Notes under the pieces: generated by a model | Told to the model about the DNA's origin: nothing | The model's database searches: none | The model's input: only the letters and a program-made list of their open reading frames with translations | Virus record (IMG/VR): IMGVR_UViG_3300009103_000037 | Coordinates: 1-57,826 of that record | Strand: one strand, 5' to 3' | Origin: a virus | Taxonomy: Duplodnaviria > Caudoviricetes | Length of the DNA: 57,826 nucleotides | In this document: positions 1-57,826 of the stretch, in pieces | Layout of the letters: each line of letters starts with the position of its first letter | Position numbering within the stretch: position 1 is the stretch's first letter | Position numbers and translations under genes: made by a program

Positions 1-360
1 GACAATAGCTCTGCATACATCTATCATGGATTCTTTTGACATCTTTAGCTTTAAAGCGTTAACGCAGTAAGCGCACCAAACCACATTCCCCTCAATATAG
101 CCTAGAGCGGGATCTACACAATCAAGTGACATCTTGAATGGATCATGAGTTTTAGAGGCATCTGACTTTACGACATTCATTTTAATGCCTGAATAATAAC
201 ACTTCCCGCCTTGCTCATCAAACATATTCATCACCTGATCTCTTGTCAGGTCAAACGGCAGCCCCTTTTTAGAGGCTCTAGATCGAGCGTTGGCAACAGC
301 CCTTCCAAACATAATGTTTGGATAATTCAAGCACTTCTGTCTCCATCCAATATCAGTCAT
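1..360 (-). CDS. HNH-like endonuclease (runs off the window start; not in the ORF track)
   Basis: Hand translation from ATG at 360: MTDIGWRQ...ARSRASKKGLPFDLT...GKCYYSGIKM...SLDCVDPALGYIEGNVVWCAYCVNALK, matching the phage HNH pattern (SLDR.D...GY..GNV..C..CN). Confidence 0.7.
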   Translation of the reverse strand, partial: MTDIGWRQKCLNYPNIMFGRAVANARSRASKKGLPFDLTRDQVMNMFDEQGGKCYYSGIKMNVVKSDASKTHDPFKMSLDCVDPALGYIEGNVVWCAYCVNALKLKMSKESMIDVCRAIV

Positions 361-362
361 AA

Positions 363-617
363 TTACTCCATCGGCTTGTTAAAAACATTCACCATGATTC
401 TAACCCCATGTTTCGCACCAGAGGCTTTGGCTACAGTTCTTATTGCATTGGCGATCCTTCCTTGCTTTCCAATAACTTTTCCTACATCCTCTTTACCCAC
501 CTTGATTTCATATAAAACCCCCTCTTTATCAGTTTCTGCCTGAGCGACATCAACCGAGGCTTCATCATCAACAATGGCAACAACCATGGTCTTAATAAGG
601 TCTTCTATTCCGTTCAT
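363..617 (-). CDS. khpA: KH-domain RNA-binding protein (KhpA/YlqC family)
   Basis: 84 aa; EDVGKVIGKQGRIANAIRT is the GxxG KH loop typical of KhpA. Confidence 0.88.
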   Translation of the reverse strand: MNGIEDLIKTMVVAIVDDEASVDVAQAETDKEGVLYEIKVGKEDVGKVIGKQGRIANAIRTVAKASGAKHGVRIMVNVFNKPME

Positions 618-618
618 C

Positions 619-1143
619 TTATCTCTCCTTTACATTAATTTTAATAGGCTTAATTGCCCCGCTTCGTGGCACAAATACCTCTAGCATTCCATCTTTCATA
701 GTAGCCGTTGAAAGCTTCAAGTCAAAACCAGAGTGTATAAAATACTTAGTCCTGAAGTTTCTCCTGGCAATACCTCTTACAATCATCCCCTGTTGAACAC
801 CAGGCTTTGGAGCCTTGGGAGGATACTCATCTGACTGTTCTGCTTCTGCTTCAGTCACAAGACCCTGAGGTCTGCCGACCTTGCTTCCTATACCACCAAT
901 ACATAACAAGTTGCCCTCCACTGTTATAGAGACATCATCTGGAGAGTATCCTGCCAAGGCAAAGGCCATGTGAAAGCCCTCCTCATCACACCATTGATCG
1001 CACCTCGGAAACTTCCCCGCTGATGTAACCTTTTTGTTGCTCCCAACCTCTCTATAGAATTCATCATCAGACCAAAGCAGATCAAAGATCCTTCCCGGCA
1101 CCGAAACTCTACTCAATGTTTCTTTCATATTATTCTTCTCCAT
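619..1143 (-). CDS. Small heat-shock protein (Hsp20/IbpA-like)
   Basis: FALAGYSPDDVSITVEGNLL, RGIARRNF and ATMKDGMLEVFVP, plus a C-terminal IxI-like motif (IKINV). Confidence 0.85.
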   Translation of the reverse strand: MEKNNMKETLSRVSVPGRIFDLLWSDDEFYREVGSNKKVTSAGKFPRCDQWCDEEGFHMAFALAGYSPDDVSITVEGNLLCIGGIGSKVGRPQGLVTEAEAEQSDEYPPKAPKPGVQQGMIVRGIARRNFRTKYFIHSGFDLKLSTATMKDGMLEVFVPRSGAIKPIKINVKER

Positions 1144-1441
1144 CTTCTAGGTGAGCGTCTAAATAAAGACTGATTGTATTAAATGTTTCCACAACGCTGG
1201 AGATAGACCAGCTAAGCAGGGATGATATTGCAGCCCCAAACACCGGATTTATATCAAACCAGATAGAGCAAACCGCTCCAACCCAAGCCCCCGTACACAT
1301 TGTACAGTTTATCAGCTTATTTAAAAAATTAGATTTGCGTGATAAAAACTCTCTTACCGGCTCAAGTAAACTGCTTAATACAATTATTACTGTAATGCCA
1401 GTGCAACCTAATGTAAAACTTAAAAATTCAACTAAACTCAT
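1130..1441 (-). CDS. Small membrane protein with CxxC (DUF1360-like)
   Basis: Hydrophobic segments and LINCTMCTGAW. Confidence 0.55.
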   Translation of the reverse strand: MSLVEFLSFTLGCTGITVIIVLSSLLEPVREFLSRKSNFLNKLINCTMCTGAWVGAVCSIWFDINPVFGAAISSLLSWSISSVVETFNTISLYLDAHLEDGEE

Positions 1442-1541
1442 TATAACTCCGACTATCTTATATATACTGTAAAATCATATAACTATCAACAATTTTTGAC
1501 TTTAGTATATATTAACATTGTAAACCTTTTGCCCGAAAAAT

Positions 1542-1877
1542 CTAGAAAACTTCTTCAGCGGAGGCCGCAGTGATGCTGCGGCCTGATTTTTCTCGACTAA
1601 CTTCGATCTTAACACTAACAGGGACAACGGACTCTTCTTCATAAAAATAAAACATCTTCCCATCTTGGGTCTGTATGGCGTTCCTAGAATGATATTCAGG
1701 CTCTTGCTCATTGTTGAGCCTATCGAACGTCTTAACCCTCGACCAATGAGGCTCAACCTTTTGGTAAAGGCTCCCTCCCCACAAGAAATGATCTCCGTTA
1801 GCAACATGCTTCAATTCAGTTACACCAAAATCAGTATATGTAATCTCTGCGCTCATCGCATCTCCCTCCATTAGCAT
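1542..1877 (-). CDS. Hypothetical protein
   Basis: ORF in operon order; SD-like GGAG precedes the MSAE start. Confidence 0.6.
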   Translation of the reverse strand: MLMEGDAMSAEITYTDFGVTELKHVANGDHFLWGGSLYQKVEPHWSRVKTFDRLNNEQEPEYHSRNAIQTQDGKMFYFYEEESVVPVSVKIEVSREKSGRSITAASAEEVF

Positions 1878-1884
1878 CTTCCCG

Positions 1885-2454
1885 TTAAACTATCTCGTCT
1901 ATAACCCCAAGCTCTAAAGCACTTTCTGCTGTCATAAACCAATCCACTTTATTCTTCAATATTTCTGTTAATTTCTTTTTGGAAATCTTAGTAAGCCTCA
2001 AGGTCATCTCCTCTATCTTTTTTTGCAAACGCTTTGTTTCTTCAAGCTTCTCCTCTAGGTCTTTCACCTTTCCGAAAAAGCCAGAAGAGACTTGGTGATA
2101 CAGAGGAGTTGCATGTCTATACGCAAATCTTCGATGTCCATTAATAAGGATTACGAAACCACAAGACATGGCCGCTCCAGTTACAATTGTATGAATGGGC
2201 GTTTCGCTATTCTCCATAACGCCAATCAGCCCAAAGCATTGATATACTTTTCCTCCATAAGAATCTATATATATCCTTATGGGCTTTGCTTTATACTCAA
2301 GGCCATAAACACCGTAAAGCTTACACAGGTGTTCATCATTCTCGTTTATCTCTATTATACTTTTAGTGAGTTCATTTATAGAAGCCTGATCCACCTGTTT
2401 TGATAGGTATAAACTTCTATCCTTTGGAATGGGCAACGTGTTTGTCGCAGCCAT
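1885..2454 (-). CDS. clpP: ClpP-like serine protease
   Basis: IYIDSYGG, AAMSCG (Ser), LYHQ (His) and DWFMTAESALELGVIDEI (Asp). Confidence 0.85.
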   Translation of the reverse strand: MAATNTLPIPKDRSLYLSKQVDQASINELTKSIIEINENDEHLCKLYGVYGLEYKAKPIRIYIDSYGGKVYQCFGLIGVMENSETPIHTIVTGAAMSCGFVILINGHRRFAYRHATPLYHQVSSGFFGKVKDLEEKLEETKRLQKKIEEMTLRLTKISKKKLTEILKNKVDWFMTAESALELGVIDEIV

Positions 2455-2618
2455 TTAACCTCCTTTTTACATAGCGTGTTACACAAATTTTTCTATAAAT
2501 CTACGCAAAAGCTTTGTCTAGGCAGACTATATACACGGCACAATTTTTGTCCACATCGAAAGGATGCCTTCCCATGCACATGCGCGCATAGACCCGCAGA
2601 CTATGTATGAGGTCTTCG

Positions 2619-3161
2619 TCAGTCTATCTTTCTTATTCTATTCATTGGCGAATCATAAAAGGGGTGTTCTGGATATGACAAGGCCAACCCATATTGATAG
2701 AGCGGCTCACAATTATGATCAACGTCATGCCATCTGTCTGCAAACTCTGCCCTTGGAATAAAGCCCACCTCTCCGGCACCGAGACTAGGGTCTTCAAAAT
2801 AAATATTATCTTTATCACACCCTACGACGACCGAATAATGCCCGTCCTCCCAACACGCCGACCAATCAAGCTCACTGTCGCTCCATGCTTGATACGCCAC
2901 GATAACAGGAACTCCCTCCGTAACAAAGCCTTCCAGCTGCTTCATAGTCATGTTTTTAAACTCATGAGTCTTTAGACCATATTTCTTTGCAACCTCGACA
3001 ATGCGAATCGGATCAGTTCCCCAGTCTGCGCTGGTAGCAAGCTCGTTCGCAAGATCAATTTCACCGTCCTCATACAGACCATAATAATTCAATACGGATA
3101 ATAGTGAGGCTGCGCCACAAGTATAGTCTGTTGTCTGCCTTATATTTGGCAAATCTATCAT
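2619..3161 (-). CDS. C39-family cysteine peptidase
   Basis: QTTDYTCGAASL (Cys), GHYSVVVG (His) and YFEDPS (Asp). Confidence 0.85.
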   Translation of the reverse strand: MIDLPNIRQTTDYTCGAASLLSVLNYYGLYEDGEIDLANELATSADWGTDPIRIVEVAKKYGLKTHEFKNMTMKQLEGFVTEGVPVIVAYQAWSDSELDWSACWEDGHYSVVVGCDKDNIYFEDPSLGAGEVGFIPRAEFADRWHDVDHNCEPLYQYGLALSYPEHPFYDSPMNRIRKID

Positions 3162-3163
3162 TC

Positions 3164-3520
3164 TTATCTTCTTTCTGAAAGCAACTCTTTCCCATCAATA
3201 TACTTGCCACAGCAGTTGCAAGTAAATGGCGATGCAAGCTCCCCCTCGGAAGCATAATCAAAGGTTATTTCTTCTCCAACCTTTATATTCTTTATAGCCA
3301 CAACATTCATGCCGTCTATTACGCAGGAAGGGTGGCATGAATGATTGATATACATGCCCATTTGATCCTCAACATGTCTATTTTCCCCCACCTGAATTGA
3401 TGTTCTGGTCTTTTCTTTGTTCACCAGGGCCGGGGAGAGGGAATAAACTACTGAGCCCTCTGTGCAATCTGTGTCAGAATGAATAGAGCTATAGTCTCCG
3501 ATCTTTTTCAAGTATACCAC
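3164..3520 (-). CDS. SET-domain protein
   Basis: YINHSCHPS, GEEITFDY and a post-SET-like FTCNCC. Confidence 0.85.
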   Translation of the reverse strand: MVYLKKIGDYSSIHSDTDCTEGSVVYSLSPALVNKEKTRTSIQVGENRHVEDQMGMYINHSCHPSCVIDGMNVVAIKNIKVGEEITFDYASEGELASPFTCNCCGKYIDGKELLSERR

Positions 3521-3532
3521 GTTATTCTCTAT

Positions 3533-4246
3533 TTATATACTTCGCTTTATCTTCAAATAAGACTCAACAGTTACCGGAAAAAGATTCTTTGCGAAATCAA
3601 GACACGCCTCTGCAACAACCTGAATCTCCCACTGCGCTCCTTCGTGCGTCCTTAGGTCTATAAACTTTAGAAGATTAGATAAATTGCAGGTTCCATAGTA
3701 TTCGGTATACAAGTTTTGAGGAAGAACCCCTCTTGCTTGCTCCCTGCAAACTCCTGAATCTATCATTTTATTATACAAATCTAGTGACATCTGATGGTGT
3801 GAGAAAACCATTTCACTGCAATCATAACCACAGCTTAATGTAGGGTTTATAAGATTATCAGAATTACTTGCTTGTCTATTTATTTTATGTTGTGTTCTAA
3901 AAGATTTTGGCTCATAAAAATCAATACCAACATCTGTATATCTTCTGCTAATTTCATTATAGGACCAAGTTCTATGCCTATGATGCTGAGATCTTATGAA
4001 CAGCGGAACAACAAACTTAAAAGTTACTCCACAATGTTCCAGCGTAGACGTATGTTTGTTCTTAACGAGGTAATCTACAAGCTTGATGTCTCTTTCGGAG
4101 AGCTCTTCTTTGTCTGAATCATTACCGAATGAGACTCTTGCAGACCTTACTACCGTAGCATCTGATCCCCAATGCTGTATAAGCTGCACCCTTCCTATAT
4201 TATCGCCATAAAGATACTTAGTAAGGCCTAGGTCCTCGTCATTCAT
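3533..4246 (-). CDS. thyX: FAD-dependent thymidylate synthase
   Basis: HTSTLEH, RHRTWSYNEISRRY (ThyX motif), EQARGVLP and AQWEI. Confidence 0.95.
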   Translation of the reverse strand: MNDEDLGLTKYLYGDNIGRVQLIQHWGSDATVVRSARVSFGNDSDKEELSERDIKLVDYLVKNKHTSTLEHCGVTFKFVVPLFIRSQHHRHRTWSYNEISRRYTDVGIDFYEPKSFRTQHKINRQASNSDNLINPTLSCGYDCSEMVFSHHQMSLDLYNKMIDSGVCREQARGVLPQNLYTEYYGTCNLSNLLKFIDLRTHEGAQWEIQVVAEACLDFAKNLFPVTVESYLKIKRSI

Positions 4247-5441
4247 TAGAGGCTCCTCTGCAAACCATAGTAAGCCTTCGGTCCTCGTCTAACAATATAT
4301 TTGCAACATTTCTAATATCTTCTCTAGTAACCTGTTCTACCTTATCTATATATTCATCTATAGAAGGACATTTGAAAAGTCTTTCCTTAACTCCCCAATA
4401 GGCTATACTATAACTATCTTCTATGGCAGAATAAAAGGATGATCTCATTTTATTTTTTGACCTCTGTAGCTCTTCGTCTGTAACCAAATTCTCCCTCATC
4501 TTCTCTAACTCACCATCAATGATGCTAACGGCCTCTTCTACATTTGCATCCCTTGTGGAAAAATCAATCATACTTACAGCGCCATGTTCCCAATCATTAT
4601 AGCTAGATGAAACCCCATAAACCAAGCCTTTCTTCTCCCTAACTTCGGTAAAAAGCCTTGAGTCCATACCCCTTCCGAGAATCGTTGTCATCAGTTGCGT
4701 GGAATAAATATGCTCAGAGGGGGTATTAAATCCGGGCGTACCCATCCACACATACGTGTGCTCTATCCCTGCTCGTTCGGCTTCTAAAACCCTGCTCTCT
4801 TCATATTTAGAATCAACAAAAGCTTTGCCGCGCCTGATCTTACCAGACTGTTTTCCAAAGTATTTGTTAAGCATATCCCTCATCTTTGCTTTGCTGAGGT
4901 TGCTGCAAATAGAAACTATAGCATCCTTTCTATTACAATACTCAGAGTGAAATCTTGATATCTCAGACCTGCTGAATCCGGAAATAGACTCGGCAGTACC
5001 CAAAACAGGAGCTGTAAGATAATTATCGAAAAAGTTTTCAGAAAACCCTCTCCAGATAAATGAGCCTACGTCGTCTAAGGAGGATGCCTCCTCTTCTTTT
5101 ACTACCTCTATTTCTCTAAGGATCTCCTCCTCAGGAAAGATAGGGTTAAAAACCATATCTGAAAGTATCTCTACACACTTTTCAAGATTTTCATATGGGA
5201 CTGATATATAATAGGCGACTGACTCATGCGAAGTAAAAGCATTAGAGTGTCCTCCGAGAAAAGCTATCTCTCTTTGGATTTCAGTTCCAGTTCTAGTAGG
5301 TGTTCCTTTGAACAAAGAGTGTTCTAACATATGAGAAATTCCAGGGCTATAACCCCCTTTCTCTTCCACTCTAGAACCGGCATTAAAAGATATTATTATA
5401 GTAGCTAATCTACTATGTGTCTTTGAGATTACATGAATCAC
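4239..5441 (-). CDS. M16 (pitrilysin-family) zinc peptidase
   Basis: GISHMLEHSLFKGT (inverted HxxEH), NAFTS and SRLFTEVREKKGLVY. Confidence 0.92.
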   Translation of the reverse strand: MIHVISKTHSRLATIIISFNAGSRVEEKGGYSPGISHMLEHSLFKGTPTRTGTEIQREIAFLGGHSNAFTSHESVAYYISVPYENLEKCVEILSDMVFNPIFPEEEILREIEVVKEEEASSLDDVGSFIWRGFSENFFDNYLTAPVLGTAESISGFSRSEISRFHSEYCNRKDAIVSICSNLSKAKMRDMLNKYFGKQSGKIRRGKAFVDSKYEESRVLEAERAGIEHTYVWMGTPGFNTPSEHIYSTQLMTTILGRGMDSRLFTEVREKKGLVYGVSSSYNDWEHGAVSMIDFSTRDANVEEAVSIIDGELEKMRENLVTDEELQRSKNKMRSSFYSAIEDSYSIAYWGVKERLFKCPSIDEYIDKVEQVTREDIRNVANILLDEDRRLTMVCRGASNE

Positions 5442-5496
5442 TAACTACTCCTATATATTGTAAAACTATTGCCCGAAGGCTTCGCTTGGAGCGAAG

Positions 5497-5533
5497 AAAA
5501 AAGGGGAGAGGGATATTTTCCCCCTCCCCTTTC
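5497..5533 (-). terminator. Intrinsic terminator
   Basis: Minus-strand hairpin AAAGGGGAGGGGGA..TCCCTCTCCCCTTT followed by a T-run, just after the 5538-6680 stop. Confidence 0.75.
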
Positions 5534-5537
5534 AATG

Positions 5538-6680
5538 TTACCGATTCTTGCTTTCAATAACTACTTTCTTTCCATACGGGAATTGAACCCCTGCGTCTTG
5601 GTCACATACAGCCCATAACATCCTAGTCTTAGGCTTGGATGGAAAAGGGGCATAACCATCCGTAAAGACCACTAAGCCGTCATACTTACGCTCATCTGCA
5701 AGATGAATCACTGGCTCAAAACACGTTCCGCCTCGACCAACTATATCAACTTTTGCCGCCTTCTTGCTAAAGGGCTTGGGATCACCATACAGCTTTGTAT
5801 CAAACTGAATGAAGTCAACCTCTACATGGTCTATCATTCCATTTAATTCTGTAGCAAAGTATTCCAGCTGAGTATCCGAAACAGATCCAGAAGTATCAAA
5901 CGCCACAAGCAATCGACTTGTATAATTTCTTTTGGACCCAGGAGAGGTAAACCCATAGCGTCTATTTGGCCTCATTCTGGTACTCTTTCTTCCCATGAGG
6001 ACAAGCTTGTTGATAAACCATCTTACTTCTTTTTTCCAATTAACAACTGGCTTGTTAGCCGCTATAATTTGTGAAGCAAGACTTCCTCCAATAGATCCCC
6101 AGCCCTTCTTCTCTTGCTCTTTAATGGCCTTCTCTGCGATGTTTCTAACTTTCTCTTCAACAATATCATCGTCAAAGTCGTCCCACATAGAGTGGTCATC
6201 AACAGTATCTCCTTTGCCTTCAATGAGCTGGTCAAAGTCTTTGCCCTGACCTTCGCACTCTTTCTTTAGCTTCTCATAGTACCACTCCGAAGACTGATTG
6301 TCTTCCAGCCCAAACTGATTAGGGTACAAGGCACCCTGCGGCAACCCCTCAATGTGGCAGTTAATTGCACAATCAGCGGCTATATTGTAGCCTCTAGGGT
6401 TATAAGCAAAGTGCTTAGCTCTAGTAAGATGGTGCAATAGAACGTGCAAAGCCTCATGCTTAAGAACACTTCTAAGCTCAGTCGTGCTAAGGCTGTCTAC
6501 AAAGTCTGGATTATAGTATAGGGCCAAGTCAACTCGCCTGATTACGCCCACGGCAAGGGTTGGAATATCCTTTCTTTCCTTCTTATTAAGATGAAGAAAG
6601 ACCTCTCCATATAGCGGCTGGAATGTAACAAGCTTTGAAATTGCCGATTCAAGCTTATTTTTAACTTTTGTATTAGCCAT
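5538..6680 (-). CDS. DUF2201-type metallopeptidase with C-terminal VWA domain
   Basis: LKHEALH (HExxH), NIAADCAIN, DTSGS (MIDAS), GRGGT and FTDG. Confidence 0.88.
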   Translation of the reverse strand: MANTKVKNKLESAISKLVTFQPLYGEVFLHLNKKERKDIPTLAVGVIRRVDLALYYNPDFVDSLSTTELRSVLKHEALHVLLHHLTRAKHFAYNPRGYNIAADCAINCHIEGLPQGALYPNQFGLEDNQSSEWYYEKLKKECEGQGKDFDQLIEGKGDTVDDHSMWDDFDDDIVEEKVRNIAEKAIKEQEKKGWGSIGGSLASQIIAANKPVVNWKKEVRWFINKLVLMGRKSTRMRPNRRYGFTSPGSKRNYTSRLLVAFDTSGSVSDTQLEYFATELNGMIDHVEVDFIQFDTKLYGDPKPFSKKAAKVDIVGRGGTCFEPVIHLADERKYDGLVVFTDGYAPFPSKPKTRMLWAVCDQDAGVQFPYGKKVVIESKNR

Positions 6681-6749
6681 AGTATTAATCTCCTGTTGAA
6701 ATCAAGACACCTTTTAACCCTGTGCCTTCCCGTGGGTGAAATCAAGGAC

Positions 6750-7826
6750 TTATGAAGAGAGGTAAATCTGCTTCAAATGCTCCCTGAAATCTTCATCACT
6801 CTGCCATTCCATAACAATCTTCTTGCTCTTCTGACCAGCAAGAAGGGCAACCCAAGCTTGCGAAGCAACATCATTTGGAAGCATCATAAAGAAGTCTCTC
6901 AAATTAGCTCTCTCCTTGGTCTTAGTCTTGGTCAAGCTTCTTTCGTTGACCTCTGCAACAACCGAGCGAGAAAGTGCTGCAATAACCTCAATGTCATTAC
7001 ACGCAGACTCTACCTTACTCTTAACCTTCTCGAAGTTGTCCAGCACATCACTTGGTCGAAGCTGAGAGAATTCATTAGTCAAAAACTTCTGAAACATTAC
7101 GGCAATTTCTCGACCAACCCAACCTTTAGTAACCTGAGTAAGCATACCATCATCTGTGCGCTTATCCAGCCCCATAAGTTGCAGGGTATCAGAAAATGCA
7201 ACCCAACTTCTTCGAGAAGGGTAAACTCTGCCAGCCTCAAGGTTTCCTACTGGTGGGTCAAGGAGGTTTTGATTGCGGTTAATAAACTCTACTACCGCTT
7301 CATGGACACTGTTTTGTCTCGCCCAATCCATCCACTCTTGAGTAGAGGGATCAAAGTCGATATGAAACCACCTATCATGCAAGGCGGGATCAAGCTCCAC
7401 TACATCATAATCCTCATCGGAGTTTACAGCAGAAACAACTCGCCATCCGTCCGGCAACTTTTCTCCATCCAAACGCCTATCTAAGCAGATCTCAAAGACT
7501 GCTTGAAGAACATCTTTCGATGCTCGATTAAGCTCATCAAAGAACAAAATGCCCTTTGAGTCCTGTGCTTTAGGCCACCATTCCTGCTTCAAGAAACGAA
7601 GCACATCCTTCTCGGTGTCTTTGTGAGGCATACCTTTAATATCACCCACTTCACACTGAGAGAGTCTTACGTCATAAAAGCCATAAGTCTCACCTGTTTC
7701 TTCCGACAGCTCGTCGGCAACCTGCCTAACGACTGAGGACTTTCCTACGCCATGCTTTGCGTGAAGCATCACAGACTTATCTTTTGGCATCCTTTTGAGG
7801 ATTTCCTTCGTTTGTTCAATATTCAT
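6750..7826 (-). CDS. MoxR-like AAA+ ATPase
   Basis: Walker A variant AKHGVGKS, Walker B ILFFDELNRA and LDPALHDRW; adjacent to a VWA gene. Confidence 0.88.
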   Translation of the reverse strand: MNIEQTKEILKRMPKDKSVMLHAKHGVGKSSVVRQVADELSEETGETYGFYDVRLSQCEVGDIKGMPHKDTEKDVLRFLKQEWWPKAQDSKGILFFDELNRASKDVLQAVFEICLDRRLDGEKLPDGWRVVSAVNSDEDYDVVELDPALHDRWFHIDFDPSTQEWMDWARQNSVHEAVVEFINRNQNLLDPPVGNLEAGRVYPSRRSWVAFSDTLQLMGLDKRTDDGMLTQVTKGWVGREIAVMFQKFLTNEFSQLRPSDVLDNFEKVKSKVESACNDIEVIAALSRSVVAEVNERSLTKTKTKERANLRDFFMMLPNDVASQAWVALLAGQKSKKIVMEWQSDEDFREHLKQIYLSS

Positions 7827-7877
7827 GCTTTCTCCTTTTCAGCAAGATTCGATAATGGGATACTTCCCACGGAGCTA

Positions 7878-7892
7878 TATAACTGATGTAGA
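7878..7892 (-). promoter_or_regulatory. Conserved phage promoter motif TCTWCAYCRGTTATA, copy 1 of 11
   Basis: TCTACATCAGTTATA upstream of the AAA ATPase. Other copies at 14343, 20808, 24803, 29059, 35081, 41095, 45256, 46164, 56684 (minus) and 57552 (plus). Confidence 0.8.
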
Positions 7893-7899
7893 AAAAAAT

Positions 7900-8268
7900 C
7901 TACTTTTTTTCCTCTTCGCCTTCACTTGAAAACTCACCCTCCTTTGGAAGTTCTGCTACCGCATCTCTAACCGAGGCCAATCTGTCTTGAAATGTTTTCA
8001 ATGATGCAACCAAATCACCCATAGATTCCGGTGATCCTTGATTAAATGCCTCGCCACTAAATGCTTCTGCTCCAAAAGCCTCTGGATTAAGAAGAGATGA
8101 AAAGGTGCTCTTAAGAGCCTCTAGTCCATCAGAAGGCATAGCTCCATCTTCGCCCAATATAGAATCTGCAAAGCTAGTAGCTTCATCAATCTTCTCTTCT
8201 ATGGAAGATAGCCGTGTGTTAATATCATCCAACTTGGACATAACCAATGCTTCAAACTCATTTGACAT
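7900..8268 (-). CDS. Hypothetical acidic coiled-coil protein
   Basis: ORF with a GGAG SD, overlapping the upstream stop. Confidence 0.65.
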   Translation of the reverse strand: MSNEFEALVMSKLDDINTRLSSIEEKIDEATSFADSILGEDGAMPSDGLEALKSTFSSLLNPEAFGAEAFSGEAFNQGSPESMGDLVASLKTFQDRLASVRDAVAELPKEGEFSSEGEEEKK

Positions 8269-9380
8269 TATTTTCTCCTATTTTTTGTCCCAAAAGCGTG
8301 GGATTCATCCAGCGCAGATGGGGTTAGTTTTATAAACCTAGAGTTATTTCTTAGGTCACTTAAGTTGTAAGAGTTAGTATAGGTCATAGCAGACCTTAAC
8401 CCTCCGCAAAATTCATCTATAATATAGTAAGCCTTCCCCTTTAACGGAATATGTGTCGATACACCTTCTGCGCAAGTTCCTGGCTTAAGACCCCCTCTTT
8501 TGTCATCCTGAACTTCCTTTGAAGCCATACCTCTGTAAGCCTTAACTCTTCTTCCGTCCAAAGATATTACTTCACCTGGAGACTCTAATGTTCCCGCAAA
8601 TATTCGTCCGGCAATAATGGCATCTGCTCCAGCCGCAAGGCTCTTAACAAAGTCTGCTGGATACCTTATTCCTCCATCTGCTATAATAGATACACTATCA
8701 AAGTTGCCATTATTCTCTCTGGCTGCATAGCAATCAATAACTGAAGCAAGCGTTGGAACTCCAATTCCAGTCATTATCCTTGTCTTGCAGATTGAGCCTC
8801 CACCTATGCCTACTCTAACGGCACTCGCTCCAGCCTCAGCAAGTCGCATAAACCCCTCTCCTGTTGCAACATTTCCAGCAATAATAGGTATGCTTCCAGA
8901 GGTTACTAGATCTACCCACTTTATCATTTCTATCATATAACTTGAATCACCATTAGCAATATCAATTGTAACGGCAGAAAGGGAGTCCTTAAACCTATCA
9001 TAGAGATAATTAAACCTTTGCTTTTCAGCCCTACCTATCCCAATAGCAGGAACTACCTTCGCCAGCCTAGAGCCTGTAATCTCTGTATTCTGGTGAAGAA
9101 TATCCTCTATAGCTAGAGCCTGTTCCTCTTTAGACATAAATCTATGAAGAATACCAAGACCCCCATTAGACCCCATTGAAAAGGCCATCTTTGCGCCTGT
9201 TACAGTGTCCATCGGAGAAGATATAATCGGAATATCTAGCCCTATGCTATCTGCTATATAGGAGCTGGTATCAGGCTCCCTTCTGGACCTTATCTCCGAA
9301 TAAGTCGGAACAATCATTACATCATCAAAAGAAGGCGGATCTCCGCCTTCAAGAAAAACCTGTATAGGATCACCTATCAT
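8268..9380 (-). CDS. IMP dehydrogenase/GMP reductase family enzyme (CBS-less; probably GMP reductase)
   Basis: [23 protein letters not shown] (catalytic Cys), IIADGGI, YRGMAS and GGLRSAMTY. Confidence 0.88.
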
Positions 9381-10044
9381 TAGAACGACTCCTTAAGTAG
9401 TATGAATCAAAAGCTTGAGCAAAGTCCTCAGATGATCCTTGTATCTTTGCTCCAATACACAGCCTGTCCCACCAGTAGTGAGCTAGTTCGTGAGCCAACA
9501 CCTCTTGGTTTAGATATGCCCCCATATCTGTCACTAAAATTGAAGAGTTATTTTCAACCTCAGGTGTACTATCATAATAGCCATACAGGGTTCTTCCCTC
9601 AAGCTTTTCTACTCCAAACTTCATTCTGTAAAAATCCCGAAATCTATTATCATCCTGCAAAATATCTTTTGATACAACTGTCACAATTAAATTATACCCA
9701 CTGCCTCTACAATCTGTGATTGCCACCCCTCTTTCCTTTAGAAAAGAGTCCAATACAACGGAGGTTCTTCTCACCATCGCTTCTATATAGCGAGGACTGT
9801 GAGACTTATAAATATAAGACAAAGGCTTCCCTTTTCTTGATTCATATAAGAGGGTTAGCTTAACAGCTCTCTTCGGCACCGTCACCTCTTTAGAGGTTGA
9901 GGCAACTGTTTCTACATCTGAAATTATAGGTAATTTATATACCTTGTTGGGTCCTGCTTTAGCATCACAACCTGTTGTTGTCATAACACTAAAGAATAAT
10001 ACTGTCACGATCCTTTTGTAAAGTTTTCCTAATTTCATGGGCAT
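9370..10044 (-). CDS. Putative lipoprotein zinc metalloprotease
   Basis: Signal peptide ending TTTGC; VLAHELAHYW followed by a downstream E (SEDFA). Confidence 0.6.
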   Translation of the reverse strand: MPMKLGKLYKRIVTVLFFSVMTTTGCDAKAGPNKVYKLPIISDVETVASTSKEVTVPKRAVKLTLLYESRKGKPLSYIYKSHSPRYIEAMVRRTSVVLDSFLKERGVAITDCRGSGYNLIVTVVSKDILQDDNRFRDFYRMKFGVEKLEGRTLYGYYDSTPEVENNSSILVTDMGAYLNQEVLAHELAHYWWDRLCIGAKIQGSSEDFAQAFDSYYLRSRSNDR

Positions 10045-10195
10045 CTTCCCTATAGTGGCCCAATATATCTACTTCTAGATTTGGGCTAAGTTTAAGCATT
10101 TCAACATGCTCATAGGGAACCTTGCCATGAATATATACAACTTTCGTATCAAGATTGGTAACTTTAATCTTACAGAAGAAATTATCTTTATTCAT
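9989..10195 (-). CDS. Hypothetical protein
   Basis: ORF with a GAGG SD. Confidence 0.5.
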   Translation of the reverse strand: MNKDNFFCKIKVTNLDTKVVYIHGKVPYEHVEMLKLSPNLEVDILGHYREDAHEIRKTLQKDRDSIIL

Positions 10196-10238
10196 AAGTG
10201 CCTCTTCTTTCTTTTCGGAATCAATCTATGTTTCAGAA

Positions 10239-11216
10239 TCAATCGTTATTATCACCTTCGTCAATAAGACGGTTAAGCCTTTGTCCTAACCAATGGTGTC
10301 CTGATGCAGAAGGCAATAGCCAAGGCAAATTATCCCTAGACAAGCAGTCTATCAGGCTTTCTACAACTTTATAATCATTACAGCCTACAAACAGCATAGC
10401 CCTAGCTTCGAGCTTGGCAACTCTTTCTTCGGCAAGTTCAACTTGATAAGGCTCAGCATCATTATCCTGATGCTTCAATGACCTCAGCCTTCTATCTGCC
10501 CTTTCCTTATCTTCTCTTATGCCTTCGACAATAGCTCTCTTAAGTCTCTTAGGCGATGACTTTGCAATCTTTGAAACAAGAGAATCGGACAGAGCATCAT
10601 TTGACATAGCTGCCTTAATTATATCCTGCTTCTTGTCTACAGCGCCCTTTTCTCTTTTAACTTGGGACCAAAGATAATCAAACAACTCTTCATCTTTAGA
10701 ACAACTCAGAGCGACCCTTTCCCACATGGAGAACAAATCGCTGTCATCTTCTATAAGAGAATACTTATGAAGCTCGCTCAAGTAGTCAAAATCCTTGTCT
10801 ACAACGGGAGCGATTCTTGCTCGCAACTTATTTGTATCTATCTTATCGTCTATGGGAACATTTGCATAAAACTTTGTTAAAAAACTTTCGCAGAAAGATT
10901 CTGATAAAGATTTTATTCTATGACCATAGTTAGACTTATTGATTGCATTTATTGTTATACACAAAAGCTCATTCCGCTGGTCGGGAAAAGAATTCCAAAT
11001 GTAATTAAAAGTGTCGTCCTTAATGATGGCCTGAGCCTTCTGCGAATTCCAGTATGAACCAAAAGCCTCAACTGCATTTTCTATCGCATAGTTAAAGACA
11101 GCCGACAGATATTCATCTTCCAGAAAATCATCCTGAAAAGATGAGTTTGACTCAACAGTATATGTATTTAAGTAATCAGACATTGTTATTATCCTCTCTT
11201 GAGAGCCTACCTTCAA
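10239..11216 (-). CDS. Helical-repeat protein, paralog family member 1
   Basis: C-terminal VVESLIDCLSRDNLPWLL resembles the ends of three other ORFs. Confidence 0.7.
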   Translation of the reverse strand: MKVGSQERIITMSDYLNTYTVESNSSFQDDFLEDEYLSAVFNYAIENAVEAFGSYWNSQKAQAIIKDDTFNYIWNSFPDQRNELLCITINAINKSNYGHRIKSLSESFCESFLTKFYANVPIDDKIDTNKLRARIAPVVDKDFDYLSELHKYSLIEDDSDLFSMWERVALSCSKDEELFDYLWSQVKREKGAVDKKQDIIKAAMSNDALSDSLVSKIAKSSPKRLKRAIVEGIREDKERADRRLRSLKHQDNDAEPYQVELAEERVAKLEARAMLFVGCNDYKVVESLIDCLSRDNLPWLLPSASGHHWLGQRLNRLIDEGDNND

Positions 11217-11895
11217 GCATCTTGGAAACCCACTTGTTTTTCAAATTTCTATTCGCAAGAAGCATAGGTAAATATTCGGAAGATATTTTCCCAACTAACT
11301 CTGAAAATGGGCCTCTTGCTATCTCTTTAGTCATATCATTTAGCTTTTCATATCCAATCGGAGCCGCCCTTACCCCGTCTTCTCTTATCTCTGCCATCTT
11401 ATCTGACAGCATTAAGTCTAAGCACTCTACCGGACCAAGCCTTTGAAAGACAATCTTTCTCACCTTCACTGACTTTGCATCAGTTATATCTCTAAGGGCA
11501 TCAACGCTACAAAATTGTGCGGCAACATATTGAGCTTCCCCCTCGTCATTTCTGGCAACATAATCAAGAACAGAAACATCAGAGTAAAGCCCCCTAGAGA
11601 GAACTAGCTCTCTTGCTCTATAAATCGGACTCTCCTTTAATATGCGATCTGACTTATGATTATATTTAAGTAATGCAGCTAAAAGAATCTTATCTGCCAC
11701 CCAAGTGTTTATTCCCACTTTATTCATAATCTCTCGATAAACCTTATCTCCAAAGAATACATCATCAAATGTCTTCTCGTCTAAAGACGAAATATTCTCT
11801 TGAATTAATCTATCGGCATCTCTCCAGCCAGCTTTATTGATCTCGTCTAAAAAGCTTGTAAAGTTATTTAATCTCTCTTTTTTTGTCATTATCAT
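11176..11895 (-). CDS. HEAT-like helical-repeat protein, paralog family member 2
   Basis: Repeats such as LRDITDAKSVKVRK and LMLSDKMAEIRE; C-terminal FSELVGKISSEYLPMLL. Confidence 0.7.
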   Translation of the reverse strand: MIMTKKERLNNFTSFLDEINKAGWRDADRLIQENISSLDEKTFDDVFFGDKVYREIMNKVGINTWVADKILLAALLKYNHKSDRILKESPIYRARELVLSRGLYSDVSVLDYVARNDEGEAQYVAAQFCSVDALRDITDAKSVKVRKIVFQRLGPVECLDLMLSDKMAEIREDGVRAAPIGYEKLNDMTKEIARGPFSELVGKISSEYLPMLLANRNLKNKWVSKMLEGRLSREDNNNV

Positions 11896-12721
11896 CTCCT
11901 ACGGCTAGTTGTGACAAATCTTCTATTCGGAATCCAGAAGCGTTCTTATGACCCCCACCTCCAAAGTGTGCGGCAATCAAAGATACATCATCGCCGCCCT
12001 CTTTGGACCTTAAGGAAAACTTATAAGCCTCGCCATCAAAATAATAGGCGGCAGCATAATCAGCGGTCAGAGCCAACTCTGCCGCTATCTCTGATTGAAA
12101 AAAGGGAATGTTTATAACAGGAACAACCTTGCCCATTATGTTTGTTTGATAAGCATTTCTCATCAATGCCTTTATTAGATTCTTTTTATATTGAAGAATC
12201 CCCTCTCCCATCGTCTTAACTCTTTTCCACCTAACAGAATCCTCTGCGTCTAAGTAACTATGAAGCATATCCCAGTTCTCAAATGTTCTTTCAAAAGAGT
12301 CTACTGCTGACAATATTTCCTCTGTAGAATCAAGGTTCCATTTCCATAAATCCCTATCTTCCACATACCTTATTAAGAGTGGTACATTCTCCCCTGAGAA
12401 AAGATAATCCCAGGCTAAAAAAGCACCCGAATGATCCATATCAAAGCTGCAAAACTCAAGATCACCACACTCTTCCTGTGAAGACTTATGATGGTCTAGT
12501 ACCACAAGACTGTTTGCATCAGCTTTCATCTGTATCATTACCGGCCTCTTATAACAGAAGTCGGCCATAAATACATCGCAATCATCAACATTAGGTGGTT
12601 CGGTTCCGTGAGACACAGGGATATACTCTATAGAGCTTCCATACTTTCTCCAAAAAGCCCACGCTGCTCCAAAGCCATCTGGACACCCTGCGTGATATAG
12701 TAACACTGTTTTTCTTGACAT
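11864..12721 (-). CDS. DHH/DHHA1 phosphoesterase
   Basis: YHAGCPDGF, VLDHH, EDRDLW, FSLRS and GGGGHKNASG. Confidence 0.92.
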   Translation of the reverse strand: MSRKTVLLYHAGCPDGFGAAWAFWRKYGSSIEYIPVSHGTEPPNVDDCDVFMADFCYKRPVMIQMKADANSLVVLDHHKSSQEECGDLEFCSFDMDHSGAFLAWDYLFSGENVPLLIRYVEDRDLWKWNLDSTEEILSAVDSFERTFENWDMLHSYLDAEDSVRWKRVKTMGEGILQYKKNLIKALMRNAYQTNIMGKVVPVINIPFFQSEIAAELALTADYAAAYYFDGEAYKFSLRSKEGGDDVSLIAAHFGGGGHKNASGFRIEDLSQLAVGDDNDKKREIK

Positions 12722-13738
12722 TTATATTCCTTCTGGAGAAGAGGAAAAAGTTATACTACGAATAAGGTCCGAACAGTCTCTTACTGATCCATGAATATAA
12801 TGTTTCATTTCATCAATAGAGGTAAATGTATATAGTGAATCTCTGTGATATGCTTTATAGATACCAAGCTCTTTAAGCACATCACACTTACTTACTACCA
12901 AATCTGTAGTTCCAGTTACCGTAATAGCCTTACAAAGATAGTCTAAGTTCAGCCAGTTAACCTTTCTTCTTCTCCCTGTTGTTACGCCATATTCCTGTCC
13001 TATACGGCCAATTTCACTTAATTCTGAATCCTCAAAAAGAGATACAGGAAACATCGGATCTTCACCACTTCTTGTGTCATAAATCTTAGCCGCCCCCCAA
13101 ACTCTATCTATCTTTTGAGAAGGAAAGCCAAGACTGCAAGCTCCATAGGGAAGCGTTGTTGACGACGTAACATAAGGATAATTACCTTGGTCTAAGTCAA
13201 GCCAAACACCTTGCGCTCCTTCGCATAAAATGTTGCCTTTTAACTCTCCGTTCCAAACTAAATCATCCTCTAAGACATCCTTTGCCAAAAGACCTGTTCT
13301 TCCCGCTTTGGCCGCATAACATGGAGCGATACCCTTGCTGGTTGTGCCAAGCTTTTCTGCCAAATTATCTTTATCAAATTGGAGAAACTCATCTTTTACT
13401 ATGTGGCAGTTCGGAGAAACCTTGATCAAAGAGGTGTCAAACCCACTCTCTTCTAAGTATCTCAACTCTTCATAAAAAGACTTTGGATGAAGAACACATG
13501 CCGGTCCAACTAAAGATGGAATACCGTGAAAAACTCCAGACGGAACAAGGTGTGTTTTATACCTCTTTCCGTCAACATATACGGTATGTCCCGCATTATT
13601 TCCTCCGGCCCATCTTGCGACCAAAGAGTAGTAAGAAAGACCATTTTCTTCCACTTTTGATGCAAGCTGGCTAGTGATTTTTCCCTTTGCTTCATCACCC
13701 CAAGCAAGACCAACAACAATATCTGCTTTGCTTATCAT
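12722..13738 (-). CDS. purA: Adenylosuccinate synthetase (short form)
   Basis: WGDEAKGK, GGNNAGHT, LGTTSKGIAP, EGAQG, YPYVTSS and GVTTGRRR. Confidence 0.93.
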   Translation of the reverse strand: MISKADIVVGLAWGDEAKGKITSQLASKVEENGLSYYSLVARWAGGNNAGHTVYVDGKRYKTHLVPSGVFHGIPSLVGPACVLHPKSFYEELRYLEESGFDTSLIKVSPNCHIVKDEFLQFDKDNLAEKLGTTSKGIAPCYAAKAGRTGLLAKDVLEDDLVWNGELKGNILCEGAQGVWLDLDQGNYPYVTSSTTLPYGACSLGFPSQKIDRVWGAAKIYDTRSGEDPMFPVSLFEDSELSEIGRIGQEYGVTTGRRRKVNWLNLDYLCKAITVTGTTDLVVSKCDVLKELGIYKAYHRDSLYTFTSIDEMKHYIHGSVRDCSDLIRSITFSSSPEGI

Positions 13739-13753
13739 TTATAATCACCTTTT

Positions 13754-14329
13754 TTAAAAAAGACTCTCTGCTTCTCTAATCTTACTTGGACGACGCAAAA
13801 AAGTAATACCTTCTTTGTGTGCAGAAACCGTTGCGGTAAAAGAGATTACCTTACCAGCGGTGTAATCATAGGCTTTAGAGGTCTTAAAGTAAAACCTCCA
13901 CCCTCTATCATCCATGCAAATTATCGCTGGCATAGGATACTCCGCATCATCCTTTGCGGCAACTATCTTTGCTATAACAAGGTTTTTAAAGTCAGCCCTA
14001 TCACCCTCTGCGTAGTTCGGCGGGTCAAGAAGAATCGCTTTAGCTATCGAATCAACCAGCTTATTTATAGAGGCAATCCATTTATCTGTAAGGAAGTGAG
14101 GAGTTTCTGATATGACTTTCAATGAAGACCTCAGAAAATCATTATTAGGATTCTCTTGAACTTTTACTGCCAAAAGACCAAAAGCCATAGGGTTTATCTT
14201 TGAAAGCTTTTCTTCTCCAGCTTCAGATAAATCTTTACTACGGCTTTTAGAGCGTTTCTTAGAACGCTTTTTGCGAACATTAGATCCGCTATTTGTATTG
14301 AATATGCTAATCATAATAATTCCTCGCAC
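13754..14329 (-). CDS. Hypothetical protein (basic N-terminus, OB-fold-like C-terminus)
   Basis: ORF downstream of the promoter motif at 14343. Confidence 0.6.
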   Translation of the reverse strand: MRGIIMISIFNTNSGSNVRKKRSKKRSKSRSKDLSEAGEEKLSKINPMAFGLLAVKVQENPNNDFLRSSLKVISETPHFLTDKWIASINKLVDSIAKAILLDPPNYAEGDRADFKNLVIAKIVAAKDDAEYPMPAIICMDDRGWRFYFKTSKAYDYTAGKVISFTATVSAHKEGITFLRRPSKIREAESLF

Positions 14330-14395
14330 CTTCTCAACCAGATATAACTGGTGGAGGAATTATTTTAAATATTATTTATAAACCCATATCAAGCT

Positions 14396-16855
14396 CTACT
14401 GTCGCGGTTGTAGCCGCCCCCCGTGAGCGCCTGCACCTTCTCCAGTTTCAATCGGCGTTCCCTGTCCTTTTCTTCCTTTTGGCTTAGGCTTCTTTCCTCC
14501 GGTTCGACGGTGTTGCCATTTTTCTTCACCAAAAAGTGCTTCTCCGGCATCATTGTATTGTTTTCGATCTGTCGCCCGACTCTGATCAAACCAACCTGAA
14601 TCGTCGTCGCCCCTTCTCTTAGTAAGCTCATTTCTATACTCTTGTCGGTGTGAAAGAAACGTCTTCCATTTTGCTTCATCTTCCTTTGGAACCGCTCTCA
14701 ATAGAGCCTCCATTTCTTTGGAATTCATAACAGATTGCCCAGCTTTATCTAGACCAACTGCTCCAGCTCTTCGTCGAAGGTTGATCAACGTAGCTTTTCC
14801 ATCAAACTCGGCTAAGTAAAAGTCTTCTCCGTCTCTCTTCCGAATAAAGAGTGTTCCGACAGGGGGTAGCCCAGTATCGCTGTTAAAGCGAACCGTCGCG
14901 CCGTTCTCGCCAATAATAAAGAAGTCATTTGAATTTACTTGTGACTTCTTTTCTTCTTCTGCTGCTTTTGCCGTGTCTTCCGCCGCTTTTGTTGCCGCCT
15001 TAACCGCAGCTATTGACTTTCTAATCTCCCACTGTAACGCTCTGCCAGCCGGATTAGGTTGCCCGTCTGAAGTTGTTTCTGACGTATCAGCCTTGTATCT
15101 CTTGCTCAATTCTATTGCAGGATGCGACCCAGGCGCGGTGAAAAGAGCAAGGTTATCATTTCTTTTCTTAATTTCATCTGGCGTTTTTGCTTCCAAAAGA
15201 GTCTTGGTAGTAAACTCATCTCCATATGGAGCTAAGTATTCATCTCTCGCCGCAAGAGGCTTAGGATATAACATATATGCTTTCAAGGTATCTTGATCAA
15301 GCTCTTTCTCTATCTTAGCTTGCGCTCCACCTTCCTCATGCTTAAAGCCTTTAACCTCGGTGTCAGCGACCCACTCAGCGCCCAGTCCTGATGACCATGC
15401 TGCTCTGATAGTGCTGTTTTTCCATGAGCTTTTAACTCCTTTTGCATCACTCTTTGCGGAGGTCCACAAGCTCCTGGCTTTCGCCAGTCGCTCTGGCTTC
15501 GCATTTACCCAATCTCTAAAGGCATCACCTTCCTCTTTCTTGGTGATTTTGCCTCCCGTTAAGTCACTCATTGACTGCCGTGGCTTTCTAGAGCGAGTGC
15601 TGCTTTTTGGCTTCAGTGCTTTCTGTGCCTGTGCCTCAGTCATAAACGGACCTAAAGTCTTTCCGGTCGCGTCCTTAGCGTGCCATACACCCTGTGCAGA
15701 AGTCCAATGAGTACCCTTGGGGCCATCTGTCTTATATTTCGGGTTTGATACCGACGCACCTGGGCCACTCCCGCCAGCGGCTTTTGTCGTATCTTTCGCC
15801 TTTTCAGCCGCAGTAAGGCACCATTTCCCATCGTTAGAAGGAACCATTGATGGAGGGCAACCGCCCGAAGTTGGCATCTTAGCCTTAGCAGTTTTTAATA
15901 AAGAATCTAATTTAGCCGAAGCTTCTGCGTCAAGTGCTGGCGAAGTCTTTGGTTTATCGGGAGGATCAAGAACAACATCACTAATAGCTATTGGCTCATA
16001 TTTTCCAGAGGATCGAGCAGTCTCTACTGCGGCCAACCACTCTCCACCAACTTTAGCGTAACCAACCATAAGACACTTATCTTTATCCCAGTGTTCATCG
16101 CCACCATGTGAATGAGATCCGTGAGCTTGCTGCCATGCTGTGACACTTTCCTGTTTCCAAAGCTTCAGAGCATCGACCACTTTCTGGTCATTGTAATTGC
16201 TCTCATAAATGCCAAGCGTTATTACCTTACCTGGTGCAAAGTCTTTGTGAATCCGATGTGCGTCACGTTCTCCACCTAGCGCGTAATAGGCTGCTTTCTC
16301 TTTGGTTAAGCCTGACGGCACAAGCCATCTGACATACATCATCTCCCCTTTCGGACCTCGCCTTAATTCGCCTGTACGCATAATAACCTTTAGGTGCTTC
16401 TGTGCATACTCATTATTTTTTCTCATCCACTCAGTCAAGTTATTGTAAAAGCTGGTAGGAAACCACCAGACCATCTTTCCGAGCGCGGGGCTTGTGAGTG
16501 CATACCCAGTCTTATAACCCGTCCAGTTCTCCGGATTTATTGACATCTCCCATATATTATCACCGGCCATTGTAGCCTTTACAAATAGGTTCCACTCATT
16601 GGTGTCTATCTTTCCGTTGTTTTCGACTGACTTCGCATAATAACTTGCTTGCCACAAAAGCTTTTGAAGCGCAACCCAAGCTGCCGTTGTTTCTTTACCA
16701 CGCTGCCCCTCGCCTTGGTCTGGAATACCATAACCCTTTGAAAAGCCAGCCGCCTTTATTAAAACTAAATCCCTAACGGTGTCGGCCTGTTTAAGATGAC
16801 CTCTGCCTTCTAATGCTGTCGCTAGTCTAGTAAGTTCTTGTTGTTCTTTGTTCAT
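14396..16855 (-). CDS. Large 819-aa protein with N-terminal targeting-like motif
   Basis: N-terminus ELTRLATALEGRGHLKQADTVRDLVLIKAA; Ala/Lys/Gly-rich linkers. Confidence 0.8.
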   Translation of the reverse strand: MNKEQQELTRLATALEGRGHLKQADTVRDLVLIKAAGFSKGYGIPDQGEGQRGKETTAAWVALQKLLWQASYYAKSVENNGKIDTNEWNLFVKATMAGDNIWEMSINPENWTGYKTGYALTSPALGKMVWWFPTSFYNNLTEWMRKNNEYAQKHLKVIMRTGELRRGPKGEMMYVRWLVPSGLTKEKAAYYALGGERDAHRIHKDFAPGKVITLGIYESNYNDQKVVDALKLWKQESVTAWQQAHGSHSHGGDEHWDKDKCLMVGYAKVGGEWLAAVETARSSGKYEPIAISDVVLDPPDKPKTSPALDAEASAKLDSLLKTAKAKMPTSGGCPPSMVPSNDGKWCLTAAEKAKDTTKAAGGSGPGASVSNPKYKTDGPKGTHWTSAQGVWHAKDATGKTLGPFMTEAQAQKALKPKSSTRSRKPRQSMSDLTGGKITKKEEGDAFRDWVNAKPERLAKARSLWTSAKSDAKGVKSSWKNSTIRAAWSSGLGAEWVADTEVKGFKHEEGGAQAKIEKELDQDTLKAYMLYPKPLAARDEYLAPYGDEFTTKTLLEAKTPDEIKKRNDNLALFTAPGSHPAIELSKRYKADTSETTSDGQPNPAGRALQWEIRKSIAAVKAATKAAEDTAKAAEEEKKSQVNSNDFFIIGENGATVRFNSDTGLPPVGTLFIRKRDGEDFYLAEFDGKATLINLRRRAGAVGLDKAGQSVMNSKEMEALLRAVPKEDEAKWKTFLSHRQEYRNELTKRRGDDDSGWFDQSRATDRKQYNDAGEALFGEEKWQHRRTGGKKPKPKGRKGQGTPIETGEGAGAHGGRLQPRQ

Positions 16856-16864
16856 TTATAGCCC

Positions 16865-17401
16865 CTAAATTTTTTCCTTATTTAGCTTCCCATCATTTGA
16901 GTGTAGAAAACTAAAGAAATCTTCAAACTCAGTTTGATCAAGAATATTAATAGGTTTATTATTACATCTATCTATATTAGCAGGTGGATAAGATTCTTCT
17001 GAGTCAATATTTGATTCTGCTCCAAAAAAACTCTCTGCAACTTCCTTGTCTTGCTGTTCATATTTATCTCTTCTTCTGTGAGATACATTTCCATCTGGAC
17101 TTCCATAAGGAACGTCAAGCAGCCCATGTGCTTTTTTGCTAAAGTCTTCATCATCATCTGTAAAGCTAACGCCCGGCTCGGCATCCTCAGAGTAACTTAT
17201 AACATGCTGCGGCTTATTATAGTGCTGACCCGCAACAGTCTCATTATTACTACCAACTAAATCCAATATACTCAATTCATCTTCATCAGAAGAGTTTTCT
17301 TTTAACTCTGCATACTTAGTCAAAAAATTCACCATGTCTACCTCTGCGCTAAGGCCTTTAGCATAAAGATACATACTCAACTTTTCAAGTTTACTACGCA
17401 T
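16865..17401 (-). CDS. Acidic protein with N-terminal targeting-like motif
   Basis: MRSKLEKLSMYLYAKGLSAEVDMVNFLTKYA. Confidence 0.75.
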   Translation of the reverse strand: MRSKLEKLSMYLYAKGLSAEVDMVNFLTKYAELKENSSDEDELSILDLVGSNNETVAGQHYNKPQHVISYSEDAEPGVSFTDDDEDFSKKAHGLLDVPYGSPDGNVSHRRRDKYEQQDKEVAESFFGAESNIDSEESYPPANIDRCNNKPINILDQTEFEDFFSFLHSNDGKLNKEKI

Positions 17402-17417
17402 ACCATCCTCGAATTAC

Positions 17418-18263
17418 TTAACCTCTATTCACATTTCCACGAGATGTTAGCGAGAACTCCTTAGAAATTAACTCAGCCATCTTACCAATCCTATCGGTCG
17501 AAGCAGTAGAGGCAAAATCAAGAGCAGGATCGCTATCACCAAGATCGACTCCACCAGACTCAACAGCTGCAATAGCAGCATCTCCATCAACGTCTTCAAC
17601 GTTTTCTGCTTGAAGCAACTCGTTATCAGTAGCACCATCTGCGGCTGCATCTAGGAAAAAATCATGCTCTGCGCTTTTCAGAATCGCATCCAACCTATCT
17701 GCAAGATCTGAGTGACCAAGCTTGTCTAAATGAGTTGCTAAGTTTATTATTTCTTTCTTCATTTTAATATCTCCATTTTTCGATAATTCTAAAGGTGAAA
17801 TTACCTTATTATCAGCATTAGTAATAGATGCTGTTGCAAAACTTGAAGTAAAAGCATTCTCACGAGACTCCGCAACCCCCTCACCTCCGGGAAAATCTCC
17901 ATCCTTATGATCATCAATATGGGCTAATTCATGTATTAGCATCTTTGCAACCCCATCCAACATATCCCGATATACTGGATCATTTTGATCCATCTGATTT
18001 ATTTTAGACAAAATATCTTTAGGCCACTCCTTTTCTATATTTGTAACCACTAGATTTATTGTCTCTATATCTCCGTCATCGTTTGTATCTTCCGTTGTAA
18101 CATACGCCTTTGCATTAGGAGCTACTCCTGCTGGTAATGATTGGTGCCACTTCAGCTTATCGCTTCCCAATAAAGAGTGTACTGAGCTAGGGAGATTCTG
18201 AATCTTCCTTAAATCTCCTTCCATCTTATTCCAATAAGATGGTTGATTTGCTTTCTTTTTCAT
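17418..18263 (-). CDS. HExxH metalloprotease-like protein with an internal targeting-like motif (nested start at 17762)
   Basis: LIHELAHID..GEGVAE; internal MKKEIINLATHLDKLGHSDLADRLDAILKSA with its own SD. Confidence 0.75.
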   Translation of the reverse strand: MKKKANQPSYWNKMEGDLRKIQNLPSSVHSLLGSDKLKWHQSLPAGVAPNAKAYVTTEDTNDDGDIETINLVVTNIEKEWPKDILSKINQMDQNDPVYRDMLDGVAKMLIHELAHIDDHKDGDFPGGEGVAESRENAFTSSFATASITNADNKVISPLELSKNGDIKMKKEIINLATHLDKLGHSDLADRLDAILKSAEHDFFLDAAADGATDNELLQAENVEDVDGDAAIAAVESGGVDLGDSDPALDFASTASTDRIGKMAELISKEFSLTSRGNVNRG

Positions 18264-18291
18264 AAAACCTCACTCATTTCTTTATTATACC

Positions 18292-18705
18292 TTAAAACTT
18301 TGGAACAAAAACTCTTGACTTTCTAGGCTTTTTATAATAGGTTGATGTTGTAATTATGTCTATACCCTCAGGTCTTATTACAGAAAAGAAAAAATTAAAA
18401 GCCGTTCTTGATTTGACTTTCCTTATCTCTATCCAGCTTCTCTTTTGAGTATCTATACTTGATGTATTTGAGACAAACATGTGAACAACACCATCGGCGC
18501 TTACAGCAAAGTCTTGTGCTATAATATCATTAAGCTGCCTATTGCTTAGGTCAGAAAGAAGCTCTCTTTTTCCTATCAGCCTTTCGTCAAAATATTTCCT
18601 ATACTTAATTCTAGCAGTAGTAGATACACGAATTGGAAGTCCGGTCCTTGGATCGGTTAGTGTCGCTTGTTCCATCCCTGCGTTCTTTGTAATACTATTC
18701 TGCAT
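18292..18705 (-). CDS. Hypothetical basic protein
   Basis: ORF preceded by a TGCTAATA box (18739-18746); N-terminal TKNAG. Confidence 0.65.
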   Translation of the reverse strand: MQNSITKNAGMEQATLTDPRTGLPIRVSTTARIKYRKYFDERLIGKRELLSDLSNRQLNDIIAQDFAVSADGVVHMFVSNTSSIDTQKRSWIEIRKVKSRTAFNFFFSVIRPEGIDIITTSTYYKKPRKSRVFVPKF

Positions 18706-18747
18706 ACCTTATCCTAAAGTTTACAGAATATTATCTAATATTAGCAT

Positions 18748-18776
18748 AAAAAAAGCCCAACCTTTGGTTGGGCTTA
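18748..18776 (-). terminator. Intrinsic terminator
   Basis: AAGCCCAACC-AAA-GGTTGGGCTT followed by T-run on the minus strand. Confidence 0.8.
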
Positions 18777-18795
18777 AAATAATTATAGCGCATCT

Positions 18796-19233
18796 TTACA
18801 AAGCTTCTTTGCCTTCATCCTCTAGGATGTCCCTTGCAGCGTTATACATTGACTGAGTAATGGTAGATACTATACCTATACCTTTAGCCGCCTTATTGAT
18901 CGCAGGAGTAGCACCTACTACAGCATGTGCCATCTGAACTCTGTTGTCTTTAGTTGGATTTTTATCATGCCTTTCCTTTGCAGTCGCAAGCTCACTCCAT
19001 CCAGATATTCCAGTCGGGTCAAAGAAAGCTATAACCTCTCGGAACAACCTATCAATATGTGTTGATAACTTTAGATCTTTCCTACGGTTCCTCCATATCC
19101 ACTCTCTATTGTTACACAATCGGTCATAGGGATCGCAGCCTACGCCACCTTGGGAATCCGGGTCAAGCAAGGGTTGAAAAGAAAGCTTATGCAGCCTACT
19201 AAGCCTACTGTATCTGTCTGTCTTATTTTTCAT
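18796..19233 (-). CDS. Hypothetical protein with pre-toxin-like DPTG/GxxP segment
   Basis: AFFDPTGISGW...AVVGATPAINKAAKG. Confidence 0.6.
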   Translation of the reverse strand: MKNKTDRYSRLSRLHKLSFQPLLDPDSQGGVGCDPYDRLCNNREWIWRNRRKDLKLSTHIDRLFREVIAFFDPTGISGWSELATAKERHDKNPTKDNRVQMAHAVVGATPAINKAAKGIGIVSTITQSMYNAARDILEDEGKEAL

Positions 19234-19292
19234 AAAAAAATCCTATCAACTTCTTTGACTGTAATAGTCTCAAGAAATTAATAGGATTAAAC

Positions 19293-19553
19293 CTACAAGG
19301 TAATGAAGTAAGCTAAAAACTTATATAGTTCTTCTTCTGATTCTACCTTTAAATCTTTAGGCATCTTTTCGTACCCTGCCTTTACTAACTGAACATTATT
19401 GTCAATATAATGTTGTTCGACAAGATTTCTCTTTACCGCCATAATCGACCCGTCGAAACTAAGCTGTAATGTCGATAGCTCGTCAAGATCAATCTCTTTA
19501 AATCTATTCTTATGTAGAGGCATATCAAGCCATACAAAATCAGACATTATCAT
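19293..19553 (-). CDS. Hypothetical protein
   Basis: ORF coupled to the upstream gene. Confidence 0.55.
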   Translation of the reverse strand: MIMSDFVWLDMPLHKNRFKEIDLDELSTLQLSFDGSIMAVKRNLVEQHYIDNNVQLVKAGYEKMPKDLKVESEEELYKFLAYFITL

Positions 19554-20472
19554 ACTCCAGCTTATCTTCCCATCTATCTTCGTTTTGCTTAGCAGCCTCT
19601 TTATCTGCCTCTATCTGTTCAAGCCTTCTCTCCACACGTCGCTTACCGTGATATGAGTCGGTTCCCATGATAGAGGTAATCAAATACTCAGGAAGATTAT
19701 CTGCAAGCAGACATATTACATCGTCATACTTAGAGTCTGTAAACTGCAACAGAAGATCATCATAGTTGGCGTATTTTTCTTTATTATCAAATAAGGTTCT
19801 TAGCCCTGCGGCAGAAGCATCAGATGAGGCATCACTACGAATCTTTCGTGCCGTCTTTGAGGTAAGGAATCCACACTCAATGTATTGGCTATAAATAGAG
19901 CCTCGCGCTGCATAAGCTGGCTTTTGCTTCGCAAAGAAAACCTCATCCTCTGCAAGCTCTTTAAAGGCTTCCGAAAAATTATTTGCATAATTCTTCATAA
20001 TGTTTCTAAAAGTGTCTCTAACATAGTTATGACCCTTTTGAATCTCCCACGTTCTACTGAATAGCTTATCCCACCCAAAAGAATCTACCATACCTGCCGC
20101 AGAAATAGAATACTCTCTATACCCATTCCAAATCTCATGTGCAGAAGTAGTTTCATCAAGAAGAGACTCTGCCAATGTATTAACAGATTCCTTCCATATA
20201 GGCATATCATAAAGATTGATTCCCGCATCTTCAGCATGACTTAAGAAAGCCGCCAAGAAGTTTTCGTCAGCTTCCTCTATAGCCCTAGTTACCTCTGGTC
20301 TAAGAATCTTTCCTTCCTTTAACAAAAAGGACTTCGCTGCTTTCATTAATTTAATTTCAGGGGTTTCATGCTCAGACCCTCTGCGGCCTCGATGATACCT
20401 CGAATTAACGTAGAAGATTTTTCTCAAACCCTCCGTTCTCATATAATCAGTAGCAGATATATCTTTAGACAT
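19540..20472 (-). CDS. Helical protein, paralog family member 3
   Basis: C-terminal FTDSKYDDVICLLADNLPEYLITSIMG. Confidence 0.7.
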   Translation of the reverse strand: MSKDISATDYMRTEGLRKIFYVNSRYHRGRRGSEHETPEIKLMKAAKSFLLKEGKILRPEVTRAIEEADENFLAAFLSHAEDAGINLYDMPIWKESVNTLAESLLDETTSAHEIWNGYREYSISAAGMVDSFGWDKLFSRTWEIQKGHNYVRDTFRNIMKNYANNFSEAFKELAEDEVFFAKQKPAYAARGSIYSQYIECGFLTSKTARKIRSDASSDASAAGLRTLFDNKEKYANYDDLLLQFTDSKYDDVICLLADNLPEYLITSIMGTDSYHGKRRVERRLEQIEADKEAAKQNEDRWEDKLEYDNV

Positions 20473-20791
20473 CAGACGACCCCTTAACCCACTTCTTAAA
20501 GTCTTCCAAATGAGTGTTAAGAATAGCTATTTTAACCTGATCGTTCAAGTGTTCCCAAGCGTCAGCCAGAGTAGGCAGAGGCAGCTCTAAGTATGCTTGA
20601 TACATCTTCTTAGCTGTTTCATCATATTGCCTATGACTGGCATTTACTCCGACAGCCGTGAGGTAATTTAAAACCTCTTCCTCGCTCAAAGTCTCTTCTT
20701 GAGGCTCTTCTTGTACTATTTCTAAATTTTTAATCTCAGCTTGCATCGGTAACAACTCCTTTTTCTCAATAAACCGTAGCCTTCGTAACAT
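20465..20791 (-). CDS. Hypothetical protein (start probably MQAE at 20746)
   Basis: AAGGAG SD before MQAE; promoter motif at 20808. Confidence 0.6.
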   Translation of the reverse strand: MLRRLRFIEKKELLPMQAEIKNLEIVQEEPQEETLSEEEVLNYLTAVGVNASHRQYDETAKKMYQAYLELPLPTLADAWEHLNDQVKIAILNTHLEDFKKWVKGSSDV

Positions 20792-20843
20792 ATTTCTTAC
20801 GAATCAATATAACTGATGTAGATTTTATTTATAAAAACTTTCT

Positions 20844-22454
20844 CTACTCTTTATCCTCACCCGCCTCACATACTGTCACCTCTGTAGTTAACAGAGTTCC
20901 ACTTGCTGAAGCAGCATTTTGAATTGCCGATCTAACCACCTTTACCGGATCTATAATACCTCCCTCTATCATATTGGGGACAAAAACTCCTTTAAGGGCA
21001 TCAAACCCACAAGATTTATTCTTGGACGATATAATCTTCTCCATATAAGAGTGATACTCTTCTCCTGAATTAGCCAACACCTGCTTGAACGGAGCCTTGA
21101 TTGCCTTTAAAACAATGTCCACTCCAACCAATTCTTCTGTCATCATTGGTTCCTTTCTGAGAAGGTTCAAATCCTTTACACAGTGCAGAAGCGCCGCCCC
21201 GCCGCCTGGAACAATGCCCTCTTCTACCGCAGCCTTAACTGCATTTATTGCATCCTCAACTCGATCTTTCTTCTCCCTAACCTCAGTCTCAGATAAGCCT
21301 CCTATGCTCAAAATTGCAACAGCACCAGATAAAGCAGACAGACGTTGCTTTAAAGCTGCATGTTCAAATGTCTCTAGAGGTTGGTTAAGCTGAGCCTTTA
21401 TCTGCTGCACTCGTCTATCTACTGCGTCTTGCGTTCCAACTCCATCGACTATAGAGGTTGAATCTCTTGACACAATAACCCTTCTGGCTTGCCCAAGATC
21501 CTTTATAGTCAGGTTCCTTAAGCTATTATTTAATTCAGAAGTAAATAAGGTTGCTCCACATACAACCGCTATATCCTCTAACATATCTTTTCTTATGTCT
21601 CCAAAGCCAGGGGCTCTAACAGCACAAGACACTAACGCTCCACGCGCCTTATTTAGAACTAAGGTTTGTAATGCCTCACTATCAACAGTCTGTGCTACGA
21701 CAAGCAGGGATCTGCCTTCTTCAGAAATCGCCTCAAGAATAGGTAATAACTCTGATGTTGCAGATATTTTTCCATCGTATAACAAGATGTATGGCTTGTC
21801 TAGCTCACACGTTAACTTCTCTAAATTAGTCGCAAAAGTAGGGGTTATATAGCCTCTATCAAAATTGGCTCCCTCCGTATAAGAAACTGAAGTCTCAAGG
21901 CCAGTCGCTTCCTCTACGGAGATCATTCCATCATCCCCTACAGCAGAAACAACAGACCCAATAAGGTTCCCTAACTTTAGGTCATTATTTACAGAAATAA
22001 CTGCAACGCTATTTATCAACTCTTCACTGTCAACAGACTGACTTATATCGTTTAGTTTAGCAACAACAACCTCAACAGCCTTGTCTAAGCCTCTCTTTAT
22101 AAGAACAGGGTTATGTCCAGCGGAAACCATCTTAGCGCCCTCTGTGTATATAGCTTGAGCTAATACTGTGGCTGTTGTGGTCCCATCACCAGCAGCATTA
22201 TTGGTCGCACTAGCAACACTCTTAATTAATTCCGCACCCATATTTTGAAGTCTGTCATCCAGACTTATTGATCTAGCTACCGTAACACCATCTTTGGTAA
22301 TAAGTGGTGGGCCAAACCTCTTCTCAATAGCCGCATTTCTGCCTCTTGGTCCCAAGGTGGCCTTTACTGCGTTAGCTAAAATATCAAGACCTTCTTGTAA
22401 GCCTTGTCTGGCCTCAGAGCTAAATTGAACTTCTTTACCCATTTGTATCTCCAT
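20844..22454 (-). CDS. groEL: Chaperonin GroEL
   Basis: TLGPRGRN, ITKDGVTVA, AGDGTTTATVLA and EEGIVPGGG; no GGM tail. Confidence 0.96.
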   Translation of the reverse strand: MEIQMGKEVQFSSEARQGLQEGLDILANAVKATLGPRGRNAAIEKRFGPPLITKDGVTVARSISLDDRLQNMGAELIKSVASATNNAAGDGTTTATVLAQAIYTEGAKMVSAGHNPVLIKRGLDKAVEVVVAKLNDISQSVDSEELINSVAVISVNNDLKLGNLIGSVVSAVGDDGMISVEEATGLETSVSYTEGANFDRGYITPTFATNLEKLTCELDKPYILLYDGKISATSELLPILEAISEEGRSLLVVAQTVDSEALQTLVLNKARGALVSCAVRAPGFGDIRKDMLEDIAVVCGATLFTSELNNSLRNLTIKDLGQARRVIVSRDSTSIVDGVGTQDAVDRRVQQIKAQLNQPLETFEHAALKQRLSALSGAVAILSIGGLSETEVREKKDRVEDAINAVKAAVEEGIVPGGGAALLHCVKDLNLLRKEPMMTEELVGVDIVLKAIKAPFKQVLANSGEEYHSYMEKIISSKNKSCGFDALKGVFVPNMIEGGIIDPVKVVRSAIQNAASASGTLLTTEVTVCEAGEDKE

Positions 22455-22593
22455 TATTCATTTTCTTAAAATCAATGTTACCATCAATAATACTATTAAC
22501 TTTTGCAGCTATAATATACCCCGCAAGAAAGAGTGATAGTATCAAAAACACTTGAAATCCAAGTATTATTTTGAACTGCAAATACTTTTCCAT
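22435..22593 (-). CDS. Small single-pass membrane protein (52 aa; not in track)
   Basis: Hand translation MEKYLQFKIILGFQVFLILSLFLAGYIIAAKVNS... Confidence 0.45.
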   Translation of the reverse strand: MEKYLQFKIILGFQVFLILSLFLAGYIIAAKVNSIIDGNIDFKKMNNGDTNG

Positions 22594-22635
22594 ATAAAAC
22601 ATATTACCATTATAACGGTTAAGTTACAAGTACAT

Positions 22636-22968
22636 TTAGGTCTTTTTGGCATCTGTCAATTCTTCATCCCCATCTTTACAGGTCTTGGCATCTTCCGGCT
22701 TTGATTTCTTTGCAGCAGCCCTATCAAGTCTTTTGATTCTTCCAGAAATTCTCTCTGCTGCGAACACTATCTCGTCCTCATTCAACTCTTCAGCAAAGAA
22801 ATAAAAGATTGCCTTTCCGCCATCAGTTAAGCCCTCTTCAATCTCTGCTACCTTCTGCTTGAGTGCCGAAAGACTTATCATATCTCTCAGAAGTTCCTGT
22901 CCAGACTCAAGTACCTTTGGATCGTCTGTTTTGTCAATCATTGTTCTAAATTCATCAAGCTTATTCAT
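22636..22968 (-). CDS. Hypothetical protein
   Basis: AGGAG SD; divergent from 23049. Confidence 0.65.
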   Translation of the reverse strand: MNKLDEFRTMIDKTDDPKVLESGQELLRDMISLSALKQKVAEIEEGLTDGGKAIFYFFAEELNEDEIVFAAERISGRIKRLDRAAAKKSKPEDAKTCKDGDEELTDAKKT

Positions 22969-23048
22969 AAGAAGCTCCTATTGGTTTATGGGTTAATTTA
23001 CTACTAATATTAAAAATATTATTGAATTTTATCGTATAGGGAGAAGTT

Positions 23049-24629
23049 GTGGACATATCAAATAGAAAATCCTTGCTTATGACTATTAACAAAAATGCTC
23101 AATCATCAGTTAGAGAGCCAACCAAGGAAATAGTTAGGCAGGTTCGTGAGCCCTTCCGAACCATGACTCCCGACGACCGAATAAACAGGCTAAAGGGAAT
23201 TAGGGATGCCTTAAAATCGCCCTCTGGAAACATGACCTATTCGGTCGAACAACAACAACAGCTTAGATCATATCAAGACCTCTTTGATAATTGGGATAAT
23301 TATAAAGAATATGTAAACAAACCAATGCAAGATTTAGGTGATTGGGTTGCCGAAAAAACTGTTGTTCCTGCCGTCAAAGCTGTGATGAGCTTGGGAGAAG
23401 GAGTCAAAGAACATGGAGTTCCAGGCACACCTGACAGGGATAAAGCCATTAAAGAGCTAGAACGCTCATCAAAATATGCCTCTCTATATGACATAACAAA
23501 AAATGGAATAAACATTTCTGACCTCCAGTGCTTTGAGCAAACATACTCAGCACTTAATAATAATGAATTTCACAAGATAGCTTCTGGAAAAGTAATCGCA
23601 GAAGATATAGCCTCTGCTTTTAGAAAAGAAATTGACGCTTCTCATGCGTTATATCATCAAAAATTTTCCGAAGAATATACCAATAACTTAGACCTTGACT
23701 TAGATACATATAATAAATTTTACGAACTTGCCGTTGCTCACCATGTTCTAACTCAAGAGGGTTTCCTTAAAGATGCCAAAACTATAGACAACTTCGTCCT
23801 AAGGAATACTTCAATATGGGGCTTCAAAAAGGAAGCTGGCTGGCTCGGTGATGCCTGGAGAGCTACCAAGAGTGTGATATCAAAAGGCTTTGGGTTGATA
23901 AAGGGAATAGTCGCAAAAGGCTGGAAGTTTATTGTTACTAAGCTTCCGGTTCTTGGACTCGTATTCTCTGTACCCTTTATGATCAAAAACCTCATTGAAG
24001 CCTACCATAACGGCAAAAGAATCATATCAGAGCTGGATCTTCCGAAGTTTGGATTTGACAGAATGAAAAGCATAACCCCCCTTGGTTTAAGCCATGTTCG
24101 GGAAACATTTAAAAGCGCAGTTGATAAACATAGAAGAGATCCAGATGCCCTGAAAGAACTAATAACTATCTTTAGAACCATAGGCGCATTTTGGATTGAC
24201 ACTCTATTTACCATAACAAATGGTTTCATGGCAGTCCTTGATATTATTGCCGTAGCTGGACTCTTCTTTCCAGGTGTAGGCTGGTTAGTATCAGTAGGCG
24301 CTATGGGCGCAAACTGGCTTTTAGCCATTGGAACAGCCGGATTAGAGGTTGGCGCAGAATACTTCAAAGATCATTATTGGGATAAGGATGCCGCCTATAT
24401 GTTAGAAGAGGCTAAAAAAGCTGTTAAAGAATTATTGTCAGAAGGAACAGTTATTAAAGCCGAAGACCCTATAGTGGGACGAGGATTTGGATGGGATGAA
24501 GATGAGCCTTCAACACCAGTCTACACCCCTACTCCTGACCCTGCTCCTATCTATAATATAGGACCTAATTCTTCTGATGGATTCAAGGGCATATCACCGC
24601 CAAAGTCTGTCTCTAGGCCAACTCTTTAA
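23049..24629 (+). CDS. 526-aa protein with hydrophobic C-terminal helices (putative virion/ejected protein)
   Basis: TACTAATA box at 23002-23009; Gly/Ala-rich hydrophobic hairpin AVLDIIAVAGLFFPGVGWLVSVGAMGANWLLAIG. Confidence 0.75.
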   Translation: MDISNRKSLLMTINKNAQSSVREPTKEIVRQVREPFRTMTPDDRINRLKGIRDALKSPSGNMTYSVEQQQQLRSYQDLFDNWDNYKEYVNKPMQDLGDWVAEKTVVPAVKAVMSLGEGVKEHGVPGTPDRDKAIKELERSSKYASLYDITKNGINISDLQCFEQTYSALNNNEFHKIASGKVIAEDIASAFRKEIDASHALYHQKFSEEYTNNLDLDLDTYNKFYELAVAHHVLTQEGFLKDAKTIDNFVLRNTSIWGFKKEAGWLGDAWRATKSVISKGFGLIKGIVAKGWKFIVTKLPVLGLVFSVPFMIKNLIEAYHNGKRIISELDLPKFGFDRMKSITPLGLSHVRETFKSAVDKHRRDPDALKELITIFRTIGAFWIDTLFTITNGFMAVLDIIAVAGLFFPGVGWLVSVGAMGANWLLAIGTAGLEVGAEYFKDHYWDKDAAYMLEEAKKAVKELLSEGTVIKAEDPIVGRGFGWDEDEPSTPVYTPTPDPAPIYNIGPNSSDGFKGISPPKSVSRPTL

Positions 24630-24856
24630 TAGAGCGACTTTCCCACCACTTTAACCACTCTGCTTCCCATACTTCTCGTGAGACTCGTCGCATTACTCCA
24701 TTTTTTAAAGAGAAGTAAATGCTCAAAACACCTTCTTTCATTATATTATATCCTAAATATATAAGTCAACAAATCAACTTGAGGCAAGATTACCCAAGAC
24801 AATATAACCTGTGTAGATTTATTTTCAGAAACACACTACCCAAAACTCGATTTTTT

Positions 24857-25303
24857 TCAAGCATTGTCCCTAATTAACTTAAAGATTCTGCCATATTGAG
24901 TAAATTTACCCCCGTCTTTCAAAAGATTTGCAAGAGATATAAGAAACTCTCCCTCTCCATCTCTATACTGTGGGTTAGAGGACTTTCTTAGATCCTCCAG
25001 CTTGGTCAGATCATCGCTCCATTTGGCTAAGAAATCATCTGGAGAATCACCCGTAAGTGCTGTAAAGTATCTTAAGTAATCTGAAAGAGAGGCTGCATTT
25101 ATACCAGCATCCTTGGACCACTTAGCGTCATCTTCATTAATAGTTTTTGACTTAGACCCATAAGACATAACAAACGGTGTTTCCAGCCTTCTCTTATCCA
25201 TAGGTATCCAGCCGAAGGAAACCTCGGTATCTGAGGTACGCTCTTCGTGATATGCAAAACAACTCTTTATCTTAAACTTCTTTGCTATTTCATCTTTACT
25301 CAT
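24857..25303 (-). CDS. Hypothetical protein
   Basis: ORF coupled to the GS gene. Confidence 0.6.
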   Translation of the reverse strand: MSKDEIAKKFKIKSCFAYHEERTSDTEVSFGWIPMDKRRLETPFVMSYGSKSKTINEDDAKWSKDAGINAASLSDYLRYFTALTGDSPDDFLAKWSDDLTKLEDLRKSSNPQYRDGEGEFLISLANLLKDGGKFTQYGRIFKLIRDNA

Positions 25304-26360
25304 CTGTCTCTACTCCTTCTCCTACCGCCCCAAGGAGGTACGCAGCAACTTTATAAGGATCTGCATTAGCGTTTGGTCTGCGATCCTCAAAGTACCCTCT
25401 TCCAGACTTCTCTACATGCCAGGGGATTCTTACCGAAGCGCCTCTGTCTGAAACTCCATAGCTAAACTCTCCTAGCTTACATGTTTCGTGATTACCAGTA
25501 AGTCGTCTTTCTAAGCCCTCTCCATAAACATTCGGAATATTAGACAGATTTTCTTGGCTACCTAGCTTATTACAAGCGTCCTTAATACAGTCAAGACCTC
25601 CTTCTTCTCTCATGTCCTTCGTTGAGAAGTTGGCGTGCATACCGCTTCCATTCCAATCACCAGTAATAGGCTTAGGATCAAGCTCTACTTTGACTCCCCT
25701 TGATTCAGCAATTCTGTTTAAAAGGAACCTAGAAACCCAAAGATGATCGCATGTAGCTACGGCATTAATACCCGGCCCTCCAACCTGATACTCCCACTGA
25801 CCCAAGGCCACCTCTGCATTTACTCCTGCAATAGATAGCCCTGAACCTAAACAGGCTGTTAGATGAAGCTCTGATATAGATCTTCCCTCAACTGTACCAG
25901 CACCAACGCCGCAATAATATGGACCTTGAGGGCCAGGATCTTTAGTTTCCTCCCAACCCAAGGGGCGATTTGTTTCAGAGTTAATTAAAAAATACTCTTG
26001 CTCAAACCCCAAGAAAGGCTCAGAATTGCCATGAGCTATCATGGCATCAATCATCCTCGCTCTAGAGTTCGATGAATGAGGGGTTAAATCCTCGTTCAAA
26101 ACATCGCATAACACCAAGATTCCATTCTGCCTATTAGAATCAACGCAAGCAAACACAGGCCTTAGAACACAATCAGAAGACTCTGTAGTGGCCTGTCCTG
26201 TACTGCTTCCGTCAAAACTCCATACCGGAATATCTGCAAGGCTTAACTTCCAATCTTCTTCCTCAGACTGAATATTAAGCACTCTTGTCTTTGATCTAAG
26301 TTGAGGGGTTTTTCCACCATCCAACCAAATATACTCACACTTCAATGTAGCTGCACTCAT
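25296..26360 (-). CDS. glnII: Glutamine synthetase type II
   Basis: EYIWLDG, LRSKTR, WSFDGSSTGQA, PQGPYYCGVG, GDWNGSGMHANFST, RLTGNHET and GYFEDRRP. Confidence 0.93.
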   Translation of the reverse strand: MSAATLKCEYIWLDGGKTPQLRSKTRVLNIQSEEEDWKLSLADIPVWSFDGSSTGQATTESSDCVLRPVFACVDSNRQNGILVLCDVLNEDLTPHSSNSRARMIDAMIAHGNSEPFLGFEQEYFLINSETNRPLGWEETKDPGPQGPYYCGVGAGTVEGRSISELHLTACLGSGLSIAGVNAEVALGQWEYQVGGPGINAVATCDHLWVSRFLLNRIAESRGVKVELDPKPITGDWNGSGMHANFSTKDMREEGGLDCIKDACNKLGSQENLSNIPNVYGEGLERRLTGNHETCKLGEFSYGVSDRGASVRIPWHVEKSGRGYFEDRRPNANADPYKVAAYLLGAVGEGVETDE

Positions 26361-26375
26361 TGTATAATCTCCTGT

Positions 26376-27221
26376 TTAGCTATTACTTATAGTATCCGAA
26401 AATGTAGAAACAAATTTACCATAATAAGGCTCTTTCAACATGCTATCAAATCCCATATTTTTAAACGAAGCCCTTACTTCGTTCTCGTTAAATTCTGAAG
26501 TCGAAACCTCAAGGTTTGTTGTATCAACAGGCATAAGCCTTATTAAATCGTAACTAATATTATACTCATTAAGGAAGCGAGAATCTTTCAACCTTTTTTC
26601 TAACTCACCATCTGTAGACAAAATCTTTGAAGCAGTCTTCTTCCCAATCCCTTTAACGCCTGGAATGTTATCAGCCTTATCCCCAACCATAGCCTTCCAT
26701 GAAACATAATCATAATCTGTATTCTTCCTATAGGAAGAAGAAATAGGATTATATAGACTTACTGTCTCTGGATAATCATTTAAAATTTGAATAAAGTCAG
26801 TATCACTCGATACAATCAGAACATCATCTGATGAGTGTATAGTTTTTACTATATGTAAGACTAGATCATCGCACTCATAATCAGGGTGATACATAGAGGT
26901 TACGGGGTAATGATTCTTCATCATAGAAATGATGAGATTCTTTTGTCTCTTAAACGATTTCCAGTAAGCAATTTCATCTGGATCAGTAGTTTCAACGCGC
27001 CTAGTCCCCTTATACTCAGGGTACATTTCCAGCCTAACAGTGGGCTTTCCATCCAGGGGGAAGTATATCTTATCAGGGTTGAACTTCTCCACCGTTGCTC
27101 TCAACGTCCGTAAGAAGTTGAATACTATCTGATTATCACCAGTAGCAACGCCTCCACCCCATTGAAACCTGCACCTATGTATCATGTTGTAGGCATCAAT
27201 TATCATTATTTTCTTCTTCAT
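26376..27221 (-). CDS. 5'-3' exonuclease/flap endonuclease (T4 RNase H-like)
   Basis: IIDAYNM, YPEYKGTR, ECDD, SSDTDF and GDKADNIPGVKGIGKKTA. Confidence 0.92.
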   Translation of the reverse strand: MKKKIMIIDAYNMIHRCRFQWGGGVATGDNQIVFNFLRTLRATVEKFNPDKIYFPLDGKPTVRLEMYPEYKGTRRVETTDPDEIAYWKSFKRQKNLIISMMKNHYPVTSMYHPDYECDDLVLHIVKTIHSSDDVLIVSSDTDFIQILNDYPETVSLYNPISSSYRKNTDYDYVSWKAMVGDKADNIPGVKGIGKKTASKILSTDGELEKRLKDSRFLNEYNISYDLIRLMPVDTTNLEVSTSEFNENEVRASFKNMGFDSMLKEPYYGKFVSTFSDTISNS

Positions 27222-27306
27222 ATTTCTCTTCCTATATACTTATGTTGCTCTCGTTAAGAAAATATACCCACAGCTTTGGTATTTTCAACTTCTTTAAAAA
27301 AAAAAC

Positions 27307-27341
27307 AAAAAGCCGTGGAGATATAGGTTGTCTCCACGGCT
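27307..27341 (-). terminator. Intrinsic terminator
   Basis: AGCCGTGGAGA...TCTCCACGGCT followed by T-run on the minus strand. Confidence 0.8.
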
Positions 27342-27356
27342 GATTGTAATTTTGGT

Positions 27357-27557
27357 TTAGCTTAAGTTTTGATTCAAAAAATTCTTCAAAGCTTTAGCAT
27401 CCCGAATAGTCATGCTGACTGACTGATCACCAAGTCGCCAGTCCTCAGAATTAACTGTCAGCGTAAGATTGTTGCTGCCAGCTTGCTTCCGAGTGCTGTT
27501 GTTTGTCAGCTCCATTCTAACACTCTTTGTATCGTGAATTCTATTTACATTCGACAT
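27357..27557 (-). CDS. Hypothetical protein
   Basis: Strong AAGGAG SD; followed by a terminator. Confidence 0.65.
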   Translation of the reverse strand: MSNVNRIHDTKSVRMELTNNSTRKQAGSNNLTLTVNSEDWRLGDQSVSMTIRDAKALKNFLNQNLS

Positions 27558-27770
27558 TATTTCTCCTTTGTGTTGAAAATCATAATTTTACTATCAAGCT
27601 TAGGCTTATCCTTGGGCTTGTTCTTAACTTCTCCTTGCTTATCGCTCAGAGCACTCTCTTCTTCTGTTACGGACTCTTTGTTCATCAACCCTCCTTCTAT
27701 AGTTATGCCCCTCCGAAATGGAGAGAACGGTTAAATATAAAGACACATTGTGCCTCAACTCTCTCCACTC

Positions 27771-28046
27771 TTAACTCTTTAAAAAATCTTTCTTAAAATT
27801 TTCTAATGAGATTATATTGTTTATTGTAGTTACGTTATCGTCACTATCAATCGTCCTATAATGTATAAGGCAGTTGTTCAGATCAATGTCTGTCACAACT
27901 CCTTTTACAAATCTTTTTTCTTTAGACTTAACGGCTACTCTTACCGAGTCTCCTTTTCGGAAGTCCTTGATAAAGAAACAGTGAAACTCGTCAAAAGGCT
28001 TTCCTCTCATCTTCTTAGCGCCCTTTCTAGAAGGCTTGTCAGACAT
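27771..28046 (-). CDS. Hypothetical protein (SH3/KOW-like)
   Basis: FRKGDSVRV...KGVVTDID. Confidence 0.55.
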   Translation of the reverse strand: MSDKPSRKGAKKMRGKPFDEFHCFFIKDFRKGDSVRVAVKSKEKRFVKGVVTDIDLNNCLIHYRTIDSDDNVTTINNIISLENFKKDFLKS

Positions 28047-28104
28047 TTTCTTTTTCCTATATTTAAGGTTTTTGATTTAGGCTTCTTCGTCACATGACGA
28101 AGAT

Positions 28105-28299
28105 TTAAATAGAATCATTAAAATGAACAACCTGATCGCCAGCAACAATAGCTAATACGTCACCTTTAAATCCTTTTGCAAGAAAGGACAGAGTGTCGCT
28201 TTTTCCATGTGGCCCGTGAATTACCTCTGTGGATAAATCTCCGGTACTGGTATCTCTATAAATAACTGTCCAAATCATCATTGTTCTCTCCTGTAGCAA
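28105..28299 (-). CDS. Hypothetical protein
   Basis: GGAG SD before MMIW, directly after the tRNA. Confidence 0.55.
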   Translation of the reverse strand: MLQERTMMIWTVIYRDTSTGDLSTEVIHGPHGKSDTLSFLAKGFKGDVLAIVAGDQVVHFNDSI

Positions 28300-28300
28300 A

Positions 28301-28387
28301 TGGTAGGGATGATGGGACTCGAACCCATAAGATCATTTGATCGACAGATTTTAAGTCTGTTGCGTATGCCAATTCCGCCACATCCCC
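28301..28387 (-). tRNA. tRNA-Leu (UAA)
   Basis: GGGGATG acceptor, ACAGA-CTTAAAA-TCTGT anticodon arm, long variable arm, GGTTCGAGTCC and encoded CCA. Confidence 0.95.
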
Positions 28388-28401
28388 ATTGTAGTCATAA
28401 A

Positions 28402-29022
28402 TCAAATAATGTCAATAGAATTTTCAAACATAAGTTTAACTTTTTTCTTTACTACCTTATGAATACCTGGGTTGATTGTTAAAACATTTTCCATTAACTT
28501 ATGTCGAATAAGATTTCGCATGTAAGCAACGTCGGTATTGCTAGGGTCCTCTAGGTATGGAACATCCTTTCTAGAGCACCAATCAGTCAAAGTCAGCTTA
28601 CGAGTTGCCAAGAATGGTCTGATAAAGTTATCCCTGCTATAAGGAATGAGCATTGGGTTTCCATGAATAGATGTAAATAGCCATGTCTCAACTGCATCAT
28701 CTAAGTGATGGCAGGTAATAATCTTTCTGTCTAAGAAGTTAGAGAAGAAGGCATATCTTTCGTTTCTCCAATACTCTTCTTTCGATTCGCCAGAAGCCTT
28801 CTCTCTCGTTACTGCTCCAACTTCAAGCTGAATCCCTCTGCTTTCACAGAAGCTTCTAACAAAAGTTTCTGCTTTAGATGAAAATGGAGTGCCATGATTA
28901 AAGTGGAGGACGAGCAAATCTCTATTGCTCTTGCTGATGAAGTCTAGCACAGCCATGCTATCAGAGCCTCCAGATACAGCTATAGCTACCTTTTTCGGAA
29001 TACTTCCTAAAACATTGATCAT
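28402..29022 (-). CDS. tilS: tRNA(Ile)-lysidine synthetase, minimal (PP-loop domain only)
   Basis: AVSGGSDS, HFNHG, RNERY, HHLDDAVET, IRPFL and EDPSN...RNLIRH. Confidence 0.9.
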   Translation of the reverse strand: MINVLGSIPKKVAIAVSGGSDSMAVLDFISKSNRDLLVLHFNHGTPFSSKAETFVRSFCESRGIQLEVGAVTREKASGESKEEYWRNERYAFFSNFLDRKIITCHHLDDAVETWLFTSIHGNPMLIPYSRDNFIRPFLATRKLTLTDWCSRKDVPYLEDPSNTDVAYMRNLIRHKLMENVLTINPGIHKVVKKKVKLMFENSIDII

Positions 29023-29092
29023 AAAGTAATATCCTGCTAGTTATTATTCCCGTATCAATATAACCGATGAAGAAAATATTTAAAATATTATT

Positions 29093-29386
29093 TTAATGGA
29101 ATGTTCCCTTGGGTCCATCGTCGCCACCAAAGCTGGGCAAGGATGCTAATACTGCCGATAAGACCTTCTCTAGTGTCTCTAGTCTTTTTGCATCAAATTG
29201 AGCTTGCGTTTGATGTAGAGTCTGCTTCTGGTCCAAGAGAGCAATTTCTTTTTTTAGTAGATCGAAACTTCTTACCATTAGATCTGACTTTAAATGTTTT
29301 TTAATCATAAACATTGAATATATATTCACAATAGATAAAGTTAGGGCTATTACAAGAAATGCGAATGAAAGATAATCTATATACAT
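29093..29386 (-). CDS. Membrane-anchored coiled-coil protein
   Basis: N-terminal TM helix followed by a coiled coil. Confidence 0.55.
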   Translation of the reverse strand: MYIDYLSFAFLVIALTLSIVNIYSMFMIKKHLKSDLMVRSFDLLKKEIALLDQKQTLHQTQAQFDAKRLETLEKVLSAVLASLPSFGGDDGPKGTFH

Positions 29387-29388
29387 GT

Positions 29389-29694
29389 CTACTCTATGTG
29401 ATCAGTTAATAAGTTTTTAATGTCTTCAAGGTCACTTGCACTAAATGACTCATAGATGATACCGACAAGTTCGTTTTTAAACGTCTCATTTGCAGCGTTT
29501 GCCTGTATTTCTGCTCTAAGGCCATCAAGGTCAATGCTGCGATAAGCATCTGTCTCGGCCTCTGAATCAGGCTCGCTCGGAGGCTCTACGGCAACCCCAT
29601 AAAGCTTGTGTATCATATCATCAATATTTATTGATTCTTTAATCATTTCTAATTCATAAAGCTCTTTTGATAACCTTATTAATTCAGCCAACAT
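29389..29694 (-). CDS. Protein with N-terminal targeting-like motif (start re-assigned to 29694)
   Basis: GGAG SD then MLAELIRLSKELYELEMIKESINIDDMIHKL; TAGTAATA at 29739-29746. Confidence 0.7.
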   Translation of the reverse strand: MLAELIRLSKELYELEMIKESINIDDMIHKLYGVAVEPPSEPDSEAETDAYRSIDLDGLRAEIQANAANETFKNELVGIIYESFSASDLEDIKNLLTDHIE

Positions 29695-29779
29695 TTTAAT
29701 CTCCAGTTCTATTATTTTCGCGAGTAACACATACATCGTATTACTATAATTTATTATTTTTCAATAATAGAGTAGCTTT

Positions 29780-30037
29780 ATGTGCAAGAAGAGAATAAAA
29801 CTTATGAAAATTATACCGAAAATCGCTCTATATGCAGCGATAATCATTTTTTTATCTATTTCTTTAGACGAAAGAGCTGGCTCTCAGACAGAGCCTCCCA
29901 AACCAAATGCCTCCTTAAGTAAGGCCCGAATGAAAACAGAGGCTATTCCCTATGATGTGAATAGCAAAGTTAAGATTAAGAACCCAATATATACAAAGAA
30001 GATAACTTTGAATCTTAATTTAGAATTAGGTCATTAG
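29780..30037 (+). CDS. Small protein with signal/TM segment
   Basis: KIIPKIALYAAIIIFLSISL. Confidence 0.45.
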   Translation: MCKKRIKLMKIIPKIALYAAIIIFLSISLDERAGSQTEPPKPNASLSKARMKTEAIPYDVNSKVKIKNPIYTKKITLNLNLELGH

Positions 30038-30341
30038 ATCTAGAGAAATTCGAGTAAGCATCAATATGAAAATTATCTATAAAGTTTAAATATATATCTT
30101 GATCTGGAAACACTATAGTAGAGGCTATCGCTCCACCAGTAGGCTTCTCTACGCAGAATGTTAAGACCGGAAACAAAAATCCTTCCTCATTACTCTCGCT
30201 TCCCAATACTGATATAAAGCCCTGCATCTTGTCTGTTGAAATCCCAAAGGGAATTGTTGTCAACAGCCTTCCTCCCAATCTCTCTTGTTCCTGCCACAGT
30301 GTTTGTGGCGTTTCTTTGTCTATCTTTGATGCAAAAGTCAC
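30015..30341 (-). CDS. Hypothetical protein
   Basis: AGGT SD and GTG start. Confidence 0.55.
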   Translation of the reverse strand: MTFASKIDKETPQTLWQEQERLGGRLLTTIPFGISTDKMQGFISVLGSESNEEGFLFPVLTFCVEKPTGGAIASTIVFPDQDIYLNFIDNFHIDAYSNFSRSNDLILN

Positions 30342-30352
30342 AATATACCTAC

Positions 30353-30631
30353 CTATGTTTTAATTTTATCAAGCAAAAATAATGCTGAATACGCAAGGGT
30401 TTCTTCTAGCTCTACAAACTCCCAAAGAGGCAAGTCCTCTAGAACCTTGTCGTATTCCTGAGCCTTCCTTGGGGTGTCTCTAAGGCGCTTCAGTCCATTA
30501 TTAATAGCCCGTACCGCATCCCCTTTTCTTGGCCATGTCTTCCCAATATTGGTCCACTTCCCTCTTGAAACAGAAGATAGAAAGAGCTTTGTTTCTGTGT
30601 GTCGAACTTTGTACCCAAGAACTTTTCTCAT
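30353..30631 (-). CDS. Hypothetical protein
   Basis: ORF in operon order. Confidence 0.55.
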   Translation of the reverse strand: MRKVLGYKVRHTETKLFLSSVSRGKWTNIGKTWPRKGDAVRAINNGLKRLRDTPRKAQEYDKVLEDLPLWEFVELEETLAYSALFLLDKIKT

Positions 30632-30667
30632 GGGTATATTATACCCATTATTAAGACTAGTCTCTAG

Positions 30668-30901
30668 TTATTCTTTTTTGGCAATAATCGTACCTGATAT
30701 ATTATCATCAGTCTTTCCGGCTAATGTGCTTGATACAAACTTTTGAAAGCGTTTATGAGAAAATCTCTTCAGTCCTTCTCTTTTTTTAAACCACTCTACG
30801 AAGTCTTTATCTAAATCAAAATGCAAGGTAGACGTTCCGTTTTCATTATCTACAATCTTAGATATCTTAAGTCTAGCAATATGTTCTGTTTTATTCTTCA
30901 T
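30668..30901 (-). CDS. Hypothetical protein
   Basis: Coupled to the CYTH gene. Confidence 0.55.
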   Translation of the reverse strand: MKNKTEHIARLKISKIVDNENGTSTLHFDLDKDFVEWFKKREGLKRFSHKRFQKFVSSTLAGKTDDNISGTIIAKKE

Positions 30902-31484
30902 CTTTTAGGCTCCGAACTTCTGCTCTAGCGACAGCGCCTTCTTCAGTAAAGATTTCATACAAAGACCTTACCTCTCGCGTTAACTCTGACAGGCCAAGGC
31001 TTTCCTCCCAATCATTAATCGACGAAACTCCTTCTTCTAAGGAGGAATAATTTACTGCTTCTAGCTCAACAACGCTTCTCCCATCTGATAAAGTGTAATA
31101 AGATACATCACAATTATCAAAATGCCATATCCAGGCCTCCTTATAAACCTGAAAGGCCTTCTCGTATCCAGCTAAAGTTAGAAACTCTACTACCGCCGAA
31201 TCTTCGTTGTCTGTAACATTTAAATTAATCTCTTTTCTTATCACATTTGTTTTAAGCTTTCTCTTTAGAGTTAATTCATAAATGCCGCCACCCTTTCTAA
31301 AGCGTACAAAGTTTTGTTCATCATCTTTATCTCTGAGATAATAATCATCGCAGGATACAACATAAATAGTCTCTGGAGTCTCCAGAGAATTACTGCTTGT
31401 TACAACCTCTTCTATGCGTGAAAACAAATCTTCTTTAGTAAAAGACTTTGCCCAATATTTATATTCAATTTCTTTATAATCCAT
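30891..31484 (-). CDS. CYTH (triphosphate tunnel metalloenzyme) protein
   Basis: N-terminal EIEYK (ExExK), FVRFR, LTLK, RKEIN and VELE. Confidence 0.8.
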   Translation of the reverse strand: MDYKEIEYKYWAKSFTKEDLFSRIEEVVTSSNSLETPETIYVVSCDDYYLRDKDDEQNFVRFRKGGGIYELTLKRKLKTNVIRKEINLNVTDNEDSAVVEFLTLAGYEKAFQVYKEAWIWHFDNCDVSYYTLSDGRSVVELEAVNYSSLEEGVSSINDWEESLGLSELTREVRSLYEIFTEEGAVARAEVRSLKDEE

Positions 31485-31493
31485 TTCTTACTC

Positions 31494-31910
31494 CTATTTT
31501 ATTCTATGTATAGCATGACCCTCTGATACCATTAGATCATTAATGCTATGCCAAGAACCGTCTTGACTTTCAGACCATATGTTAGCTAAGTACCTCCCAT
31601 ACTTCCCCTTTTTGTCCCGTATCGTCTGGATAATTACATTTTTATTTAAGACCTTGGATCTAAGGAAGTCCCTAGATTCCCTTGCTTTTACTAAAGTCTT
31701 TCCTCGAAGTTCAGGGGAGTCTATTCCATAAAGTCTAATCTTCAAGCCATCTCGTTTGATCTTCATACCCAAATCAAGACTTATAGTTACAGTATCTCCA
31801 TCATAAACGCCTGTAATAACCCCTTTGTAAAAATATAAGTTATCTATCAAACCTTCTCCTTTAGATGTATATATGAGACATAGGCGGTGGAAGAACCTTC
31901 TCTTTATCAA
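31494..31910 (-). CDS. Thermonuclease (SNase-like); true start probably downstream
   Basis: VYDGDTV, IRLYGIDSPE, GKYGRYLANI and INDLMVSEGHA. Confidence 0.9.
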   Translation of the reverse strand: MIKRRFFHRLCLIYTSKGEGLIDNLYFYKGVITGVYDGDTVTISLDLGMKIKRDGLKIRLYGIDSPELRGKTLVKARESRDFLRSKVLNKNVIIQTIRDKKGKYGRYLANIWSESQDGSWHSINDLMVSEGHAIHRIK

Positions 31911-32871
31911 GATACTCTTTTATTCCGTCTAAGTTTTTTCTACCTAGCAAGAAGAGTGCATAGTCACCCCTAAATGTTTTCATTTTTGTAAAATGTTTAA
32001 AGCATAACTCAAATGATCTTACCATGTCTTTGAAGTCGCTTCCAGAAAGCAGCACTTTGCCGTAAACATCATTTACAAGGGTTACTTTTTCTTGATACTC
32101 AGAGTAATCGATAGTATCTGTATCATTATATATCTGATATATAAGCTCAGATAGGGCAGGGGAAAAGTCTAGCAAATATCTCTTGGAGTATTTGAAAGCT
32201 CTTAGTCCTGCGTATATTCTCTGAGACATAGAGCGATCACCCATGTAGTTTGTCGGATTATTAATTCTTAGCTTAAAATCATCAAAGGCAGAATCTAACG
32301 CAGAGTCATAATAAAGAGTGCCATCGTGATAGGCAACGCAGCAATTTATGAAATCAAAAGTTTCAAACAAACTCTCTATTGAAGACACCGGCTTCTTTAT
32401 GGCCTGGAAAACAAAAGAGTGCGGCGAAGATCCGTCTAATTGTCCATATCTAGGAGTCTTTTCTCGATGAAAACTATTAGCCCACTTGCTAGTCTTAACA
32501 ACTCTATAATCAGATCCAAGTGGAGAAGACAGACTCGTAGCCCCAATAGTTTCTTTTAAGAGCGTATCAAGGTCTGACAACATCCATGAGCCATACCCGT
32601 CAGAGTGTAACGGACTATCCTCAAAGAACCAAGCATCTATATCTCCAAACTTATCGAGCTTGTCCTCGAAGACAACATTTCTAGCCCCACTGAAAGAAGC
32701 GGCTCTTTCAAGTTGTTTCCACTTTGAAGCTGAATCATAAAGCCGATAAGCCCTATATACAGATAGCATAGAGCCTCCTGCTAAAAGAGGTTTTAACTGC
32801 ATGAGAGCATCATCTTTTACGATGTGGTTTACAAGCCAATCAATTCGCTTATCTGTAATTGTCTTTATCAT
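31861..32871 (-). CDS. Nucleotidyltransferase-like protein (PolA/CCA-head-like motifs)
   Basis: LLAGGS, GDIDAWF, TFDFINCCVAY and RAFKY. Confidence 0.65.
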   Translation of the reverse strand: MIKTITDKRIDWLVNHIVKDDALMQLKPLLAGGSMLSVYRAYRLYDSASKWKQLERAASFSGARNVVFEDKLDKFGDIDAWFFEDSPLHSDGYGSWMLSDLDTLLKETIGATSLSSPLGSDYRVVKTSKWANSFHREKTPRYGQLDGSSPHSFVFQAIKKPVSSIESLFETFDFINCCVAYHDGTLYYDSALDSAFDDFKLRINNPTNYMGDRSMSQRIYAGLRAFKYSKRYLLDFSPALSELIYQIYNDTDTIDYSEYQEKVTLVNDVYGKVLLSGSDFKDMVRSFELCFKHFTKMKTFRGDYALFLLGRKNLDGIKEYLDKEKVLPPPMSHIYI

Positions 32872-33677
32872 GTATGCTTTAACTTTCTTTCTAGTTCCAT
32901 CGAAATTCTATTTCCGGCATTTCGTAGATTCATAAAATACAAAGCTTCTTCTGGAGACATCCTGTTAATTAGGGCCGCCACTATCATTTCCATACTGCTG
33001 TTGTGTAGCTCTATGGTCGGATCAAGCTCTTTTGCTTGCTCTATTAGAGGGGCGAATTCTTCTGGATCAGCCAAGGTGAGTGCCTGTCGATTAAGCCAGC
33101 TCAAGTACCACCATCCACTACCTTTTTTCTCCGGCATTAGTGATGAAGGAAGAAAATTTTGATAGCAATTATCAATACCTATGCGTGTCATAGCCATGTT
33201 TCTAACGCTATACTTTTTATCATCTAACATGGGCTTTAAGAACTTTACGGGCAGGATTCTTGCGCACCTAGTCCTGATACGAGTATCGGGAGAATTGCGA
33301 AGCCTTTTAGCCATTTTAAGCCTAATTGACGAATGAGCATTATCCAGCATAAAGATTGCCCATACACCACTAGAGCTGTTTGTCAAAACCCTCAGATCAT
33401 CTTCGTTTTGGATGCTCAAGGCGCTCGTTACAATCTCATAAACTAGAACCCCGAATCTTTTTGAAGACCCTTTGGTAAAAGATGTTAGAGGGTAATGATT
33501 CCACCTTGAGTCAGAGACAAGTTTGGCCTTAGATCGACTAGACATAGCGTTCCATGTATCAAGCACTTGTTCTGTATTACTAAAGGAAAGTCCTTGCCAC
33601 CTTCTTCCTTCATCAGTAGTTGTAAGCCTTAAGGCCTTTGAAAATTTTTCATATGGATGATTTACAGCTTTCTTCAT
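32868..33677 (-). CDS. HEAT-like helical-repeat protein, paralog family member 4
   Basis: Repeats LDNAHSSIR, LRNSPDTRIR and MLDDKKYSVR; C-terminal IVAALINRMSPEEALYFM. Confidence 0.7.
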   Translation of the reverse strand: MKKAVNHPYEKFSKALRLTTTDEGRRWQGLSFSNTEQVLDTWNAMSSRSKAKLVSDSRWNHYPLTSFTKGSSKRFGVLVYEIVTSALSIQNEDDLRVLTNSSSGVWAIFMLDNAHSSIRLKMAKRLRNSPDTRIRTRCARILPVKFLKPMLDDKKYSVRNMAMTRIGIDNCYQNFLPSSLMPEKKGSGWWYLSWLNRQALTLADPEEFAPLIEQAKELDPTIELHNSSMEMIVAALINRMSPEEALYFMNLRNAGNRISMELERKLKHT

Positions 33678-33715
33678 CGTATCCTCGTATTGTTAGATTG
33701 TTATAGAGCCTATTT

Positions 33716-34360
33716 TTACTTGTCTTCTTCCCATCTCTTTCTGCAAATTTCGCCCCAATTTTTATGGCAATTATCACAAAGTGTATTGATCCAGCTGCCG
33801 CCCCTTTCTTCTCCTGGGCTTCCACATTCTTCACAGGTTTTATACGAAAGCTCTTCGGCCTTTTGTATAAGGCTGTAAATTTCGTCGTTCCCACAAGTCA
33901 TATAGAATCTTAGTCCACCATACTTTTCCTTTACCTGTGTTGCCTTCGGGTAAGACCCGCTGTATTCATCACAGAAGCAAGCGTAATAGTTCCCAGGTGG
34001 CTTATCATTGGATTCTAGGTCTTCGTGAATGGACAGACACCTTCCTGGGCTTCGTGTCTTACTGCCGTAGTGACGCTCCTTAGAGCACCCACATTTGGAG
34101 CAAGAGAGATTAGGGTTGTCGCTAACTATACCCTTAATGATGGGCTCAAGCTTTGAAGATAAATCCCAAATTATATCAAACCAGCCATCGCTACAGGTAA
34201 AGCCCCAACACATGCAGGTTGATTGCATTGATGCCTGTCTATCACTATAAAGAAGTGGAAAACTCTCAACCAGCTTCTTATCTAATTCTTCATTCACTCT
34301 TAGCTCCCAAGGTGTAAAGCGGTAAGCCCCAACCAACTTACCTGTTGCTAAGCAACCCAC
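33716..34360 (-). CDS. Conserved phage protein with Cys-rich zinc-binding motifs
   Basis: CSDGWFDII, QVKEKYGGLRFY and CEECG...TLCDNC, plus an extra CxxCxC..H insert. Confidence 0.7.
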   Translation of the reverse strand: MGCLATGKLVGAYRFTPWELRVNEELDKKLVESFPLLYSDRQASMQSTCMCWGFTCSDGWFDIIWDLSSKLEPIIKGIVSDNPNLSCSKCGCSKERHYGSKTRSPGRCLSIHEDLESNDKPPGNYYACFCDEYSGSYPKATQVKEKYGGLRFYMTCGNDEIYSLIQKAEELSYKTCEECGSPGEERGGSWINTLCDNCHKNWGEICRKRWEEDK

Positions 34361-34394
34361 CTGCTACAAGCAGGGTAACTTCATAATATATCAG

Positions 34395-34607
34395 TTAGCT
34401 CTTATTTTGAACAAATTGATATAGCTTTTCAGCCTCAACAAGAACGTCCTCGGTAGTGTAAGGAGTTACGGCTTCTCGCTGTCCCTCTGGCTTTAGGTGT
34501 TCGTTATCAAACTGTCTGTTTGTTCTACTTTCTAAAATACCAACCGCCATTCCCAACAGGTCTGTGCGAAGCTCATATCCGTTTTTATTTAGATTGTAAG
34601 TGCTCAT
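34395..34607 (-). CDS. Hypothetical conserved phage protein
   Basis: NGYELRTDLL...EAEKLYQFV; GAGG SD. Confidence 0.65.
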   Translation of the reverse strand: MSTYNLNKNGYELRTDLLGMAVGILESRTNRQFDNEHLKPEGQREAVTPYTTEDVLVEAEKLYQFVQNKS

Positions 34608-34685
34608 CTTATTTCCTCTCTGTGTGTTGGAGGCTTAATTGCCTCAGTTATATTATACCACAAAAAAGATTAGTTTATCTATAAA

Positions 34686-35057
34686 TGGTGGAGGCGGCGG
34701 GAGTCGAACCCGCGTCCAAAATAAATCATTCTTCAAGTCATTCACAAGCTTGTCTGATGTATTCCCACATCAGCAAGGTAGCTACATTAAAACCCTTTTC
34801 TTATGTAGCCTCAGAAATCCACTCATTAAAATGAGGTATCCATCTTGATTTTTTATTTTCGCAGGATCTCTACCTGTTATCTAACATTGGGTAACAAGGT
34901 TGTTAGAAACCCAGACAACTAAGCTGCTAAAGCAAATTCGTTGTAGTAATAATTGTCATTGGCAATTATAAGTTTTGCAACAAGTTTTAAGCCATTTGTT
35001 ACCGTAGACTGCTTGCACTATCCGCTATCATTACCCTGTCGATACCATTTCGCCCCC
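34686..35057 (-). ncRNA. ssrA: tmRNA (one-piece); tag (A)ANDNYYYNEFALAA at 34919-34963
   Basis: 5' GGGGGCG..GGTATCGAC; 3' GACGCGGGTTCGACTCCCGCCGCCTCCACCA with G3-U wobble; tag ORF ending ALAA*. Confidence 0.95.
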
Positions 35058-35120
35058 ATACACATAACTATTCAAAGTCATATAATTGATGCAGAAAAAA
35101 TAATAATAAAATATTATACT

Positions 35121-35564
35121 CTAGTTAGAGAGGCTATATATGCAGTAGCTACTGTTCTCTTTAACGACATTTAAGTTTAAAAACACACTTCTCTGATAGC
35201 CTCGTGATGTCTTTCCATCTTTCTTTACATCTCTCCTAACAGTGATAAAGGCTTGGCCTCCCCTTTTTAGTAAGGACTTTATAGATCCTAATATCTCATC
35301 TTCTGCTTCTGCGCTTACAACATTTAAAACATAAGTGCATAACACAGTGTCAAAGCCCATTCCCGTAAGATCTGTGGGCCTCCAGTATGGATCGTAAGCC
35401 TCAGCGGTATATCCGGCTTTTTTAAGGTGATTAAAGTCAGCTGACTTTCCACAGCCATAATCAAGTATAGCTCCCCTCAAGTAGCCTTTGTCCTGCAAAT
35501 ATCTAAGTGGCACTGAGGCTTTCTTTCTAGAAATAGCTGTGTTATAACTTTGTACATTTTGCAT
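35121..35564 (-). CDS. Class I SAM-dependent methyltransferase
   Basis: ILDYGCGK, YDPY, FDTVLCTYVLNV and ITVRRD. Confidence 0.85.
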   Translation of the reverse strand: MQNVQSYNTAISRKKASVPLRYLQDKGYLRGAILDYGCGKSADFNHLKKAGYTAEAYDPYWRPTDLTGMGFDTVLCTYVLNVVSAEAEDEILGSIKSLLKRGGQAFITVRRDVKKDGKTSRGYQRSVFLNLNVVKENSSYCIYSLSN

Positions 35565-35600
35565 ATCAACTCCGTTATTTTATGTATATTAATTAGACTA

Positions 35601-35858
35601 TTAAAGCTTATTTACGGCTCTTACTGCGGCACTTGCAGCGGCAGTCGGCTCCATTCCCGCCTCTGTATTATTATGTAAAAACAATTCCCTAAATATTTCT
35701 AGATAAGTTTCAGGGTCAAAACGATCATGCTCATCTCTGCCTAATGGATCAGAAGAAGGAAGGCTGGTCGCAGCCTTATCTAAAACGTCTGCTTCCGCAG
35801 ATAACCCTTTGTTATCTAGGTCTTGTGCTAATTTTAACACTTTGGTTAGTAATGACAT
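35601..35858 (-). CDS. Small protein with N-terminal targeting-like motif
   Basis: KVLKLAQDLDNKGLSAEADVLDKAA; TATTAATA at 35885-35892. Confidence 0.75.
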   Translation of the reverse strand: MSLLTKVLKLAQDLDNKGLSAEADVLDKAATSLPSSDPLGRDEHDRFDPETYLEIFRELFLHNNTEAGMEPTAAASAAVRAVNKL

Positions 35859-35876
35859 TATAAGGCTCCATCCTCA

Positions 35877-36074
35877 TTACTCGTTATTAATAACAGATTT
35901 ATCGGGCACTTTTGATAAAAACTTTTCCATCTCCTTAGAAATACTAGCAGAGAAGCTTTCTAGCTCTTCTAGCGAAAAGCTCTCTAGGTGCATAAAGCCT
36001 ACGTCATCTCTCCATATGAGATACTTATATTTTCTATACGTTTCATCTTTTTTGCGTGGAGGTTTAATGTTCAT
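35877..36074 (-). CDS. Hypothetical protein
   Basis: Short ORF in operon order. Confidence 0.45.
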   Translation of the reverse strand: MNIKPPRKKDETYRKYKYLIWRDDVGFMHLESFSLEELESFSASISKEMEKFLSKVPDKSVINNE

Positions 36075-36110
36075 CGGTTTTAATTATACTAAAATAAAAT
36101 CTTTAATGAA

Positions 36111-36269
36111 TCATTTATTTTTCTTTAAAAGCTTTCCTGCTTCGTGAAAAACCCTTTTGACCTTTTCCTCATAGCCTTTTTTTGTCCATCCATCATTTCT
36201 AGGGTTATTGGCTTCAAGGGTCCACTCTTTAAGAGTGGCTAAAACTTCTTTTAGAGAAGGCTTATTCAT
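36111..36269 (-). CDS. Small hypothetical protein (52 aa; not in track)
   Basis: Hand translation MNKPSLKEVLATLKEW...RNDGWTKKGY; fills the gap after the sigma gene. Confidence 0.5.
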   Translation of the reverse strand: MNKPSLKEVLATLKEWTLEANNPRNDGWTKKGYEEKVKRVFHEAGKLLKKNK

Positions 36270-36271
36270 GG

Positions 36272-37141
36272 CTATCTATATTCCTCTATTCCATAGTGAA
36301 CTCTCAGTCTTTTTCTAAGCCTATCTATCGCCCTTATTTCGACCCTTCTAACCCACTCTCTAGAAATATTCAGCTCTCCCTCTAAATCCCTGAGCGTCTT
36401 TGGCTCTTCTGTTAAAAACCTATTCTTTATAATCTCTCTTTCAAGCTCTGGCATTGTAGACATTATTTCATATATAGCTGAAGTGAGGCTGTATAATTCA
36501 TCAGCATCCTCATATTCTCTGTGGGGGCTAACTGGATCTTGAAGCAGGTCAACCTTGAGGGTACTCCCGTCTTCCCCGACCTTAATAGGAGTATCTAGTC
36601 TAACGTCAGATCCTTTTAAGGAAGCCATCATTTGTCGCAAAGAGTCCTTCTTTACAGAAAGGGTGCTTGCTATATAGTTTAGCTTATCCTCGCCAGACAG
36701 CCCGCTTTCTTCTGCCTCTCTTAAAGATTTAGATAAATTAGAAAATAAAGTTCTATCATCTCTGGTAGTGCCCATTTTGACAACTGATTTATAATCCATG
36801 ATATATCTCTTCATATTTGCTTTAACCCACCACATAGCATAAGTCAAGAAAGTCACCTCTTGAGTTGGGTCAAACATGCTTGCTGCTTTAAGTAACCCGG
36901 CGATACCTTCCTGCATCAAGTCTTCATAAGATATATAATAATTCTTAGCCTTTAACCTAAAGGCTTCTTTCGATACAATTTTCATATTAGATAATACAAG
37001 TTGGTCCAAGGCCAGCTTATTAGAATTATCCTGCCACTTCTTTACCAGATCAAGCTGCACACTTGCAGGTAGAACAGGGTTATCTTTTATAATGTTTTTT
37101 ATTAAATCCATCGACTGCATACAATCTCCTTTACCATTCAT
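36272..37141 (-). CDS. Sigma-70 family RNA polymerase sigma factor, RpoH-like
   Basis: LVLSNMKIV, DLMQEGIAGLLKA..FDP, TFLTYAMWWVKA, degenerate RpoH box VKMGTTRDDRTLFSNL and region 4 ISREWVRRVE. Confidence 0.9.
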   Translation of the reverse strand: MNGKGDCMQSMDLIKNIIKDNPVLPASVQLDLVKKWQDNSNKLALDQLVLSNMKIVSKEAFRLKAKNYYISYEDLMQEGIAGLLKAASMFDPTQEVTFLTYAMWWVKANMKRYIMDYKSVVKMGTTRDDRTLFSNLSKSLREAEESGLSGEDKLNYIASTLSVKKDSLRQMMASLKGSDVRLDTPIKVGEDGSTLKVDLLQDPVSPHREYEDADELYSLTSAIYEIMSTMPELEREIIKNRFLTEEPKTLRDLEGELNISREWVRRVEIRAIDRLRKRLRVHYGIEEYR

Positions 37142-37328
37142 CGCGTTGTTTGTACAAACGCTTTTTTGATCGTCTTATTTTAGAGTTCTTATTTTGAATT
37201 TCACCAATATCATACCACTCGTCCCATTCGTCCTCTTTGGGGTCGTAAGCAATATCTTGAGAACGCTCCTTGTTCTCATTTGTATTGCGATTACAACTGT
37301 CCCTATCGTTCTTCTCCGAAGAATCCAT
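37131..37328 (-). CDS. Hypothetical charged protein
   Basis: AAGGAG SD. Confidence 0.5.
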   Translation of the reverse strand: MDSSEKNDRDSCNRNTNENKERSQDIAYDPKEDEWDEWYDIGEIQNKNSKIRRSKKRLYKQRDEW

Positions 37329-37353
37329 TTATTTGTATGCTCCTTTTATTTCT

Positions 37354-37788
37354 CTACTTATTAGAGTTTGTTCTAAATATTCTATCCATAACTGGATATA
37401 TGCCCCCGAAGTTACTATGAGGGTCTTTTAGGTGATGGTGCATGTGATGTTTGGCCCAATAAGCCTTAGATCCATTATGCGCCTCCCAATGCCTGTAAGA
37501 ATAAACCGGAAAGAATGAGCAAACACCCAATGCAAATGGCAGGTTTATAAAGCCAATACAGGCCATAAAGATAGCAATAAGAATCTTGGCCCAAGTAGGG
37601 AAGAGTGCTCTCTCTAGAGAGTCTGGTTTGGCGTGATGCCTAGTGTGTATAGATTTAATCTTATTTAATATAGGAAGAGTTCCTAACTTTCCATGAAAAA
37701 TAAATCTATGGGTAAGGTAAAAGGCTAAGCCGCCAGCGGCATGTCCCGCCAAAACAAGCAGGGTAAATATTAATATGTTAAGTCCCAA
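37354..37788 (-). CDS. Fatty-acid hydroxylase/sterol desaturase family membrane protein
   Basis: His boxes HRFIFH, HTRHH, HWEAH and HHMHHH, plus NFG....DRIFRT. Confidence 0.82.
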   Translation of the reverse strand: MGLNILIFTLLVLAGHAAGGLAFYLTHRFIFHGKLGTLPILNKIKSIHTRHHAKPDSLERALFPTWAKILIAIFMACIGFINLPFALGVCSFFPVYSYRHWEAHNGSKAYWAKHHMHHHLKDPHSNFGGIYPVMDRIFRTNSNK

Positions 37789-37791
37789 GGT

Positions 37792-38088
37792 CTAATCTCC
37801 AGATTCTTTTATCATCCTTATGATCTCCCGATCAAAAGTGAAGCTTTTTGTTTTGGAAAGCTTTTCCTTTCCAGTATAAGGAACGCACATTTCCTTTAAA
37901 GCATACAGGTCTTTTCTTCTGACAAAAGATCCTTCAAATCCTTTTACATGGGTTATTTCCCCGCTTTGCCATTCGGTAACTCTATCTATAATCTTTTTAA
38001 CTTTTTTGTAAACCTTTGGTCCGGCAGCAGTCTTTACTTCTAAAATATCCCCAACTTTGTAGTTGATATTATTCTTTTTCGTTTTCAT
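37792..38088 (-). CDS. Hypothetical protein
   Basis: YKVGDILEV beta-rich start. Confidence 0.55.
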   Translation of the reverse strand: MKTKKNNINYKVGDILEVKTAAGPKVYKKVKKIIDRVTEWQSGEITHVKGFEGSFVRRKDLYALKEMCVPYTGKEKLSKTKSFTFDREIIRMIKESGD

Positions 38089-38281
38089 TTTTATTTAACT
38101 CCATAGAGAGCAAGACTGTGGCATAAGACATGCCAGAAAGCAGCATCAAATCAAGGTTGTCATAATATAGGCCAACCCCAAAGATGAACGCATTTGCAAC
38201 AAGCAAAGATATTAAAAAGGTTTTATTCCTCAATATTTTCAAGAAGTTACTGTTCATGTGTTGTTTCCTTTCTAGCCACAT
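38069..38281 (-). CDS. Small two-TM membrane protein
   Basis: Two hydrophobic segments. Confidence 0.5.
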   Translation of the reverse strand: MWLERKQHMNSNFLKILRNKTFLISLLVANAFIFGVGLYYDNLDLMLLSGMSYATVLLSMELNKNENEKE

Positions 38282-38294
38282 ATTAAATAGTATA

Positions 38295-38657
38295 TCAAAG
38301 CCTCATGGTTTCCCATGTTCCGTCCCACTCCGTATAGTGAACTTTTCTTACCCCATGCCTCTTTAAAAACTTTTGACAGTACAAGCAGGGCTTAGACATT
38401 GTTGGAACACCATTTTTAGAAAACCTTATAACCCTTATCTCACTTATCTCACCTGGCTTAAACTGCCGGATAAGATCCATCTCTGCATGAAGATGAAATC
38501 CCTTAGTCCCGTCTGGATGAACTCTTTTGAATTTTGTTGAAGCCCTATCAGAGTTTGTTCCAAATATAACAGATGAGCCTCTTTTGGCCCAAGCCGCAAG
38601 GTGATAGTCGTGACTATTATTTAAGGCAATCTCTCTTGCTTTATTCAGATAATACAC
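38295..38657 (-). CDS. Zinc-dependent deaminase fold protein
   Basis: LHAEM and SKPCLYC motifs. Confidence 0.8.
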   Translation of the reverse strand: MYYLNKAREIALNNSHDYHLAAWAKRGSSVIFGTNSDRASTKFKRVHPDGTKGFHLHAEMDLIRQFKPGEISEIRVIRFSKNGVPTMSKPCLYCQKFLKRHGVRKVHYTEWDGTWETMRL

Positions 38658-38705
38658 TGGGCATTATGCCGCCTCCTAACGGCGCTAATATCAAGTAAGT
38701 ATGTG

Positions 38706-39143
38706 CTACCACTCATACTGAGGAAAGTCCTCATATTCTGGACCATCAGAGTCTAGGTCTAGGTACTGACAGCCATTTGACACAGCAAATAAAATAAGCA
38801 TTTTCAGTCCATCGCTAATAGATACTTTCCCCACTTCTTCTAGCAAATCTTCTTTTAAGTGTATTCTTGTGCCATAATGATGATCGTGGAGCGAGAAGAT
38901 TTCGGGAAAGTATGCTAACGCATCAAAGTCCTTGTGCTCTACATGGCGAGTTGAGGCCACCATAGTTTTATACGTTTCAAAAGAACTATCAACAGAAGAC
39001 AGACCCTCTGTTCCTCTGCTCTTATCTATCTTGGTCATCAATGATTCTATTTCAGAAGAATAATTATATTTAAATTGAAACGATAATGTATCAATAATAA
39101 GATTAAGCTCTTCTTCGGTTAGCTCCACTTTGCAAGTAGTCAT
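38706..39143 (-). CDS. Hypothetical protein (DUF5983-like C-terminus)
   Basis: STRHVEHKD...GCQYLDLDSDGP...YEW. Confidence 0.6.
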   Translation of the reverse strand: MTTCKVELTEEELNLIIDTLSFQFKYNYSSEIESLMTKIDKSRGTEGLSSVDSSFETYKTMVASTRHVEHKDFDALAYFPEIFSLHDHHYGTRIHLKEDLLEEVGKVSISDGLKMLILFAVSNGCQYLDLDSDGPEYEDFPQYEW

Positions 39144-39355
39144 CAGTATGTTCCAGTAAGAAGAGGGCTTAACTCTTCTGTGGCCTTAAAGATATAGTCT
39201 ATAGCATGATCTATGCTTTCAAACTTTGTTGTTACTTGATGACCATTACTAAGGTTAATGACAATGCCATTAGAGTCCTTTGCAATAGACGCAATATGTT
39301 CTGCGTTTACAACAACAATCTTTCGGGTTGTAGTTTCTATTGGAAGTAATTTCAT
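39143..39355 (-). CDS. Hypothetical protein
   Basis: AAGGAG SD; VNAEHIASI. Confidence 0.6.
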   Translation of the reverse strand: MKLLPIETTTRKIVVVNAEHIASIAKDSNGIVINLSNGHQVTTKFESIDHAIDYIFKATEELSPLLTGTY

Positions 39356-39366
39356 ACTGTTCTCCT

Positions 39367-40503
39367 TTATTCATAATCTCTTACGCTAATTCCAACGGGA
39401 AACCTTGGCCTACCGTCGTCAGTAAGCTCTTGATATTTAACGGTTAAGTCTTTGCCTACATAAGAGCTGAGGTTCTTATATATTTCAGCCCTATCTTCGT
39501 GAGTTCCCTTTGGCCTAACATCAAATTCAAGCCCGTCATTAGTTACGCACCTAAAGATCACAAGACCAGTTTCTCTGCCAGTGCCATCTTTCCCGCCGAT
39601 AATCTTAAACTCATTATCGACGAACCTCTTTACCTTCTGCAAATCATAAGAACGATGCTTATACTTGTATAGGCTGTTTTGGTTGCGAACCATCATTCCT
39701 TCGTAGCCGTTGCTGATAAACCTCGATTCATAAAGATCAAATTCCTCTTGGTTCTCAATATCAACTGTTTCTACAAACTTAATGTTATCAATAAGTCCGA
39801 TATGCCCGTTCCATTCTTTGCAATACGCTGGAAACATAGTGGTACACATAGTTCTCTTTGGAATCCTGTCCTCAAAAGAAAGGGTTGGATGGGGGCTGTC
39901 ATATATATGATACTCTAACAGGTCCGTATCAGCTCTCTTTTTCTTAACCGCAGAGATAATTCTTTGAAAAGTCCAATCGTGAACATAGATTTCTCCGTCT
40001 ACACACTGACCTTCGCTTAGCATTATCCCTAATTGAGTAGCGATTTTATCTGGAATATCCATTTCCTTGCCCTTTCTAGACCACATCAATATCTTGCCAT
40101 CTTCTTTTTTGGCAATCATTCTGACTCCATCTAGTTTAGGCTGTACCCAACATGGAAATTTAATCTTTGCACTATGCTTATCATATCTGTGGGCAAGCAT
40201 AGGAAGGAATAACCCGTCAGATGCAGATGGGATCTTGCTCTTATCCTCTACATATCCTGAATCTTTCTTGCGACTATGGGCAGATTTAGCCTCAGACAAT
40301 GCTTGTTCATAGGGAGAAGTTTCATTGGCTCTGCCAATATTTTTTCCTTCCTCTATATAGCGTTGGTCAAGTTGCTTCTTGCCATCTTCATAACCATGCT
40401 CAGTTTCGATATAGCAGGTTCCATCGGCCATTTTAAGAACCGAGATATTCCACTCCTTAATCTTGCCGTTAGTGGACCTTCCATACAGCGTAGATAAACT
40501 CAT
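39367..40503 (-). CDS. ATP-dependent DNA ligase
   Basis: PMLA, QPKLDGVR (adenylated Lys), DGEIY, YEGMMVR, KVK and PRFPV. Confidence 0.93.
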   Translation of the reverse strand: MSLSTLYGRSTNGKIKEWNISVLKMADGTCYIETEHGYEDGKKQLDQRYIEEGKNIGRANETSPYEQALSEAKSAHSRKKDSGYVEDKSKIPSASDGLFLPMLAHRYDKHSAKIKFPCWVQPKLDGVRMIAKKEDGKILMWSRKGKEMDIPDKIATQLGIMLSEGQCVDGEIYVHDWTFQRIISAVKKKRADTDLLEYHIYDSPHPTLSFEDRIPKRTMCTTMFPAYCKEWNGHIGLIDNIKFVETVDIENQEEFDLYESRFISNGYEGMMVRNQNSLYKYKHRSYDLQKVKRFVDNEFKIIGGKDGTGRETGLVIFRCVTNDGLEFDVRPKGTHEDRAEIYKNLSSYVGKDLTVKYQELTDDGRPRFPVGISVRDYE

Positions 40504-40698
40504 CTATTCCTCCTCATCAACATAGCCTAAAACTGTTAACAATATAATTCCATCCTCAACACCAGACACCTCCCAGGAAATGCCCTGAAGATATGGCTCT
40601 CCGGTTAAGTCGCAAAGATGATCGTTAAAATCATCAATAGTCATCCCAACAACATCGTCGAAATCTATTTCAACAACCTTTTTTACATCGTATGTCAT
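40504..40698 (-). CDS. Hypothetical acidic protein
   Basis: AAGGA SD; abuts the ligase gene. Confidence 0.55.
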   Translation of the reverse strand: MTYDVKKVVEIDFDDVVGMTIDDFNDHLCDLTGEPYLQGISWEVSGVEDGIILLTVLGYVDEEE

Positions 40699-40811
40699 GT
40701 ATTTATTTCCTTTTTAAAACATTTAGAACAAAGAGGTTATAGGAAAAAACCGCAGAAAATCCTGAGCTAAAAATAATACAGGCCAATACAGCCGCTTCAT
40801 ATAAAAACTGC

Positions 40812-41039
40812 TTACTCAAACCTAAACCCCTCTTCAAGTTTTTCAGTAGGAATTCTAAGCGCCATATAAACATTATCGTTAGGGCTGATCAAAGTACCTT
40901 TTTGAGCGGGGCGATAAGCATACACTTTATGATCCCACTTTAAAAGGCTCCATTCAAGACGACTAAATAAGACACTTTTAATATGAACCCCTAAGGATAA
41001 TCCTGCTGTAAAAATAATTATACCAAGTATTACTGACAT
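40812..41039 (-). CDS. Membrane-anchored hypothetical protein (start MSVIL)
   Basis: N-terminal TM segment; promoter motif at 41095. Confidence 0.55.
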   Translation of the reverse strand: MSVILGIIIFTAGLSLGVHIKSVLFSRLEWSLLKWDHKVYAYRPAQKGTLISPNDNVYMALRIPTEKLEEGFRFE

Positions 41040-41126
41040 TTCACTACCTTTCGGGTCATGCCTGTCTCCGAATAAAAAACAGGCTCCCATACACTATAAC
41101 TGATGAAGAAATTTTTTTAATTAAAA

Positions 41127-42341
41127 TTAAAGAAGGCTACTTATCTTCGACACATAATCGTGTGATGCCTTGCTAGGCAGGTGGATGCCATCACATGAAC
41201 CACAAGTATAGCCAGACTCAAACACCCTTCCGCCTATAGTCTTGGGCGTACTATATTTGATGTAATCATATGGATTAATAAAGGTCCAGCCGTACCCCTG
41301 AACCATAGCTTCTACAGTTTTGTTTCTCTTGTTTCTTCTGTCATAAGTTTTGGCAAAACCCCTATCAGAGTTTAGGCTCTTGGCCCAACTTTTCCTTCTT
41401 CTTATCGGAGGTGGAGCGCCAGTCCATCTAACGGGAACTTCTCCCTTAGTGTATGAGTGAATAAGGTTAAGCAAATCTCCGGTTCCCGATATGCCATTTC
41501 CGTTTAAAGAAATGATTATTTTAGAAGGCCCCTTCTCTAGCATATTTATTAGGGTGGGATGATTGGCCCAGTAAGATGCTCTTGAACCAACTTTGGCAAG
41601 CCTCTTTCCCGAACCACCTGCGCTCATAAGGGCTTTACCAAGTGGTCCTGCCATCTGACTATCGCCAAGATAAAGTACGAAATCACCCTTTGTAATTAAG
41701 GGTCCTGCACCATCTTGTTCCGAGGAAGTGCTATGCTCTGTAGATGGCCTGTTTGCATAAGAATCAATTAAGTCAATCGTTTCCTTGTTTACAATTCCAT
41801 TAATTTTGCCTGAGTATTTTCCATCTGACGCCGCTTTTTCTTTAAACGCAATCACAGCTGATTTGGTTTCTCTTCCGAAAAGACCATCTATGCCGAATCT
41901 TGGAAGTTCAAAGCCAGCCCTTACCAGAGCCTTCTGTAAGCGCCTTACTGCTTTTTTATTTTTTGACCCAACCTTTAGGGTTGAACCCTCCTGAATGGAG
42001 TCAGGTCTTTCTTTGTATGGAGATTCAATAGACGCTGGAGGTGAGTTGCTATCAACCATTGACTTTTCTTTGTAATCCTTTGCCTGTGTTTCTGCACTAT
42101 CAGTCGGCTCATCAATAGACGCTGGAGGATTGTTAGTGGAGATAGGGGTCTTATCAATAGAGTCGGGAGGGGAAGAGACTTTCTCTTCACTCTCAGTGTC
42201 GAGAGCTTCTTTGAGCTTATCAAGCTTCTCTGTGGTCATAGGACCCTGTAGAGTTAGGACTCTAGAGGACTCTTTGCTCAAGCCTCTCTCTTTTAATATT
42301 GCCGCTAACCTTTTTAGCTTTTCGCCCATTAGACTGCTCAT
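41127..42341 (-). CDS. Targeting-motif + peptidoglycan-binding + SGNH/GDSL hydrolase
   Basis: KLKRLAAILKERGLSKESS; PP(A/D)SI repeats; LQKAL..IDGLFGRETKSAV; GDS, NGN and DGIH. Confidence 0.82.
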   Translation of the reverse strand: MSSLMGEKLKRLAAILKERGLSKESSRVLTLQGPMTTEKLDKLKEALDTESEEKVSSPPDSIDKTPISTNNPPASIDEPTDSAETQAKDYKEKSMVDSNSPPASIESPYKERPDSIQEGSTLKVGSKNKKAVRRLQKALVRAGFELPRFGIDGLFGRETKSAVIAFKEKAASDGKYSGKINGIVNKETIDLIDSYANRPSTEHSTSSEQDGAGPLITKGDFVLYLGDSQMAGPLGKALMSAGGSGKRLAKVGSRASYWANHPTLINMLEKGPSKIIISLNGNGISGTGDLLNLIHSYTKGEVPVRWTGAPPPIRRRKSWAKSLNSDRGFAKTYDRRNKRNKTVEAMVQGYGWTFINPYDYIKYSTPKTIGGRVFESGYTCGSCDGIHLPSKASHDYVSKISSLL

Positions 42342-42397
42342 GTTATAATTATGTTTATTAATAGTAATAACGCAAAAAGCAGAGACAAAAGCCTCTG

Positions 42398-42748
42398 CTA
42401 AAATTGCGCCTCTTGGCGTATATCATCAAATACAGGCCAACTATTATTTATAAGGTCATCAACCCAAGCAACGACTCTATTGGTTTTGCCTCCGATATGC
42501 CACTCTCTTATGTCGCATAAGTCTAGACCACCTTCTCCAAGATAGTTCTTTCCATCTTTCCAGTTATATATCGTTGCTATAGAGCCATCTTCAAATTCTA
42601 TAACCCATTCTGCATCAGACTTATAGTTATCGAAGCCTTCACATGGTGCTCCTAATTTTTCAATTATCTTGCTGTAATCAGCAATTATCTCACCTTGTAG
42701 ACAGGTTCCAGAGCAGCAAGCCTCATTTATAGAAGCGACTTTGGGCAT
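42398..42748 (-). CDS. Hypothetical conserved phage protein
   Basis: KSDAEW...ATIYNWK...EWHIGG. Confidence 0.65.
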   Translation of the reverse strand: MPKVASINEACCSGTCLQGEIIADYSKIIEKLGAPCEGFDNYKSDAEWVIEFEDGSIATIYNWKDGKNYLGEGGLDLCDIREWHIGGKTNRVVAWVDDLINNSWPVFDDIRQEAQF

Positions 42749-42943
42749 AGCGAATCCTTACAAAAGTAGTGTAAGCAAAAGAACTGAGGCTCCAAGGCTC
42801 ACCAGTATTTTTAGAAAGTTAATATCATCGTTATCAAAATATTTTCTCATATCTTCTCCTTATGTTATGAGGATTTGGGTGGAGGTGGGTCAAAGATATA
42901 TGATTGCTCATAATCTGGATATTGATTAAACAAGTTATCATAA

Positions 42944-43174
42944 TTATCCACAGGGTTCACCAATTCCTTCAAAGTTGTAGTTTCCGGCTCTAACTGCTTC
43001 TGTTGCTGCGCTTCTAGCTTCCTCATAATCATCCCGATCTTCCTCCTTGCTCTTACACTCCATGCAGATAAGTTTAGTAGAGTACATAGACATAATGTGA
43101 CTGCTTGTCTCTTTATAACAGCGTTGGCATAATTCAGACCAAACAGTCTCGCTATGGTCATTATGGTGATTCAT
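42944..43174 (-). CDS. Small zinc-finger protein
   Basis: CQRC...MSMYSTKLICMECK..E...NYNFEGIG; GAGG SD. Confidence 0.65.
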   Translation of the reverse strand: MNHHNDHSETVWSELCQRCYKETSSHIMSMYSTKLICMECKSKEEDRDDYEEARSAATEAVRAGNYNFEGIGEPCG

Positions 43175-43197
43175 TTCCTCACTCTCCTTAGGTATTA

Positions 43198-43353
43198 TTA
43201 CTCTTTATCCTGAGCATCCTGCTGAACAGTCTCAGTTACATCAGCTGCATCCTGCTGAACAGTCTCAGCTACATTGTTGTCAGTGCATCCACCAAAGTAT
43301 GCGCCAGCTGCGCCAATTAAAACCGCTGCAATTAAAGTCATTAAAATTCTCAT
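43198..43353 (-). CDS. Small lipoprotein with an 11-aa tandem repeat (51 aa; not in track)
   Basis: MRILMTLIAAVLIGAAGAYFVGC-TDNNVAETVQQDAADVTETVQQDAQDKE; GGAG SD; FVGC lipobox. Confidence 0.7.
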   Translation of the reverse strand: MRILMTLIAAVLIGAAGAYFGGCTDNNVAETVQQDAADVTETVQQDAQDKE

Positions 43354-43384
43354 TATTCTCTCCTATTGTTTGTTAGATTAAAAA

Positions 43385-43627
43385 TTATCTCGGAGCAAAA
43401 GATGCTGTCGCAAACCACATATCAGGCGGGTTAGCTTCATACCTAATGCTTTCAACCAAGTATCTTGTTGTACCAGCATCCTGCTTTAAAAGCAAAAAAT
43501 CACCATTTTTAATTCCAGAGTGCCAGCCAACTAGGTCTACACTCATACCTCCGTCACGAATCTCCATAACATTATAATTGCATCCCCAAGATTTTCTCGA
43601 TATATCATGCGTCATTACTCGCTCCAC
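43385..43627 (-). CDS. Hypothetical protein
   Basis: ORF in operon order; ..PPDMWFA. Confidence 0.6.
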   Translation of the reverse strand: MERVMTHDISRKSWGCNYNVMEIRDGGMSVDLVGWHSGIKNGDFLLLKQDAGTTRYLVESIRYEANPPDMWFATASFAPR

Positions 43628-43851
43628 TTTTCATATAGCCCTAGCTCATCGGCATCCATTTCATACGGATCAACATAATCAATCTCTCTGCTATTAGAAA
43701 GCTGCATATCAACTATGTCTACGATTTCATAATCAGTAATTTGGCTATGGTCAAAAGAGTAGTCTAAATCCTGAACAATCTCTTGAATGGAATCTTCTGT
43801 CTGACCATCTTCTAAATAAAGTTTAACGTGCAAATATACATAACTTCCCAT
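43615..43851 (-). CDS. Hypothetical acidic protein
   Basis: Stop/start overlap with its neighbour. Confidence 0.6.
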   Translation of the reverse strand: MGSYVYLHVKLYLEDGQTEDSIQEIVQDLDYSFDHSQITDYEIVDIVDMQLSNSREIDYVDPYEMDADELGLYEKWSE

Positions 43852-44570
43852 TACATAATCCCCAAAGTTTTCTTTTCCTTCTTGGAAAGAGTTTTAGTCC
43901 TAACGTATTGTCCCTTAATGGAACGCTCTCCGATAGCCTCAACGATCCAATCTTGATTCTTTTGAGACACAAAAGCAAATTCATCAAAAGTATCAGGCCA
44001 AGCTTCTAGGGAAGCCTTAAACCAAGTGCCATCACTTGCTCGTCTAATGAAGAAGACAGACGTATCTTTAGTTTTAATCAGATTGGGATTATCCTTTTCT
44101 TCACTCCAACTGTTCCAAGGTGGACGCTTTTCTTTTGGCTCCTTAAGAAGACCATGCTTATCTACATAAAAAGTCCAGCCATTCCGATAAAGAGGGGATA
44201 ATCCCCACCCGATTTTATGTGGCTTTCCATTTTTAAAGACGGGATAAAGCTCAACATAGTCAAACAAGTGTTGAAAGATATGATCTTGAACAATTCCTCT
44301 GCGGTCCATATTCTCGCAAATTTCAGAATAAACTTTATTCCAAGGTCTATTACAATTCTTTGCCAGATACCGAACAAGAGGCTTTAGGTATTCATTAAGC
44401 TCTTTTCTTCCCCACCAATTTCTGTCTTTAGGCTTCATAGAAGAGTAGCTAGGAAGGTCGTCATAATTGCCTTCTCTCTCCAGCCTTCTGCTCTTTTTTA
44501 CCTCACCATTCTTTCGACTGCTGCCAATGCGAGGGGTAGTGACCAGAACTTTATCCATATCTTTACGCAT
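43851..44570 (-). CDS. Hypothetical basic protein
   Basis: LNEYLKPLVRYL...WNKVYSEIC...FYVDKHGLL. Confidence 0.7.
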   Translation of the reverse strand: MRKDMDKVLVTTPRIGSSRKNGEVKKSRRLEREGNYDDLPSYSSMKPKDRNWWGRKELNEYLKPLVRYLAKNCNRPWNKVYSEICENMDRRGIVQDHIFQHLFDYVELYPVFKNGKPHKIGWGLSPLYRNGWTFYVDKHGLLKEPKEKRPPWNSWSEEKDNPNLIKTKDTSVFFIRRASDGTWFKASLEAWPDTFDEFAFVSQKNQDWIVEAIGERSIKGQYVRTKTLSKKEKKTLGIM

Positions 44571-44774
44571 ATCTAGCTCTTAATGAAGGGTTCTATTGAA
44601 GTTAGCGAAATATTCAGAAGCCTCTTTCAGACCCTCAGCTATAGCATCCCTTGTTCCTGAGTCAGTCAACTCTAGCTCAGCATACATACACTCATCTAGA
44701 ATTACCTTTACTATCCACCCACTAATATCAGATGCTAAATTCTTATTGTCCTCAGTCATACTTACCTCGTTAAA

Positions 44775-44852
44775 TGGTCGGCTGACCGAGACTCGAACTC
44801 GGAACCCTCTGTTTATGAGACAGACGCTCTAACCTGATTGAGCTATCAGCCG
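44775..44852 (-). tRNA. tRNA with CAU anticodon (elongator Met or Ile2)
   Basis: CGGCTGA/TCAGCCG acceptor, TCTGT-CTCATAA-ACAGA arm, GTTCGAGTC and CCA. C1-G72 is paired and there is no GGG run, so it is not an initiator tRNA. Confidence 0.92.
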
Positions 44853-45028
44853 ATATGTTTTATTTTATATCGAATTGAAACCAATAATAACCGTTTTCAA
44901 ACCCAAGCTCTTCGTCTATTACAACCTGTCCTACAATATAAGAGAGAGCCTCTGCGATATAAGCCCCATCATGGTAGTCTTTAAGTGGAACCTTTGGGGT
45001 GGGAAACTCAAGCCACATAACCTTCTTA

Positions 45029-45238
45029 TCATTCTTCATCAGAATATGACTCGACTTCTTCAACAGTTGTGTAAAAGCCTTCTCCGTCAATTCTATAAGA
45101 AGCGCGTACAGCTTTAGACTTATTCTCAAATTTATATGCTTGCTCTAAACTGCCCCACATAGACCAAGGAAAGAATGTGGTTGTTCCCACATAGAACCTT
45201 TCGTCCCATGAGACTCCTGACCGTTCTAATACATACAT
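45029..45238 (-). CDS. Hypothetical protein
   Basis: GGAG SD; promoter motif at 45256. Confidence 0.6.
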   Translation of the reverse strand: MYVLERSGVSWDERFYVGTTTFFPWSMWGSLEQAYKFENKSKAVRASYRIDGEGFYTTVEEVESYSDEE

Positions 45239-45299
45239 AGTTACTCCTGTCTCTATATAACCGATGAAGAAAATCTTTTACAAAAGTAGTCTACAGCTT

Positions 45300-45542
45300 T
45301 TATTTCGGCTGCTTGGAGAGATATAGGTTTATCTTGCTCCATAAAGTCTTAAACGAATCAGTGGGCCTGACTCCAGCTTTTCTCTTTAACTTTCTAAACT
45401 TTCTTCTTATAAGTCTTTTTTGAAGTTTGTTATATCCGTCAAACGAATCTTTGCCCGTTTCTTTGTTATGTCGCCACAGGTCTTTAGGCAGAACTCCATA
45501 GAGTGTTTGGAGTATATAAGCTTCGGAATTATCATCGCTCAC
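45300..45542 (-). CDS. Hypothetical basic protein
   Basis: GAGG SD and GTG start. Confidence 0.55.
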   Translation of the reverse strand: MSDDNSEAYILQTLYGVLPKDLWRHNKETGKDSFDGYNKLQKRLIRRKFRKLKRKAGVRPTDSFKTLWSKINLYLSKQPK

Positions 45543-45551
45543 ATTAAAGCC

Positions 45552-45828
45552 TCAATTCCATAAGAAGGATTACTAGCTACCTTTCGGCAAAAGTAGTGTT
45601 CATCTGTTTAATATTATAGAAGACCTATGAAACGTAGTGGCAAACGAATCATTTGACCGAGCTTTTTCATTATTATGCTTAACGCCACAAATTGTATGTT
45701 ACCGTCACTTATATATTTCGGCAACACGTTTCTGAAACCCACCCTCTCTAAAAAGACAACCAAACCTTTTTAGAGTAACTTCAGAATTCCTCTCCAATCA
45801 ATAGTGTTGAGCGACAACACATTGAATA
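45552..45828 (-). ncRNA. Putative structured non-coding RNA (~270 nt), family unknown
   Basis: No ORF in the track; at least six nested helices whose G-U pairs work only on the minus strand; starts right after the tRNA CCA. Confidence 0.6.
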
Positions 45829-45906
45829 TGGTAGGGCTAGTAGGACTCGAACCTACAACCGTTCCGTTATGAGCGGAAAGCTCTAACCAGATTGAGCTAT
45901 AGCCCC
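45829..45906 (-). tRNA. tRNA with CAU anticodon, probably Ile2 (lysidine)
   Basis: GGGGCTA/TAGCCCT acceptor, TTCCG-CTCATAA-CGGAA arm, GGTTCGAGTCC and CCA. Confidence 0.92.
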
Positions 45907-45917
45907 ATAAGTAATAA

Positions 45918-46142
45918 TTATAAGTCTTGCTCAAGACTTGATTGCCAAAGACAATCAGCCATCACTTGATCAGGACTTAGATCTGGAACACTTATTTCCT
46001 GCGAAGGACCATACATAATTATTGAGCCTCCGTCAGAATCCGATCTAACGCTGATAATTCGAGATAAAGCAATATAGGTTACATTCTTGTCTTTTGACCC
46101 AAGAATGTTTGAATGTGTTTCAAGTCTTAAAAAAAGTTCCAT
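45918..46142 (-). CDS. Hypothetical protein
   Basis: AAGGAG SD; promoter motif at 46164. Confidence 0.6.
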   Translation of the reverse strand: MELFLRLETHSNILGSKDKNVTYIALSRIISVRSDSDGGSIIMYGPSQEISVPDLSPDQVMADCLWQSSLEQDL

Positions 46143-46192
46143 GAACGTACTCCTTCAGAAAGATATAACTGATGTAGAAAAATTTTGTATTT

Positions 46193-47350
46193 TTATAATA
46201 CTGATTTTATAAGATCAATGTATCCAGAAATATTTTTTGGGTTATCAGGAGAGTGGTTCCAAATCATTTCTTCGCACCCATTGTTGTATATTTGTAATTC
46301 TTTCGAGCTAAGACCCCCATGCTGTAGGGCTTCTTTTAATTTTTCTTTTCCATCTAAAACATTACAGTCTTTATAATAATACCCATAACTCGAAAGGGCT
46401 TCCGAATTATGGACGAATGGGTATCCATTAAGCGCAAATTCAAAATATGTATAGTTAAGAGAGTTCATTATCTGATGACTCACCAAGACTCTGGCCTTAT
46501 TCGCAAAAATATCTATCATTGGCTCCCTGTTCTCTAAGGATAATACTTTATCTGCAAATACCTTTAGAGACTTTAGTCTTTGGCCCAAAACCTTTCCATT
46601 CTCCCCGCTTTTTAGAAATTTCGAATTAAAGACAAACCCGCTCCTTATTAACTCAGGAGTCTCTTTGTAAACTTCATTTATCATAATAATTGGAACTAGG
46701 TTTGTCTTCAGAAATGCTATGCTGGGTTCAACACAAGCCAAGGATTTATTTCTTTTATCTCCCCTCTTAAATGCAAGGCTATACTTTTCTCCAAGCTTCT
46801 GTTCATACATTTTTGAATATGTTTTTATAAAAAAGGGATTCCAAATATATGGGCACTGCTTCGCCTTATCTTCTGAGACTCCAGCTGTTAGCGCTATATA
46901 CTGCTTTTGAAACTCAAAGTGTGGACTATAAAGAAGAAGGTCTGGAGTAAAATTATGTGTAAGCCTAAACCACTCATTTAGATCATAAAGAGGCCTCATG
47001 TTTAAAGAATATTGAACGTAAGTTTCAATGTCCGAGCATAAGTTGTTTCCGTATTTAATAAGAATCAACTTAACTCCCATTGACTGTAAGACTCTAGCTT
47101 CCTTGCTACTCACAGAATAAGCAATCTGTATAATGATATCTTGTTTCTTTAATAGCTCTATATCATGCTTAAAGCTTTTTATCCCAAGAACATCCTTATG
47201 GCTACATGAGCCCTCAGAAATTAAATTTACATCAAACTCATTACTTTGATCAAGCATTTTCGCTAAAGACCAAGCGTTTTGATATAGACCATTTTTAAAA
47301 AAAGTACTTACATTTGTATTGCCCAGTATTGCTACTTTCGTCTTCCTCAC
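46193..47350 (-). CDS. DUF2827-like (glycosyltransferase-related) protein
   Basis: NGLYQN, SPH, PYIWNPFF, EPS...KTNLVP and SHQIMNSLNYTYFEFALNGYPFVHNS. Confidence 0.72.
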   Translation of the reverse strand: MRKTKVAILGNTNVSTFFKNGLYQNAWSLAKMLDQSNEFDVNLISEGSCSHKDVLGIKSFKHDIELLKKQDIIIQIAYSVSSKEARVLQSMGVKLILIKYGNNLCSDIETYVQYSLNMRPLYDLNEWFRLTHNFTPDLLLYSPHFEFQKQYIALTAGVSEDKAKQCPYIWNPFFIKTYSKMYEQKLGEKYSLAFKRGDKRNKSLACVEPSIAFLKTNLVPIIMINEVYKETPELIRSGFVFNSKFLKSGENGKVLGQRLKSLKVFADKVLSLENREPMIDIFANKARVLVSHQIMNSLNYTYFEFALNGYPFVHNSEALSSYGYYYKDCNVLDGKEKLKEALQHGGLSSKELQIYNNGCEEMIWNHSPDNPKNISGYIDLIKSVL

Positions 47351-47841
47351 AATGTATCTCCCGACCTTTTTAAAAGATCATACAACTTGCCTGGGGGCAT
47401 CCTCGGCGTATCATAGAGCTTTAGCTGCTTCCATGTTAACACCTTAGATACAGACAGGGCGTAGGCAACCCACTCGCTGCAATACCATTTATTAGGGAAC
47501 CTTACTTTGAATGGTGTTAGGTGAGAAATTATCATCCCCAGCCAATCGTAGCCTTGCCCTCTTGTGCTTTCTATAAAATTCCTTAGCGAGTTTAGTTGCT
47601 TCTCTGTTACGGTTATGTCAATAAAATCCCAATCCGCTTTCGGAAAGTTCCAGTCCACCTTCTGTATTCCCCCAAGTTTTTTCGTTCTGATTACCGGATG
47701 ATCTGGCGGGGTTATTCCTGTCATAGTTCCATTAGGCATAATGAGTTCTACATGACTATAGGGGCTGTCTGTCCACCACCTTACAATCCTATCCCTTCTA
47801 AGCCCCTCACCCTTGTAAAATGCTATCGTTATATCGCTCAC
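47347..47841 (-). CDS. Permuted papain-like amidase (YiiX/YebB, NlpC/P60 clan)
   Basis: SPYSHVEL precedes GQGYDW and KWYCSEWVA (His before Cys). Confidence 0.8.
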   Translation of the reverse strand: MSDITIAFYKGEGLRRDRIVRWWTDSPYSHVELIMPNGTMTGITPPDHPVIRTKKLGGIQKVDWNFPKADWDFIDITVTEKQLNSLRNFIESTRGQGYDWLGMIISHLTPFKVRFPNKWYCSEWVAYALSVSKVLTWKQLKLYDTPRMPPGKLYDLLKRSGDTL

Positions 47842-47870
47842 TAATCACCCCTGTCTATTTTATTTTATAG

Positions 47871-48884
47871 TTATTTAATCTTTGCCACGTCATCTCCCAA
47901 ACCATCCGGCTCATCAGAGCTGTTAGTATCTAATTCTCCGCTAAGAATATCAGATATGTGTTCGCGTATCCTGCTTCTAGTTGGGCGACCAGCCTCGCCT
48001 GTATCTTTTTTATATTCGGCGTGCTCCCACTCAACACCTGCATCTTTTAAAAACTCATTTGCCTCAATTATCATTTCAGTATGAGTAGTTACTTTCCCCT
48101 TTGTTCCTTTTACGAAAGATATCCATCTTCGTCCCGGCTCATTGTTGTTTATAATAAACTTCGAAATAACTTTGCCAAGCTTTCGTATAACCTCGCTATA
48201 CGCCTCTTTGTCAAATGGTACAGAGAATTTTTCTCCAACTAATTTATCCCAATCTTTCGTGTGCATACCGCTCGCTCTCTGAGAAGGGTCTTTGAAAAGT
48301 CCAGGCACATCATATCCGGGGAAGCTCTCCCACATATCCTCAGGAACAATTCCTAATGGCTCAGATATTGTCACCCAATAAGCGAGTTTTTCTTTTTCGT
48401 TTAATCGATCCTTAATATCACTATAGGCCTTATAATACTGTCCAGAGCCAGGACAGCTCTCCCCCCAAGGCTTTGAGGCTGCACATGGAACTAAAATAAT
48501 ATGCTTATACTTTTCTGGAATCACAAAGTCTTCTATTTCCTCAAACCAAGCTTGTATTTTTGGATTTTTTAGTAAATCTAAAACCTCTCCTGGAGTATAA
48601 GCGGTTAACTCTGGGTCGTATTTAAAATCCCCTGTTTCTTTATAGCTTGAGCTAGGCTTTTTGCTCACAAGGTGAGGCCGCAAGATATTGTCGTAAGTGT
48701 CTTGATCTATATAAGGAAAGCTGCTCCCTTCCTTTTCCTTACCCCACTGATCAGCCTCCCATTGGGATACAGGCGCAGCCTGTTTTAATATCAAGTCAGC
48801 TTGATCCGCAAGAGAGTATAATCCACCACTATCTAGCTCATTGGCTATCAAGATTAATTCTTTAATGGACCTCAGATTCATCAT
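47871..48884 (-). CDS. Targeting-motif + DUF5591/archaeosine-synthase-like domain
   Basis: IKELILIANELDSGGLYSLADQADLILKQA; ILVPCAASKPW, ISEPLGIVP and YDVPG. Confidence 0.7.
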   Translation of the reverse strand: MMNLRSIKELILIANELDSGGLYSLADQADLILKQAAPVSQWEADQWGKEKEGSSFPYIDQDTYDNILRPHLVSKKPSSSYKETGDFKYDPELTAYTPGEVLDLLKNPKIQAWFEEIEDFVIPEKYKHIILVPCAASKPWGESCPGSGQYYKAYSDIKDRLNEKEKLAYWVTISEPLGIVPEDMWESFPGYDVPGLFKDPSQRASGMHTKDWDKLVGEKFSVPFDKEAYSEVIRKLGKVISKFIINNNEPGRRWISFVKGTKGKVTTHTEMIIEANEFLKDAGVEWEHAEYKKDTGEAGRPTRSRIREHISDILSGELDTNSSDEPDGLGDDVAKIK

Positions 48885-49453
48885 ATTCCAATCTCATGCT
48901 CTTGATCTATCAAATAGTGCTTCACAGCTTTTGCTATAAACAAAAAATCTTCACCATAGTCAGGGTCATCTGCCGCCTCACCTTCTACCTCTGCTGCGGA
49001 TATAACATCTCTAGTAAGCTGCTTAATATCAGAATCTCCTATGTCATGGTATAGGTCTGAAAGCTTATTTGGAAGCACCTCTATCATATACTCTGCCAGC
49101 GTTTCATTTCCGTGAAAAGCATAGCCCGAAAGATCGTGCTGCCCCCCAGCATCATATATCTTTGAATTGGGAGACAAATTCTTTAGAACAAACTCTTGAA
49201 TCATATTGCTTCTTCTTTCGTCTCTTTTGTCTTCAAAGCTAACAACCTCTCCAAGTCGCTCTGGCTCATCAAGTGTGTCGCTCTTTGGCTCTAACTTAGG
49301 CCTTAAAACTTTAGCTCTTTCTTCAAAATTAATAATATCAGCTGCAAGTTTGTCTAAAGCATTTGCTTCTTTCAAAAGCCCTCGGCTATCCAGCTCTGCC
49401 GCTATTGACACCAACTCTTTTATATGTTTATTCTTCATGTGATATTCCTGCAT
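48881..49453 (-). CDS. Acidic protein with N-terminal targeting-like motif
   Basis: IKELVSIAAELDSRGLLKEANALDKLAA. Confidence 0.75.
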   Translation of the reverse strand: MQEYHMKNKHIKELVSIAAELDSRGLLKEANALDKLAADIINFEERAKVLRPKLEPKSDTLDEPERLGEVVSFEDKRDERRSNMIQEFVLKNLSPNSKIYDAGGQHDLSGYAFHGNETLAEYMIEVLPNKLSDLYHDIGDSDIKQLTRDVISAAEVEGEAADDPDYGEDFLFIAKAVKHYLIDQEHEIGI

Positions 49454-49486
49454 ATATTGAGCCAGACTGCCCTAAACTCCAGCTAC

Positions 49487-49502
49487 TATTAGTATACTAA
49501 TA
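49487..49502. promoter_or_regulatory. Palindromic double TACTAATA box (bidirectional putative late promoter)
   Basis: Perfect 16-bp palindrome TATTAGTATACTAATA between divergent genes 49453(-) and 49529(+). Confidence 0.65.
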
Positions 49503-49528
49503 ATTACTATAAGTGAAGGGAGTCTGAT

Positions 49529-49942
49529 ATGAAAAAGATCGCCGCAGATAGAAATTATAGAATATTTAGAAAAAAAGCTAACCTTATATCAAAGACAGCA
49601 ACAGCTGTTTCTTATGAAGAACATATGAAAGATGGTTATCAGGTGTCTTCGTCTTCAAAGCTAGACCCTGAGATAGAGAGGATCGATATAACTAAAGACG
49701 ACGATGGAGTCATAACTCTGTCAGCTGATATTGCCGCCATTGTGTCGAGAAATATCAATAAAGCCGGACCTCTTCTCTCAGAGATAGCAGAACAACTGGA
49801 TAGAGCGTTGGCCTTTGAAACAGCCTACTATGTGCTCGACCCCAGACTAATTTCGTTAATAAACAATCTTGAAGAAGCTAATGAAAAACTATTTAATGCA
49901 GGAATGCAAGCAAATCATTTGCGAGATGGAACCGGAGATTAA
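49529..49942 (+). CDS. Hypothetical protein with repeated K-x-A N-terminus
   Basis: MKKIAADRNYRIFRKKANLISKTATA; GGGAG SD. Confidence 0.7.
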   Translation: MKKIAADRNYRIFRKKANLISKTATAVSYEEHMKDGYQVSSSSKLDPEIERIDITKDDDGVITLSADIAAIVSRNINKAGPLLSEIAEQLDRALAFETAYYVLDPRLISLINNLEEANEKLFNAGMQANHLRDGTGD

Positions 49943-50776
49943 GTGCTTTCAAAGAGAGCCAGAGCAATTGCCAAGAAAATAGATGCGAGAAAGACGCTTC
50001 TTAGTCTAGGCTTTGAGGAAACGGAAGGCTCAAGACATACGGAGTACACTCTGTATGATCAAGATACTGGCAACCAGATTGCCTATACAGCTATAAGCAG
50101 ATCAAGCAAGATTGACTTTCTTAAGTCTGATGAGTTAAAGAGCTTAAGAAAAGCGCTGAAGACCATAGGTAGAGAAGATTTATATTTTGGACTGATTGGT
50201 GCTCCAAAGAAAAAGAAAAAGAAAAAGATAATTGAGGAGGTTCCATTTTTTTCGGCATGGGCAAACGGCGTAGAGAAAAGTCTAAAGAGATTGTCTTTCG
50301 ATAGATTCACGACGAATACAGAGGAAGCTCTATATGATTTATATGTCGAGCCAGCCCTCAAAGATGATCCAACGCTAGATTCCGAAAGCTTCCGAGAAGA
50401 GTTAAAGCATTTAATTAATCTTATATCTAACAATGAAAATCATCATATTTCTAAGTTAAGTACAGCAGATATTTTATTTGGGATAATGATGGTCAGCTCC
50501 TATCGAGATAAAGTGTCGATTGAGGATATTTTAAATGATATTGGAGCACCACTTAATCTGGAGACAGACGCTTATAAACATCTTGAAAAATTACAAAACA
50601 GAGGATGGGCTTCTGCTGGCGATGAGATTGCTTTGACCGAAGAAGGAATAGAGGCTTCTGCATCATACCCTTTCTCTCAAAAGCTTCTTAAGCTGTCTAA
50701 ATGGATGAAAGATTCCGGCCTTAACAAAGAGGCTGTGTTAGTATTAAGGCTGTCTCATATTAAAGCTAATAGCTAA
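49943..50776 (+). CDS. HicA-like N-terminus + winged-helix-like region + C-terminal targeting-like motif
   Basis: LLSLGFEETEGSRHTEY; YKHLEKLQNRGW...LTEEG; QKLLKLSKWMKDSGLNKEAVLVLRLSHIKA. Confidence 0.65.
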   Translation: MLSKRARAIAKKIDARKTLLSLGFEETEGSRHTEYTLYDQDTGNQIAYTAISRSSKIDFLKSDELKSLRKALKTIGREDLYFGLIGAPKKKKKKKIIEEVPFFSAWANGVEKSLKRLSFDRFTTNTEEALYDLYVEPALKDDPTLDSESFREELKHLINLISNNENHHISKLSTADILFGIMMVSSYRDKVSIEDILNDIGAPLNLETDAYKHLEKLQNRGWASAGDEIALTEEGIEASASYPFSQKLLKLSKWMKDSGLNKEAVLVLRLSHIKANS

Positions 50777-51767
50777 AGCCCTTTATATCTTCGTCGTCTA
50801 AGGGAGTATCTTCAATAGACTCTTCTTCCCCTTCTTCTTTCTCTTCTAAAAACGCCTTGTCAGCTATAATCTTGGCGAGCATTTTTCTTCCCTCATTATT
50901 AGGGTGAATTCCATCCTTTGTATACTCTTTGCTCATCTCATACTTGGAAGGATCTTCTGAGCGCATTTGGCTTCCTTCGATCACAACATCAACATCAGGA
51001 CTGCTTTCTATCCAAGCATTAACAGCGTCTGTTATATGTTCCTTTCCTCTGCTACTCTTTCTTGCGTGCCAAGGAAGTATCTTTACCGCAATCACTCTTG
51101 CTCCAGCTTCTTTCGCCTCTCTATACATAGATTGAAGGTTTCCTGTTATATGCCCAACACTTTTGCCGGACCCTATATCGTTTACTCCGGCTAAGATAAT
51201 AATATCATCGGGCCGCTCTTTTAACTTCTTTAGCTCACTAGTCAACTTCCTGGCTATAAAGGCAGTCTGCTTCCCTCCGTATCCTAATGTAATAACTCTT
51301 GAGCCTTTAACTCTTTTTTGCAAACTGTCAGTATAGGGAACTTTCTGCCAACTATTGGCAGTTATTGAGTCTCCAATGGCGATTATTATTCTTTTCTTTG
51401 CGGCTCGTTTTGGCTCTCCCGCCACCAATAAGCTATATTCGCCTTTGGTCAAAAAGCCCGTTTCTTGCAAATTATTATGACTTTGAAACTCTTTGATTGC
51501 TGCTTCAGTTTGTCTTCCAAACAAGCCATCTGCACCAGCCTCCATGTGGTATCCGTACTCAAGAAGCTTCTCTTGCGCCGCCAGAATAAGAGCTTTCTTA
51601 TTCTTGTCTCCCTTGTAAATAGGGAACGCATTAAGACTAGAAGCTACCCTTACAATTCTGTCTAAAGTATCAGCTTCGGCAATAAGCTTTCTATCATCCA
51701 ACTCATTTGCTAAAGCTGCAAGTGGCACTAATATATTTAAAAGCTCTTTGGTCATTTCCATTCCCAT
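50766..51767 (-). CDS. Targeting-motif + peptidoglycan-binding + SGNH/GDSL hydrolase
   Basis: LAALANELDDRKLIAEADTLDRIVRVA; ADGLFGRQTEAAIKEFQ; GDSIT, AGVND and DGIHPN. Confidence 0.85.
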   Translation of the reverse strand: MGMEMTKELLNILVPLAALANELDDRKLIAEADTLDRIVRVASSLNAFPIYKGDKNKKALILAAQEKLLEYGYHMEAGADGLFGRQTEAAIKEFQSHNNLQETGFLTKGEYSLLVAGEPKRAAKKRIIIAIGDSITANSWQKVPYTDSLQKRVKGSRVITLGYGGKQTAFIARKLTSELKKLKERPDDIIILAGVNDIGSGKSVGHITGNLQSMYREAKEAGARVIAVKILPWHARKSSRGKEHITDAVNAWIESSPDVDVVIEGSQMRSEDPSKYEMSKEYTKDGIHPNNEGRKMLAKIIADKAFLEEKEEGEEESIEDTPLDDEDIKGFSY

Positions 51768-51824
51768 AAAATATATTCGTAATATTAGTAACTATACTTC
51801 GTTGCTCTTACGGATCTTAGGGGT

Positions 51825-53720
51825 CCACGCTCGGCCATCATTTAGTTTGTTTGTGTTTGAGCGAAAATTTTTTCTATACTGCATCAAGCAGCTTCCTTAG
51901 CCCATTAATGGCTTCTGCATCGAATCGTTCTACCATCCCCGCTATTTGCGCTAGATCTGTTCCGTGATCAACAACTCTTTTTGCAAGCTTAAATTTATCA
52001 GGAAACTGCTGAAGCCAAACAAAGGCCATTAAGAGATCTGCTGGAGATCCATCTGGAGATCCATCGTTCGCCCTTAGAAGATGATCACCGAGCCGTTTAG
52101 TCTCAGGTTTTCCAAAGAAACTTCGATCCTTTTTTAAGTGGTTAAATAATTCAAGAGCGCCATTATTACGAGTAGCTGACTTAATAGACCTAAGCCTAGT
52201 TGCTATTTCTCCAAATTCTTCAAGATAAACATCCCCCTTCAATACGCCTTTATTAACGGCTTTATGTATAGCATCTGCCGCAGGCACACCCTTTATTCCT
52301 GACCATGATCTATCTGGAATTATATTTTTATCAAAGTATTCCCTAGCCTCAGGAGAATCGTCTGGAAATAAACTATCATCCGGCTTCCTTGGTCTATCTG
52401 GAATAGACTCAGATAAATATCTGGTTCGAGCCTTCCCGCTGTCGAACCTTCCTATATTTTTAACCTTATGATAAGCTGCCCCTATTATTTCATCTAAGTT
52501 ATGACCTATTTCGTGATAAACTGTATTATGAATCGCAGTCAATAGATGCTCGGATGAATTATTGTTTACCAAAGCTGGAAGGTTTAGCATAACTTTATTA
52601 GACTTAGGATAATAAGTGCCCATACTGGTTGCAATCCCGTCACCAGCATCACCATATAATCTTAAAGCATTATCTATGTTATCCACATATCCTATGGATA
52701 TGCGCGAAATATTTGAAGATACCTCCTTTTCTATTGTAGAGTAAGCTTCATCGCTTAGGTCGGGAAATAAGTGTCGAATCTTATTAGATACTTGGGGGCC
52801 TAACTCTGGTGAACGAATTAATGCTTTCCTAGCCACTACTGGAATTGACTCTTTTAGTTTATCAATAAATTCTGGCGTTAACTTTTCCCAGGACCCTCTG
52901 ACAGAAGACAAAGCCTTGGTCGCTTCCTCGCTGAGACTTTTTACCGAAGAACTTGCGTTAGATATATAAGCGCCAACTCCCTCAACTATCTCATCAATCT
53001 GTGCTTTCACAGCGTCAAGAGCATCCGGGGAAATATTCCTGGCATACTCGTCTGGAATTGATTTCTCTAGTTTATTAAGAGCTTCTACAAACTGACCATA
53101 AGCTGCATCAGCAGCACCTTCTAGCTTTTCAATAGATACGCCTGATGCTCTAGCTGCATCACCAAGAGCCTCTATAGCTTCTGGTGCATTTTTAAATCGT
53201 TTAACAAGAGTTGCCCCAATGCCAACGAAAGGAACTATGGCAAGCACTGATAACGCCGCTTCAAAGTATTTTTTTCTAACGGTATAAATTATAGCATTTA
53301 CAATATCAGCAGGCTCTCCTATTCCAGGCAGTAATCCCGTTATATCAAGAGCAATCTGTGCATTGTCTATGGTTACAGCGTCAGTTAATGGTGTTTTGTC
53401 AGACTCATTAAGCCGCTGGTTATAAGAAGCAGGGAATAAAGGGCCATCGACTCCAAGCATTTCTGTTTGTGCTATCTTCCTAATCTCAATAGCCGACCCG
53501 CTATGACCGTTGGCCTCAAGGTATGACGCTAAAGTTATAAGCCTATTTATAGTACGATCATTCATCCCAAATCCTTATTATCTTGATCTTAAATATTAAT
53601 AGCCCCAACGGTCGCCGCCCACGCTCTTAGTTGGTTTTTGTTCGACGCAAAAATTTTTTTAAATCAACCCTCGCGCCTTTCTTTTGTTTGCTTTAGTTAT
53701 GTTTGACGCGAAAATTTTTT
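51825..53720. repeat. Dispersed direct repeats GTTYGA(C)GCRAAAATTTTTT (51855, 53640, 53701)
   Basis: Three near-identical copies, each preceded by TTAGTT; the first two also share CCACGCTC (51825, 53619). Confidence 0.65.
51874..53565 (-). CDS. Targeting-motif + pre-toxin(TG)-like segment + HExxH zinc metalloprotease
   Basis: NRLITLASYLEANGHSGSAIEIRKIA; ALDITGLLPGIGEPADIVNAIIY; VYHEIGH. Confidence 0.78.
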   Translation of the reverse strand: MNDRTINRLITLASYLEANGHSGSAIEIRKIAQTEMLGVDGPLFPASYNQRLNESDKTPLTDAVTIDNAQIALDITGLLPGIGEPADIVNAIIYTVRKKYFEAALSVLAIVPFVGIGATLVKRFKNAPEAIEALGDAARASGVSIEKLEGAADAAYGQFVEALNKLEKSIPDEYARNISPDALDAVKAQIDEIVEGVGAYISNASSSVKSLSEEATKALSSVRGSWEKLTPEFIDKLKESIPVVARKALIRSPELGPQVSNKIRHLFPDLSDEAYSTIEKEVSSNISRISIGYVDNIDNALRLYGDAGDGIATSMGTYYPKSNKVMLNLPALVNNNSSEHLLTAIHNTVYHEIGHNLDEIIGAAYHKVKNIGRFDSGKARTRYLSESIPDRPRKPDDSLFPDDSPEAREYFDKNIIPDRSWSGIKGVPAADAIHKAVNKGVLKGDVYLEEFGEIATRLRSIKSATRNNGALELFNHLKKDRSFFGKPETKRLGDHLLRANDGSPDGSPADLLMAFVWLQQFPDKFKLAKRVVDHGTDLAQIAGMVERFDAEAINGLRKLLDAV

Positions 53721-53770
53721 GAGAGGTTAGTGTGCTTGACTAGCAAAGCTAGTCTGGTCTGCTTAAGGTC

Positions 53771-54319
53771 TTAGAATTCGTTTCGATACATATCATATAT
53801 ATCTTGTTGCCTGTTCGCATGATCGTATTCTTGTTGTTCAAAAGCAGACATTTCATCATAGTGCGCCCACTCTCTCTCTTGAGCTATCTCTTTTCTTCTG
53901 TGACCAGCTGAATCACGTTTCTGCATAATGCTTTTTAGCTCCTCTAGGATGGCGCTAATGTCATCTAAACTATCTGCCCTAGAAACCTTCTGCTTCATCT
54001 CTTCTGCAATATTATCATAATAAGTTTCTTCGACCCGAAACTTTGACAGTCTCCATGAGTCAATCTTATCTCTAAACCACGGGTCTTCTTCGTACTGATC
54101 CATTTCATTATCGAACTCATCCTTGTCCCATTCAGGCATTGGATTCTCTTCTTCCCACTCTGAAGGGCTTAAGACTCTCTCTTCTGTGGTGCGATTGATT
54201 CTGTGGTCAAATATTTCATCAGCAGAAAGTTTATTTATAACCTCATCTAATACATCGGCTTCCTTGGTTAAGCCTTTCTCGTCTAAACTGTTTGCTGCTT
54301 GGATTAATCTTTTTAACAT
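53771..54319 (-). CDS. Acidic protein with N-terminal targeting-like motif
   Basis: MLKRLIQAANSLDEKGLTKEADVLDEVINKLS; TATTAATA at 54350-54357. Confidence 0.78.
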   Translation of the reverse strand: MLKRLIQAANSLDEKGLTKEADVLDEVINKLSADEIFDHRINRTTEERVLSPSEWEEENPMPEWDKDEFDNEMDQYEEDPWFRDKIDSWRLSKFRVEETYYDNIAEEMKQKVSRADSLDDISAILEELKSIMQKRDSAGHRRKEIAQEREWAHYDEMSAFEQQEYDHANRQQDIYDMYRNEF

Positions 54320-54371
54320 AATATCCCCTTAGTTAATATATTTTTAATTTATTAATATATTCTACTTGCTT

Positions 54372-54821
54372 CTATGAGCACCCTCTATTGTCTCGTAAGT
54401 AATCATCCTCTATTATCTCGTAAGCAGTCTCTACTCGATCAGATGACTCTATAACTACTGAGTCCTCCAAGGCTGTTAGCCTATAAGGGCATCCAGAGGG
54501 TACTGATAAAGCTTGCTTAGGGTTTAACTCTGTTGTTACCATACGGCTAGGGTCTGTGGTCTTGTGGTCCCCATACATAACCTCTAGCTTTCCTGATACT
54601 AAATAAAAAGATTCGTTCTTTACTTGGTACTTCTTGAGGGATGTTCTATGTCCCTTTTTAATATTTATTATTTTACAGTGTGACACTGTACTTGTTGTAG
54701 CCCATGTAGTCTCTAGCCCCCACGGTTTATCTGTTGTTATTACGTCGCTTATCCAAGGGACTTTGATCTCATAGCCCATGTCTTTCCTTACTTTATTTAT
54801 TTTATATTTGTACCTTAACAA
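54372..54821 (-). CDS. Cupin (mannose-6-phosphate isomerase type II C-terminal-like)
   Basis: DKPWGLE, TSL....KNESFYLVSG and PYRLTALEDSVVIE. Confidence 0.7.
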   Translation of the reverse strand: MLRYKYKINKVRKDMGYEIKVPWISDVITTDKPWGLETTWATTSTVSHCKIINIKKGHRTSLKKYQVKNESFYLVSGKLEVMYGDHKTTDPSRMVTTELNPKQALSVPSGCPYRLTALEDSVVIESSDRVETAYEIIEDDYLRDNRGCS

Positions 54822-54911
54822 ACGTCCCGAAACTTAATTAACTGAAATTACTCTCATCTGATCTAATGCCCTAAAAAAATTAATTATTTATAATATACGA
54901 TTTAGGGGGCC

Positions 54912-55319
54912 TTACTCTTCATCTATCAGGGCTTGAGCCTCTTCTTCTGAAAGGTCAGTGGTATAGCCCTGTGAAACCTCTCCTTCTAGCGACCCATAGG
55001 GAGCCATATTAAAGTTTTTTATGCTTTCTGCAAACCTTTCTATAAGCTTCTTTGTTTGAAACTTAGCGTCTTCATAAAACTCATCCTTCATACCTTGATC
55101 CATTTCAAGATATTTTTCATCCTCACGACCAGCCAGCTCGAAAGCTTGTTTATATACCAAGCTAGCAATCTTCGCTAGTATCGCATTATCTTCATCGTAC
55201 CGAATCATCTCATACATCGAAGGCATAGCGGCCTTCATAATCTCATCCAAGATAGCAGCCTCTTCAACTAAGCCTCTCTGATCTAACTCATTCGCTAATT
55301 TAATTAATTCTTTTATCAT
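54912..55319 (-). CDS. Acidic protein with N-terminal targeting-like motif
   Basis: MIKELIKLANELDQRGLVEEAAILDEIMKAA; TACTAATA at 55376-55383. Confidence 0.8.
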   Translation of the reverse strand: MIKELIKLANELDQRGLVEEAAILDEIMKAAMPSMYEMIRYDEDNAILAKIASLVYKQAFELAGREDEKYLEMDQGMKDEFYEDAKFQTKKLIERFAESIKNFNMAPYGSLEGEVSQGYTTDLSEEEAQALIDEE

Positions 55320-55631
55320 TTTTATATCCTTTGGGTTCTAAGTCCTTAACAACCAAGTCCTGCCTTTTTATTTAATATTAGTATGTGTGCGTGCGCATGG
55401 GGCCTGTGCATCTTTTGCGTGTGCGTGTGTAATCATCAGTGTGCGTGTGCGTGAGCCTCTATCCTTACTGATCTAGGCAACCTCAGTTCTTATACAAAAG
55501 TCTGAAAAAATTTCCAGCGGAAAAATTTAGAAAACCGTTTTTTCTTATATAAAAGGTCCAAAAAATGGTCAGTGAGAAAAACTACGCTACGCCGTTTTTT
55601 ACCGATTTCTACAGAAAACTCAAGAATTTTG

Positions 55632-55750
55632 CACGAAAAAAAAGGTCTTTTGCTCTCAGAAAAAAAGGGTCTTTGATTTCCAGGAAAAAAGGCTTTTTTA
55701 CCCCAGAAAAATGTTGCTTTGTATCTCACGGAGAAAAAAGTCTTATGCCT
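55632..55750. repeat. Degenerate 23-25-bp tandem repeat (CA.GAAAAA..G.CTT), 5 copies
   Basis: Units begin at 55632, 55657, 55681, 55704 and 55727 in a non-coding A-tract region. Confidence 0.6.
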
Positions 55751-55817
55751 CTAAAGAAAATAATAAAATATCCTGCGGATTTTAAGCGACCTTACTCTAT
55801 ATGTATATAAAAATAAA

Positions 55818-55851
55818 AAAACCAGCGTAGCTTTATGGGCTAGGCTGGTTT
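55818..55851 (-). terminator. Intrinsic terminator
   Basis: AAACCAGCCTAGC...GCTACGCTGGTTT followed by T-run, downstream of 55885-56445. Confidence 0.7.
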
Positions 55852-55884
55852 AGTGAGGCTACCCTCTGTATATATTCTATTTAT

Positions 55885-56445
55885 TTATTTGTCTGTCTCA
55901 TCTGGTAGGTAAGGAAGTTCCTCATCCTCAATACTGGGAGAGTTCTTGGAGGGATTAGTTTTATAATTACTCTTATGATCTCCATAAGTAAAGTTGAATT
56001 CAAGTTGATGAACGTCTGGATACTCCCCTCTCTCCTCACTCTCATCACCAACAAAATAATCATCCTCTTCCCCGTAATTGGAGGAATTATAAAAATATTC
56101 ATCGGCGGTTGCTGCATTGTACCCGCTGTAATCAAACTTATATTTATCACTTACATAGCCAAAGAAGTCAGCATCCTTCTGAAACTCTTTGTCTTTGTCT
56201 TCAATATATTTAAAGAATTTATTTAGATCATCATCTGTGGTACTGGTGAAAGAACCCCAGGAATTTTCTTGATCTACTTTATGTAAGAAGGGATGGGTAG
56301 GCAGGTTAAGCTCCAAGAAATTAATTATCTTTTCTTTAGGCTGAGCTTCTAGAATTTTATTATCTGTTACTGTATTGTATAAGTCATAATGATTAGTGGC
56401 AACCTCAATAAGATAGAAGCCTAATCCATAGTTTAAGTCTGACAT
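55885..56445 (-). CDS. Acidic hypothetical protein
   Basis: AAGGAG SD; TAGTAATA at 56490-56497. Confidence 0.7.
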   Translation of the reverse strand: MSDLNYGLGFYLIEVATNHYDLYNTVTDNKILEAQPKEKIINFLELNLPTHPFLHKVDQENSWGSFTSTTDDDLNKFFKYIEDKDKEFQKDADFFGYVSDKYKFDYSGYNAATADEYFYNSSNYGEEDDYFVGDESEERGEYPDVHQLEFNFTYGDHKSNYKTNPSKNSPSIEDEELPYLPDETDK

Positions 56446-56839
56446 AATGTTCTTTCTCCTTTTACCCTGTGAGGCATTTGATAATTTAATATTACTATGA
56501 AAAATCTATATAGATTAATTATTTAAATAAATAATAATATATTTTAAACATTCCATTGACTATCATTGTTGCTTTCTTATAATGTTATTATTACTTAACA
56601 TCTCTGTCAGAAACAAACTTAAATGTTTTGTTAACGGGTTATCAGTACCCCAAGAAAACTGATGACATACCCCTCCACAGCAATATAACTGGTGGATAAT
56701 TTTTAAGAAATAAAAGCTGAAGGAGGCTCTAATAGTAGCGGGCACTGCTACCTCTATGGCTGGTTAAACGCTATGTAAAACTATTGCCCTGAGTGATGAA
56801 CAGAACTATAGCCAGAAGTAATCCATTTGGGGTAAAGTA

Positions 56840-57142
56840 TTATTCTTTATCTAACATAAAGGTAGCCCTAGTGTCAGCTATTGCTCCCCTATATTCTAAA
56901 GTTAAATCTCCCTTTAGGACTGAGCTCGTGCGCCTGGTCGAATTTACTGGGCTACTGGGGCTATCTGTTTTTCTATTTTTCTTTACATTCAAAACCTCAT
57001 TATGAATGTAGCTTATAGATCTCACCATAGCCTTCTGATTATTATTTAAAGATTTTATTTTAGCCAGCATAAATTGAAACACAATACCCATCGAAACTGT
57101 AAGGAGTATGAATAGAGCATAGAAGGTAAGCTCTTGAGACAT
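56840..57142 (-). CDS. Membrane-anchored hypothetical protein
   Basis: N-terminal TM segment; AAAGGA SD. Confidence 0.6.
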   Translation of the reverse strand: MSQELTFYALFILLTVSMGIVFQFMLAKIKSLNNNQKAMVRSISYIHNEVLNVKKNRKTDSPSSPVNSTRRTSSVLKGDLTLEYRGAIADTRATFMLDKE

Positions 57143-57172
57143 GATTATATCCTTTCTTAATTAAATAAAGAA

Positions 57173-57255
57173 AGGGCTCTTAAAGCATAGTTCCTGGGCC
57201 GCCTTACTGATTTACTGGGCGAATTTCGGAAAGTATAGCTTGCTTTAAGAGCCCT
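57173..57255. other. 83-nt stem-loop closed by a perfect 15-bp inverted repeat
   Basis: AGGGCTCTTAAAGCA (57173-57187) / TGCTTTAAGAGCCCT (57241-57255). Confidence 0.7.
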
Positions 57256-57615
57256 GTTATATTTAATACTACTCTATTTAATATAAATTATTTTGCAAGT
57301 CGCGAACATCTCTTTATTTTTTTGCCTATAGAGTATTTCTTTAAAGGGGTTACTCGATATAACTTCAGTCCTCTTCTGTGTCTGGGAAGGAGCTCTGGAT
57401 TTAATTAACGTTACTTCTCTATCTAATATTTTTTATTAAATTCTGTAAAACTTTTGCCCCGATTACATCGCACTCTAAGTTACAGCAATTGCAATAAATG
57501 ATAGCCTATTTCTATTGAAAATCATTCTTATATTTATTTTTGAGATTTTTTTCTACATCGGTTATATCGTTATGCAGGATGGTCCTGCTCCTAACAACCA
57601 AGAAAAGGGAAACCA

Positions 57616-57826
57616 ATGAGCGACAAAACAAACATTTTTGCTAACGAAAACAGCGAGTCTCCGCTTCAGACTATCCGCCAGACCATGAGTGTTGCGGTGG
57701 ATGATGATGGAACTCCCAATGTGAACTTCGCCACGAATCGTGGCAAGGGAAGTGGATCTCAAACCATTCCTGTTGCTGACTACGCAGAGGTAGTTAGCAC
57801 TCTTCAAGAGTATGCTGATGCTGGCA
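57616..57826 (+). CDS. Hypothetical protein, 3'-truncated (not in track)
   Basis: Plus-strand promoter motif at 57552-57566, AAGGGA SD and open frame MSDKTNIFANENSESPLQTIRQ... to the window end. Confidence 0.7.
   Translation, partial: MSDKTNIFANENSESPLQTIRQTMSVAVDDDGTPNVNFATNRGKGSGSQTIPVADYAEVVSTLQEYADAG

Follow-up and report, generated by a model that had tools for sequence, protein, structure and literature searches.

What is encoded by the 286 nucleotides that separate a tRNA gene from a small open reading frame (ORF) on the minus strand of an uncultured phage genome? The original prediction placed in this interval a novel structured RNA that is co-transcribed with the tRNA. On the basis of the comparative analysis described here, we consider it very probable that the RNA is real, novel and structured, and that it is coupled to the downstream gene for an 80-aa protein.

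The locus and its genomic setting

The window, i.e., the whole stretch of DNA analyzed, is a viral record of 57,826 bp with a completeness rating of 17%, and in view of this rating it represents part of a jumbo phage genome. Nearly all of its ORFs are found on the minus strand, and its genes include those for an IMPDH/GMP-reductase-like protein, adenylosuccinate synthetase, a glutamine-synthetase-like protein, a chaperonin, a sigma-70-type factor and a DNA ligase. A series of host-like genes for metabolism and proteostasis is clustered at 4239-27221 and comprises an M16 peptidase, DUF2201 with an AAA ATPase, the IMPDH/GMP reductase domain, adenylosuccinate synthetase, the chaperonin, the glutamine-synthetase-like gene and a 5'-3' exonuclease. 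Genes for a DUF2827 protein, a 164-aa protein and a DUF5591-domain protein (46193-48884, minus strand) are all located upstream of the tRNA; DUF2827 is also encountered upstream in the related loci L014, L017 and L024, and a DUF5591 protein upstream in L018.

At gathering score, Rfam 15 recovered a tmRNA and three tRNAs from the window and nothing else. The tmRNA (34686-35057, minus strand) scored 124.2 bits against the Rfam model and encodes the tag peptide ANDNYYYNEFALAA. One of the tRNAs is a tRNA-Leu (ARAGORN/Rfam) and the other two, which differ from each other and lie about 1 kb apart on the minus strand, have the anticodon CAT. The first of these, at 44775-44852, is distinct from the one directly upstream of the RNA studied here (45829..45906; called tRNA-Met by ARAGORN, Rfam tRNA 69.2 bits), which has an encoded CCA end. 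By eye, neither CAT tRNA resembles the bacterial initiator, and one of the two may be a tRNA-Ile of the lysidine type. In the related 316-kb phage of locus L027, a gene for a PP-loop (TilS-like) ATPase (L027:1448-2146) lies just before a tRNA-Leu and the RNA. When the window locus was compared with GenBank phages, the tRNA part alone was matched, in 35 records, and tblastn searches with the two neighboring proteins gave no match among the same phages; no cultured GenBank phage shares more than the tRNA with the window.

The structured RNA together with its tail (45543..45828, minus strand; 286 nt), as defined by homology, the model CM R1 and covariation, reaches to the GTG of the next gene. 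The conserved fold ends at 45568, and in the window it amounts to about 260 nt followed by a tail of 25 nt; relatives measure 150-300 nt. The pyrimidine-rich tail (45543..45567) contains, as read from the sequence, a GAGG 9 nt before the GTG start at 45542. This codon opens the gene directly downstream (45300..45542, minus strand), which codes for a basic, predictedly helical protein of 80 aa with an invariant RKFRKLKR. A minimal AUG-UGA start-stop pair (AAUGUGA; 45539-45544, minus strand) overlaps the GTG start and is kept in close relatives.

Distribution of the RNA and its link to the downstream gene

Searches with the two small proteins that flank the RNA led to two viral contigs whose DNA was 91% and 81% identical to the window over about 1 kb. 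For the downstream protein, 12 relatives were detected among 5.8 billion protein clusters, and the alignment of these relatives uncovered 24 metagenome loci, with protein identities ranging between 91% and 35%. The RNA could be aligned over its whole length in the window and 13 loci, 14 sequences in all. Among the other 13 loci, the arrangement CAGATGAA-hairpin-AGTAATC was present just upstream of the ORF in 12, the exception being L022, for which 10 nt of upstream DNA are available. Altogether, 26 of the 27 related loci have the 3' motif of the RNA ahead of the protein ORF, L022 being the 27th, and the link between RNA and ORF is strict at protein identities as low as 35%.

CM R1 gave 207-323 bits for the window and 12 full-length loci, 155 bits for L013 and 108 bits for L024, and 18-42 bits in distant loci. 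With filters switched off, R1 did not find L027, L029, L031 and L114 above noise, and these four were assigned by the motif, the kissing pair described below and the protein, not by R1. When the RNA motif alone was run against 2.9 million viral contigs, 33 stretches were obtained, four of which had the hairpin, and in all four the protein gene was found downstream. True copies of the RNA occur once per whole record, including a record of 316,664 bp rated 94% complete. The neighboring genes vary by lineage (DUF2827, RNA ligase, PP-loop ATPase or DNA ligase), which argues that RNA and gene move jointly, as one module. The DNA contigs of three further studies also contained relatives of the locus, with 11-35 differences.

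In prokaryotes (one genome each of 185,579 species), a scan with the protein pattern returned 52 stretches, none of which was confirmed, and a scan of the same set with the RNA motif returned 47 stretches, none with a basic-motif ORF within 500 nt downstream. Five of these 47 had a chance stem of at least 5 bp and none was recognized by R1 at E ≤ 1, a model that is blind to the most distant members. An exact 18-nt scan match in L004 was located inside a coding region and was discarded as a chance match. A segment of 42 nt (45544-45585; 3' half of the last hairpin, AGUAAUC and tail) matched, with 8 differences, high-depth contigs of 359-8225 nt from three DNA runs; the flanks of these contigs are unlike the window and the match is probably due to chance. 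In summary, the RNA is restricted to uncultured jumbo phages of marine origin, whose genomes also encode a tmRNA, tRNAs, a sigma factor and a chaperonin.

The distance from the 3' core of the RNA to the start codon is 17-30 nt in most lineages and 45-106 nt in L023, L025, L026, L029 and L031. Between RNA and ORF, locus L026 has a perfect 13-bp hairpin with a loop of 11 nt (L026:2400-2470), which was not called by the terminator scan; the ORF upstream in the same locus (L026:538-1377) shows weak matches to RNA ligase and to an intein-splicing domain.

Secondary structure and its comparative support

All helices listed in the original prediction could be located in the sequence where it had placed them. 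In the predicted structure (all positions on the minus strand), the first hairpin H1, GUGUUG-UCGCU-CAACAC (45804..45820), begins 8 nt after the tRNA and is followed by a conserved purine block GGAGAGGAA (45787..45795) that is invariant or nearly so in the alignment. The 5' domain (45731..45785), indicated by covariation, consists of the helix UCUGAAG/UUUCAGA (45779-45785 with 45731-45737) around UUAC/GUGG and a long hairpin (45747-45774), and it includes a conserved UGGUU loop in the long hairpin (45758-45763) as well as a conserved GAGG-GUGGG strand (45738-45746). A helix AACG/CGUU (45727-45730 with 45631-45634) would close a multiloop that contains the variable hairpin UGUUGC...GUAACA (45697..45726) and the helix GUGGCG/UGCCAC (45683-45688 with 45637-45642), the latter enclosing an A-rich stretch and the pentamer UCGGU (45656..45660). 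The 3' core (45568..45606) is composed of CAGAUGAA (45599-45606), the last hairpin CUACUUUU-GCCG-AAAGGUAG (45577-45596) and AGUAAUC (45568-45574).

When the window sequence was folded on its own, a minimum free energy of -64.6 kcal/mol was obtained (z = -1.47) and 15 of 200 shuffles folded as well. The comparison of folding energies with shuffles, named in the original prediction as a possible refutation, is thus not significant for the window alone, whereas the comparative data settle the question in favor of a structured RNA. In the three closest loci, mean column identity over the RNA is 93%, their 1-kb neighborhoods are 81-91% identical, and compensatory changes occur at five pairs already among these three sequences. 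For 11 homologues aligned with MAFFT, RNAalifold predicted 61 pairs, 19 of them changing on both sides. With the same 11 sequences, a hand-written structure of 60 pairs showed 95.6% standard pairs, compared to 90.8 ± 0.5% for shuffles and 41.1-48.9% for slid partners, and 19 of its 60 pairs changed on both sides, compared to 7.8 ± 1.9 for shuffles and 3-7 for slid partners. None of 500 shuffles reached the observed value on any measure, so that the covariation foreseen by the original prediction was indeed found. In an alignment of 14 sequences, which was made with model R1 and hence is biased towards the structure, 94.3% of the cells were paired and 34 of the 60 pairs changed on both sides (0 of 500 shuffles).

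In this 14-sequence R1 alignment, covarying pairs amounted to 4 of 6 in H1, 10 of 11 in the long hairpin, 3 of 10 in the UCUGAAG/UUUCAGA stack, 3 of 6 in the variable hairpin, 4 of 6 in GUGGCG/UGCCAC and 7 of 8 in the last hairpin. The closing helix AACG/CGUU is weak, with 74.5% of cells paired and 3 of 4 pairs covarying. Locus L026 keeps the outer UCUGAAG/UUUCAGA helix by means of two double changes (pairs 52/111 and 53/110). Well supported by these comparisons are the predicted first hairpin, the stacked helices of the 5' domain with the long hairpin, the two internal helices and the last hairpin. For UCAU/AUGA and UUGG/CUAG, no double changes were seen among the 14 sequences, and the UCAU/AUGA pairing was dismissed, being contradicted by the GGU...ACC frame of L114 and L124 (see below). 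An extra helix beside the kissing partner was also rejected, as its control failed (a mean of 4.27 of 5 positions paired within the same sequence and of 3.99 across sequences).

G-U pairs had been taken as a sign of an RNA read from the minus strand. In many helices U-G is fixed, for example in 11 of 11 sequences at two pairs, as would fit such an RNA. Of the end-to-end pairing GGAGAGGA/UCCUUCUU, compensatory changes among the three closest sequences speak in favor, but it is not kept in distant members, as judged from their tails. Likewise, the purine block GGAGAGGAA is a possible partner of the pyrimidine tail, a pairing supported in the three closest sequences only. No reading frame of the RNA is open in all homologues, and a 49-aa ORF of the window is interrupted in 4 of 7 homologues tested. 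Judged by comparative evidence, the interval 45543-45828 is a conserved, non-coding and folded RNA.

A kissing pair and a putative loop-E-type frame in the 3' core

Two features of the 3' part, as well as the link to the 80-aa gene, had been missed by the original prediction. In the last hairpin, the loop GCCGA (45584-45588) forms a long-range kissing pair of 5 bp with the complementary pentamer UCGGU (45656-45660). The partner is located 49-57 nt (about 55 nt) upstream of CAGAUGAA in every lineage. If the partner was fixed by this position, 99 of 100 cells were paired in 20 sequences, compared to 86.5 ± 1.6 for shuffled partners, of which 0 in 2000 reached 99, and to 3-50 for slid partners. 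Each of the five pairs is realized by two or three standard pair types, and nine types of kissing loop with matching partners were encountered, to which L124 adds a tenth (CUAGG with CCUAG at position -55).

The last hairpin is flanked by GAUGAA and AGUAAUC, which are invariant in 20 of 20 aligned sequences. In L114 and L124 the frame reads GGU...ACC in place of GAU...AUC, a change on both sides that would preserve a helix of 3 bp. In motifs of the loop E or bulged-G (sarcin-ricin) type, an AGUA strand lies opposite a GAA strand, with Watson-Crick pairs flanking them. We read the 3' core as a 3-bp helix GAU/AUC with a putative GAA/AGUA internal loop of the loop-E type, topped by the hairpin; GAU-GAA/AGUA-AUC agrees at the sequence level with this consensus in 20 of 20 sequences and would adopt the geometry of the motif.

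The 80-aa basic protein

The protein belongs to a small family, for which a search of 1.84 billion representatives gave 52 clusters at E ≤ 0.001, and all members seen are short and have G-I-I-P and KRKFRKLKR-like motifs. At E ≤ 10, Pfam gave one chance row and no family, PHROG gave no match, and a profile of 16 sequences run against all chains of the PDB gave two unrelated rows (E = 0.87 and 4.1). AlphaFold predicted four helices, the longest of which contains the basic motif, at middling confidence (pLDDT 69.4). In fold searches with this predicted structure, the best Foldseek hit had E = 4.0 and the best VIA-align hit Z = 4.3, none reaching Z ≥ 5, and a search of the Atlas returned no usable match. 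A supposed likeness to the small ribosomal proteins bS21 or bL20 was abandoned, as neither Pfam nor PDB supported it.

The 5' end and the expression of the RNA

The RNA is encoded on the same strand as the tRNA and begins 8 nt after its CCA. In the window, the promoter scan detected no promoter-like site between tRNA and RNA and the terminator scan no terminator-like site between RNA and ORF; H1 was flagged as a weak terminator-like site. When 26 upstream regions were analyzed with ARAGORN, a CAT tRNA ending 8-12 nt before the first hairpin was found in 13. In L024 the tRNA is placed about 80 nt further upstream, L027 has a tRNA-Leu, and the remaining 11 regions, two of which are truncated, are without a tRNA. 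In L114, which adds to these 26, a tRNA-Ala stands directly upstream. Six lineages (L019, L023, L025, L026, L029/L030 and L031) possess the RNA without the tRNA, and L124, outside the scan of 26 regions, is a seventh; in L124, a tRNA-Ile(TAT) and a tRNA-Met(CAT) (L124:1553-1715) are situated about 430 nt downstream of the protein gene and not upstream of the RNA. The tRNA-less L026, L031 and L029 have promoter-like sites (10-11 of 12 matches) whose ends lie 5-25 nt ahead of the RNA; the number of such sites is not above that in shuffles, and it is their position alone that is suggestive.

Among RNA libraries, one run with 7% of the sampled words yielded a single contig of 151 nt at depth 2 over 45799-45910. 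This contig, from an oligo-dT metatranscriptome, covers the tRNA and the first 30 nt of the RNA only, and regions left uncovered by metatranscriptomes do not count as evidence of absence. Co-transcription with the tRNA, as claimed by the original prediction, is plausible because RNA and tRNA share a strand, are spaced by 8 nt, have no promoter-like site between them and are recurrently adjacent. We infer that the RNA is transcribed and that its 5' end would form in a tRNA-dependent manner.

Comparison with known RNA families

In the cmscan check against Rfam, no family reached its gathering score at the RNA and none that was relevant appeared at E ≤ 10, neither over 1.8 kb nor with the 296 nt alone, for which 4227 families gave a single row, a chance microRNA match with E = 4.7. 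Together with strong covariation and the lack of a conserved reading frame, this upholds the claim of a novel structured RNA. Motifs from the supplementary lists of RNA-discovery studies are caught by such Rfam scans only if they were later entered into Rfam. A full-text search of the literature, which cannot find a sequence, turned up no description of the RNA or of the protein. At E ≤ 10, no row of the HDV family was obtained on the 296 nt, it being uncertain whether Rfam 15 holds a theta model.

The original prediction had noted a loose echo of RNase P RNA (GAGGAA, AGAUG), and these short sequences are all that speaks for a reduced RNase P RNA or another known ribozyme. RNase P models, built on conserved regions I-V of the P1-P4 core, gave no match at E ≤ 10 on the 296 nt (bacterial A or B, archaeal, nuclear or type T) or on 1.8 kb. 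Helix P4 would require long-range pairing of the strand close to GAGGAA with one near the 3' end, and this would-be P4 strand pairs locally (45779-45785 with 45731-45737) in a helix that covaries, as in L026 at pairs 52/111 and 53/110. The echo was not borne out, and we regard this identity as extremely improbable.

Discussion

Tentatively, and with a probability of about 0.45, we propose that the RNA is both the partner and the operator of the basic protein. The RNA would constitute the 5' portion of the transcript that encodes this small, very basic and predictedly helical protein; in some lineages the tRNA 8-12 nt upstream would be processed away and thereby set the 5' end of the RNA, and in tRNA-less lineages this end would stem from a promoter of its own. 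An accessory 5' domain, with two stacked helices, a long hairpin with its UGGUU loop and a GGGUGGG strand, is joined to a universal 3' core, in which a putative loop-E-type motif on a 3-bp helix frames a hairpin whose apical loop engages in a kissing helix of 5-6 bp. The basic helix KRKFRKLKRK of the protein may bind this 3' core, and the protein may limit its own translation by using the core as operator; such a role is suggested by the position of the core, whose end is 17-30 nt away from the start codon in most lineages. The operators of autoregulatory leaders such as those named below comprise 30-150 nt and mimic another RNA target, several of them having pseudoknots or loop-E-like sites, and it speaks against the operator that the present RNA is far larger and more ornate than known protein operators. 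The distances of 45-106 nt between core and start codon in L023, L025, L026, L029 and L031 argue against a simple occlusion of the ribosome-binding site, and the protein model, at pLDDT 69.4 and matching nothing, also weakens the proposal. It is possible, if with the odds against it, that RNA and 80-aa protein, rich in arginine and lysine, constitute a new kind of trans-acting phage ribonucleoprotein, or that the fold represents a new class of riboswitch or ribozyme confined to marine jumbo phages. Such a ribonucleoprotein could address the translation or tRNA machinery of host or phage, as a decoy or sensor using the UGGU loop for tRNA 3' ends, or, by analogy with N/nut antitermination, it could act on the transcribing polymerase.

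Alternatively, the RNA might be a riboswitch-like sensor in the 5' untranslated region that binds a small molecule or uncharged tRNA and sets the expression of a protein which does not itself touch the RNA. Its size, its invariant unpaired nucleotides and its kissing pair are typical of aptamers, it stands consistently 5' of one ORF on the same strand, the UGGU of the hairpin loop is complementary to the ACCA end of tRNAs, whose genes often adjoin, and L026 has the perfect 13-bp hairpin between RNA and ORF, which the terminator scan did not call. As a rule, riboswitches of one class regulate several gene families, whereas every copy found here lies before a gene of a single protein family and each genome has one copy. 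Moreover, no Rfam riboswitch or T-box model matched at E ≤ 10, and the supposed AUG 'specifier', part of the putative loop-E frame, is invariant in spite of the varying upstream tRNAs (Met, Leu or Ala). We judge a sensor of this kind to be unlikely. To a similar degree, we doubt that the RNA is a stand-alone stable species, freed from a tRNA precursor like the small stable RNAs of the T4 tRNA cluster or GOLLD and ROOL, and acting in trans, with the downstream gene as a cofactor or mere neighbor. Its place directly behind tRNA genes in most lineages would suit this explanation, as would the frequent location of GOLLD and ROOL near tRNAs and in prophages (PMC5737381). Such an RNA might even form a multimer held by loop contacts, since the commonest kissing sequence, CCGG, is self-complementary and covariation cannot separate intramolecular from intermolecular contacts. 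However, the window has no terminator-like site between RNA and ORF, the ORF link is strict down to 35% protein identity, and the RNA has half the size of ROOL and is matched by neither the GOLLD nor the ROOL model.

Still less probable, in our opinion, is an element for processing or for mRNA stabilization at the tRNA-mRNA junction, be it a self-cleaving ribozyme that liberates the 3' end of the tRNA or a fold that keeps out nucleases once the tRNA is excised. A position 8-12 nt after the tRNA CCA and a pseudoknotted fold would be in line with it, and minimal HDV-like theta ribozymes are reported to adjoin phage tRNAs (PMC10879173 and its preprint). Yet six lineages and L124 have the RNA without a tRNA, no Rfam ribozyme family matches, the most conserved part is located at the 3' end, far from the tRNA, and such an element would not account for the strict link to one protein.

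To our knowledge, few large structured phage RNAs are known, and almost none of them has a function. The present one is tractable by experiment, as it offers a compact invariant core with a putative loop-E-type frame and a kissing pair with ten covarying variants, a dedicated 80-residue protein outside known families, and a defined RNA start, after a tRNA or a promoter-like site. The pair would constitute a new RNA-protein recognition module if it proved to act as a ribonucleoprotein or as a protein-sensing switch, and if the RNA sensed a ligand or a tRNA, it would define a new sensor class. Since it is confined to jumbo phages with tmRNA, tRNAs, a sigma factor and a chaperonin, the RNA may contribute to the takeover of gene expression by such phages.

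How does the RNA compare with known systems? It resembles the theta (minimal HDV-like) ribozymes in its pseudoknotted fold and its position right next to the tRNA gene of a phage (PMC10879173). Theta ribozymes are small, and HDV-like ribozymes have a nested double pseudoknot with cleavage at their own 5' end, abutting the tRNA. Here the conserved core is more than 200 nt away from the tRNA, and six lineages as well as L124 are without a tRNA. With T-boxes it shares a leader of 200-300 nt, a tRNA-related context and a UGGU that could in principle pair with the ACCA end of tRNA; it differs in that no model matched at E ≤ 10, the order is reversed, with the UGGU loop 5' of the AUG motif, where T-boxes have Stem I and its specifier loop 5' of an antiterminator with the UGGN bulge, and the downstream gene is not related to aminoacyl-tRNA. 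HEARO (omega RNA) is a large structured RNA immediately 5' of the ORF of its partner IscB. Here the partner would be a helical protein of 80 aa without a nuclease domain, and the HEARO model gave no match. Autoregulatory leaders include the L20 leader with its pseudoknot, the T4 gene 32 leader and lambda nutL upstream of gene N. The present RNA is akin to them as a structured 5' untranslated RNA before the gene of a small basic protein, with binding known for the leaders and linkage observed here, but it is larger (up to about 290 nt), has two predicted domains, and its protein is not recognizable as a ribosomal protein or N homologue. In the tRNA cluster of phage T4, the small stable RNAs species 1 and 2 are non-tRNA products matured from a precursor shared with tRNAs, and we know of no partner protein gene for them. 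Like these, the present RNA is encoded in a phage tRNA region; the T4 RNAs are smaller.

GOLLD and ROOL are ornate RNAs of phages and prophages with pseudoknots, often near tRNAs and of unknown function (PMC5737381), ROOL averaging 581 nt and GOLLD being larger. The present RNA is similarly phage-borne, richly structured with a pseudoknot, and located near tRNA genes. Compared to the GOLLD and ROOL RNAs of about 580-800 nt, it is shorter (150-300 nt), and neither Rfam model matches it. Unlike GOLLD and ROOL, it is tied to one downstream protein gene.
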